Shown: positions 1 through 40,992 of the stretch, one piece after another
Layout of the letters: every line of letters begins with the position of its first letter
Position numbering within the stretch: position 1 is the stretch's first letter
Assembly (NCBI GenBank): GCA_038865865.1
Contig: JAWBZV010000011.1
Coordinates: forward strand, 1-40,992
Direction of reading: 5' to 3'
DNA: 40,992 nt
Source of the DNA: Candidatus Bathyarchaeia archaeon
GTDB lineage: Archaea > Thermoproteota > Bathyarchaeia > Bathyarchaeales > Bathycorpusculaceae
The notes under the pieces: model-generated
The model's input: only the letters and a program-made list of their open reading frames with translations
Database searches by the model: none
What the model was told of the DNA's origin: nothing
Program-made: the position numbers and the translations under genes

Positions 1-189
1 TGATTAAAAGCAAGTAAAACATTGGGTAGCCATCAGTTCATACAAATTCGTGGTTGAAGCCCAACCCGCTTAGCCTTAAACCCATGACGCGCTTACGGTA
101 GAGCATTGTTAACGATCACATCTTTTGGACGCCGGACTCCTTTGAAGATGGAATCATGCCACGGAATATTCGCCGTTTCATAGCATGGG

Positions 190-942
190 CTAAGCGGATA
201 GTATATTTTTCTCTTGGAAAACCCAAGGCGTGCCAATCAGCGCCTTCATGAGGGGTGTGCTGATTATTGCTGCGATAATCGCCTGTAACAGCCTAATAGC
301 TGGATAAACGAAGGGGCTGACTATGAACAGGAAACGGACAACATCCAAGGGTAATCCGAAAATTCCTTCATAAACGGGCGGCGTTGCAAAAATCAGCGAA
401 CCCCACATGTTGTCAACCTGATTTCCAATAAAGGCTAGTAGAAAATACAGAAATGGGAGAGACTTAGCGCCAGACAACCGCTTGGCAAACTTTACACAAG
501 GCAATATCAGAAGCAAAGCAATAATCTTGTCCCATAAAACTGCTACTGCGACATAAAAATTTTCGTTGATGGGCTGGGCGGGCGGTGTAAACAGAAAAGC
601 TATTATTAGGATGGCGTTTATTAAAAAGCCTGCTTTCCATTTTCTGTAAAAGACCAGCCCGGTCACTAAAGCGTTTAATGGCGGCGACAACAAGAAAGGC
701 ATCCCGTAGGGGCCAAAGCTTCCGGGAGGCAAAACCCATGCAATAAGCGCCCCGGCGAAAGCTGCCAAACTCCCCAAATAAGGTCCAAGCAGTAGTCCAT
801 AAACAGAGGCGATAAGGGCTTCCAAACTTATTTTTATCTCAGGAATAGCAACTGCAGGAATATAAGGCGTTACCAGCGAAAGCACGTAATATAAAGCAGC
901 AAAAATGGCTGTTAAGGCTGCGTTTTTTGCTGAAAGTTTCAT
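190..942 (-). CDS. Polytopic membrane protein, possibly an ECF-transporter S component or other small-molecule permease
   Basis: 250-aa ORF, hydrophobic throughout with about 6 predicted TM helices and Pro/Gly-rich loops. No catalytic motif recognised. Divergent from the CitG-like gene. Confidence 0.45.
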   Translation of the reverse strand: MKLSAKNAALTAIFAALYYVLSLVTPYIPAVAIPEIKISLEALIASVYGLLLGPYLGSLAAFAGALIAWVLPPGSFGPYGMPFLLSPPLNALVTGLVFYRKWKAGFLINAILIIAFLFTPPAQPINENFYVAVAVLWDKIIALLLILPCVKFAKRLSGAKSLPFLYFLLAFIGNQVDNMWGSLIFATPPVYEGIFGLPLDVVRFLFIVSPFVYPAIRLLQAIIAAIISTPLMKALIGTPWVFQEKNILSA

Positions 943-971
943 TCTTAAACCTCACTATGTAATAATGTTCA

Positions 972-2000
972 TTGCCGTGTAATTTTTTACACAACATTAA
1001 TAAAGTTTTCTGTGCAATACAGCTCAAGGTGAAGGTGCAACCTTTGGGCATGCCCTACACCGATAAAGCCACACATATAGCTCAATGCCTAGAATTGGCT
1101 ATACTCTTAGAGGTAAGCGCAGACAAGCCTGGAAACGTAAATCTCGTCGTTGGCTTTGAGGGCACAAACCATATGCATTTTTTAGCCTCCGCTGTCGCTG
1201 CAGCTCCCCACTTTAAGGCGGCTGCTGAGCGGGGAATAACTGTCGCCAAGGGTGAACTAAGCCTAAACGACGCCCAAGTAGGTCAAATCATAAGGGACTG
1301 CATTGCAGACATAAATTCGTGGCAGAGCGGCGGCAACACATTGCTCGGCACAATAATTCTGCTCGTGCCCATAGCTGTGGCTGCTGGGATGACCCCAACA
1401 GCAGACGGCAACATCTTTGAAATCCCAGAATTAAGGTGGAGGTTAAGGCAAGTTGTGGAATCCACAACTCCAGAGGACGCCGTGGCTGTTTATGAAGCCA
1501 TAGCCATCGCAAAGCCAAGCGGGCTTGGAAAGGCTCCAGACTTAGACGTTAACGATCCCAGCTCTGTGAAGCGCATACGCGAGGAGAAGATCTCCCTATA
1601 CCAAGTTTTCAAAATAGCTTCAGGCTATGACAATGTCTGTTCAGAGTGGGTGAATGGTTACCCTATAACCTTCGACTTTGCCTACCCAAAACTCTTAAGC
1701 CGGATAAAGGAAGACAAAAACCTGGACGTGGCCATAACCCACACTTTTCTGGAGGTTTTATCAGCTTATCCCGACACGTTCATAGCGAGAAAGGCTGGTA
1801 TTGAAAGGGCGAAGTGGGTTTCAGCCATGGCTGCGGAGGTCCTAAAACACGGTGGACTGAAAACATACAAGGGAAGACGGAAACTGAAAGAGTTGGACAA
1901 CGCGTTAAGAAGGGAAAGCAACATCCTAAACCCGGGGACAACAGCGGACATAATTGCGGCAGCTATAGCCCTAAATAACCTAGCCGGATACAAGCCTTAA
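972..2000 (+). CDS. CitG/MdcB-family protein (triphosphoribosyl-dephospho-CoA synthase-like). Archaeal members of this family are associated with H4MPT biosynthesis
   Basis: Motifs 'DKPGNVNL' and 'GGNTLLGTIILLVPIAVAAG' align with E. coli CitG 'PKPGLVDR' and '[20 protein letters not shown]'. The more likely start is the ATG at 1050 (M27 of the track ORF), with a Shine-Dalgarno-like GAAGGTG upstream. Confidence 0.65.
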   Translation: MPCNFLHNINKVFCAIQLKVKVQPLGMPYTDKATHIAQCLELAILLEVSADKPGNVNLVVGFEGTNHMHFLASAVAAAPHFKAAAERGITVAKGELSLNDAQVGQIIRDCIADINSWQSGGNTLLGTIILLVPIAVAAGMTPTADGNIFEIPELRWRLRQVVESTTPEDAVAVYEAIAIAKPSGLGKAPDLDVNDPSSVKRIREEKISLYQVFKIASGYDNVCSEWVNGYPITFDFAYPKLLSRIKEDKNLDVAITHTFLEVLSAYPDTFIARKAGIERAKWVSAMAAEVLKHGGLKTYKGRRKLKELDNALRRESNILNPGTTADIIAAAIALNNLAGYKP

Positions 2001-2182
2001 CTGAAAACTAAAGCATCACCATTGACCTTTTAGAAAAGCGGGTAGGGACAACCAGCGTTTATTTTCCAGCTTCCAACAACTTTAAACGCAAAATTGGAAA
2101 AGATAAATAAACCCAAGATTTGAAAATATCTACTCTAAACTTAATATCATCTTATGCCTCTACACCAAAGCAGGCTGAAAGC

Positions 2183-2590
2183 ATGAGTGAAAAACCAACA
2201 CTTAAGGTAACTTTGATAACGGGGCGAACCATTGAGCAGGGCGTTGGCAAAGAACACGGCAAATCTTCAAAGGAATATGTTGAAAGCGTGTCCGTATGCT
2301 ACATAGACCCCGAAGATTTAAAAAGACTTGGGGTGAAGGAGGGTGAAAACGTCTCCGTCTCCACAAAGTTTGGAATGGTGGTTGTGAGGGCTGTAAAGTC
2401 CATCAGGAACCCCCATCCAGGGGTAATTTTCATCCCCTATGGGCCATGGGCAAACGTCGTTGTCGACCCTGAAACCCACAGCATAGGCATGCCCTCTTTT
2501 AAGGGGATACCTGCATTGCTTGAACCCGCCCCCGACAAGCCTGTTTTAGGCTTAAAGGAACTTCTCAAAACACAGTTTGGGAAGGATTAA
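2183..2590 (+). CDS. fwdD: Formylmethanofuran dehydrogenase subunit D (molybdopterin-dinucleotide-binding domain protein)
   Basis: Small (about 135 aa from the internal ATG at 2183; the track ORF starts at 2120). It has the typical FwdD/FmdD size and position immediately 5' of fwdB. The stop is followed by GG then the fwdB ATG. Confidence 0.8.
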   Translation: MSEKPTLKVTLITGRTIEQGVGKEHGKSSKEYVESVSVCYIDPEDLKRLGVKEGENVSVSTKFGMVVVRAVKSIRNPHPGVIFIPYGPWANVVVDPETHSIGMPSFKGIPALLEPAPDKPVLGLKELLKTQFGKD

Positions 2591-2592
2591 GG

Positions 2593-4044
2593 ATGGCAGT
2601 TGTTAAAGCCGTAACGTGTCCGGTTTGCGGTTGTCTCTGCGACGACATAGAGTTGACCGTGGAAAATGGGAGGATAGTTAAAGTTAAGAACGGCTGCGCC
2701 ATGTGTGAAGCCAAGTTTCTGGGCTACTGCTGTGAACATAGGGTTTTAAAGCCCATGATAAGGAAGAATGGAGAGCTTTTTGAAGTTCCCCTTAAAGAAG
2801 CCATACACAAAGCCGCTGAAATTTTGGCTGACGCAAACTACCCACTATTGTATGGCTGGAGCAACACAAGCTGCGAAGCCATAAGTGTGGGCATCGAGTT
2901 GGCTGAGGAGGTTGGAGGAGTCATCGACAACACTTCAGTGGTCTGCCATGGCCCCTCACAGCTAAGCATCCAAGACGTGGGAATATCGACATGCACCCTT
3001 GGACAGGTAAGGCATAGAGCTGACCTTATAATCTATTGGGGATGCAACCCATGGAGCGCTCACCCGAGACACATGGAACGCTACACAGCCTTCTCAGAAG
3101 GAAGATTTGAAAAAAGTGCTTGGAGAAGCTACATCTCAAAAACAAGAGCCCTAATTGCCCTCAAAAAATTTAGAAGTGCCCTAAAAAGGGCAGTGCTTGG
3201 AAAGGGACAGGCATTGCCCTTTCACCTTGAAAAGAAGCCCCAACCATTCATACAAAAAGAGGGGAGAAAACTGATAGTTGTGGATGTTATACGCACGAGG
3301 TCCGCGGTTATCGCTGACTACTTCATCCAAGTTGAACCCGGCAAGGATTACGAGCTCCTCCAAGCCTTCAGGGCATTGATTCGGGATCAGGAAATTGAAA
3401 CAGACAGGGTTGCAGGCGTGCCAGTTGAATATTTAGAGGAGGTGGCAGACGCCATGGTAAACTGCGACTTCGGCGCCCTATTTTTCGGGCTTGGGCTAAC
3501 CATGAGCAGCGGCAAACTCAGGAACATCGACGCTGCGCTCTCCCTCGTACGCGACCTAAACATGCGAACCAAGTTTGTGATAATGCCCATGAGGGGCCAC
3601 TTCAACGTGACGGGCGCCAACATGGTTTTCACATGGCAGACAGGCTACCCCTACGCTGTCGACTTCTCCTTGGGCTATCCAAGGTATAACCCGGGCGAAA
3701 CTTCCGCCGTGGATGTCCTCCTCCGAAAGGATTCAGACGCCGCCCTGATAGTGGCTTCAGATCCCGTTTCAAACTTTCCAAAGAAGGCGGCTGAACACCT
3801 CGTGGAAAACCCGTTAATAGTCATTGACCCCCACATGAACGTGACCTCCCAGGTGGCCGACGTTATTATCCCATCAGCTTTTGTGGGTATTGAGGCGGAG
3901 GGAACAGCCTATCGCATGGACCACGTGCCCATACCGCTAAAAAAGGTTGTTGACCCTCCAAAAGGCTTGCTTCCAGACGAGGAGATTTTGAAAAGAATCC
4001 TAGACGAAGTTAGAAAAATTAAAAGGGCGAGGGGGGTTGCCTAA
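2593..4044 (+). CDS. fwdB: Formylmethanofuran dehydrogenase subunit B (W/Mo-pterin catalytic subunit)
   Basis: N-terminal Cys cluster 'CPVCGCLCDD...CAMCE' is typical of the [4Fe-4S]-binding N-terminus of FwdB/FmdB. A molybdopterin oxidoreductase fold follows. Its stop abuts the fwdA ATG. Confidence 0.85.
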   Translation: MAVVKAVTCPVCGCLCDDIELTVENGRIVKVKNGCAMCEAKFLGYCCEHRVLKPMIRKNGELFEVPLKEAIHKAAEILADANYPLLYGWSNTSCEAISVGIELAEEVGGVIDNTSVVCHGPSQLSIQDVGISTCTLGQVRHRADLIIYWGCNPWSAHPRHMERYTAFSEGRFEKSAWRSYISKTRALIALKKFRSALKRAVLGKGQALPFHLEKKPQPFIQKEGRKLIVVDVIRTRSAVIADYFIQVEPGKDYELLQAFRALIRDQEIETDRVAGVPVEYLEEVADAMVNCDFGALFFGLGLTMSSGKLRNIDAALSLVRDLNMRTKFVIMPMRGHFNVTGANMVFTWQTGYPYAVDFSLGYPRYNPGETSAVDVLLRKDSDAALIVASDPVSNFPKKAAEHLVENPLIVIDPHMNVTSQVADVIIPSAFVGIEAEGTAYRMDHVPIPLKKVVDPPKGLLPDEEILKRILDEVRKIKRARGVA

Positions 4045-5742
4045 ATGGAACTGCTAATACGGAACGGTTTTATCTATGACCCCATCAACGGGGTTAACGG
4101 CGAAAAAATGGATATAGCAGTTAAGGATGGAAAAATCGTTGAAAAAATTGAGGGACGCGGGGTTAAGGTGATTGATGCTTCTGGAATGGTTGTAATGCCA
4201 GGTGGAGTTGACATTCACAGTCACATTGCAGGCGGGAAGGTGAACTCCGGGAGGCTGCTTAGGCCGGAAGACCACTTCAAAGACTTTGAAAGGAAAACTC
4301 CCATAACAAGGTCCGGGGTAGGCTACTCCGTGCCCTCCACGTTTACTACGGGTTACCGCTACGCGAGGATGGGCTGGACAACGGTTATGGATCCAGCCAT
4401 GCCTCCTTTAGAGGCCCGTCACACCCATGAAGAGTTAAGCGACACGCCCATAATTGATAAGGCTAGTTACCCCCTTATAGGCGACTGGTGGTTTGTGCTT
4501 GAATATTTAAGGGATGGGAAAATTGAGGAGTGCGCCAGACATGTGGCTTGGATGATAACCGCAACAAAAGGATACGCTATAAAACTTGTAAACCCAGGTG
4601 GGCTTGAAGCTTGGGGCTTCGGGCGTAACGTAAAAAGCATAGACGACCCTGTCCCCAATTTTGGGATAACCCCCCGCGATATTATCCGGGGCTTATGTAA
4701 GGTCAATAGGCTTTTAAACCTGCCCCACACAATCCATGTGCACACAAACAACTTAGGGGTTCCAGGAAACTATACCACAGCGTTGGACACTATGAAGTGT
4801 GTTGAGGATTTAGCCGACGACGACAAGCCGGCAATACACATAACCCACTGTCAATTCTCCGCCTTCAAGGGAGACGACTGGAGAACCCTCCAGTCTGGGG
4901 CTGAAGAAATAGCAAACTATGTTAACAGCCACTCCCACGTGACTATGGACATGGGCCAAGTAATATTTACGGACACCACAACTATGACGGCGGACGGCCC
5001 CTTCCAATACACGCTTTACACTCTAAGTGGGAACAAGTGGGTAAACCATGACGTGGAAACGGAGACAAGTTCTGGCGTGGTGCCATTCCACTATCGCCCA
5101 AAAAGCTCCGTCCACGCAATCCAATGGTCCATAGGCCTTGAGCTAGCCCTACTAATTAAGGACCCGTGGAAGATCATGATGACAACGGACCACCCTAACG
5201 GCGGGCCGTTTATTGCTTATCCACAGATTGTGGCTTGGCTCATGAGCAAAAAAGCAAGGGAGGCTGTTCTGAAAAGGGTTAACCCCAAGGCAAGGAGCAG
5301 AAGCCTCCTCCCATCAATAGACCGCGAGTTAAACTTCTACGAAATAGCCATAGTAACCAGGGCAGGCCAAGCTAAAGCATTAGGGCTTAAGGAAAAGGGG
5401 CATTTAGGCGTGGGCGCAGATGCGGACATAGCCATCTACAATTTGAACCCTGAAACCCTAGACCCGGAGAAGGATTACGAGGCCATAATTAGGGCGTTCC
5501 AGAGGGCTGCGTACACCATTAAAAGCGGAGAAATTGTTGTCAAGGACGGAGAAGTTTTAAAGCATAAGGATGGAGCCACCATGTGGCTTGACGTGAAGCT
5601 ATGTGACCCCTCTGAGATGGAGATAAATACTGAAATGCAGAGGAGGTTCAGGGAGTACTGGACCGTTGAGTATGAAAACTATCCCGTCTCAGAAAAGTAT
5701 CTTGCCATTTCCCGCCCCATAACCGTGAAGGCTGATGTGTAA
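4045..5742 (+). CDS. fwdA: Formylmethanofuran dehydrogenase subunit A (amidohydrolase-fold subunit)
   Basis: 565 aa with the metal-binding 'GGVDIHSHIAGG' (HxH) motif of the amidohydrolase superfamily. Size and context match FwdA. The stop overlaps the fwdC start as TAATG. Confidence 0.9.
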   Translation: MELLIRNGFIYDPINGVNGEKMDIAVKDGKIVEKIEGRGVKVIDASGMVVMPGGVDIHSHIAGGKVNSGRLLRPEDHFKDFERKTPITRSGVGYSVPSTFTTGYRYARMGWTTVMDPAMPPLEARHTHEELSDTPIIDKASYPLIGDWWFVLEYLRDGKIEECARHVAWMITATKGYAIKLVNPGGLEAWGFGRNVKSIDDPVPNFGITPRDIIRGLCKVNRLLNLPHTIHVHTNNLGVPGNYTTALDTMKCVEDLADDDKPAIHITHCQFSAFKGDDWRTLQSGAEEIANYVNSHSHVTMDMGQVIFTDTTTMTADGPFQYTLYTLSGNKWVNHDVETETSSGVVPFHYRPKSSVHAIQWSIGLELALLIKDPWKIMMTTDHPNGGPFIAYPQIVAWLMSKKAREAVLKRVNPKARSRSLLPSIDRELNFYEIAIVTRAGQAKALGLKEKGHLGVGADADIAIYNLNPETLDPEKDYEAIIRAFQRAAYTIKSGEIVVKDGEVLKHKDGATMWLDVKLCDPSEMEINTEMQRRFREYWTVEYENYPVSEKYLAISRPITVKADV

Positions 5743-6566
5743 TGATAAACCTATACCCCATAAAAGAGTTTAAACTGCCCGTAGTTGCCGAATGCATAAA
5801 CCCAGATGTTTTCCAAGGAAAAACCATCAGCGAAATAAAGCAGCTTGAAGTTTGGGAAGGCAACAAAAAACGGAAACTTGAAGAACTCTTCAGGGTTGAG
5901 GAGGTAAAGGCGGAAGGCGCCCAAGCGGAAAACGTGATAACAGTGCACGGCAACGTAGGCAAAGTCCGAAGGATAGGCGCCGGCATGACAAGCGGCGAAA
6001 TAATCATTAAGGGGGATGTGGGCATGCACCTCGGCGAAGAAATGAAAGGCGGAAAAATAACAGTTTATGGAAATGCAGGCGGATGGGCTGGTTCAATGAT
6101 GGCTGGAGGAACCATTGAAATTCATGGGGATGCAGGCGACTACCTTGGCGCTCCATATAGGGGAAGCGTGGAAGGCATGAAAGGCGGAAAAATAACAGTT
6201 TATGGAAACGTTGGAAATGAGGCTGGCGCCTACATGAGAAAGGGCCTAATTAAGATTTATGGATGCGCAGGCCAGTTTGCGGGTCTGAGAATGTATGACG
6301 GACTGATCTATGTGCAGAAAGACTGTGCGGGAAGGGCTGGTGCTTGCATGAAAGATGGAACAATTGTCGTAGGCGGCTTCATGGAGTCCGTTCTGCCAAG
6401 CTTCACCTTTGAAGGCTTAAGAAAAAGGGTTAAAATCGAAGAGGGTGAAGTTGTCGAAGCACCCTTCTACCTTTTCCTCGGAGACCTAACGGAAAACGGC
6501 ACAGGAAAACTTTACGTTTCCAAGGCGAACAACCCTCAACTAAGCCACTTTGAAAAACTCCTCTAG
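5742..6566 (+). CDS. fwdC: Formylmethanofuran dehydrogenase subunit C
   Basis: 274 aa with tandem Gly-rich 'GGKITVYGNAGxxAG' repeats (GXGXXG beta-helix, glutamate-synthase C-terminal-domain-like) typical of FwdC/FmdC. Confidence 0.85.
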   Translation: MINLYPIKEFKLPVVAECINPDVFQGKTISEIKQLEVWEGNKKRKLEELFRVEEVKAEGAQAENVITVHGNVGKVRRIGAGMTSGEIIIKGDVGMHLGEEMKGGKITVYGNAGGWAGSMMAGGTIEIHGDAGDYLGAPYRGSVEGMKGGKITVYGNVGNEAGAYMRKGLIKIYGCAGQFAGLRMYDGLIYVQKDCAGRAGACMKDGTIVVGGFMESVLPSFTFEGLRKRVKIEEGEVVEAPFYLFLGDLTENGTGKLYVSKANNPQLSHFEKLL

Positions 6567-6588
6567 CAAGTAATAAGAGGGACTGGTT

Positions 6589-7551
6589 TTGAAAAACTTT
6601 TTGAGTGTGAACCAGCTGGCTTGGAGGCTTCTGGAAGAGCTTTGCGAAAAAGCAGACTTTTACGGAGTGAAGGTTGAGAGGACAGAATGCGGCGCCATGG
6701 TTATTGACGCAGGGATAAGGGCTAAGGGAGGATTTGAGGCTGGGAGGATTATAACCGAAATTTGCATGGGCGGATTGGCTAAAGCGGAAATAGCAAGGAG
6801 GGAGTATGGCGAGCTGGAACTTCCATCCATAACGGTTTACACGGACCACCCGGCAATAGCTGCCCTAGGCTCCCAGTTCGCAGGCTGGAACATAAAAGAG
6901 GGCGATTACTCAGCCATAGGCTCTGGGCCGGCGAGAGCCCTATCCCTGAAGCCTAAAGAATTATATGAGAAAATAGGGTATAGGGACGATTATGATAAGG
7001 CGGTGGTTGTCCTAGAAACGGACAAACAGCCACCGGAAAAATTAATGAGGCGGGTGGCTGAAGACTGCCACGTTTCCTGCGAGAATTTGGCGTTCATTTT
7101 AGCCCCAACGGCCAGCCTTGCCGGAGCCACTCAGGTTGCAGGAAGAATTGTTGAGACAGGCTTACACAAGCTTGAACGGTTGGGCCTAGACCCAAAAATT
7201 GTTCTGCATGGCTGGGGATGCGCCCCAATACCGCCAGTGCATCCAAAGTTTGTGAAGGCCATGGGGCGAACCAACGACGCCATCCTCTACGGGGGAGTGA
7301 GCTACTACGCTGTCGATTTTGAAAATGACGAAGAACTAGCTAAAATTGTAGAGAAGGCCCCCTCCAAGGCCTCAAAAGATTATGGGCGACCCTTCTCTGA
7401 AATCTTCAAGGCAGCGGGATACGACTTCTACAAGATAGATCCAAACATATTCGCTCCGGCAGTGGTGCTGGTTAATAATGTAAAGACGGGCAAGGGGTTT
7501 AAATCCGGAGAAATTAACATAAACGCCTTAAAAGAGTCCTTTGGCTTCTAA
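6589..7551 (+). CDS. mch: Methenyltetrahydromethanopterin cyclohydrolase
   Basis: Strong recalled similarity to Mch along the whole length ('GGFEAGRIITEICMGGLA', 'GDYSAIGSGPARALSLKPKELYEKIGY', 'AMGRTNDAILYGG', 'YDFYKIDPNIFAPAVV'). TTG start at 6589 with AAGAGGG 8 nt upstream. Confidence 0.9.
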   Translation: MKNFLSVNQLAWRLLEELCEKADFYGVKVERTECGAMVIDAGIRAKGGFEAGRIITEICMGGLAKAEIARREYGELELPSITVYTDHPAIAALGSQFAGWNIKEGDYSAIGSGPARALSLKPKELYEKIGYRDDYDKAVVVLETDKQPPEKLMRRVAEDCHVSCENLAFILAPTASLAGATQVAGRIVETGLHKLERLGLDPKIVLHGWGCAPIPPVHPKFVKAMGRTNDAILYGGVSYYAVDFENDEELAKIVEKAPSKASKDYGRPFSEIFKAAGYDFYKIDPNIFAPAVVLVNNVKTGKGFKSGEININALKESFGF

Positions 7552-7557
7552 CTGTGC

Positions 7558-8145
7558 CTAGCTAGACCTGCTTGAACGCACTTGGGGGCTTATGAAGAAT
7601 TTGTTTAGGAAACTATTGAAACCCCTGTTTCCAATCAAGGCAGCCATGAAAAAGCTCATTACAACAATTTCCACCAAAGCCTTTGGTAAAATGTAGTAGA
7701 TGAATATTGCTGCCCCTCCACTTCCTAGGAAGAAGGGCATCAAATATGCAAAATACGCGTAGGTGAAAATACATTCTGGGACATAGGCTAAAAGCGTGAC
7801 TGGAATAGCTATAAGGGAAGAACGTTTATTTTGGGCTAGGCCTAAAATTTTTGCAAAAACCCCCGCTGTTAAGCCTGTTAACCCCTTACCAACCGGGAGC
7901 CCAATTAAGCCCAGCCAAGAACCCATACCCATGGGTCCAAACATTATTCCCGGAAGAATCCCGACAAGAAAGCCTGAAACCAGCCCCAAAACCGGTCCGC
8001 CGTAGAATCCTGCGATAAACGCAGCCAGCAGGGAGAAGTCTAAAGCAACACCTTGGGTAAGAGGACCAGCGTGGTATGAAATTGCGAATAGCACGTTTCC
8101 AAGGGCTCCCATCATTAACGCGAATGTGATGGTTTTTGTGTTCAT
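7558..8145 (-). CDS. Small polytopic membrane protein (ECF S-component or ThiW/QueT-like permease candidate)
   Basis: 195 aa with 5-6 hydrophobic helices and Gly-rich GxxxG packing motifs. No enzymatic motif recognised. Confidence 0.4.
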   Translation of the reverse strand: MNTKTITFALMMGALGNVLFAISYHAGPLTQGVALDFSLLAAFIAGFYGGPVLGLVSGFLVGILPGIMFGPMGMGSWLGLIGLPVGKGLTGLTAGVFAKILGLAQNKRSSLIAIPVTLLAYVPECIFTYAYFAYLMPFFLGSGGAAIFIYYILPKALVEIVVMSFFMAALIGNRGFNSFLNKFFISPQVRSSRSS

Positions 8146-8301
8146 GTACGACCCGCTTCTACTCTAACTGATTTATTATTTAAGAGTAGCTACTCAAAAA
8201 AGAGTTGAAAACATTTAAACCGAAAGTTTGATTTGAATGGAAAGAAATATTTTGATTTCGCTTGTTAAGATAAATTAAAATTTAAGGCAAAAGGGCTGAG
8301 C

Positions 8302-9231
8302 TTGCAGGCAACCCTTCGACAAATAGTTAAAGAGGCTCTGGAAGCTAACTGCGAACAATTTGAAAGAGTTGTTGAAGAGGCTGGGGAGCTTATTTGCGGC
8401 GAAAAGGGCTATATCGGAAATTTTGAGGCTGTTGGAAGGCTTGCAAAACTTGCACCCTTGGGCAGGGCGCTGTTCATCAGCGACCTGCACGGCGACCTAG
8501 AAAGCCTGGTTGAAATTTTGGATGGAAGCGGTTTCCTTGAGGAGATGCGAAAGAACGACAGTTTATCCATAATTTTCCTAGGCGACTACGGAGATAGGGG
8601 AGTTTACTCCGCGGAGGTTTACTATACAATTTTAAGGCTTAAGCTGCTTTTCCCAAAGCAATTAATCCTCATGCGGGGAAACCACGAAGGCCCAGAGGAC
8701 CTTTTGGCTTCACCCCACGACCTGCCAGTTCAGTTTCGGAGAAAGTTCGGTGAAAAATGGCAAACAGCCTACGCCAAAATCCGGAGGTTGTTCAACTGCC
8801 TTTACAACGCAGTGCTCGTTGAAGGCCGCTATTTAGCAGTTCATGGAGGCTTGCCACCTGAGGCAAAAACGGTGGAGGACTTAGCCTATGCCCATGAGAG
8901 ACATCCAAGGGAAAGCCTCCTTGAGGATATGCTCTGGAGCGACCCAAATGAAATCATCGAGGAGACATGTGGTTCTCCAAGGGGTGCAGGAAAACTTTTC
9001 GGCGAAAAAATAACAAGGGAAGTTTTAGGCCGCTTCCACGTGGAAATTCTTATAAGGGGGCATGAACCGTGTCCGGAGGGCTTCAAAATAGACCATAAAG
9101 GCCGCGTTTTAACCCTTTTTTCAAGGAAGGGTCCACCCTACTTCAACGATTATGGAGCCTACCTCGTCCTGGACCTTTCTAAAAAGTTTCAAAACGCGGA
9201 GCAATTGATCCCGTACATTCGCAAGTTTTAA
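8302..9231 (+). CDS. PPP-family Ser/Thr protein phosphatase (metallophosphoesterase)
   Basis: Canonical PPP motifs GDLHGD (GDxHG), GDYGDRG (GDxxDRG) and RGNHE (GNHE). TTG start at 8302; no in-frame ATG lies upstream of the first motif. Confidence 0.8.
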   Translation: MQATLRQIVKEALEANCEQFERVVEEAGELICGEKGYIGNFEAVGRLAKLAPLGRALFISDLHGDLESLVEILDGSGFLEEMRKNDSLSIIFLGDYGDRGVYSAEVYYTILRLKLLFPKQLILMRGNHEGPEDLLASPHDLPVQFRRKFGEKWQTAYAKIRRLFNCLYNAVLVEGRYLAVHGGLPPEAKTVEDLAYAHERHPRESLLEDMLWSDPNEIIEETCGSPRGAGKLFGEKITREVLGRFHVEILIRGHEPCPEGFKIDHKGRVLTLFSRKGPPYFNDYGAYLVLDLSKKFQNAEQLIPYIRKF

Positions 9232-9287
9232 GGGCTGGTTATAAAAACGCGCGGAAACTTTAAGAACTAAGCTGGGCAGCATTTCCA

Positions 9288-10187
9288 ATGGTTAAAAGGG
9301 CGGTAGACGTTTTGAAAATTGGGATTGTAGCAAAAAATGTTAACGCGTATGGGTCGACAGCTCTGCGGGAAGCCTTGGTTAAGCGGGGCATCCCACACGA
9401 GTTCCTAAGTTTTCCAAAGCTCGTTGCACGCGTTGGATATAAGCCATACCTGAATGGAGGTAGACACGACATTTTAAGAGATTTTAACGCCCTAATAATC
9501 CGTCCAATCGGGCGGGGCTCCCTAGAGGAAACAGTTTTCAGGATGGACGTTCTTTATAGGCTGCAAAGGCAAGGGTTATACATTGTGAACCCTCCGGAGG
9601 CAATTGAACACTGCGTCGACAAATATGACATCCTAGCCATGCTGGAAGATAATGGCGTTCCTGTTCCCCGCACTGCTGTAACTGAAGATCCAGAGGAGGC
9701 TTTGAAGCTTTTCCACGAACTAGGCGGAGACGTCGTCGTGAAACCCCTCTTCGGCTCAAGGGGGGTGGGCTCAACCCGCGTCAGAGACCCTGATGTTGCA
9801 GCCACAATCTTTGACGCCATAACCTTTTATCATGGAGTAATATACATGCAGGAGTTTGTCCCCCACGGCTTTTCGGACATACGTGCCTTCGTTATAGGCG
9901 ACCGTGTGGCAGCTGCCATGCGCCGGGTATCAACAAGCTGGAAGACAAACTATAGTCAAGGTGCCCGCCCGGAGCCCATCAAACTGGATAGTTCGCTTGA
10001 AGATTTGGCCGTTAAGTCCTCAAAGGTTATAGGATGCAAAATTGCAGGCGTGGACATCCTCGAAAGTCCTAGGCCGCTGGTTATCGAAGTCAACAGTCAA
10101 CCTGGATGGAAGGGCCTACAATCCGTAACAGACATAAACATTGCAGATGAAATCGTGAGCTTTGTGCTCTCAGAACTGAAAAAGTAA
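9288..10187 (+). CDS. RimK-family ATP-grasp ligase (MptN/CofF-like cofactor alpha-L-glutamate ligase)
   Basis: 299 aa. ATP-grasp architecture with a central 'GGDVVVKPLFGSRGVG' loop and C-terminal 'VIEVNSQPGWKG', typical of RimK/MptN/CofF. Neighbourhood with C1/H4MPT genes. Confidence 0.7.
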   Translation: MVKRAVDVLKIGIVAKNVNAYGSTALREALVKRGIPHEFLSFPKLVARVGYKPYLNGGRHDILRDFNALIIRPIGRGSLEETVFRMDVLYRLQRQGLYIVNPPEAIEHCVDKYDILAMLEDNGVPVPRTAVTEDPEEALKLFHELGGDVVVKPLFGSRGVGSTRVRDPDVAATIFDAITFYHGVIYMQEFVPHGFSDIRAFVIGDRVAAAMRRVSTSWKTNYSQGARPEPIKLDSSLEDLAVKSSKVIGCKIAGVDILESPRPLVIEVNSQPGWKGLQSVTDINIADEIVSFVLSELKK

Positions 10188-10210
10188 AGGGGGCACCCAA
10201 TTTAATAGAA

Positions 10211-10987
10211 GTGGAAGTAGCTAAAATTGACGTTGCGTCTAAAAAGTTCGAGAAAATTAAGGATTACGTTGCCGAAGAAAAGCCCCTGAACATATTCATA
10301 AACAAAACTCAATATGTCACCATATTCTGTTACCCAATGGAGCTTAAGGAACTAGTTGTAGGCCACCTTCTCTCAGAAGGTGTGATAAAAAACGTTGAGG
10401 AAATAGAGCAAATAACCTTTGCTGAAGGCGGAATATGCCACATAAGCCTAAAACCTACCGTGAACCTTGACGCTCGGTTGAGGCTTGCCCAGCGGCTGTC
10501 CCGCATAATACCCTCAGCTTGTGGAGGCCCATATCAGCCTCAAGCCCTGAAGAGACTTAAAAAAATCGAGTCAAAGCTGACCGTTAAGGCGGAGACCATC
10601 CAAAACTGCACAGGCAACCTGAACCGCATGGCGGAAACCTTTAGAAAAACAGGAGGAGTCCATGCGGCCGCCGTCTACATGGCTGACGGAACCCTGTTGG
10701 CTTTAGCTGAAGATGTAGGCCGCCACAACGCTGTGGACAAGGTTATAGGGAAGTGCGCGTTGAATGGAACGAATTTCAAAGAGTGTTTTATAACTCTAAG
10801 CGGTAGACTTTCAGCCGACATAGTTTTAAAAGCTGCTAGGGTTGGCATACCAATAGTCGCCTCAATAGCTGCGGCGCTGGATTCAGGTATAGAAATCGCC
10901 AAGAAGGCGAACTTAACGCTTATAGGCTTTGTCCGCGGGAATCGCATGAACGTCTACAGCGTTCCTGAAAGGATATTACTTTCCTAA
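10211..10987 (+). CDS. fdhD: FdhD-family sulfurtransferase (pterin-cofactor sulfuration / formate dehydrogenase accessory protein)
   Basis: 258 aa with the conserved 'DVGRHNAVDKVIG' motif of FdhD and a Cys-containing 'SACGG' loop. Confidence 0.75.
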   Translation: MEVAKIDVASKKFEKIKDYVAEEKPLNIFINKTQYVTIFCYPMELKELVVGHLLSEGVIKNVEEIEQITFAEGGICHISLKPTVNLDARLRLAQRLSRIIPSACGGPYQPQALKRLKKIESKLTVKAETIQNCTGNLNRMAETFRKTGGVHAAAVYMADGTLLALAEDVGRHNAVDKVIGKCALNGTNFKECFITLSGRLSADIVLKAARVGIPIVASIAAALDSGIEIAKKANLTLIGFVRGNRMNVYSVPERILLS

Positions 10988-11107
10988 AAGCCTGGCACAT
11001 TCCACGCAAATTCCATGGTGGAAATGGCAGCTTCTGCAGACGCGCTTACCGCATCTTCGGCAAGTGTAGCTTGCAACTCTTCTTTTACAAATGGCGCATA
11101 GGTCCAT
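10984..11107 (-). CDS. Small (41 aa) zinc-ribbon protein with four CxxC pairs
   Basis: Found by manual translation of the minus strand; it is below the 60-aa track cutoff. Sequence MDLCAICKRRVASYTCRRCGKRVCRSCHFHHGICVECARLL. Its ATG lies 6 nt past the thi4 stop. Its stop overlaps the convergent fdhD stop. Confidence 0.3.
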
Positions 11108-11113
11108 GAAGTT

Positions 11114-11911
11114 TTAGGCGCCCTTGCCTTTAAGCTTCTCTACAACTAGCTGCGCAACCCTTGCGCCGCTGAGAAGCATTCCTCCAAATATGGGTCCCAT
11201 GCGTGGCGTTTGGTCTATGGCGGCAACAGCCATGCCCGCAACAAAAAGTCCAGGGCAAACTTCCCTCGTGTTTTTAACCGTTAACTCCTCAGCCAGCGAG
11301 GACCACATGGACTTTTCGCCTTTGATGATTATTCCCAGTTCCGGAATTTTTCTAGAGGCTACAGCGAGAACCTCCGCATCATGGCCTGTGCAGTCAATTA
11401 CGGCTTTTGCTTTAACAGCCAAAGGGTCAACGTGGATGCCCGCCATGATGACGGATGTCCACTGAACAACAACGCCGACAACCCTAAGGGGCGCATCTCG
11501 ATATATTAAGTCGTCAACAGTTACGCCCAAAATTATTTTTGCCCCTGCGTCAACAGCTCCGCAGGCCAATTTCGCCATCATGTCAGCCGCATCCACGATG
11601 AAAAGGCCGTCTTCCACTGGTTCAAGTCTGCAGCCAACATCTTTGAGAATATGGTCCGCTGGCGACTGCACAACTACTTTGTGGAACTGCATGCCTCCGC
11701 CGCCTATTCCCCCGCCAAAGGATAGCTTCCTCTCAAAAACAACAGTTTTCAGCCCAGCCTTAGCCAAATGTCTAGCAGCGGTCAAGCCGGATGGGCCGGC
11801 TCCAACGACTACGACGTCTGTTTCAGCCAAGTTTATCCAGTCTTCCATTGCTTTCTGAATTATTGCCCTTGTTATGACTTCCTCTTCGACTTCCCTAACC
11901 TTTTCAGCCAC
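11114..11911 (-). CDS. thi4: Thiazole synthase Thi4 (archaeal type)
   Basis: N-terminal FAD/NAD Rossmann '[14 protein letters not shown]' and '[11 protein letters not shown]' Gly-rich motif diagnostic of Thi4/THI1. 265 aa. Confidence 0.85.
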
Positions 11912-12124
11912 TAGTTATTCCTCCAGCCCTTAGGAAAAGCTTTATACAGCTTTAAAACCGTTTCCTCATTAAGTGACCAAACATGCGGTGTCAAGTTTGC
12001 GGAAAAATCATAACAGGGAAACCCCTCATGCGCAAAACGTGTTGTGTGAATAAGCTTTACATTTTCTGTTCTGAAGAGTGCCTGCGGAAATGGTCTAGGA
12101 ACTGGCTTAAACGCCAAATATAAC

Positions 12125-13486
12125 CTAAACACTGTCTAATTTTCCTCCAACAATTTCAACTACAAGTTTTGCCAAGGAAACAGCATCCCTTTCAAAAACA
12201 ACTATCATGGGTTCCTTGCCAAAATCCCCCCTATGATAGATCACATCTGGCGCCCTTCCAACACTTTTTATAGCCTCACTCACACCCCAAGGTATTGTCA
12301 TACCCTCAACCCCCTTGATTTCCACGGGCTCTTTTGTGCGGTCATAGGAGGCTATGGTCAAGCCGCGTTTTTCCAAAATTTTCAGGGTTTCCTCTGAAAA
12401 CTTCAGGTTTATCACCGCCCTTTTATCCTCATCATATTTAATGGCTTCAACCAAGTACTTGGCTAGATGACGGGAGCACCCGAATTTTGGGCTTCCGGCA
12501 GCCCTAGCACCGCTCAATGTTTTAACGATTCTCCCCTCTATAGCGGCGACGTCACCGACGCTTTCAGCATACCTAACAGCCATGGCAATGTTCATACCCA
12601 CCTCCGGCACAAGCTCCGCAACTCCTGGACACCCCTCTAAAAGGTTTTTGGCCTTCTCCAAATTTAGCAAAACCTCGTACCTTGAAGCTTCCCGGTAGAG
12701 ATAAGCCATAGGATTCACTGGACCATAGCCCTTTCCAATTTTTAAGCCGAACTTTATGCTTAAAGCCACAAGGTTCTTGGCGTTTTCCACAGCTTTTGGA
12801 ATATCCAGTTTTTTGGCGAGTTCGGCGGCGATGGCGGCTGAAAAGCTGCATCCAGTTCCATGGGTAGTTTTCTTGTCAAGCCTGGGCGACGTGAACCTCC
12901 AGAACCTGCCCTTATAATAGAGGATGTCTGTAACTGTCGCGCCGTCGATGTGTCCGCCCTTAACCACAACCGCCTCCGGGCCCATCTCTGAAATTTTTTC
13001 CGAGGCAATTTCGGCATCCCTTAAGTTTTTAATATCGACTCCTGAAAGCCTTTCGGCCTCAAACTTGTTAGGAGTAACAACAGTTGCATTGGGGAGAAGT
13101 TGCCCTTTTAGGGCTTCTATGGCTTCAGGCTTCAGTAAGGGCGCACCAGACTTAGCAATCATCACCGGGTCTACAACCAGTGGGAAATTGTACTCTGAGA
13201 TCGTTGAGGCCACAGCTTTTATAATTTCCCCCGTGTGAAGCATGCCTGTTTTTCCAGCGTCGATGCCGAAATCTTCGGCGACAGCTCTAATTTGCTCGCT
13301 AACAATTTCTGGACTTAAATCTTGAACAGCCCTAACCGAGTAGGTGTTTTGAGCTGTTACGGACGTGACGGCGACTGTTCCATGAACACCCAACGCTGCG
13401 AAAGTTTTCAGGTCCGCCTGGATTCCTGCGCCTCCGCCGGAGTCGCTTCCAGCTATTGTTATGGCAACTGGAATACGGCTTTTCAT
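12125..13486 (-). CDS. thiDN: Bifunctional HMP-P kinase / thiamin-phosphate synthase ThiDN (ThiD N-domain fused to archaeal ThiN C-domain)
   Basis: N-terminus '[24 protein letters not shown]' is the ThiD signature. The C-terminal 200 aa match the ThiN family. The likely start is ATG 13486 (or 13492), giving an ATGA overlap with the thiC stop. The track ORF is extended to 13558. Confidence 0.85.
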
Positions 13487-14784
13487 AGGCATTGGCCCTC
13501 CACATTGAGGGCTTCCTTCAAAATTTTTATAGCACAATATTCTGAACACATGGAGCATGTTCCAGGGCTTTTCGGCTTCACCCGCCCATGAATTTTCTCA
13601 GCTTTTTGGGGGTCAATAGCGTTTCTAAACTGTCCCTCCCAGTCTAGATTCGCCCTAGCCTTGGCCATGGCTAAATCCTGCTTAGCAGCTTTAGCCCCAA
13701 ACTTTGCAATATCCGCGGCGTGGGCTGCGATTTTTGTTACTATCACACCCTCTTTAACGTCTTCTAAGCTCGGCAAGCCAAGGTGCTCCGCAGGGGTCAA
13801 GTAGCACAGGAAGTCGGCGCCCGCCAGACCCGCAACCGCTCCGCCTATAGCCCCAACGATGTGATCGTATCCCGGCGCCACCTCGGTGACAACAGGGCCT
13901 AGCACGTAAAAGGGGGCACCCTTGCAGATGGATTTTTCAAGCTTGACGTTTGCAGCCACGTCGTTGAGGGGAATGTGGCCGGGCCCTTCAACCATGACCT
14001 GCACGTTTGCATTCCTCGCCCTTTCAACAAGTTCTCCTATTGTGAGCAGCTCTTGGATTTGAGCCCAATCTGTCGAGTCAAATATGCAGCCGGGCCTTAA
14101 ACCATCACCTAGGCTTAGGGTGAAATCATATTTTTTGGCAAGCTCCAGCAGATAGTCGTAGTTCGCGTATAAGGGGTTCTCCCTGTTGTTGTGGAGTATC
14201 CATGCAGCTAGGAATGTTCCGCCGCGGCTCACAACCCCCATCAGCCTAGGATGCTTGGCCAGTTTTTTGACAATCTGCTGTGTGACGCCGCAGTGCACAG
14301 TCATGAAGTCAACCCCATCCTTGGCGTGTTTTTCAATGGTGTTGAATATGTCGTCCTCCGTCATGTGAATTATTGCCCCCTTCTTCCTCGCAACCTCCAC
14401 CGCTGCCTGGTAGATCGGGACGGTTCCTATTGGAACTTTTACAGCCTTAATTATGGCTTTCCTCACCTCGTCTAAGTCGCCTGCTGTGCTTAGATCCATA
14501 ACCGTGTCTGCGCCATATTTGACGGCAACTTTGGCCTTCTCAACCTCGAGGTTTAAATCGCACATGTCTGGACTTGTGCCAACGTTGGCGTTAACCTTTG
14601 TGCGTAACCCCTGGCCGATCCCCACAGGGTGGACGTTTTCGCGTTGAATGTTGCGGGTTATAACGACCACGCCTTTGGCTATGCGTCGGCAGATCCTTTT
14701 CGGAGATATCCCCTCATCCTCAGCGACGATACGCATCTCCTGGGTTATATGGCCATTTTTAGCTGCACCCATCTGCGTTGTCAC
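13483..14784 (-). CDS. thiC: Phosphomethylpyrimidine synthase ThiC
   Basis: Full-length similarity to ThiC including the C-terminal radical-SAM cluster motif 'CSMCSEYC'. GTG start at 14784 preceded by GGGAGG (14791-14796 complement). Confidence 0.9.
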
Positions 14785-14849
14785 AGAAAACCTCCCTTAT
14801 CTAAAACTAAAATTAACGCTTTAAAGAAGTTTGTAGTCACAACAGCTCA

Positions 14850-14950
14850 CTCCATTATCCCTCCGCCGGCATTACCCGGATCAGGTTCTAAGGGTCGACG
14901 GCGCTCAGCCGTCCTCTCAGCCGGGTCACCGCCCAGCTCCCCAACCCTTG
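14850..14950 (-). ncRNA. TPP riboswitch (THI-box) in the thiC 5' leader
   Basis: The minus-strand RNA reads ...GGGCGGUGACCCGGCUGAGAGGACGGCUGAGCGCCGUCGACCCUUAGAACCUGAUCCGGGUAAUGCCGGCGGAGGGAU.... It contains CUGAGA and a near-consensus 'ACCUGAUCNGGNUAAUGCCNGCGNAGGGA' block, with compensatory CCGGGU/CCGGCG pairing relative to E. coli thiM (CUGGAU/CCAGCG). It lies 70-170 nt upstream of the thiC GTG. Confidence 0.8.
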
Positions 14951-14995
14951 AACCGGTAAGGGTTCCCTTATATAAAAACCCTTCGAATGCATGCG

Positions 14996-15829
14996 CTAAA
15001 AGGACAGCCCTTTTTCGTTTTTCCACTTCTCGTAGGTTATGGCTATGGGAACTGAAACCAGCTGTTTTTTGGTTTTAAGCCTCACCTGCTTTTCGTAAGG
15101 CCTAATGTAAATCTCCTCTTCCAACGGGTGGATTTCAAGAGTTGCATAGCCATATGTGACGAGAAAACTTGTCATGAAAGCCCTGTACACGGTGTCCTTG
15201 TAGGTGGCAACCCTCACAAAGTCCCAGTATCGAATTTTTCCGTCCACGCCTTCAGCCTTAACACGGCTCTTAAGCTCCTCCCAGAAGTTTTCAAGCTCTT
15301 CAGTGAAAGCCTTCTCCCTCAAAATTCGCTGCTTTACAAGTTCCTCAAGGGTGACAAAGCCGGCCTCCGTCTCAGGTTGCTGGAAAGTCTGCCACCTCTC
15401 CTTTAGGGGTGTTAGGCCATCCCAGTAACGGATGGCCTCAGCCAAGCTGTGGAGGGATATTTGCTCCATTTCAACAATTGGATGCCAAGCTTTAAGGAAG
15501 ATTTCAACCATTTCCTCTTTACCCAAGCTTCGGATTTTCTCTTCAAGGAGGAAGGGGTCTGTGTAAAGCGATGTGGAGCGGTGCTTAACCCATTCGCTTT
15601 GAAGCTTTATCACTGAGGCTATGCGGTTGATGGCCTCGGCGTCAAGGCATAGGTCTTCAACGTCCTCCCACCCAGGGAAGTATTCCCTAACAATTTTTAA
15701 GATCTCATCAACGTTTAGCAGGAAGGGGTCTAAGGAACGCTCCTCAATAGACCTGCAAATCTCGATGACGCGTTGAAGTTTTTCCCTTCCAGCTTTAACG
15801 CGTTCCTTTTTGGACTGCATCGGAAACAT
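14996..15829 (-). CDS. Possible ScpA-like kleisin (segregation and condensation protein A) / hypothetical
   Basis: 277 aa. N-terminal 'SLDPFLLNVDEILKIV' loosely resembles the ScpA N-terminal helix, and the C-terminal 'SFLVTYGYATLEI' resembles the ScpA winged-helix end. Same strand as the SMC-like gene, 1.4 kb downstream. Weak. Confidence 0.4.
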   Translation of the reverse strand: MFPMQSKKERVKAGREKLQRVIEICRSIEERSLDPFLLNVDEILKIVREYFPGWEDVEDLCLDAEAINRIASVIKLQSEWVKHRSTSLYTDPFLLEEKIRSLGKEEMVEIFLKAWHPIVEMEQISLHSLAEAIRYWDGLTPLKERWQTFQQPETEAGFVTLEELVKQRILREKAFTEELENFWEELKSRVKAEGVDGKIRYWDFVRVATYKDTVYRAFMTSFLVTYGYATLEIHPLEEEIYIRPYEKQVRLKTKKQLVSVPIAITYEKWKNEKGLSF

Positions 15830-15909
15830 CTCTAGTTAGGGGTTAACCCTTAACCTTCAGGTGTATATGAGAATTCGCTGGTGCACGATAAAAAGGTATT
15901 CTCCACTTT

Positions 15910-17145
15910 TCAGCCGCGTCTAAATTTCCTTATGAAAATCGCTGCAACTAATGCGGCTATCACCGTGACCGCGGCTATTACGGCCGTTGCTGAAATCCAT
16001 GTTGTTTGCCCTGCTGGCGGAAACTCTCCACTCCCATCTTCCATAACTTCCAAAATTACTTCTTTCACGTCCTCAAGGTTACTGTTCCACGACCAGAGTT
16101 CAGCTTGAACGACTGCCTGCCCTTTGAAGTTCATTTTATCAGGTAGCCTAAAAGCGAAATGAGCCCCAGCCTGCCCGTTTGCGCTTGGTATTTCAACATG
16201 GCTTGAGCCTAAAAAGCCCGCTTCCTCTCCGCCGAAGAAAAGGCGGTAGCGGACCTCCGCCTCGTAGACAACGGCTAACATGTCGTTGCCCCTCCTCACG
16301 GCAACCTCTATGGTTACATTTTCTCCGGGCTTGTAGGCGCCTTTACCCGTTGACATTTTCTCAATCCAGGCAAACTTGCTTTCAGCCTCCTTAAACTGTA
16401 GGGCGTAGTCGCATCTCATCGTTAGTAAACCCAGCCTAAGCTCTGTTGAAACCACAAATCGATCTTTAACCCACTTGGACTCATGGCGGAGCACACCCAT
16501 CTTTCCCTCCTGTATGGACCATTTCCCATCAGGTACTTGAACGCCTTCAACCTCCCAAACACCTACAAGGTAGGCGTCGAAAACCTCGGGTTTGCCTTTG
16601 AAATAAGTGTCAATTGTAACCCTACAGTCTTTTGAGTACACTAGATTTGGCAGGTTCAGCTGGTCTGTAAGCTTAATGGAACCCATGGCGTAAAGCATGA
16701 AGTAGGCTTCATTTTGCCTTGGGATTTCACAATCATACTTTACAAAGATTCTGAATGGGAAGGCTAGGGATGGAGAGCCGTTCACGGTCCATTCTATGAC
16801 GCTGTAGTTTCCAACAGCCGTTTCATAAGTTAGGTTGGAGCGTTTCCAATTAATTTCTTCCTGTTCGCCGTCTTTAACGTAAGTTACTTTAATGTTCTGG
16901 GCGTTTGATGGCAGGGGATAGAACATTTGAACTTCGTTGATTGTCTCCCCCCACATTTTCTCAAAGGTGTATATTCCCTCAACCAGAGCCTTTGGCGGGT
17001 AAACGTGGATGGTTATGTTTTCCTCAGACATTTTCACTCTATAATTGACGGGTATTGGGTTAGATTGACAGACAGGTGTTAAGACAAGCAAGAGCACTAA
17101 TGCTGAAGCCGTGGCGGCAGAAATCCAAATTGGTCTTCTAATCAT
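15910..17145 (-). CDS. Secreted, membrane-anchored hypothetical protein
   Basis: 411 aa. N-terminal signal peptide-like segment 'AATASALVLLLVLTPVCQS' and a C-terminal hydrophobic anchor 'ISATAVIAAVTVIAALVAAIFIRKFRRG'. Beta-rich Thr/Tyr/Trp central region. Confidence 0.5.
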   Translation of the reverse strand: MIRRPIWISAATASALVLLLVLTPVCQSNPIPVNYRVKMSEENITIHVYPPKALVEGIYTFEKMWGETINEVQMFYPLPSNAQNIKVTYVKDGEQEEINWKRSNLTYETAVGNYSVIEWTVNGSPSLAFPFRIFVKYDCEIPRQNEAYFMLYAMGSIKLTDQLNLPNLVYSKDCRVTIDTYFKGKPEVFDAYLVGVWEVEGVQVPDGKWSIQEGKMGVLRHESKWVKDRFVVSTELRLGLLTMRCDYALQFKEAESKFAWIEKMSTGKGAYKPGENVTIEVAVRRGNDMLAVVYEAEVRYRLFFGGEEAGFLGSSHVEIPSANGQAGAHFAFRLPDKMNFKGQAVVQAELWSWNSNLEDVKEVILEVMEDGSGEFPPAGQTTWISATAVIAAVTVIAALVAAIFIRKFRRG

Positions 17146-17237
17146 TTTAACCCCCTATAACCCATCCTGTTTGGAGGATATTATCCTAACTTTTAGTACA
17201 CATTATCCAACCGTTAGAACATAAGCTGAAACGATTT

Positions 17238-19157
17238 TTAGCCCACTGTTTTGATGAAGGATTTTCCTTCAACGTTTTGAACTACTATGACGTTCACGTC
17301 TTCAGACGCAACGGGCAACTGGCTTGGCGTGATGACAACGTATTGGACATCTAAACCTTTAACAGAATCCACAATTATTTTTGCAATAATCTCTCTCATA
17401 CGGCTGTCCATGTGAACGTCGTATTCATCTACTGCTCGGAAGGGGGAGCGCACATGCTGTTGTAGGGCTAATAGGAAACTCATGGTGGCTGTGGTTCGTT
17501 CACCCCCGCTTTGTGTATAAGCGTCTAATGGTACGGGTTTTCCACCCTTGAATCCAACGAAGATTTCAAGCCCGGCAGCCTCTATATCATGTCCATCAAC
17601 AAGCTTGACTTCTCCTAAAGCCTGGGACTGGGCTAGAATCTTCTGGTATTCAAGGTTCACCTTTTCCAGAAGGCTTTCAATCACAGTTCTCCAAGCCTGC
17701 ATCCGTGTTTTAACCTCCTCCAAAGCCTTCTCTCGGTTTTCCGCAACCATCCGCGCCTTCTCCTTAAGCTCTAAGTAAAGCTTTGAGTAGGACTCATACA
17801 TGTGCTCCACATCCTCAGAAACGTTTGCTAAAGCGGCTAAGTGCCCGTCGGTTATGCGGATCTCCTCTATAATTTCGCTTGGGCTTTTAATGACGGCGAT
17901 TCTAGGCCCTGTTTCCTCAGCCTTTTTCACGGCGGATGCTAAAAGTCCCTTCGCGTCCTTAAGCGCTCCTTCAATCTCTTCAATGTTCGCCTTTAAGCTC
18001 TCCACGCGATGCTGAAGCAAAGCCAACTTGACCCGCGTCTCGAGAACTTGGCCGGCAACCTTCTCCATCTCCTCTTCAAGAAGCCTCATTTTCGCCTGAT
18101 TATCATACAGCCCCTTGTCCAGCTTGAAGATCTCCTGACTCGAACTTTCTATAATTTCCCTCAGGCTCTCGGTTTTTAAAAGCTTGAACTGCTGGGGGTT
18201 GGCGCGAACATCGCCTATTATTGCTGCTTCTTGGAGAAGCTGCTCGCAAAGCGTGATTACCGCCTGATTTTGGGCTTTCTCCCTTTCAAGGGTTATTCGT
18301 TCATCAAAGATCTTTTTCCATTCGCTCCTTAACTTTTCAAGCTGGCTTTGGCTGTCTCGGAGCTGTTCCACCGCGTTTTTTGTTTCACCTTCCAGCTGAA
18401 CCAGCATGGCCAGCTCTTTTTCGCGTTTTTCCTCAAGCTCTCTGACCATGTTTTCCCTTCGAGTGACCTCCGCCCAAGCCAGCTCTCGCTCCAGGAAACG
18501 CCGCTTTGCATGCAACTGTTTTTTCTCTTGAAACCTGTCGTACTGTTCCCTCCAATAGTTCAGCGTCTGCTCCGCTGACTCCAAAAGCTTGTTTATGGAT
18601 TCCTCTTGACTTAGGATACGCGTAAGCTTTTTCTGGGCTTGAACAACATTTTCGCGGTAGGCCTCAAGCCCAACAGCAGCCTCAACCATGCGCAGCTTTT
18701 CCTGTTTAGAAAGCACGGTGAACTGTTCCACCATGTTCTGATGCATGATGATAAGCATGTTGTCAGGATCGACGCCCAGCTTTGACAAAAGCCTTTCAAC
18801 ATCCTGTTTCGTAGCCGCCCTATTCTCAAGCTCAAACCAGTACTTGCCATCCCGCCTCAAAACCCGTGTTAGAAAAATCTGATCCTTGCTAAACTTTTGA
18901 ACAGGCCTCCTCCCGCCCCGTTTTGTATTATCCAAAATAAGCGTTACACGCGCTTGGTCTCTACCCCAACGGATCAAGTCGCTAAGCTTCCTGGAACGTT
19001 CAGTGTAAGACTGGCCCAAAGCTACGGAAATAGCCAAAAGAAGGGAAGACTTGCCAGCGCCGTTCGGCCCGCAGACAATGTTGACGCCTGGTTTAAGGGG
19101 AACCCTAGCATACTCGTAACTCATGAAGTTTTCAAGGATTACCTCCTGAATCAGCAT
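17238..19157 (-). CDS. Short SMC-like / Rad50-like coiled-coil ABC ATPase
   Basis: 639 aa. N-terminal Walker A 'GPNGAGKSSLL', about 400 aa of heptad-rich coiled coil, C-terminal ABC signature 'SGGERT' and Walker B/D-loop 'VDEYDVHMD'. No CxxC zinc hook and no hinge-length region. Confidence 0.75.
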   Translation of the reverse strand: MLIQEVILENFMSYEYARVPLKPGVNIVCGPNGAGKSSLLLAISVALGQSYTERSRKLSDLIRWGRDQARVTLILDNTKRGGRRPVQKFSKDQIFLTRVLRRDGKYWFELENRAATKQDVERLLSKLGVDPDNMLIIMHQNMVEQFTVLSKQEKLRMVEAAVGLEAYRENVVQAQKKLTRILSQEESINKLLESAEQTLNYWREQYDRFQEKKQLHAKRRFLERELAWAEVTRRENMVRELEEKREKELAMLVQLEGETKNAVEQLRDSQSQLEKLRSEWKKIFDERITLEREKAQNQAVITLCEQLLQEAAIIGDVRANPQQFKLLKTESLREIIESSSQEIFKLDKGLYDNQAKMRLLEEEMEKVAGQVLETRVKLALLQHRVESLKANIEEIEGALKDAKGLLASAVKKAEETGPRIAVIKSPSEIIEEIRITDGHLAALANVSEDVEHMYESYSKLYLELKEKARMVAENREKALEEVKTRMQAWRTVIESLLEKVNLEYQKILAQSQALGEVKLVDGHDIEAAGLEIFVGFKGGKPVPLDAYTQSGGERTTATMSFLLALQQHVRSPFRAVDEYDVHMDSRMREIIAKIIVDSVKGLDVQYVVITPSQLPVASEDVNVIVVQNVEGKSFIKTVG

Positions 19158-19278
19158 TGAAATCCTTTGGCCTCTCCAAGTGGTATTAATTTAAAATTTA
19201 AAACCCTTATTAAAGCAATATGTTAAGTTTAGCCACCTTAACTTTAAAAAAAGAAAGTTTCTGAAGAATCCTCTTATG

Positions 19279-20268
19279 CTATGCGGCAGGCACCAGCTCA
19301 CTAATTTCTATGAGGAACTCGTCTCCGTCTTTCTCGACAACACGCCAGTATACCAAGTAGTATAATTCTGGGAGGATTTCTGCCGCCTTCCCTTCGACAG
19401 TTTGCGCTTTTGATTCCACATCGTTCACGTTTGTGGCTTTTCCATAATATCCCGCATAGGTTATCCCGCTTATAGTTATTTGGATTGGGTAGAATTCGTC
19501 AACAAGCCATCCATGCCTCGCCGCTTCCACCGTACTCTCAAAAACAATGAATTGAAATGCATAATCGTATCCGCTGCCCGCGACTAGCCAAGAGGATAAG
19601 ACCGACAAAATCTGTCCCCAGACCATGTTAGCCAATGGGCCTGGCATTATTTGATTGTCTATCCGCATCTGGAGAGCTTGTAAGAAATCTGGGGTGACCC
19701 AGAACCTTGCAATAGTTTCCTTATCTTCCCCCGAGTATGCAGCATCCAAGATTTTAACCTGCTGTCCACTAAGCTCGCCTACCGTCCAATTGTATTTTAG
19801 TGAATATGTTTTTGTTTCCCCCGTGGTTGAATTGAACACTGTAATGGTTATCTTTCCAAGTTTGTATCTGTTTAAGAGCTCTGTGAAATCATATAAACTA
19901 GCCTGCATAAGCTTTCCAGTAGGCGTGGGTGTTGGTGTTGCTACTGGCGTAGGTGTAGGCGTAGGCGCTGGGGTAGGCGTGGGCGTAGGCGAAGGCATTG
20001 GCGAAGGTTGCGGAGTTGGTGTTAAGGTTGGTTTCGGTGTTGGACTTGGTGAGGGTGTGGATGTAAGCGTTGGGGTTGGCGTTGGAGAAGGCTTGACTGT
20101 TGGAGTGGGTGTGGGTATTGGTGTAGGCGTCGGGCTGGGTGAAGGCGCAGGCGACGGTTGTTGAAGCATTAGGTAGGTTGCACCAGTAGCTATAGCTATA
20201 ACTATAACCACTATTATGGCTACAACCATTTTTGAAATAGCTTTTTTAGGAAAGGCTTCCACCCCCAC
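19279..20268 (-). CDS. Cell-surface protein with N-terminal membrane anchor and Pro/Thr-rich linker
   Basis: 329 aa. N-terminal TM '[22 protein letters not shown]', about 85 aa of (S/T)PTPTP repeats (a probable O-glycosylated stalk), then a 200-aa globular C-terminal domain. Confidence 0.6.
19920..20160. repeat. Low-complexity GGYGTRGGY microsatellite-like repeat encoding the PT-rich linker
   Basis: Visible tandem 'ggcgtaggtgtaggcgtaggcgctggggtaggcgtgggc...' degenerate hexamer repeats. They generate the spurious GVGVG ORF 19655..20164 on the opposite strand. Confidence 0.7.
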
Positions 20269-20409
20269 CCTTGCGCCATACTTAAAGTATACCTTCTTTT
20301 ACGTGGGATATTTTAGATTTTTGCATCAATAATCTATTTGTAACCTCTAAGAGTGTCAAACATAAAACTTTAGTTTCCTTTGCAACAATAGAGAATTCGG
20401 TGGATAAAT

Positions 20410-21105
20410 GTGGTGGTGGCTGGCAAAATTTTTAGGCTTTCAGAACCGCTTTCCTTGGATGAAGTTGCCTCTAAGCTTGAGGGTTATCACGTTGAGGAGA
20501 CTTATGAGGAGGGCGGCTACAAGTTCACTCTCCTAACTGAGGTTATGGGACTTCTGCTGAAAGAAAACATGCTTCGAGGCATTTACTCACATGATTATGT
20601 GATCCACGTTTTCCACAGAGGAAAAGTTGCGCCCCTACCCCGCACAGTTGAGGCGCTTTTCAACCTATCCCAGCTTGGAAAAGCCACGCTTTTAACAGTC
20701 GTTGAGAAAAAGCGCCTAGCCAACTTCGTAGCCAACAAGCTCAGCGAGATCCTATTTAACAGAATAGGAGGCATAGTGGAGGCGCGGATACCCCCAGAAA
20801 CCCTAAGGGAGTTTCATCTTAGAAATCCTGAGGACACGAAGATCACGTTTTTCGACAACGTTGACATCCCAAACGTCAACAAGCTTTCGCTTTACGGGCC
20901 AGACCTCATAAACACTTCGCTTTTCGAAGAATACTGCAAACACAGCGACCTATGGTACATCGTTGCCCGGGCAAGGGAATATGGCTACGTGGTAGGCTTA
21001 ACCCGCGATGCCTCAGTAACAATATTTAACATCACAGATAAAGAGAAATACCTCGAATACGTTGCCAAGGAAATTTACCCACTAGTTTTGGAATCTACCC
21101 TCTAA
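20410..21105 (+). CDS. Hypothetical protein
   Basis: 231-aa ORF with a GTG start at 20410. No recognisable motif. Coding-like composition. Confidence 0.4.
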   Translation: MVVAGKIFRLSEPLSLDEVASKLEGYHVEETYEEGGYKFTLLTEVMGLLLKENMLRGIYSHDYVIHVFHRGKVAPLPRTVEALFNLSQLGKATLLTVVEKKRLANFVANKLSEILFNRIGGIVEARIPPETLREFHLRNPEDTKITFFDNVDIPNVNKLSLYGPDLINTSLFEEYCKHSDLWYIVARAREYGYVVGLTRDASVTIFNITDKEKYLEYVAKEIYPLVLESTL

Positions 21106-21207
21106 CACGATGGGTTTAACCCTTAGGCTTTATCTAACCTCAAGCAGGTTTGTTGGAACAATGCAAGTGTTTTACGCAATGTTCTGGCGGTATGGTAAAC
21201 TTTAAAA

Positions 21208-21645
21208 GTGAAGATTGGGATAAGCAATTGGAAATTTGAGGAACCATATTTGAAAATTAATAGAAAACTCCACATTTTGGACTATGAGTCGGGCGCTCTT
21301 ATTGTTACCATTATGGCTATTGGTTTTGCAGCTGTAGTCTATGGTTTAAACCTTATTCCCTTCAACTTCCTCAATCTCCCAGCCTGGGTCTTTTGCCCCC
21401 TTGGGGCGTACACCCTCATTTACGCGCTCCTTTCCCGCAGAGACCCAGTTTATTATGCAGTTTGGGGAACCGTTATGCTTGCTGTGGGCTTAGTTTCAGC
21501 CTCCTACAACGTGGTAAGTCCACTGCTTGTTTTGGGGATACTTTTAATTATAATCGCGGTTATGGGTATATTTGCATACAAGAGGAGTAAATCATGGGCG
21601 GGAAAGACTCTTTGGAAAGGGTTCGCGGGGAAAGGAGCCTTTTAG
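21208..21645 (+). CDS. Small integral membrane protein (about 4 TM)
   Basis: 145 aa, hydrophobic helices 'ALIVTIMAIGFAAVVYGL', 'VFCPLGAYTLIYALL', 'VMLAVGLVSASY', 'LLVLGILLIIIAVMGIFAY'. First gene of an apparent three-gene unit. Confidence 0.5.
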   Translation: MKIGISNWKFEEPYLKINRKLHILDYESGALIVTIMAIGFAAVVYGLNLIPFNFLNLPAWVFCPLGAYTLIYALLSRRDPVYYAVWGTVMLAVGLVSASYNVVSPLLVLGILLIIIAVMGIFAYKRSKSWAGKTLWKGFAGKGAF

Positions 21646-21653
21646 AGAAAGTT

Positions 21654-22133
21654 ATGGGCTATATCCCAGGGTACAGGGGTTATAAGGAGAAGGAGCTGAG
21701 GAGGGAAAGCGATCGCCTTGTGAGGATGGAGGTTGTGAGCAGACTCAGGGCTGCAAAGGACACTTTTAGAAGGAGTTTTGCAAACTCCAGCGTTGTTCAG
21801 AGGCTTGCAGACGAAGATACATACAGGTTTGAAGCCTTTTTATCCCGCTTGGATAGGGTTACCCAACGCATAGAGAGGGCTGTGGCAGGTTATGCCGGAG
21901 TTTTTGATGCGGTTAAAGTTAAAGAGGATAAGCTTGACATGGTCATAAAACATGACTTGAGTTTAATCGAGAAAGCTGAATCTGTGAAGGCGGCTGTGGA
22001 AAGTGTTGTCAAAATGGAAACAGGCGGGGATGAGTGGAAAAAGGCTATGGATGAGTTAATATCTAAAGTTGGAGAGCTTGACATGCTCGTTGACCAAAGG
22101 TCAGAGATCCTCAGAGGGATTGGAGCAGGTTAA
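21654..22133 (+). CDS. Charged coiled-coil protein (possible PspA/stress-module partner)
   Basis: The track ORF 21594..22133 overlaps the preceding gene. The internal ATG at 21654 (MGYIPGYRGY...) gives 160 aa. Arg/Glu-rich helical sequence. Directly precedes the SPFH gene. Confidence 0.45.
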   Translation: MGYIPGYRGYKEKELRRESDRLVRMEVVSRLRAAKDTFRRSFANSSVVQRLADEDTYRFEAFLSRLDRVTQRIERAVAGYAGVFDAVKVKEDKLDMVIKHDLSLIEKAESVKAAVESVVKMETGGDEWKKAMDELISKVGELDMLVDQRSEILRGIGAG

Positions 22134-22147
22134 AGGAGTGGAACTGC

Positions 22148-23188
22148 ATGCCTAAAGTTATAGAGTGGGTTGGAGCAAAAGAGGGGGACATTGTTTGGAG
22201 GTATCCCATTGAGGAGATCAGCTGGGGAGACAACCTCATAGTCCATGAGTATGAGGCTGCTGTCTTCTTTAGAGATGGAAAGGCATATGATGTTTTCAGG
22301 GCTGGACGCCACGTTTTGTCGACAGCAAACCTTCCATTGCTAACCAAGGTTCTTTCAAGGATCGCTGGATTTGATAAGGTTCCCTTCAGATGCTCCATTG
22401 TCTTTGTCTCATTAAAACAGTTTCAGGGGAGATTTGGAGCCCAGGGGCAGACGAAGGAACTTGCCCCCCTAAAGTTTTTCGGAAGTTTCTGGTTTAGGGC
22501 AGGGGATCCCAACCTTTTTGTTAACGAGGTAGTGGGCGGCCAAGGAGTCTTCACAACAGAGGCGCTTCAAAACTTCCTCAGGGGCTACTTTAACGAGAAG
22601 CTTATCGACGCTTTAAGCCAATACTCGCTTGTTGATGTTTACGGCAAACTAGACGAAACCAGCCTCATGGCTAAAACCACCCTCTTCGACGCTTTCTCAA
22701 GAATAGGCCTCGAATTAATCGACGTGAAATTTGAGGGGATAGACACAACGCCGGAATGGAGGGACAGACTCTTCTACGTAAAAACAGGCGTAGCTGCAAC
22801 AGAAGTCCTGAGAATGGAAACTGTTCAAAGATCAGCTGAAAGCCTCTCCAAAAGCCCAGGGGCAGCCGTTGGAGCGGGAGTGGCAATAATTCCACCCCTG
22901 TTCCAGCAGCCTGCTCAAGCTCCAGCACCCGCCCAACCCATGATTCTGTGTCCAAAATGTAACTTCCAGAACCCCCAGAGCTCGAAGTTCTGCAGCAACT
23001 GCGGTGCACCCTTGCAGGCGGCAGGTGGGGTTAACTGCCCAAAGTGCGGGGCGTCCAACCCCGCTGGAGCAAAGTTCTGCATCAACTGTGGAAGCCCCTT
23101 GAAGGTTGTTGCCAAATGTCCCAAGTGTGGAAGTGAGATTCAGCCTGGGGCTAAGTTTTGCCCAAACTGCGGGGAAAAACTAGTTTAG
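22148..23188 (+). CDS. SPFH/Band-7-like (YdjI-type, 'Band_7_1') protein with four C-terminal zinc-ribbon repeats
   Basis: N-terminus 'EAAVFFRDGKAYDVFRAGRHVLSTANLPLLT' closely parallels B. subtilis YdjI 'QAAVFVNEGQIADVF...LETANMPILT'. The C-terminus carries 4 CPKC/CxNCG ribbon repeats ('CPKCNF..CSNCG', 'CPKCGA..CINCG', 'CPKCGS..CPNCG') after a PAQAPAPAQP linker. Confidence 0.75.
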   Translation: MPKVIEWVGAKEGDIVWRYPIEEISWGDNLIVHEYEAAVFFRDGKAYDVFRAGRHVLSTANLPLLTKVLSRIAGFDKVPFRCSIVFVSLKQFQGRFGAQGQTKELAPLKFFGSFWFRAGDPNLFVNEVVGGQGVFTTEALQNFLRGYFNEKLIDALSQYSLVDVYGKLDETSLMAKTTLFDAFSRIGLELIDVKFEGIDTTPEWRDRLFYVKTGVAATEVLRMETVQRSAESLSKSPGAAVGAGVAIIPPLFQQPAQAPAPAQPMILCPKCNFQNPQSSKFCSNCGAPLQAAGGVNCPKCGASNPAGAKFCINCGSPLKVVAKCPKCGSEIQPGAKFCPNCGEKLV

Positions 23189-23312
23189 CCAGCCCTTGCC
23201 TACATTTTTCTGATTTATATCCGTTAAAGCAGTTTTCTTATTTCACCATTTTGAAAATGAATATTTTTGCGGTAAAGCTTAATGCTTGCCGCCCGTTAGC
23301 TTCTAGCGGGTT

Positions 23313-23942
23313 GTGATGGGAGGCAACCTTAAGGGTTTATGGAACGTTGTTTTGAGCGGTTACCCGCGTTCCGGTAAAACAACCCTCGCGAGGAGGCTTG
23401 TTGCAGATTACCCCTACTTCGCAAGGGTTAGCGTTGACCAGTTGAGGGAGATGCTTTTTTATGAAACTTTTCCCTGCCGCGACGAGTTTCTGGTTTACTC
23501 CATTATTGCTGAAATGCGGGACGCCCTGCTTAGGAGGGGCTACAGCGTCGTAATAGACTCGACAGCCCCAGACAATGTGACCCGCCGATTTCTTTTAACC
23601 TCGAAAGTTATGCCTGTACATAGCCTGCTTATAGTGTTAAATGTTGAGAGGGAAATCCTCATTAAGAGAAGTGTTGAAAAATTCGGAGACGCCTCGCCTG
23701 TTGCCGCCTACGATAGGCGCTGGGAAAACCCGAAGGGCAACATAGCGGTTTTCAAGTTTAAAAGCAACACCCCTGAAGAGTTTGAAGCCTATTATACCCG
23801 CCTAAAGGAGCTTTTGGAGAGCGAAACTCGCCCCTATAGGCCAGAATTCCATCCGAGGATTGCCGCCCTAAAAGAGGTGAGAAGGGCTCTGGAAAACCTC
23901 CTTAAGAAAACCTCAGAACCGCAGCGCCCCAAGTCTTTCTAA
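23313..23942 (+). CDS. P-loop kinase (AAA_33 / zeta-toxin / polynucleotide-kinase-like)
   Basis: Walker A 'GYPRSGKTT' near the N-terminus, 209 aa. Small nucleotide/nucleoside kinase-like fold. Confidence 0.6.
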   Translation: MMGGNLKGLWNVVLSGYPRSGKTTLARRLVADYPYFARVSVDQLREMLFYETFPCRDEFLVYSIIAEMRDALLRRGYSVVIDSTAPDNVTRRFLLTSKVMPVHSLLIVLNVEREILIKRSVEKFGDASPVAAYDRRWENPKGNIAVFKFKSNTPEEFEAYYTRLKELLESETRPYRPEFHPRIAALKEVRRALENLLKKTSEPQRPKSF

Positions 23943-23987
23943 AGTTTTTATGCTTGCCCACGAAAATGTTAGGTTTGGGGAAGATGT

Positions 23988-24227
23988 TTGGAAGCCTACG
24001 TTTTAATAAACGCTGAGCCCGGCATGATATGGAAGGTTGCAGAAGCCGCCGTAAAGATTGAGGGCGTTAAGATGGCGCATGCGGTGACTGGACAGTTTGA
24101 CGATGTTGTCTTCGTCGAGTTTGCAAAAATGGAGGATCTCGGACGGATAATTGAGAAACTCCACAACATCAATGGGGTACGCCGCACCCAAACTTTGGTC
24201 GCAATCCCAGCAACTATCAGGGAATAG
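23988..24227 (+). CDS. Stand-alone RAM-domain (Lrp/AsnC C-terminal ligand-binding domain) protein
   Basis: 79 aa 'YVLINAEPG...VKMAHAVTGQFDDVVFVEFAKMEDLGRII' matches the AsnC_trans_reg/RAM fold pattern, with no HTH. Confidence 0.65.
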   Translation: MEAYVLINAEPGMIWKVAEAAVKIEGVKMAHAVTGQFDDVVFVEFAKMEDLGRIIEKLHNINGVRRTQTLVAIPATIRE

Positions 24228-24251
24228 CCCAAACATCAGTGCTGTTTAGGT

Positions 24252-24836
24252 TTAGGTTATACCAAGCCAAAAGCCTAAATGTTCTCCGAAATGGGCCAGA
24301 AGAATGAAGACGATAAGCCTCGGTGTGAAGCTTAAAACCATGAAAACATCGAGACGCACTTTAAGCAACCCGCAGAAAAGGGATAAAAGCTCCACAGGTA
24401 AGACGGGCGTTAGGCCAAAAATCACATATAAAATCCACCCCCATTTTCTCCATAGAAATGAAATTTCTTCAAGCCTTTCCTCCCCAACTTTTTTCATAAC
24501 ATATGGCCTTCCAAGGCTGCAGGCCAAGGCATAATTGGTCAGCATGCCGATTGTAAACCCTGCGGTTGCGGTTAAGGCGAGGGGGACGGGATGAAGCCCA
24601 AAGGAAGCTGCTGTCACCACTAGAGCTGGGCTTCCAAGGGGCACAATTGTCCCAGCCAATATTGTAGCTAGAAAAATACCCAAGAGGCCATATTCCTTAA
24701 CAAAGGCTTTCGCGTCTAATAAAAGCTGATTTTCCCAAACATTTAGGGTTTTTAAAATGAAAACGGCTGCCAACCCTAAGCATCCTAGGGTTACACCCAA
24801 AATAATGGAAGACCTAATCCACGAAATTTTAAACAT
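24252..24836 (-). CDS. DedA/SNARE-associated (TVP38) family membrane protein
   Basis: Central 'GLLGIFLATILAGTIVPLGSPALVV' re-entrant motif typical of DedA. Probable start at the internal ATG (MFKISW..., 24836) rather than the track start at 24908. Confidence 0.7.
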   Translation of the reverse strand: MFKISWIRSSIILGVTLGCLGLAAVFILKTLNVWENQLLLDAKAFVKEYGLLGIFLATILAGTIVPLGSPALVVTAASFGLHPVPLALTATAGFTIGMLTNYALACSLGRPYVMKKVGEERLEEISFLWRKWGWILYVIFGLTPVLPVELLSLFCGLLKVRLDVFMVLSFTPRLIVFILLAHFGEHLGFWLGIT

Positions 24837-25019
24837 GCTTCGGGGCCTTCCGTTCTTTTCCCTTCCATGGCTTGTTGCGGTTGAGAGGCCCCTCTTAAAG
24901 TCTAACACCCGCCATTCCCACCGCTATCATCCTTGGGTTTTCTCTCCAAAGGTTAATGAAACTTAAATACTTGTTTTTTCCAGTATAGATCTTCAAAACC
25001 ACGATTTGGAGGAACATGA

Positions 25020-26192
25020 TTGAAGGGTAAACCCCTAGTATCCATTGTTTCTGCGGGCCTATCAAAGTTTGGTAAGCTTGACGGTTTGTACGCGCGGGAA
25101 CTCTTTGCAGAAGCCGTTAAAGAGGCCTATGAACGTTGTCCAAAGCTTGACCCCAAAAAAGACATTGAAGCCCTCTTCATTGGGCATATGGGAGAATCTT
25201 ATGAGCATCAAGGCCACACTGGGGCTACAGCCGCAGACTGGGCTGGGCTTCTCCCTGTGGCCGCCGTCAGGGTGGAGGCTGCATGCAGCTCGTCTGGCGT
25301 AGCTTTAAGAAATGGGATATACGCTGTACTTTCAGGTTTATGCGATGTCGTCATGGTTGGCGGTGTTGAAAAAATGACTCATAGAAGCACTCCTGAGGTC
25401 ACAGAATTTTTAGCCATGGCTTCAGACTTCCCCTTCGAACAATGGAATGGTTTAACGTTTCCAGGATTATACGCGCTTATAGCAACGGCCCACATGCACA
25501 AGTATGGCACAACGGAGAAACAGTTGGCCCATATAGCCGTCAAAAACCACCATAATGGCAGCCTAAACCCGAAAGCGCACTTCCAAAAGGAAATCACCCT
25601 TGAACAGGCGTTAACGGCGCGGGTTATAGCGTGGCCCCTCAAACTTTTCGACTGCTCACCCATAACCGACGGGGCGAGTTGCGTAATCCTAACCAAGCCG
25701 GAGCTAGCCAGAAAGTTCACGGATACACCTGTCCACATAATTGGAAGCGGCCACGCCTGCGACGCCATAGGCATATATGAAAGAGAAGACTTCACATCCC
25801 TTAGAGCGGCAAAAATAGCCGCTAAAAAAGCCTATGAAATGGCGGGAATTAAACCTGAAGACGTGGATCTAGCTGAAGTGCACGACTGCTTCACCATAGC
25901 CGAAATAATCGCCTACGAAGATTTAGGCTTCTGTAAACCTGGCGAAGGTGGTAAGCTGGCGGAAAGCGGCGAAACAGCCCTTGACGGCAGGATCCCCGTG
26001 AACACGAGCGGAGGCTTAAAGGCCAAAGGACACCCTGTGGGCGCAACAGGAACAGCCCAAGCCTACGAGATTTATTTGCAACTTACGGGACAAGCGGGGA
26101 AAAGACAAGTGGCGGACGCCGAGATAGGGTTAACCCACAACGTGGGAGGTTCAGGCGTCACAGCCGCAGTTCACATTTACAGGAGGGGCTAG
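25020..26192 (+). CDS. Thiolase-family acetyl-CoA C-acetyltransferase (archaeal, DUF35-partnered type)
   Basis: 390 aa. Active-site Cys in 'VEAACSSSGVA', C-terminal 'NTSGGLKAKGHPVGATG' thiolase signature. TTG start with GGAGG 8 nt upstream. Confidence 0.8.
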   Translation: MKGKPLVSIVSAGLSKFGKLDGLYARELFAEAVKEAYERCPKLDPKKDIEALFIGHMGESYEHQGHTGATAADWAGLLPVAAVRVEAACSSSGVALRNGIYAVLSGLCDVVMVGGVEKMTHRSTPEVTEFLAMASDFPFEQWNGLTFPGLYALIATAHMHKYGTTEKQLAHIAVKNHHNGSLNPKAHFQKEITLEQALTARVIAWPLKLFDCSPITDGASCVILTKPELARKFTDTPVHIIGSGHACDAIGIYEREDFTSLRAAKIAAKKAYEMAGIKPEDVDLAEVHDCFTIAEIIAYEDLGFCKPGEGGKLAESGETALDGRIPVNTSGGLKAKGHPVGATGTAQAYEIYLQLTGQAGKRQVADAEIGLTHNVGGSGVTAAVHIYRRG

Positions 26193-26195
26193 GTA

Positions 26196-26597
26196 ATGAG
26201 CGCACAGCCTCCTTTCACAATAGAGGAGTTCTACAGGAACATAAGCCAGAAAAAGCTGGTTGGTGGGAAATGCCTTAAATGCGGTAAGGTGCATGTTCCA
26301 CCAAGACCGCTCTGTGACCAGTGCCTCTCAAAAGATTTCGAGATGGTAGAGCTTCCTAAAAATGGAAAACTTTTAACATACACGGTAATTCACGTTGCAC
26401 CAGTCCAGTTTCAAAGCATGGCGCCGTATGCAGTAGGCATAGTGCTGCTTGAAAATGGCGTTAAAATTCCAGGAATGATAAAGGGCGCCACGCCGGAACA
26501 GCTGAAAATAGGCATGCAGTTAACAATGGAGTTTGAAGAAGCTCCGAAAACCCAGCAATGGCCTCAGTGGCCGAGGTACTATTTCAAACCAGCATGA
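26196..26597 (+). CDS. DUF35 OB-fold/zinc-ribbon protein (thiolase/HMG-CoA synthase scaffold subunit)
   Basis: 133 aa with the rubredoxin-like 'CLKCGKVHVPPRPLCDQC' ribbon followed by an OB-fold. 3 nt downstream of the thiolase stop. Confidence 0.8.
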   Translation: MSAQPPFTIEEFYRNISQKKLVGGKCLKCGKVHVPPRPLCDQCLSKDFEMVELPKNGKLLTYTVIHVAPVQFQSMAPYAVGIVLLENGVKIPGMIKGATPEQLKIGMQLTMEFEEAPKTQQWPQWPRYYFKPA

Positions 26598-26755
26598 AAT
26601 TTTCGCCAAAAACGTTGTCAGGGCTGGCTAAGCTTCAAGAGGGACGCAGCAGCCCACTTCTATTTCCTTAAATGTGTTCTTTCAAGTTTTGAAGCGCAAA
26701 GTTTAAAGGTTAATGGCTTGTTTAGGTTTCGGATACTAGTCTACGAGGGTTTGTT

Positions 26756-27307
26756 TTGAGCGTTGAAGAAGAGGAAACCCTGGAAGAGCGCAAGGTTAAA
26801 ATCTTAATTAAGCTCAGGGGCTATAAGCTTATTAAGAGGGAAAAGTTAAAAGAAGCCATAAGTTATGTGGTTGAGGTTCCAAAGGAAAAACAGCAGGCTC
26901 TAATCTGGTGTGTTTCAGACGAAAACGTTGGCATACTAACAGTTAACCGAATGGCTAAGGCCATGAAGGAGGCGAAAATAGATAGGGGAATCTTGGTGGC
27001 AAGCGGACGCTACACAAACGCTGCAAAACAAGCCGCAAAGAAAAGGCATATAGAGCTCCTTCCAAAAACTTTCCCAGTGTTCGACATTTTCGAGCATAAA
27101 CTTGTTCCGAAACATGAAATCTTAACTCCTGAAGAACGTGAGGAAGTGCTCGCCAGGTACAGGGTTAAACCCTATCAACTCCCCCAAATCAAGGCTTCAG
27201 ATCCAGCGGTAAAGGCAATAGGTGCTAAGCCAGGCGACATACTGCGAATAATCCGCAAAAGCCCAACGGCAGGCGAACATATAGCCTACAGATACGTTGT
27301 AGAGTAA
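26756..27307 (+). CDS. rpoH: DNA-directed RNA polymerase subunit H (Rpb5 homologue) with N-terminal Rpb5-like extension
   Basis: C-terminal 75 aa '[69 protein letters not shown]' is canonical RpoH. The N-terminal 105 aa show Rpb5 N-domain motifs ('[15 protein letters not shown]' vs human 'RKTIMQLCHDRGYLV'; '[16 protein letters not shown]' vs 'RALIVVQQGMTPSAKQ'). TTG start with GAGGG upstream. The first ATG would give only 119 aa. Confidence 0.8.
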
Positions 27308-27339
27308 GGGACGTAAGATAGCCACATCTGAGCAGCCGC

Positions 27340-28311
27340 TTATCCACCATTGTATAGGACAACCACTACAAACTCGTTTACTTGCACCATTCCGAAACCT
27401 GGATGATAATATGTTTCAGTTATAGGTCCATAGAAAACTTCATCGTTCTGTGGCTCCACGTAGGCTAGGCCTTCCTTGCATATTATTGCGTTAAAGACGT
27501 GGTTGAAGGGTCTCCCGCCTAGCTTCCCGAGTACGGCAACCACACCCATGTCCCAGCCCTTCATTTTGGCGTGCATATGAAGCATGACAGCATAATCGCC
27601 GCAGACGAAGTCTGGTTCCCTATACACTATTTCATCAGTCTTGTCCTCCTTGAGCCACTGCCTAAGCTCTTGGGTTGTTGGTACAATCTTGTCCCCGGCA
27701 AGTAGGGGCTTATAGAGCGCAGTATAGAGGGCATCATATTTCTCCTTAACCTGTGTGTAATTTGCTAATAGCGATTGATAAGCTTGGGTAAGCTCTTGAT
27801 ACTCGTTTAAAAGCGTCGTGTAACCCGCGGCTTCCTCCTTTAACCTCATGTAGTTCTCCAATAACTCATTGTAATTTTGACTGAGCACCTCATAGGCAAC
27901 TGTTAACTCAATGTAATCCGCTAAGACATCTCCATATTTCTCAGAAAGCGCCGTGTAGTTCTGCAGAAGGAAAAAGTGCTCTTGACTGAGCAGGGCGTAA
28001 TCAACGCTAAGGTTTGAGTAACGGGTTAAAACATCCTCATAATCAGCTGAAAGCTCCCTAAAATCCTGCATCAGTGCGTAAAGAGATTGGTTCAAGAAAT
28101 TGTAATTCTCAAATAGTTCTTCATATTTACTTTGCAGTTCAGTATGTTCAGCCTCCAACGTGTCGTAGGAATTGCTTAGCCTTTCCAGTTCAGACTTAAG
28201 CCTCAAATTTTCTGTTTGGAGAGTATAACTAGCGTAGCCCAGAAACGCCGCCAAGAAAAGCAAAGCTGCAAAAGGAAACGAAAGCATTTTAATTTTATCC
28301 AAAGGCTTCAC
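27340..28311 (-). CDS. Membrane-anchored coiled-coil protein with C-terminal transglutaminase-like (Cys-His-Asp) domain
   Basis: 323 aa. N-terminal TM 'LSFPFAALLFLAAFLGYA', about 170 aa of Tyr/Leu/Asn heptad-like repeats (xxYxxLxxNY), and a C-terminus 'FVCGDYAVMLHMHAKMKGW...FNHVFNAII...VEPQND' that fits the transglutaminase-like/papain-like catalytic order. Confidence 0.5.
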   Translation of the reverse strand: MKPLDKIKMLSFPFAALLFLAAFLGYASYTLQTENLRLKSELERLSNSYDTLEAEHTELQSKYEELFENYNFLNQSLYALMQDFRELSADYEDVLTRYSNLSVDYALLSQEHFFLLQNYTALSEKYGDVLADYIELTVAYEVLSQNYNELLENYMRLKEEAAGYTTLLNEYQELTQAYQSLLANYTQVKEKYDALYTALYKPLLAGDKIVPTTQELRQWLKEDKTDEIVYREPDFVCGDYAVMLHMHAKMKGWDMGVVAVLGKLGGRPFNHVFNAIICKEGLAYVEPQNDEVFYGPITETYYHPGFGMVQVNEFVVVVLYNGG

Positions 28312-28361
28312 CTAATATTAATTAAGCTTTTGAAGTCCTTATGTATTTTCAAATTGGTAAG

Positions 28362-28700
28362 CTAATGTGACGCGCTGAAAAGCGTCTTATTCAAGTATTC
28401 TTCGGCGCGTTTATACTCTTCAAGGAGTTCTTTCCCAAGCTCTGTGAGTTTGGCTCCACCGCCGCCGGCCTTTCCGCCCCTGTAGGTTTCTATTACTGGC
28501 TCGCCCAGGGTTTTCTCAATCCTTTTTAAGTAGCTCCATACATAACGATAAGACATACCCAGCTTTTTGGCGGCTTTTGAAATTGAATGTTCTACATCTA
28601 TCTGTTCTAGTATTTCGGCTCCGCCCTTGCCTATCAATGGCTTCCCATGGAATTCAAGCCAAACCTTGCAGGAGAGTTTATGTTTATTTGGGTTTGACAT
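28362..28700 (-). CDS. ModE-like winged-helix regulator (N-terminal DNA-binding domain only)
   Basis: 'SISKAAKKLGMSYRYVWSYLKRIEKTLGEPVIETYRGGKAGGGGAKLTELGKELL' matches the ModE N-terminal (LysR-type HTH) domain, including the GGxxGGGAxLT motif. No Mop/TOBE domains. 112 aa. Confidence 0.65.
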   Translation of the reverse strand: MSNPNKHKLSCKVWLEFHGKPLIGKGGAEILEQIDVEHSISKAAKKLGMSYRYVWSYLKRIEKTLGEPVIETYRGGKAGGGGAKLTELGKELLEEYKRAEEYLNKTLFSASH

Positions 28701-28933
28701 GCAATTTTGTTTATGACTTCATTGTCTTTATAAACTTAATCCGATGCGCATATCAGAGCATATCGACTAACCCAATTTCCATGTTTCTATGGGCGCTGCT
28801 GCAGAGATCATAGGCGTGGACAACGGGAAAGATCCGCAATGACGATTGCTATAACATGAGTTTGGCTCAGTTTTAAGCACCCTTTCTCAACACCTGCGCC
28901 GCAACAGTCGGAATAAACTGTAAACGGTTCAGC

Positions 28934-29149
28934 CTAAGCCTTCTTTATTTTTAATTCGTACAGGATCACTAGGGCTTCGCCTAGGGGTATGCCGAGCTTG
29001 GCTGCCAGTTCGTGGGGCGTTATGTCTGGTTTTTCGTTGAGTATGACTTGTCTTGTGTAAGCCTTATGTTGGGGGTACATGACTATGGCGTGAACCGTCT
29101 CCACGAGGATGGGCCAAAGCTTTTCCTTAACATATTCTTCGAGGCTCAT
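28934..29149 (-). CDS. Small winged-helix DNA-binding protein (hypothetical)
   Basis: 71 aa, 'ITPHELAAKLGIPLGEALVILYELKIKK' HTH-like. Weak. Confidence 0.4.
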   Translation of the reverse strand: MSLEEYVKEKLWPILVETVHAIVMYPQHKAYTRQVILNEKPDITPHELAAKLGIPLGEALVILYELKIKKA

Positions 29150-29275
29150 GGCCTATCTAAAAATAATATAATAATGGGTGTGGCAAAGGGTTAGTTATCC
29201 GTTTACCCCAAGTAGCTCAGCAGTTTTTGGGTAAAGTTTATTTCCTTCAATTATTATGGCTATAACTTCGCAAGC

Positions 29276-29965
29276 GTGCGGAAAACTATGATTAAGGCTG
29301 TAGTTTTCGACCTTGACGGAACCCTTGTGAACTTTAACATAGACTACAAAACGTTAAGGGCTGAGGTTAGGAGTTTCCTAATAACGCAGGGAATCCCAGC
29401 CTCAATACTATCCATAAACGATAGCATTTTTGAAATGCTTAATAAAACAGAGATTTTCATGAAAAACAACGGCAAGTCCCCCAAAGCCTTCAAAGAAATA
29501 TATGCTAAAGTGGACAAGATTACCGAGAAATACGAGCTAGAGGCAGCTAAAACAGTAGGTCTGCTGCCTGGAGTCACAGATGTCTTAAAAGCCTTGAAGG
29601 AAGCAAGTTTGAAAATAGGCCTATGCACTGTGAGTAGTGAAAAAACAACAAACTATATTCTTAACAAGTTTAAGATTGGAAACTTTTTTGACGCCGTCAT
29701 CCCTAGAGAGAGGGTTAAGCATGCAAAGCCCCACAGGGAACACCTTGAAGCCACGTTGAAGGCTTTGGGGGTAAAACCGGAAGAAACCCTTATGGTTGGG
29801 GACAGCGTGGCAGACGTAAAATGCGCAAGGGAACTCAATATTATGGCTGTAGGCATAACCAGCGGAGTCTCCAACATGAAGGAGCTTGCCGACGCGGGAG
29901 CAAACTATATAATCACGCTAATATCGGACCTCCCAACCCTAATAACACAATGGAACAAAGCTTGA
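29276..29965 (+). CDS. HAD-superfamily phosphatase (phosphoglycolate-phosphatase-like, subfamily IA)
   Basis: Motif I 'VVFDLDGTLV', motif II 'CTVSS', motif IV 'GDSVADVKCA'. 229 aa. Confidence 0.8.
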   Translation: MRKTMIKAVVFDLDGTLVNFNIDYKTLRAEVRSFLITQGIPASILSINDSIFEMLNKTEIFMKNNGKSPKAFKEIYAKVDKITEKYELEAAKTVGLLPGVTDVLKALKEASLKIGLCTVSSEKTTNYILNKFKIGNFFDAVIPRERVKHAKPHREHLEATLKALGVKPEETLMVGDSVADVKCARELNIMAVGITSGVSNMKELADAGANYIITLISDLPTLITQWNKA

Positions 29966-30045
29966 AACGCTAAATAACGTCCGCGTCGAATGATGCTTCG
30001 AGCTTTTGCCCCAACCTTCCTAAGAAACAGTTTGCACGTTTAGGT

Positions 30046-30837
30046 TTGGCCGCCGCTTTTAAATTAGTAGAAAGTTTAAAGTTAATTGTGAGTTGGATGA
30101 AAAATTTTAGGGTTAGAGGAAGACTGGTAATAATTGCCATATTAATGGCTGTAGTGTTCTCCGCGGCGGCAATTGCAGCCTACCTAAAATCAGCTGGTCC
30201 CGCCGGATTTGAAATGGGTGAAGCGTATAGCTCTGTCAAGCTCCCGCCTCCCAAAACCGTTGGCACCATGTCCGTTGAGGAGGCCATCAGTAGAAGACGG
30301 TCGACAAGAAGCTTCACAGATGAACCCTTAAGTTTACAGGATGTTTCGCAGCTTTTGTGGGCAGCTCAGGGTATCACGGATTCCGTTAAAAATTTTAGGG
30401 CGGCTCCGTCTGCCGGTGCAACATACCCCCTAGAGATATACGTTGTTGTAAGCAAAGATGGCGTGGAAGGGTTGGCATGCGGCATTTACCACTATGATCC
30501 CCGAGAGCATCGGTTGATACGCATGTTAGGGAGCGACCTACGTTCAGGCTTGGCTGAGGCTGCGCTGGGTCAGAGCAGCGTGAAAGAAGCCCCAATCAGC
30601 ATAGTTGTGACTGCAGTTTACGAGCGCACTACAAGCAAGTATGGGGAGCGGGGCGTCCGCTATGTTCACATGGAGGCAGGTCATGTTGGGCAAAACCTTT
30701 ACTTGCAATCTACAGCCTTGGGACTGGGCATGGTGACGGTTGGGGCGTTTTACGACGATCAGGTTCAGAAGCTTCTCCAACTGCCAGAAGACCAGAAACC
30801 GCTTTACATAATACCAGTAGGCCACCCCAAAAGCTAA
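30046..30837 (+). CDS. Nitroreductase-family (SagB/ThcOx-like) dehydrogenase with N-terminal membrane anchor
   Basis: 'AISRRRSTRSFTDEPLSLQDVSQLLWAAQG' and 'YVHMEAGHVGQNLYLQ' are nitroreductase-fold signatures. An N-terminal TM is present. Possible start at the internal ATG 30097. Confidence 0.7.
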   Translation: MAAAFKLVESLKLIVSWMKNFRVRGRLVIIAILMAVVFSAAAIAAYLKSAGPAGFEMGEAYSSVKLPPPKTVGTMSVEEAISRRRSTRSFTDEPLSLQDVSQLLWAAQGITDSVKNFRAAPSAGATYPLEIYVVVSKDGVEGLACGIYHYDPREHRLIRMLGSDLRSGLAEAALGQSSVKEAPISIVVTAVYERTTSKYGERGVRYVHMEAGHVGQNLYLQSTALGLGMVTVGAFYDDQVQKLLQLPEDQKPLYIIPVGHPKS

Positions 30838-30997
30838 CTTTCTTAAGGCTTGAAATCAGCCTAATTTCGTATACCGTGTGACCTCCGCCGCTGCGTGGTT
30901 AGGCGTTAGACTTGCCAAAGAGAAAAGGGGGGGAAGCGGCTTTGAATATCCTCTCTACGCTCAGAAGTTTACATCTTGTTTTGGAGAGTAAGGAGTG

Positions 30998-31684
30998 TTA
31001 AATGCGTATCGTGAGGTTATTCACGTATTTTTTCAGGGTTTCCGCCATTTTCTCCAAAGTTTCAGGCGGGTAAGGCTTTAGGTTTCTGTACCTCTCGTCC
31101 AAGGTGTCTCCGGGTATGAACTGTTGTAGGGCGTAGTTTTTGGCACCTTTTATGGTTTCGCCTATGCGGGTTATGTCCTCCTCCTCCACAAGTTTTGGGA
31201 CGGCTGTGGTTCTGAACTCGTATTCCACTTTCCCAGCCTTCAAAATTTCAATGGTGCGCATAAGCTCGGTCGTCTCTTTTGCCCCTACAAGGCTGTATTT
31301 TTCAGGGCTTGTTTTTACGTCTAGGGCGACGTAGTCCACGTAGGGTAGGCACTCCTCTAAAACCTTGGCGTTTAAGCCATTGGTGTCAAGCTTTACGGCG
31401 AATCCCTTCTCCTTAAGCCTTTTTAAGAATCTTGGCAGTTCCTTGTGGATTGTGGGTTCGCCGCCCGTAACCACAACAGCGTCCACATACCTCTTGCGCT
31501 CTTCAAGGATTTGTATGGCTGTCTCCTCGTTTAGGAAGGGTGGTTTTGGATCCACCACAATCCGCCAGTTATAGCAGTAGGGGCAGCGTAGGTTGCAGCC
31601 AGGCGTGAAGAGCACTGCTGCTACTCTGTCTGGATAGTCTATTAGGCTTGTTTTTTGAAGGCCGCTGAACTTCATGCGGGTCAC
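30998..31684 (-). CDS. nrdG: Anaerobic ribonucleoside-triphosphate reductase activating protein (radical SAM)
   Basis: 'CNLRCPYCYNW' CX3CX2C radical-SAM motif, 228 aa. Its start overlaps the nrdD stop by 4 nt. Confidence 0.85.
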   Translation of the reverse strand: MTRMKFSGLQKTSLIDYPDRVAAVLFTPGCNLRCPYCYNWRIVVDPKPPFLNEETAIQILEERKRYVDAVVVTGGEPTIHKELPRFLKRLKEKGFAVKLDTNGLNAKVLEECLPYVDYVALDVKTSPEKYSLVGAKETTELMRTIEILKAGKVEYEFRTTAVPKLVEEEDITRIGETIKGAKNYALQQFIPGDTLDERYRNLKPYPPETLEKMAETLKKYVNNLTIRI

Positions 31685-33807
31685 TGGGCAACAGCTGCTG
31701 TTTGGGGTATCACAACCGCTTTTTCAAAGGTTTTGCGTATGGCGAATTCTGCCTGTTTCCCATCGTTCCACTGGTCTACTGGCCTCAGGTAGCCCACAAC
31801 CCTTGAGTAGACTTCGCAGTTAGCCCCACATCTTGGACACTGTCTATGTTCTCCGCTTATGTAGCCGTGGGTTGGGCATATGCTGAATGTGGGTGTTAAG
31901 GTGAAGTAGGGTAGGCGGAAGTTCCAAGACACCTTGCGCACTAGTTCGGCGGCAGCCTTCCATGAATAGAGCCTTTCGCCGAGGTATATGTGGAACACTG
32001 TTCCACCCGTGTAAAGGGGTTGAAGCTTGTCTTGATGCTCTAAAGCCTCAAACAGGTCTACCTCGCAGTCCACTGGAAGCTGGGTGGAGTTTGTGTAGAA
32101 GGGCTCTGCGCCCTTAGCCAAGTACTTTTCATTAGCCACCACGATGTCGGGGTATTTGCGTTTATCTATGCGTGCCAGCCTGTAGCTTGCGCCTTCCGCG
32201 GGCGTCGCCTCCAAATTGTAAATGTTGCCCGTCTCTTCCTGAAAGTCTGCGAGTTTTTCCCGCATAAAGGTTAAGACCTTCACGGCGAACTCAAGCCCTT
32301 CAGCTGAAGCTATGCCGTAGCCGAATAGGTTCATTATCGCCTCGTTCATGCCGAGGATGCCTATCGTTGAGAAGTGGTTTTTCCAGTATTTTCCGAAGGC
32401 TTCCTTGACGCCGTGGAGGTAACGCCTCGAGTATGGGTATAGGCCCTTCTCGGTGAACTGCTCCAGAACTTTGCGTTTTATTTCTAGGCTGTCCCTTGCG
32501 ACTTCCATGAGCGCCTCAAGCCTTTCAAAGAACTCGTCTTCGTTTTTGGCGAGATACCCAATCCTTGGAAGGTTCAGGGTTACAACACCTATGCTTCCCG
32601 TCAGCGGGTTCGCCCCGAAGAAACCTCCGCCCCGCTTGCGAAGCTCCCGATTGTCTATCCTTAAGCGGCAGCACATACTCCGAACGTCTTCGGGTTTCAT
32701 GTCGCTGTTGACGAAGTTAGAGAAGTAGGGCGCACCATACTTGGCCGCCACTTCGAAGACCCTTTGGGAAACAGGTGAATCCCAGTTAAAGTCTTTAGTT
32801 ATGCAGTATGTTGGAATTGGAAAGGTGAAAACCCTTCCTTTGGCGTCTCCCGCGCTTAAAACCTTTGTAAAAGCCAAGTTGAACATTTCCATCTCCTTTT
32901 CCATTTCGCCGTAGGCGACGTCCATGACCTTTCCGCCTATTATAACAGGCTCGTCGGCCATGAAGTCTGGCACCTTCAAGTCTAGGGTTACGTTTGTGAA
33001 GGGTGTCTGGAAGCCCACACGGGTTGGCACGTTCATGTTAAAGAAAAATTCTTGAAGGGCTTGCTCCACCTCCTTCTGGCTTAAGCCATCATAGCGTATA
33101 AAAGGTGCAAGGTAAGTGTCAAAGTTTGAGAAGGCTTGGGCGCCAGCCGCCTCACCCTGCAAAGTATAGAAGAAGTTCACTACTTGCCCAAGAGCCGTCC
33201 TGAAATGTTTGGCTGGTGTGCTTTCAATTTTGCCTGGAACCCCGCCAAACCCTGTTAACAATAGGTCTTTTATGTCCCAACCTACACAGTATGGCCCAAG
33301 AACGCCCAAGTCGTGGATGTGCATGTCGCCTGAAAAGTGGGCTTCAGCTATGTTGGGCGGGTATATGCGACTTATCCAGTATTTGGCTATAACCGTCGAG
33401 GAAAGGTAGTTGTTTAAGCCCTGCAGCGAATAACTCATGTTGGAGTTTTCCTTAACGCGCCAATCTTCCATCTCCAAGTATTGGTCCACGAGGTCCGCTT
33501 GGCTTAGGAGGGCTGCCAACTCCCTTATGTCCTGATGCTGTTTCCTGTAGAGGATGTACGCCTTAGCCGTCCGTGCATGACCATTCTCTATAAGGATTTT
33601 CTCCACAACGTCCTGGATTTCCTCAACCGTTGGAACGCCGTCCTCTCCGAAACGCTTCTTTAGTTCAGCCACAACCTGGTCGCTTAGCCTCTTGGCTAGT
33701 TCACGGTCTTTTCCGCCTACGGCTTTGGCGGCTTTCCAAATAGCATTTGTAATGCGTTCTTGGTCGAAGGGCTCTAATCTGCCATCCCGCTTCCTAACAA
33801 ACTTCAT
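31681..33807 (-). CDS. nrdD: Anaerobic (class III) ribonucleoside-triphosphate reductase
   Basis: N-terminal ATP-cone 'KRDGRLEPFDQERITNAI', C-terminal Cys-ribbon 'CPRCGANC' and glycyl-radical motif 'RVVGYL'. 708 aa. Confidence 0.9.
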   Translation of the reverse strand: MKFVRKRDGRLEPFDQERITNAIWKAAKAVGGKDRELAKRLSDQVVAELKKRFGEDGVPTVEEIQDVVEKILIENGHARTAKAYILYRKQHQDIRELAALLSQADLVDQYLEMEDWRVKENSNMSYSLQGLNNYLSSTVIAKYWISRIYPPNIAEAHFSGDMHIHDLGVLGPYCVGWDIKDLLLTGFGGVPGKIESTPAKHFRTALGQVVNFFYTLQGEAAGAQAFSNFDTYLAPFIRYDGLSQKEVEQALQEFFFNMNVPTRVGFQTPFTNVTLDLKVPDFMADEPVIIGGKVMDVAYGEMEKEMEMFNLAFTKVLSAGDAKGRVFTFPIPTYCITKDFNWDSPVSQRVFEVAAKYGAPYFSNFVNSDMKPEDVRSMCCRLRIDNRELRKRGGGFFGANPLTGSIGVVTLNLPRIGYLAKNEDEFFERLEALMEVARDSLEIKRKVLEQFTEKGLYPYSRRYLHGVKEAFGKYWKNHFSTIGILGMNEAIMNLFGYGIASAEGLEFAVKVLTFMREKLADFQEETGNIYNLEATPAEGASYRLARIDKRKYPDIVVANEKYLAKGAEPFYTNSTQLPVDCEVDLFEALEHQDKLQPLYTGGTVFHIYLGERLYSWKAAAELVRKVSWNFRLPYFTLTPTFSICPTHGYISGEHRQCPRCGANCEVYSRVVGYLRPVDQWNDGKQAEFAIRKTFEKAVVIPQTAAVAQ

Positions 33808-34250
33808 TTTTTCACCTCTTGAAGCACGCGGCGGAAGTCTTCAGGCTCCTCGAATCTGCGGTAGACGGAGGCAAAGCGCACGTAAGCCACGCGGTCAAGG
33901 CTTTTCAAATGTTTCATCACCAGGTCGCCGATTTCCTGGGATGAAACTTCCTCCTTGCCAAGCTGCGCGAGTTCCTGCCTAACCTTTTCCGCTAGTAAGC
34001 GTATCTGCTCCATGGTTACGGGTCTTTTTTCACATGCTTTTTGTAAGCCCCTAATGATTTTGTTTAAGTCAAAGCGTTCAAGTCTTCCGTCGCGTTTCCG
34101 AACCATGAGCTCCACGGTTTCGATATACTCATAGGTTGTGAAGCGTTTCCCGCAGTTTTCGCACTCCTTGCGTCTCCTTATGGTGTTGTCTGCCGAGTCG
34201 CGGGTTTCAAGGGTTTTGATGTTTTCAGATCCACAGTAAGGGCACTTCAT
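33804..34250 (-). CDS. nrdR: Transcriptional repressor NrdR (zinc-ribbon plus ATP-cone)
   Basis: 'MKCPYCGSENIKTLETRDSADNTIRRRKECENCGKRFTTYEYIE' zinc ribbon followed by an ATP-cone. 148 aa. 4-nt overlap with nrdD. Confidence 0.85.
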   Translation of the reverse strand: MKCPYCGSENIKTLETRDSADNTIRRRKECENCGKRFTTYEYIETVELMVRKRDGRLERFDLNKIIRGLQKACEKRPVTMEQIRLLAEKVRQELAQLGKEEVSSQEIGDLVMKHLKSLDRVAYVRFASVYRRFEEPEDFRRVLQEVKK

Positions 34251-34301
34251 GTAAACGCCGTCGCGTGCTTCAAACTTTATAGTGTTTAAACTTTATTTCA
34301 A

Positions 34302-34317
34302 ACACTAAATGTAGTGC
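34302..34317. promoter_or_regulatory. NrdR-box-like 16-bp palindrome upstream of nrdR-nrdD-nrdG
   Basis: ACACTAAATGTAGTGC matches the published NrdR-box consensus acaCwAtATaTwGtgt at 12 of 16 positions (CACTA/TAGTG arms). It sits 52-67 nt upstream of the nrdR start in an AT-rich promoter region. A weaker second half-site 'AAACTTTATAGTGTTT' lies at 34270-34286. Confidence 0.5.
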
Positions 34318-34567
34318 TTTAAAAATTTTATGCAGCGAAAATTTAAACAAAAGCCCTTCTAAAAGAGCAAAATATACATGATTTCGCAAGTTACGAGAAA
34401 ATTGAAGGCGGAAAATTCCAAGTTTAATGCATGTTACTGCTCGAATTAGAGCTGCCATGTTAAAATGATCTGATAAAAACCACTTATTTAGATAATTTAA
34501 AGAAATTTTCCCGTTAAAATTCGAAAATTAAAATGTTATATATAGCAGCTTGTTGTGCCGCTAGCCA

Positions 34568-35023
34568 TCAGCGTTTCTCTTCAACTTCAAGCTTTTTTAT
34601 GCGAGCTGCAATGAACTCAGCCACTTTTTCTTCGCTGTACTGCTCCTCCTCTTCCTGCCTTTTCAGTTGTTCCTTTATTACCGCCAAGATTTTTTCCACT
34701 TCGAAAGGTTTCAGGATGTAGGCGTCTGCGCCCCTGTTCACGGCTTCTATGGCGTTATGCATTGTAGGATAACCAGTCACTATGATTTTTCGCATTTTAG
34801 GCGTTGTATCCTTCATCTTTGTAAGGAGTTCTATGCCCTCCATGTCCGGCAGCTTTATGTCGATGAGGGCGAGGTTATAGAAGCCCTTCTTAGTCTTTTC
34901 AATAGCCTTTTCGCCCGTCTCAGCTGTGTCCACGATGTAGCCCTCGTCTTCAAGTATGGTCTTCAAAACTTCCCTTATGTTTTCGTCGTCGTCAATAACG
35001 AGGATTCTGGCGCCTTTAACCAT
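34568..35023 (-). CDS. CheY-like single-domain response regulator
   Basis: 'ARILVIDDDENIRE...D(54-like) LALIDIKLPDMEG...KIIVTGY' receiver-domain motifs. Most likely start is ATG 35023 (MVKGARILVIDD) with GGAGGTG 7 nt upstream, 4 nt after the kinase stop. The track ORF extends to 35056. Confidence 0.8.
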   Translation of the reverse strand: MVKGARILVIDDDENIREVLKTILEDEGYIVDTAETGEKAIEKTKKGFYNLALIDIKLPDMEGIELLTKMKDTTPKMRKIIVTGYPTMHNAIEAVNRGADAYILKPFEVEKILAVIKEQLKRQEEEEQYSEEKVAEFIAARIKKLEVEEKR

Positions 35024-38000
35024 AATTTTCACCTCCATCACCAGTTTTAGGTTCAATTGGGATCTTAACCGTGAAAATTGTTCCTTCTCCCAAGGCGCTC
35101 CTCACGTTTATGGAGCCCCCGTGAGCCTCAACGAAACGTTTACATATTGCCAAACCTAGGCCCATCCCCTTAGCTTTTGTTGTGAATAGGGGGGTACAAA
35201 GCTTATTCAGAACTTCCTTAGACATTCCAATCCCCGTGTCTGAGAATGTAAACAAGACCTTATCGCCCACCTTCCTACTTTTTATTGTCAGGGTTCCTCC
35301 GTTAGGCATTGCTTCAACCGCGTTCTTGATAAGGTTTATGAATGCCCGCTTCAACTTTTCGACGTCCACCTTCATCGTTAAAGAGCCTTTAACTTGAACT
35401 ATTACTTGGATGTTTTTTGGAACTTTAACAAGTGAGAGGGCTTGTTCAATCAATGCTTTCGGGCTTGTTTCAGTTAGTTCAAGTTTTACATCCCGGGAGA
35501 AGTCTAGAAGGTCGTTTATAATCTTATTTGAATAGGCTATGTTCCTCTCTATAATCTCAATCATCTCCCTTAATTTAGCATCCTGTTCCTGGGCCAGCCG
35601 TTTTTTAATGTAATAGGCTGCGGCGTACATGCTTGTTAGGGGATTGCGCAGGTCATGGCCTACCATGCTTGCCAGCTCTCCAATAACCGCAAGCCTCTGA
35701 GCCTTCAAAAGTTTATCCTGAAACTCGGCTAAGGCGCGGGTTCTCTCTTCCACTTTACGCTCAAGTTGGTCGGCGTAAACCCTAAGCGCCGATTTCGCCC
35801 TTTCGAGGTTCTCAATCAGTTGAGCGTTTTCAAGGATTATTGCCGTCTGATGCAGGAAAAGTTCAATGGGGAACAGATCCTCCGCTGAGGGTTTTTTGTC
35901 AGCCCTAGGGTTATCCATGGTTAGAATTGCAACTATCCTCCCTTCAGGGGTGCGGATTGGAGCGTATATAAAATGTGAAGATTGCCAGGCGAGGAAATGT
36001 TTAGAGAAAATCTCGCTTGGGATCGTAGGGTCGCTCCGCGATATGCAATAGAATTCGCCAATCTTATATTTTTCAAATTTCGGGCTTAAAAGTTCCCTCC
36101 AAACATCGCCTGGAACCCTGTTTTCATCCATTGTCTTGATTTCTTCTTTTGTAAATCCTGCCGAAACAGCTTCTTTCAGTTTGAGGTTTTCATCCCTCAG
36201 GGATATTGTCACCTTCTCCCATCCAAATTTCTGTATGGTTTCGACGATTTCCCTAAGCCTTCTACGCATGCTTTTAGTTTGCATGATTTTCGTGGAGCTT
36301 TTTATTAAATGCTCAAGTTGTTTTGAAAGCTTTGCGACGGTTTCCTGTTTTCTAATGTTGCTTATCGCGATAGCCACATAGGAGGCTAAAATTTCAAGCC
36401 TTTTTACGTCTTCTTCGTCGAAGGCTGCGAGGTTATGGCTTTCAACGTTTAAAACGCCTAAAACCTTGTTCCCAGCCTTTATTGGAGCAGCAAGTTCAGA
36501 CAGAATGTCTTCAGCTGCCCCCTTAACGTAGGCTGGGTCTTTCCTAGTGTCTGCAACATAGACGGTTTTTCTTGTTTTCACAGCCCTGACTGTTACACCC
36601 TTCTCACCGTTTAATGGCAGCTCCAGCTTAGGTACGTAGTCCACGTCCAAGGACTTTATCAGTTTAAGCTTATCCCCTTCAACGAGGAGAAAGCTTACAT
36701 GCTTAAACCCTAAGAGTTTCTGCATAGCCTCCAAAGTTAAGCTGCAAATTTCATCTATATTCTTTGCTTTGATGAGGTTTCGCCCAAAAGCGTTTATTGC
36801 AGCTAGCCTTTCCTGCCTTTTAAGGTTGCTTATGGCTGTCGCAGCATGGGAAGCCAAAATCTCCAAAAGTTTTACATCTTCTTCTTTAAAAGCTGAAAGC
36901 TTGCAGCTTTCAACGTTTAAAACGCCTAAAACCTTGCTTCCAACCTTAATTGGAACAGCAAGCTCGGAGAGCATGCCCTCCTTTGCTTTAACATACGCCT
37001 TTTCCTTTCTAACATCTGGAACGTTTAAGGAGTCGCCTTTTCTAGCCGCCCTAACTACTATTCCCATGTCCCCGTCAAGGGGGAGCACAAGCCTCGGGGG
37101 CCCCTTGTATCCCCGCTGGGCTACCATGCGCAGGTTTCTCTCATCAACAAGGAATATTGAGGCGTATTCGTATCCAAGGGTTTTCCTTGCAGCATCTAAT
37201 GTAAGCTTAAATACCTCCTTTAGGTCCTTAGCCGTGTTAAGCCTTTGAGCGTACCTATTGAGTTCTGAAAGCCTTTTCTCATACAGTTTTCTTTCCGCTT
37301 CAAGCCTTTTCCGTTCAGTTATGTCTAGAACATGGGCTATCACCAAGACACGGTCGTAAGCGTCCATAAGGGTTTTGGCCTTTACTTCAACATCCCTTTT
37401 CTCGCCGTCTTTCCTAACTATTTTGAACTCGTATCGTGCTGGCGGGAGTTCCCTCTTTCCCTGCTCTTGCATCAGCCTGCGAAGGTCTATTTTTTTAACT
37501 GTGGTTTTGCTTCCCCTTGTGAGAAACTTTCTAAAGTCTTCTCCGATCAACTCTTCCCTTGAGTAGCCCGTAATTTTAGTCAGAAGGTTGTTTACATAAA
37601 CAATCTTGTAGTTTTCATCAACTATTGCTATGCCGTCGTGGGAGCCTTCCACAACTGAGCGGAAAAGCTCTTCCCGCTCCCGCAGCACCTCTTCCATAAG
37701 CTTTCTTTCCGTGATGTCTCGGCTGACGCCTACTAATCCAACAATCTTCCCCTGACTGTCGTGGATTGGAGCTTTAATGGTTTCAAAAAACTTTTTCTCG
37801 CCCTTCTCATTAGTGGTTTGTTCCTCTGCACGGATTATTACGCCTTTCCTAAGCACTTCTTGATCGCTTTTCCTGCAGTATTCGGCCAAGTCCGCTGGGA
37901 AAAGCTGGTCGTCTGTTTTCCCGATGATGTCTTTCTGGCTTAAACCCACTAAACTTTCAAAGGCGCTGTTAACCACAAGGTTGCGTCCCTGAGCATCCTT

Positions 38001-38471
38001 AAAATAGACTATGTCCGGGATTGCCTGAATGAGGGCTTGAAGCCTTTCAGTCGTCTCCTGAAGTTTCTGCTCATAAAATTTGCGTTCCGTTATGTCGCGG
38101 GCTATTCCCAGCGCGCCGACTATTTTCCCGTCTTTAATCCATGGAACACCTATAAACTCTCCAATTAAGTAATCGCCGGACTTTGAGAGGACGCGAAGCT
38201 CCACGGGTTCCGGTTTTCCACAAAGGGTTTTTCGGAAGGACTCCAAAGCCGAGGGGACGTCTTCTGGGTGTATGATGTCTGTGAAGGGTTTACCAAGCCA
38301 CTCCTCACGTTTCCAACCAGTAATTTTTTCGAAGGCTTGGTTCAGCGACTTGATTTTCCCGTCGGAGGATATGGCGTAAATGACGACCGGGACGGCTTCG
38401 ATTAGGCTGCGGTATTGCTTTTCAATGTTTGACGGGGTTCTTTGGATTTGTGGAGGCATTTTCTCCCACAT
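35016..38471 (-). CDS. Multi-sensor histidine kinase (3-4 PAS, 2 tandem GAF, HisKA, HATPase_c)
   Basis: 1151 aa. PAS-like blocks near the N-terminus, two highly similar GAF domains, HisKA 'ELASMVGHDLRNPL' with the phosphoacceptor His, and C-terminal 'DTGIGM...GMGLGLAI' G1/G2 boxes. Confidence 0.9.
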   Translation of the reverse strand: MWEKMPPQIQRTPSNIEKQYRSLIEAVPVVIYAISSDGKIKSLNQAFEKITGWKREEWLGKPFTDIIHPEDVPSALESFRKTLCGKPEPVELRVLSKSGDYLIGEFIGVPWIKDGKIVGALGIARDITERKFYEQKLQETTERLQALIQAIPDIVYFKDAQGRNLVVNSAFESLVGLSQKDIIGKTDDQLFPADLAEYCRKSDQEVLRKGVIIRAEEQTTNEKGEKKFFETIKAPIHDSQGKIVGLVGVSRDITERKLMEEVLREREELFRSVVEGSHDGIAIVDENYKIVYVNNLLTKITGYSREELIGEDFRKFLTRGSKTTVKKIDLRRLMQEQGKRELPPARYEFKIVRKDGEKRDVEVKAKTLMDAYDRVLVIAHVLDITERKRLEAERKLYEKRLSELNRYAQRLNTAKDLKEVFKLTLDAARKTLGYEYASIFLVDERNLRMVAQRGYKGPPRLVLPLDGDMGIVVRAARKGDSLNVPDVRKEKAYVKAKEGMLSELAVPIKVGSKVLGVLNVESCKLSAFKEEDVKLLEILASHAATAISNLKRQERLAAINAFGRNLIKAKNIDEICSLTLEAMQKLLGFKHVSFLLVEGDKLKLIKSLDVDYVPKLELPLNGEKGVTVRAVKTRKTVYVADTRKDPAYVKGAAEDILSELAAPIKAGNKVLGVLNVESHNLAAFDEEDVKRLEILASYVAIAISNIRKQETVAKLSKQLEHLIKSSTKIMQTKSMRRRLREIVETIQKFGWEKVTISLRDENLKLKEAVSAGFTKEEIKTMDENRVPGDVWRELLSPKFEKYKIGEFYCISRSDPTIPSEIFSKHFLAWQSSHFIYAPIRTPEGRIVAILTMDNPRADKKPSAEDLFPIELFLHQTAIILENAQLIENLERAKSALRVYADQLERKVEERTRALAEFQDKLLKAQRLAVIGELASMVGHDLRNPLTSMYAAAYYIKKRLAQEQDAKLREMIEIIERNIAYSNKIINDLLDFSRDVKLELTETSPKALIEQALSLVKVPKNIQVIVQVKGSLTMKVDVEKLKRAFINLIKNAVEAMPNGGTLTIKSRKVGDKVLFTFSDTGIGMSKEVLNKLCTPLFTTKAKGMGLGLAICKRFVEAHGGSINVRSALGEGTIFTVKIPIEPKTGDGGENYG
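36350..37280. repeat. Tandem direct duplication (about 460 nt x2) encoding the two GAF domains of the kinase
   Basis: Strings such as 'tttcaacgtttaaaacgcctaaaaccttg' and 'ggttgcttat.gc' recur at about 36352/36450 and again at 36820/36905. The encoded GAF units are near-identical ('KVLGVLNVESxxLxAFxEEDVKxLEILAS'). Confidence 0.6.
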
Positions 38472-38577
38472 GTATTAAATCTTACGATGCATTAAACTTT
38501 CCTACGCGCCCTTAAATCCCTTACGAATCCGAAATACGCGAGCATAGATGACTTTACAAGCCTAAAACAAAAGGCCG

Positions 38578-38901
38578 TTATTTCTCTTTTGAAAAACGAA
38601 GCTTTGCATCCTCCACATAATCGACAAATTTGAACTCTTTGCTCTCATCCCACGTGATGGGTTTTCCGATGCGCTCGTAAAGCTTCCTAATTATTAGGAT
38701 TTCAAGAAATTTGGAACCGAGGCCGAAGATTTTCTCTATCCCCTCAGCAAAATCCGCAAGTCGCTTCGGGATTTCCTCCTTCGACAATTTAAACTTCTTT
38801 TCAAGGTGGAAGTATATCGCTTGCTTGGAAGACTCGCCCAAGGAGGAGAAGGCTTCTTCCACAGCTTCAATTAAAAGTTCATCGAATGTTTTCTGCGGCA
38901 A
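38578..38901 (-). CDS. Hypothetical protein (upstream of the kinase, same strand)
   Basis: 107-aa ORF, Glu/Lys-rich helical. No motif recognised. Confidence 0.4.
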   Translation of the reverse strand: MPQKTFDELLIEAVEEAFSSLGESSKQAIYFHLEKKFKLSKEEIPKRLADFAEGIEKIFGLGSKFLEILIIRKLYERIGKPITWDESKEFKFVDYVEDAKLRFSKEK

Positions 38902-39038
38902 CCCCTAAACACTCCAGAGTTTAATAAATGTTATGGATTTCATATTATAAAATTTGCCGTTAATTGGATATTTTATAAGTTATGCGCTAATAGATGCCGA
39001 CTTTTAATCGGATTTGGGTTCAAAATACACGCGTCTAT

Positions 39039-39212
39039 TTAGAAGGCTTTCTTGCGTACGCGCTCCTTCATTAGACTTAACTCTTTTGCGTAGTCCATTA
39101 GCGCCATTCTGAGGGTTTCGCTTTCGCTGGCTCCGAGCCTTCTTGCAAGTTCTTCCAAGATTTCTTTTTGTTCCCTGCTTAGGAAAACTTTTACTATACT
39201 TTTTCTGGGCAT
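39039..39212 (-). CDS. Ribbon-helix-helix (CopG/Arc-family) DNA-binding protein, 57 aa
   Basis: Manual translation gives MPRKSIVKVFLSREQKEILEELARRLGASESETLRMALMDYAKELSLMKERVRKKAF. This is the classic RHH layout (beta-strand KVFLS, helix A, G-x-S turn, helix B). It is below the 60-aa track cutoff. The track ORF 39004..39225 is the overlapping wrong frame. Confidence 0.6.
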   Translation of the reverse strand: MPRKSIVKVFLSREQKEILEELARRLGASESETLRMALMDYAKELSLMKERVRKKAF

Positions 39213-39307
39213 TTTCCGCCCTCATGTATTGGCTATATCCAGTATATTTGATATACAGGAAATGCTTAAAAAACTTGCGCTACAAACAATACAATAGAGG
39301 GTTGAAA

Positions 39308-39733
39308 ATGAAAACCCTAAGAATATCAGACGACATACACCAGAAGCTCACAGCTTTACTCGGCGAGCTCATGGCCCAAACAAGCAAGATGCAAACCTAC
39401 CAAGACGCCATCGAAGCCATGCTGTACCAGTCGGTGATATTGCCGCCTGAACTCCTAAGCGAGGTGGAGCGTTTCATCCAAACCCACAGGGGGAGGGGTT
39501 ACACCACGAAAGAGGAGTTTATCCGCCAAGCCGTACGCTTCATGCTAAGGTGGGAATCCGGCGAATACGAGCTTGTGGAAATCCCAAAGGAAGATTATGA
39601 AAAACTTAACAAAGCCGTAAAAGAGATGAACACACCCTACACAAACGCAGAAGACTTCATTCGAGACCAGATCCGAAAAGCCCTAGAAAAGTATGAGGAA
39701 TGGCTTAAAGAGAGGGGTGGAAAAGAAACATGA
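39308..39733 (+). CDS. Hypothetical protein with N-terminal RHH-like segment
   Basis: The internal ATG at 39308 with AGAGGG upstream gives 141 aa (MKTLRISDDIHQKLTALLGEL...). The track ORF from 39143 would run through the divergent RHH gene. Divergent to the RHH gene above. Confidence 0.5.
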   Translation: MKTLRISDDIHQKLTALLGELMAQTSKMQTYQDAIEAMLYQSVILPPELLSEVERFIQTHRGRGYTTKEEFIRQAVRFMLRWESGEYELVEIPKEDYEKLNKAVKEMNTPYTNAEDFIRDQIRKALEKYEEWLKERGGKET

Positions 39734-39906
39734 GCCGCACAGTTTTATCAGCCATCCTAGCCCACATGGGCGTGTGGCTAAACTCTTTGGAAACCGAAAA
39801 ACTATACAATGAGCTTTTAGCCTATTTTGGGCTCATAGGAGCCGCCAACGAATGTCAAGCCCTGGAAACCGGTGGCGAGATCCACACAATAGATATGAAA
39901 TAGAAA
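39730..39906 (+). CDS. Small ORF (58 aa) overlapping the preceding stop (ATGA)
   Basis: Manual translation: MSRTVLSAILAHMGVWLNSLETEKLYNELLAYFGLIGAANECQALETGGEIHTIDMK. The ATGA overlap suggests coupling. No motif recognised. Confidence 0.25.
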
Positions 39907-39974
39907 ATTTCATAAGACAATGGCTAAATCGAAGGCGGAGAAAGGAAGAAATGGTGCCTTGGGCGGTTTAGCCG

Positions 39975-40307
39975 ATGGCCATCGAAGTTCCATCCATAAT
40001 AATAAGCATAACCGTAATCTTGGTTCTCGTGTTTTTCCTCTTAATCTTCGCATTCATGACCTTTTCCTTCTTCAGATGGCTTAAAACTCCTACCTATTAT
40101 GAGTTGGCCCCAGCGGTAAAGCCCGAAGATTATGCATGCCCAAAATGCGGCTCAAAGGAATTAGAGCTTGTTGGAAGACGCACCCTAAGGTGCAGGAAAT
40201 GCGGCACAACCTTCACAATACGGACAGGCGCCCCTGAAGTATACTGGGTTTTCTGGCCTCTATTCTGGTTTATCCCCCTCATATGGTGGACGCCGACGAA
40301 AAACTAA
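39975..40307 (+). CDS. Membrane protein with cytoplasmic zinc ribbon between TM segments
   Basis: 110 aa. N-terminal TM 'IIISITVILVLVFFLLIFAFMTFSFF', 'CPKCGS...CRKCG' ribbon, C-terminal Trp/Phe-rich TM 'VYWVFWPLFWFIPLIWW'. Confidence 0.45.
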   Translation: MAIEVPSIIISITVILVLVFFLLIFAFMTFSFFRWLKTPTYYELAPAVKPEDYACPKCGSKELELVGRRTLRCRKCGTTFTIRTGAPEVYWVFWPLFWFIPLIWWTPTKN

Positions 40308-40357
40308 ACCCTTTCTTAGACATTTCATAGAGTTAATTTATGGAGTTGTCAGAAGTT

Positions 40358-40753
40358 CTATAAAATTTTTAAAAGTTTCTGATTTTGTAGCTGCTTTTTG
40401 AGGTCTACCTCCTCTTTTGCTAATCTTTTATAGACCTCGGGGCTTTTAATGTAATGTTTGCCCTTTTCCCGCATCTGCTTCTTGCCCAGCGTTTTGGTCC
40501 TAATGAGAACGTTCACTTTTTCTAATTTTATGTCAACGTTACGGAGGCTTTGTAGAGCTTGGGAAAGCGGCATATGTTGTTTTTGCTTTTGGCCCTTCTG
40601 CTGGTCCGTTTGCGGTTCAGCACATTGAACCTTGTGGGGTACGGTTGGGCTTTTCATTTTCTTCTGCATATAGGTTCTTCGCTGAAACTTGGCGCGGCGG
40701 GTGTTTGAGGTTTGCCTTGGGAGATCAGCCAAAACTATATCAGGAGCGGCCAC
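40358..40753 (-). CDS. Basic Lys/Gln-rich hypothetical protein
   Basis: 131-aa ORF, highly basic, low complexity. Coding status uncertain. Confidence 0.3.
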   Translation of the reverse strand: MAAPDIVLADLPRQTSNTRRAKFQRRTYMQKKMKSPTVPHKVQCAEPQTDQQKGQKQKQHMPLSQALQSLRNVDIKLEKVNVLIRTKTLGKKQMREKGKHYIKSPEVYKRLAKEEVDLKKQLQNQKLLKIL

Positions 40754-40992
40754 CGAAGGCTAGACGAGTTTGAGCCTGAAAGCCTCCGCAATATTGTGTT
40801 GTCTGAGGCGGAGGGCGTTAGGGCGGTTGTTGGTAAGCCTAAGGGCAAAGACGCCGCTGAAATCGTAAGCTATCTTTTCGATGTTTCGAAGGGCTGGACC
40901 ATTGAAAAGGCGAAAGAATGGTTCAGCCAGCATTGTAAGGGCAAGGTTTCACGGTGCCACAAGCGGTTATTTGCAGTTTTGCCCTTTCAGGT

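Follow-up and report, generated by a model that had tools for sequence, protein, structure and literature searches.

Background

The TPP riboswitch of E. coli thiM acts at the level of translation, sequestering the Shine-Dalgarno (SD) sequence through anti-SD and anti-anti-SD pairing. A masked ribosome-binding site can also be opened by translation of an upstream open reading frame (ORF) or by translational coupling, as with the erm leader peptides and the MS2 coat-replicase system. In archaea, transcription termination requires only oligo-U tracts. THI elements were reportedly described in Thermoplasma by Rodionov in 2002.

Riboswitches are rare in Archaea, with a census over all classes listing 79 in Euryarchaeota, six in Crenarchaeota and one each in Korarchaeota and Thaumarchaeota, and TPP riboswitches are one of only two classes common in archaea (McCown 2017, PMC5473149), in keeping with the first-pass annotation of the present DNA, in which TPP riboswitches had been described as reported from only a few archaeal lineages. 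Archaeal thiC has already been listed as TPP-regulated (Hoeppner 2012, PMC3486863) and the fluoride riboswitch of Thermococcus kodakarensis was, as of 2021, the sole natural archaeal riboswitch to have been tested experimentally (PMC8241225), archaeal TPP riboswitches apparently never having been so tested. A search of a full-text library found no paper tying a riboswitch to Bathyarchaeota. The locus described here, with its homologues a set of 26 leaders, offers a clean and comparatively rich test case for the question of how archaeal gene expression, in which intrinsic hairpin terminators are missing, has been linked to a metabolite sensor of bacterial style.

The Aptamer and the Thiamine Operon

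The window (the whole stretch of 40,992 nucleotides that was analysed) comes from a Bathyarchaeia archaeon, probably a thermophile with an estimated growth temperature of ~63°C. Rfam cmscan placed a match to the TPP aptamer RF00059 on its minus strand at 60.1 bits (E = 1.7e-9, gathering score 54.3 bits) covering model positions 1-105 of 105, with no other Rfam match on either strand of the 41 kb, and the clade-specific covariance model R1 scored the same element at 119.7 bits (Table 1). The aptamer has a GC content of 63% against a background of 47-49% and lies 73 nt 5′ of a thiC-thiDN-orf73-thi4 operon, the end of its core (14858) being 61 nt from the thiC SD and 73 nt from the GTG.

Table 1. 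Coordinates of the features of the riboswitch leader and its operon in the window (minus-strand features are read from high to low numbers).
Feature	Position	Strand	Remarks
TATA-like box TTTTTATATAA	14968..14978	-	Archaeal; promoter of riboswitch-thiC transcript; read in sequence
TPP riboswitch aptamer (THI element, RF00059)	14840..14953	-	Rfam cmscan
Possible distal P1	14954-49 (GGUUCA) with 14849-44 (UGAGCU)	-	6 bp, forms in constrained folds
Proximal P1	14945-43 (GUU) with 14856-54 (AAU)	-	Sole junction-adjacent P1 pairing
Aptamer core P2-P5	14942-14858	-
J3-2 CUGAGA	14920-14915	-	Read in sequence
Variable GC-rich hairpin GGACGG...CCGUC		-	3′ of CUGAGA
Block GACCCUUAGAACCUGAUCCGGGUAAUGCCGGCGGAGGGA	14896-14858	-	Read in sequence
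P4	14885-83 (CCU) with 14862-60 (AGG)	-
P5	14879-76 (CCGG) with 14869-66 (CCGG)	-
GGAGG, SD look-alike in P4 3′ strand	14860..14864	-	G replaces consensus U in GCG(U/G)AGGGA
Candidate 9-codon leader ORF, VSCCDYKLL and stop	14821..14850	-	GUG AGC UGU UGU GAC UAC AAA CUU CUU UAA
Sequestor hairpin	14775..14846	-	Upper stem is anti-SD with SD
CU-rich anti-SD motif (motif Y) AAACUUCUUUAAA	14820..14832	-	Alignments A1-A3
thiC SD GGGAGG	14791..14796	-	6 nt 5′ of GTG
thiC GTG start	14784-14782	-	Read in sequence
thiC, phosphomethylpyrimidine synthase	13483..14784	-	GTG start; TIGR00190, 657 bits
thiDN SD GGAGGG	13501-13496	-
thiDN, HMP/HMP-P kinase fused to ThiN thiamine-phosphate synthase	12125..13486	-	NF006346, 623 bits
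orf73, 73 codons, function unassigned	11911..12132	-	Overlaps thiDN stop and thi4 start
thi4, sulfide-dependent ADP-thiazole synthase	11114..11911	-	GTG start; TIGR00292, 334 bits

Both sensor arms of the aptamer are present. The pyrimidine-sensor arm (P2 and P3) is made up of GGG/CCC, GCUGGG/CCCGGC, CUGAGA and GGACGG/CCGUC and the pyrophosphate-sensor arm of CCU/AGG and CCGG/CCGG with the loop GUAAUG, including the RF00059 hallmarks ACCUGAUC, UAAU and GCG.AGGGA. In the window copy no P2-P5 pair and no ligand-contacting junction nucleotide has been lost. Where the consensus has GCGUAGGGA the window has GCGGAGGGA, a U-to-G change that turns a P4 G-U pair into a G-G mismatch and at the cost of this one base pair gives rise to the GGAGG in P4.

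Much of the first-pass annotation, made from the letters alone, was borne out. The CUGAGA, variable hairpin, block at 14896-14858, GGGAGG and GTG of the THI element that it claimed on the minus strand are all present, the RF00059 search that it named as a test gave a score above the gathering score, and its archaeal origin, its thiC-thiDN-thi4 gene content and its statement that no second aptamer precedes thiDN or thi4 agree with the host, with the scores in Table 1 and with the single Rfam match. The distance of 60-70 nt that it gave to the SD and GTG likewise fits the measured spacings. Its description of the block as differing from the thiM aptamer only by compensatory changes was overstated in view of the P4 G-G mismatch, and of the P1-P5 stems P2-P5 are canonical with the junction nucleotides in place but P1 is marginal, its pairs in the window copy being marked non-canonical by Rfam. 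As judged from sequence, the element at 14953-14840 is a genuine TPP riboswitch aptamer, a known class in a lineage from which it has rarely been reported.

The genes 3′ of the aptamer are tightly packed. The ATG of thiDN at 13486 overlaps the thiC stop codon (ATGA) and the GTG of thi4 overlaps the stop codon of the preceding orf73 (TAGTG), and going by these overlaps the genes of the operon are translationally coupled. An NCBI record of the identical ThiC protein begins at ATG 14772, four codons later than the GTG, and identical ThiC is found on five contigs, indicating a living lineage. The orf73 protein is kept in seven riboswitch-bearing loci (38-63% identity) and missing from four, with no family for it in Pfam or NCBIfam, Pfam being blank even at E ≤ 10.

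Conservation and Distribution

An RF00059 aptamer occupies the equivalent position in 25 related loci, so that with the window the set comprises 26 leaders. Their thiC leaders come in two platform variants, called group A and group B, and loci L118 and L123 have arrangements of their own, the aptamer of L123 preceding thiW. The P2-P5 core folds canonically in all homologues. In a 16-sequence alignment 99.1% of P2-P5 cells are paired, a level matched by none of 500 shuffles, with slid-partner controls pairing in only 30-58%. The P3 helices are 100% paired in the 16 sequences and compensatory double changes occur in P3 at five pairs, and the P4/P5 arm is invariant among them save for one unpaired P5 cell; L118 has CCAG/CUGG. 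By Rfam score the window copy ranks last in the clade (60.1 vs 61-79 bits).

In the loci compared, the riboswitch occurs only in one Bathyarchaeia sub-clade and the two related lineages represented by L118 and L123. The thiC loci of other Bathyarchaeia gave no aptamer, not even a degenerate one, at E ≤ 1 or with the clade-specific model, and none was found at 20 other archaeal thiC loci, methanogen, Hadarchaeota and Thermoplasmata loci included. Sister Bathyarchaeia have neither the riboswitch nor the thi4 linkage. Thiamine regulation appears to vary within Bathyarchaeia, with one thermophilic sub-clade carrying a compact riboswitch-controlled thiC-thiDN-thi4 operon.

P1 and the Promoter

P1 is clear and covarying in the relatives, appearing as UCAAGGUCU/AGACCUUGA, UUUUG/CAAAA, GUUUU/AAAAC or GUU/AAC. 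From its sequence, P1 is marginal in the window copy and is the weak point of the aptamer. TATA-like boxes lie 5′ of the aptamer in all relatives, and on the usual archaeal spacing of 22-24 nt past the TATA box transcription in the window is predicted to start at ~14949-14945, such that the transcript would begin at or just before P1. With boxes checked by eye, the automatic locator being inconsistent at some loci, the TATA-to-P2 spacer is 26 nt in the window vs 32-35 nt in most relatives. The distance from TATA to aptamer is also 6 nt less than that of L165, where the box is identical. Given this shortening, the predicted transcript may start too far 3′ to include the 5′ strand of distal P1.

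The Expression Platform

SD-like sequences (GGAGG, GAGG or GGAG) are conserved across the aligned leaders of the relatives, and in alignments A1-A3 no other part of the expression platform is as well conserved as motif Y. In the MFE structures of the window AAACUUCU (14832-14825) pairs with GGAGGUUU (14795-14788), the pairing of GGGAGG with an anti-SD that the first-pass annotation had put forward for a fold check. The lower stem of the resulting sequestor hairpin, GCUGUUGUGAC (14846-14836) with GUGACAACGC (14784-14775), masks the thiC start codon and codons 2-4. In nearest-neighbour models, run at 37°C and 60°C for an organism with the growth estimate given above, the hairpin has a stability of -20.5 kcal/mol at 37°C and -9.0 kcal/mol at 60°C, with P(SD unpaired) at 0.05-0.08. 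Covariation in the anti-SD/SD helix is unobtainable because the SD is invariant, and the MAFFT alignment sets the window one column out of register at the anti-SD/SD.

With the aptamer enforced, the thiC SD of the window is 95% paired, as expected of the ligand-bound state of an SD-sequestering platform. Equilibrium partition-function models give ~95% pairing with or without the enforced aptamer (P(SD unpaired) = 0.05 in both ensembles) and put the SD-free state ~9 kcal/mol higher than the MFE, so that a purely thermodynamic RNA switch was not reproduced. MFE and partition-function folds, constrained and unconstrained, at 37°C and 60°C all gave the same SD occupancy, and an equilibrium RNA-only switch in the window is on this account unsupported by the modelling, though not rejected as biology. 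Across the set, enforcing the aptamer at 37°C lowers P(SD unpaired) in 7/16 leaders and raises it in 0/16, the direction expected of an OFF switch, and in L091 an anti-aptamer helix outweighs the aptamer fold by ~18 kcal/mol.

The partner of the SD varies among relatives, some using the distal motif Y and others a CU-rich element that lies proximally. The proximal element reads AGCUUAUUCCAG in L005 and UUUUAGUUUUAG in the window. Pairing of either element with the aptamer 5′ strand was considered and set aside, being significant against shuffles in some relatives only. The duplex energies were -16.9 kcal/mol in L008, -13.3 kcal/mol in the L005 group and -15.9 kcal/mol in L006 with -4.5 and -5.5 kcal/mol in the window, and those of candidate anti-sequestor duplexes are close to shuffled controls.

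Scans for bacterial-type terminators and sigma-70 promoters returned nothing relevant, with no terminator-like site in 14600-15100. As there is no terminator and a stable hairpin with the conserved anti-SD encloses the SD and start codon, translational control is favoured and translational repression is the best reading. The SD sequestration proposed in the first-pass annotation stands as regards the hairpin and the lack of a terminator but in the models the SD is masked whether or not the aptamer is formed.

We consider it likely that a functional TPP-binding aptamer at the 5′ end of the thiC-thiDN-orf73-thi4 mRNA serves as an OFF switch on translation initiation rather than on transcription termination. 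In the TPP-bound state the P4 and P1 3′ strands (GGAGG, AAU-GGAG-UGAGCU) would be locked in the aptamer, the CU-rich motif would remain on the thiC SD and the operon would be off. At low TPP these purine-rich strands would be freed and would relieve the masking of the SD by either or both of two routes. In route (a) the freed strands would act as SD mimics that pair with the CU-rich motif, the classical anti-sequestor design of E. coli thiM; pairing of the aptamer GGAGG with CUUCU of this motif is the sole consensus helix found in the platform by RNAalifold, in 12/12 group-A leaders, and mimicry is also suggested by group B, where the aptamers end in GGGAGUGA and the SDs read GGAGUGA or GAGGUGA. 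In route (b) they would be the ribosome-binding site of the 9-codon leader ORF, translation of which would cross the CU-rich motif and open the hairpin.

A Candidate Leader ORF

The GUG of the candidate leader ORF (14850-48) sits 9 nt past the aptamer GGAGG, a spacing normal for the thiC-thiDN-orf73-thi4 operon, and its UAA stop (14823-21) falls inside the anti-SD motif. With GGAGG in P4 and the start codon in the 3′ strand of P1, TPP binding would occlude this ribosome-binding site directly. GGAGG is frequent in the host, with 139 copies in the 41 kb. Neither the GGAGG within the aptamer nor the short ORF 3′ of it had been picked up in the first-pass annotation.

That the leader ORF works as the relay within the switch, with the aptamer hiding its ribosome-binding site such that only at low TPP would a ribosome cross the anti-SD motif and unmask the thiC SD and start, is possible but less likely than not. 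It would account for how a sequestor of -20.5 kcal/mol could open. In 17/19 group-A leaders an ORF starts at the equivalent position with GUG, AUG or UUG, the first base varying between G, A and U with the U and G fixed, and it always reaches or crosses the anti-SD motif, with an in-frame length difference of 3 nt in one lineage. In group B an equivalent ORF starts 10 nt past GGGAG and in two leaders stops inside the thiC SD. The homologous aptamer GGAGG in L123 lies 9 nt before the thiW ATG and is the only SD of this real gene, and in L118 a 60-codon ORF begins 6 nt past the aptamer GGAGG and ends in an ATGA that couples it to the start of thiC. The partner of the SD falls within the footprint of the leader ORF in the window, L001, L004, L006 and L090, but outside it in L008, L082 and L088.

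Against a relay of this kind, a search for a coding signal in the leader ORF found no codon periodicity or third-position bias and no conservation of the peptide, with 27 synonymous vs 163 non-synonymous codon differences. L081, L084 and L086 have lost the ORF or carry it frameshifted and L002-L004 read the motif in another frame, the sequences are related, and AU-rich leaders readily yield short ORFs by chance. Another possible source of the conserved NUGA is pairing of the distal P1 strand with the 5′ UCA. A 2-codon mini-ORF (AUG GAG UGA) 4 nt past GGAGG was seen in a few sequences only and was judged to be chance. A function of the leader ORF in the control of thiC is putative. We would tentatively suggest, from the leader sequences, an aptamer subtype whose own 3′ strands may contain, in full, the site at which ribosomes bind for the first ORF downstream, a site that TPP would occlude, with the ORF of 9-14 codons in thiC-type leaders being one whose translation would strip the anti-SD off the thiC SD.

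Alternative Readings of the Leader

Transcriptional attenuation, in which TPP would favour early termination, by the archaeal polymerase itself or through FttA/aCPSF1, at the U-tracts at 14812-14809 and 14806-14803, is unlikely. Oligo-U tracts suffice for archaeal termination, T4-T6 runs are present in the platform of most relatives and the bacterial thiC riboswitches in the data set appear terminator-based, 6/6 having a GC-rich stem-loop and then a T-run before thiC (read as terminators by eye). However, the leader of the window has no hairpin-plus-U-run terminator and the two tracts, the only T4 runs in its platform, are not joined by any longer run. The position of the tracts is not conserved among the relatives, in L001 and L163 they are absent, and in several relatives they lie in helix arms or abut the SD, where their partners are the AAA stretches flanking the anti-SD motif.

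Also unlikely is a decaying or constitutively off copy, in which a 6-nt deletion would have truncated P1, the proximal anti-aptamer element would have degenerated and the leader would merely damp thiC translation. The lowest Rfam score of the clade, the short TATA-to-P2 spacer, the difference between L005 and the window in the proximal element and the masking of the SD in both modelled states are all consistent with such decay. The ligand-contacting nucleotides and P2-P5 pairs are nevertheless all intact, the GGUUCA/UGAGCU complementarity has been kept, as have the leader ORF, the anti-SD motif and the SD, the presence of identical ThiC on five contigs speaks for a living lineage, and the transcription start is a prediction only. 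Chance resemblance to a THI box without RNA function, which has in its favour only the small excess of the score over the gathering score, is effectively refuted by the E-value, by synteny in 25 loci with compensatory changes, by the position directly 5′ of thiamine genes and by the raised GC content.

Comparison With Known Systems

If the embedded ribosome-binding site and leader-ORF relay were true, they would represent a novel means by which an aptamer acts on a start site far from it, and this in Archaea, while the GC-rich, thermostable aptamer could serve as a regulatory part in thermophilic archaea.

The window element shares with RF00059 the P2/P3 and P4/P5 arms, CUGAGA in J3-2, the pyrophosphate-sensor arm ACCUGAUCC...UAAU...GGCG.AGGGA and the location in a thiamine-gene leader, differing in its weak proximal P1, in its Bathyarchaeia host and in the GCGGAGGGA for GCGUAGGGA exchange that brings both a mismatch in P4 and a perfect GGAGG. 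The bacterial thiC riboswitches, among them those of Desulforadius tongensis (L047) and Geosporobacter ferrireducens (L077), are alike in aptamer class and gene and score 36-65 bits with the clade-specific model, but 5/6 keep the consensus GCGUAGGGA and the window is without their terminator. With the fluoride riboswitch of T. kodakarensis the element has in common an archaeal host and a mode of action thought to be translational, the ligand and fold being different and the window element being known from its sequence alone.

The window element resembles E. coli thiM in being a likely OFF switch without a terminator, with the SD paired to a pyrimidine-rich anti-SD and a candidate competitor for the anti-SD in the 3′ strands of the aptamer. 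In contrast to thiM, the sequestor of the window also covers the start codon and is far more stable than any alternative pairing, the aptamer strand is a perfect SD followed by a start codon, and the promoter and ribosome are archaeal. As in the erm and MS2 systems, the masking strand of the SD contains the end of a short ORF lying 5′ of it, but in the window the SD and start codon of the putative leader would themselves be hidden inside a metabolite-binding aptamer.

The TPP aptamer and the thiamine operon

Scanning the entire window with Rfam cmscan at gathering thresholds returned a single match, to the TPP riboswitch family RF00059, covering the full model at 60.1 bits against a gathering score of 54.3 (E = 1.7e-9). 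The first-pass annotation had placed a TPP riboswitch before thiC on the basis of short motifs, all of which are found on the minus strand, and both these motifs and the score above the gathering threshold confirm the observation; with one match in the window, it was also right that no second aptamer precedes thiDN or thi4. Its remark that only compensatory changes separate the aptamer from that of E. coli thiM was overstated. The element, with a GC content of 63% vs 47-49% in the surrounding region, is a member of RF00059 in which the tested defining features are present, apart from P1, which is marginal in this copy.

Features of the thiamine operon, its leader and its flanks in the window
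Feature	Position	Strand	Remark
RF00059 match	14953-14840	minus	
TATA-like box TTTTTATATAA	14978-14968	minus	archaeal type, upstream of aptamer
Promoter region with TTCGAAGGGTTTTTATATAAG	14943-14978	minus	TTCGAAGGGTTTTTATATAAG common to L165 and window
Distal P1 helix	14954-49 with 14849-44	minus	GGUUCA with UGAGCU, in constrained folds
CUGAGA	14920-14915	minus	read from sequence
Variable hairpin		minus	GC-rich, in aptamer; read from sequence
Block GACCCUUAGAACCUGAUCCGGGUAAUGCCGGCGGAGGGA	14896-14858	minus	read from sequence
Candidate leader ORF, 9 codons	GUG 14850-48 to UAA 14823-21	minus	GUG nine nt after aptamer GGAGG
AAACUUCUUUAAA	14832-14820	minus	most conserved element after aptamer
GGGAGG	14796-14791	minus	read from sequence
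GTG	14784	minus	read from sequence
thiC	14784-13483	minus	
thiD-thiN fusion (thiDN)	ATG 13486	minus	overlaps thiC stop as ATGA
orf73, 73 codons	12132-11911	minus	wedged between thiDN and thi4, overlapping both
thi4	11911-11114	minus	GTG overlaps preceding stop
Cluster with SMC/Rad50-like ATPase gene	14996-19157	minus	upstream of operon
Convergent genes	8302-10987	plus	converge with operon end

Each operon gene has a GGAGG 6-10 nt 5′ of its start, indicating that the organism uses Shine-Dalgarno (SD) initiation. The window ThiC matches an annotated protein of a Candidatus Bathyarchaeia MAG at 100% identity, and ThiC of Bathyarchaeia MAG DRTY-6_201912_bins_43, which is probably from a hot spring judging by its name, at 89%; the IVYWREL fraction (0.425 over 26 ORFs) suggests, as a rough estimate, growth near 63°C. 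The NCBI entry for the identical ThiC (P0001, 429 aa) starts at an internal ATG (14772), four codons after the GTG, which is the better start since it has an SD at 6 nt and the TTQ residues are conserved in relatives. The orf73 protein, conserved at 38-63% identity in seven riboswitch-bearing loci and missing from four others, matched no Pfam or NCBIfam family and may have an accessory role in the thiamine pathway that has so far escaped recognition.

The upstream cluster, which is not kept beside thiC in relatives, encodes a 639-aa SMC/Rad50-like ATPase (SMC_N, with weak matches to an archaea-specific SMC-related protein and arcadin-4), a 411-aa protein that matched no family and one of 277 aa that weakly matches Nse4_C (kleisin-like), and may specify an archaeal SMC-like complex. 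The convergent genes, unrelated to the riboswitch, encode a metallophosphoesterase, a RimK-family ATP-grasp ligase resembling the tetrahydromethanopterin:glutamate ligase MptN (260 bits, under the cut-off of 350) and FdhD.

P1 and the promoter

The window copy has the lowest Rfam score in its clade, with P1 pairs flagged as non-canonical by Rfam; next to the junction GUU/AAU alone forms, while the six-pair distal P1 helix is seen in constrained folds. The TATA spacing predicts that transcription begins near 14949-14945, where the aptamer has its 5′ edge. Between TATA box and aptamer lie 26 nt, vs 32-35 nt in most relatives, which should move the start into the extended P1, such that the predicted start may remove the 5′ strand of the distal helix. 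In L165, a compared thiC locus, the TATA box is identical and lies 6 nt further from the aptamer.

Distribution and covariation

ThiC-anchored searches of genomes, metagenomes and a protein collection gathered 173 loci. The aptamer was present in the thiC leader of eight genome loci, eight metagenome loci (one duplicating a genome locus) and 10 out of another 12 loci, with about 75-85 nt between the end of its core and the thiC start, and the window's aptamer subtype recurs in two more distant archaeal loci, L118 and L123. In L123 (972-1597) this subtype, again with UUCAAGGG on its 5′ side and with a TATA box, directly precedes thiW, an ECF S component (TIGR02359, 159.8 bits), in the order thiW-orf198-thiC-thiDN. 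Nine sister loci from Bathyarchaeia and Brockarchaeota gave no aptamer match even with the threshold relaxed to E <= 1, and none was found in 20 thiC loci of methanogens, Methanomassiliicoccales, Hadarchaeota and Thermoplasmata or in the remaining archaeal loci scanned with a clade-specific model.

When 16 sequences were aligned, 99.1% of the cells in P2-P5 were paired, and compensatory changes were seen in five pairs; none of 500 shuffles matched this, and slid controls were 30-58% paired. P1 covaries among relatives (UCAAGGUCU/AGACCUUGA, UUUUG/CAAAA, GUUUU/AAAAC, GUU/AAC), many of which have an extended P1 in which an internal loop rich in purines (AAGG/GGAG) separates a short proximal helix from a distal one (GUUCA/UGAAC).

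The order thiC-thiDN-(orf73)-thi4 is kept in riboswitch-bearing loci, and thi4 is missing downstream in relatives without the riboswitch. Four Bathyarchaeia thiC loci lacking it (L083, L085, L089 and L092; 77-79% ThiC identity) carry, in place of thiDN, a long-insert tRNA gene (91 nt match) soon after thiC, showing that thiamine gene arrangement varies within the class. L161 and L169 (P0066 and P0068, one labelled Candidatus Nezhaarchaeales), where thiC follows a gene for an anaerobic ribonucleotide reductase, have neither aptamer nor thiDN despite 82% ThiC identity to the window, such that high identity does not predict a riboswitch.

Expression platform and the switching step

No terminator-like hairpin with a T-run was found in the window thiC leader; all six bacterial thiC riboswitches from the same searches have a stem-loop and T-run before thiC, read as intrinsic terminators. 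In the window, anti-SD pairing joins AAACUUCU to GGAGGUUU, the thiC SD, and flanking pairing joins GCUGUUGUGAC to GUGACAACGC, the start codon and codons 2-4, together forming one hairpin (-20.5 kcal/mol at 37°C, -9.0 at 60°C). The SD sequestration proposed at first pass is supported by this modelled SD/start hairpin, in which the anti-SD is identified, and the interpretation is upheld overall; the element is probably a TPP riboswitch that would turn off translation of the thiamine operon.

A simple thermodynamic two-state switch was not reproduced in the window, as equilibrium models leave the SD about 95% paired with or without the aptamer enforced and freeing the SD costs about 9 kcal/mol relative to the MFE. 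Among relatives, enforcing the aptamer makes the SD less accessible in 7 of 16 leaders, and more accessible in none at 37°C; clear anti-aptamer strands adjoin the SD in some relatives, and in L091 the aptamer fold is less stable than the alternative by 18 kcal/mol.

For the trigger we infer two non-exclusive candidates. In the first, SD mimicry, the GGAGG strand of the aptamer would imitate the thiC SD. Substitution of G for the consensus U in GCGUAGGGA costs a G-U pair and gives the P4 3′ strand its GGAGG, and the P1 3′ strand continues AAU-GGAG-U; pairing of this GGAGG with CUUCU of the conserved CU-rich anti-SD motif is the only RNAalifold consensus helix in the platform (12/12 sequences). 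Leaders of a second platform type end the aptamer in GGGAGUGA and have GGAGUGA or GAGGUGA as SD.

In the second candidate the aptamer would carry an embedded ribosome-binding site for a leader ORF, hidden on TPP binding; at low TPP, leader translation would strip the anti-SD from the thiC SD. The leader ORF stops inside the anti-SD motif, and a start codon at the same position (GUG, AUG or UUG) with an ORF reaching the motif occurs in 17 of 19 leaders of the window type, although three to six leaders have lost the ORF or carry it shifted, neither conservation of the peptide nor codon periodicity was found, and the conserved NUGA could just reflect the distal P1 strand. In L123, thiW has no SD other than the homologous GGAGG, which lies 9 nt ahead of the ATG, and in L118 (2224-2503; leader about 180 nt) a putative 60-codon ORF begins 6 nt after the aptamer GGAGG and is coupled to thiC by overlap of its TGA with the thiC ATG (ATGA); however, GGAGG is common in the window's genome.

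Comparison with known systems

Riboswitches of two classes, TPP among them, are found in Archaea in low numbers (PMC5473149), archaeal ThiC has previously been listed as TPP-regulated (PMC3486863) and, up to 2021, the fluoride riboswitch was the only natural archaeal riboswitch tested experimentally (PMC8241225). Nothing in the full-text library searched describes riboswitches in Bathyarchaeota. The class RF00059 being already known, what is new here is a member with an interesting candidate platform variant. In its probable mode of action the window element most resembles translational TPP switches, that of E. coli thiM among them, and differs from bacterial thiC leaders of the terminator type.
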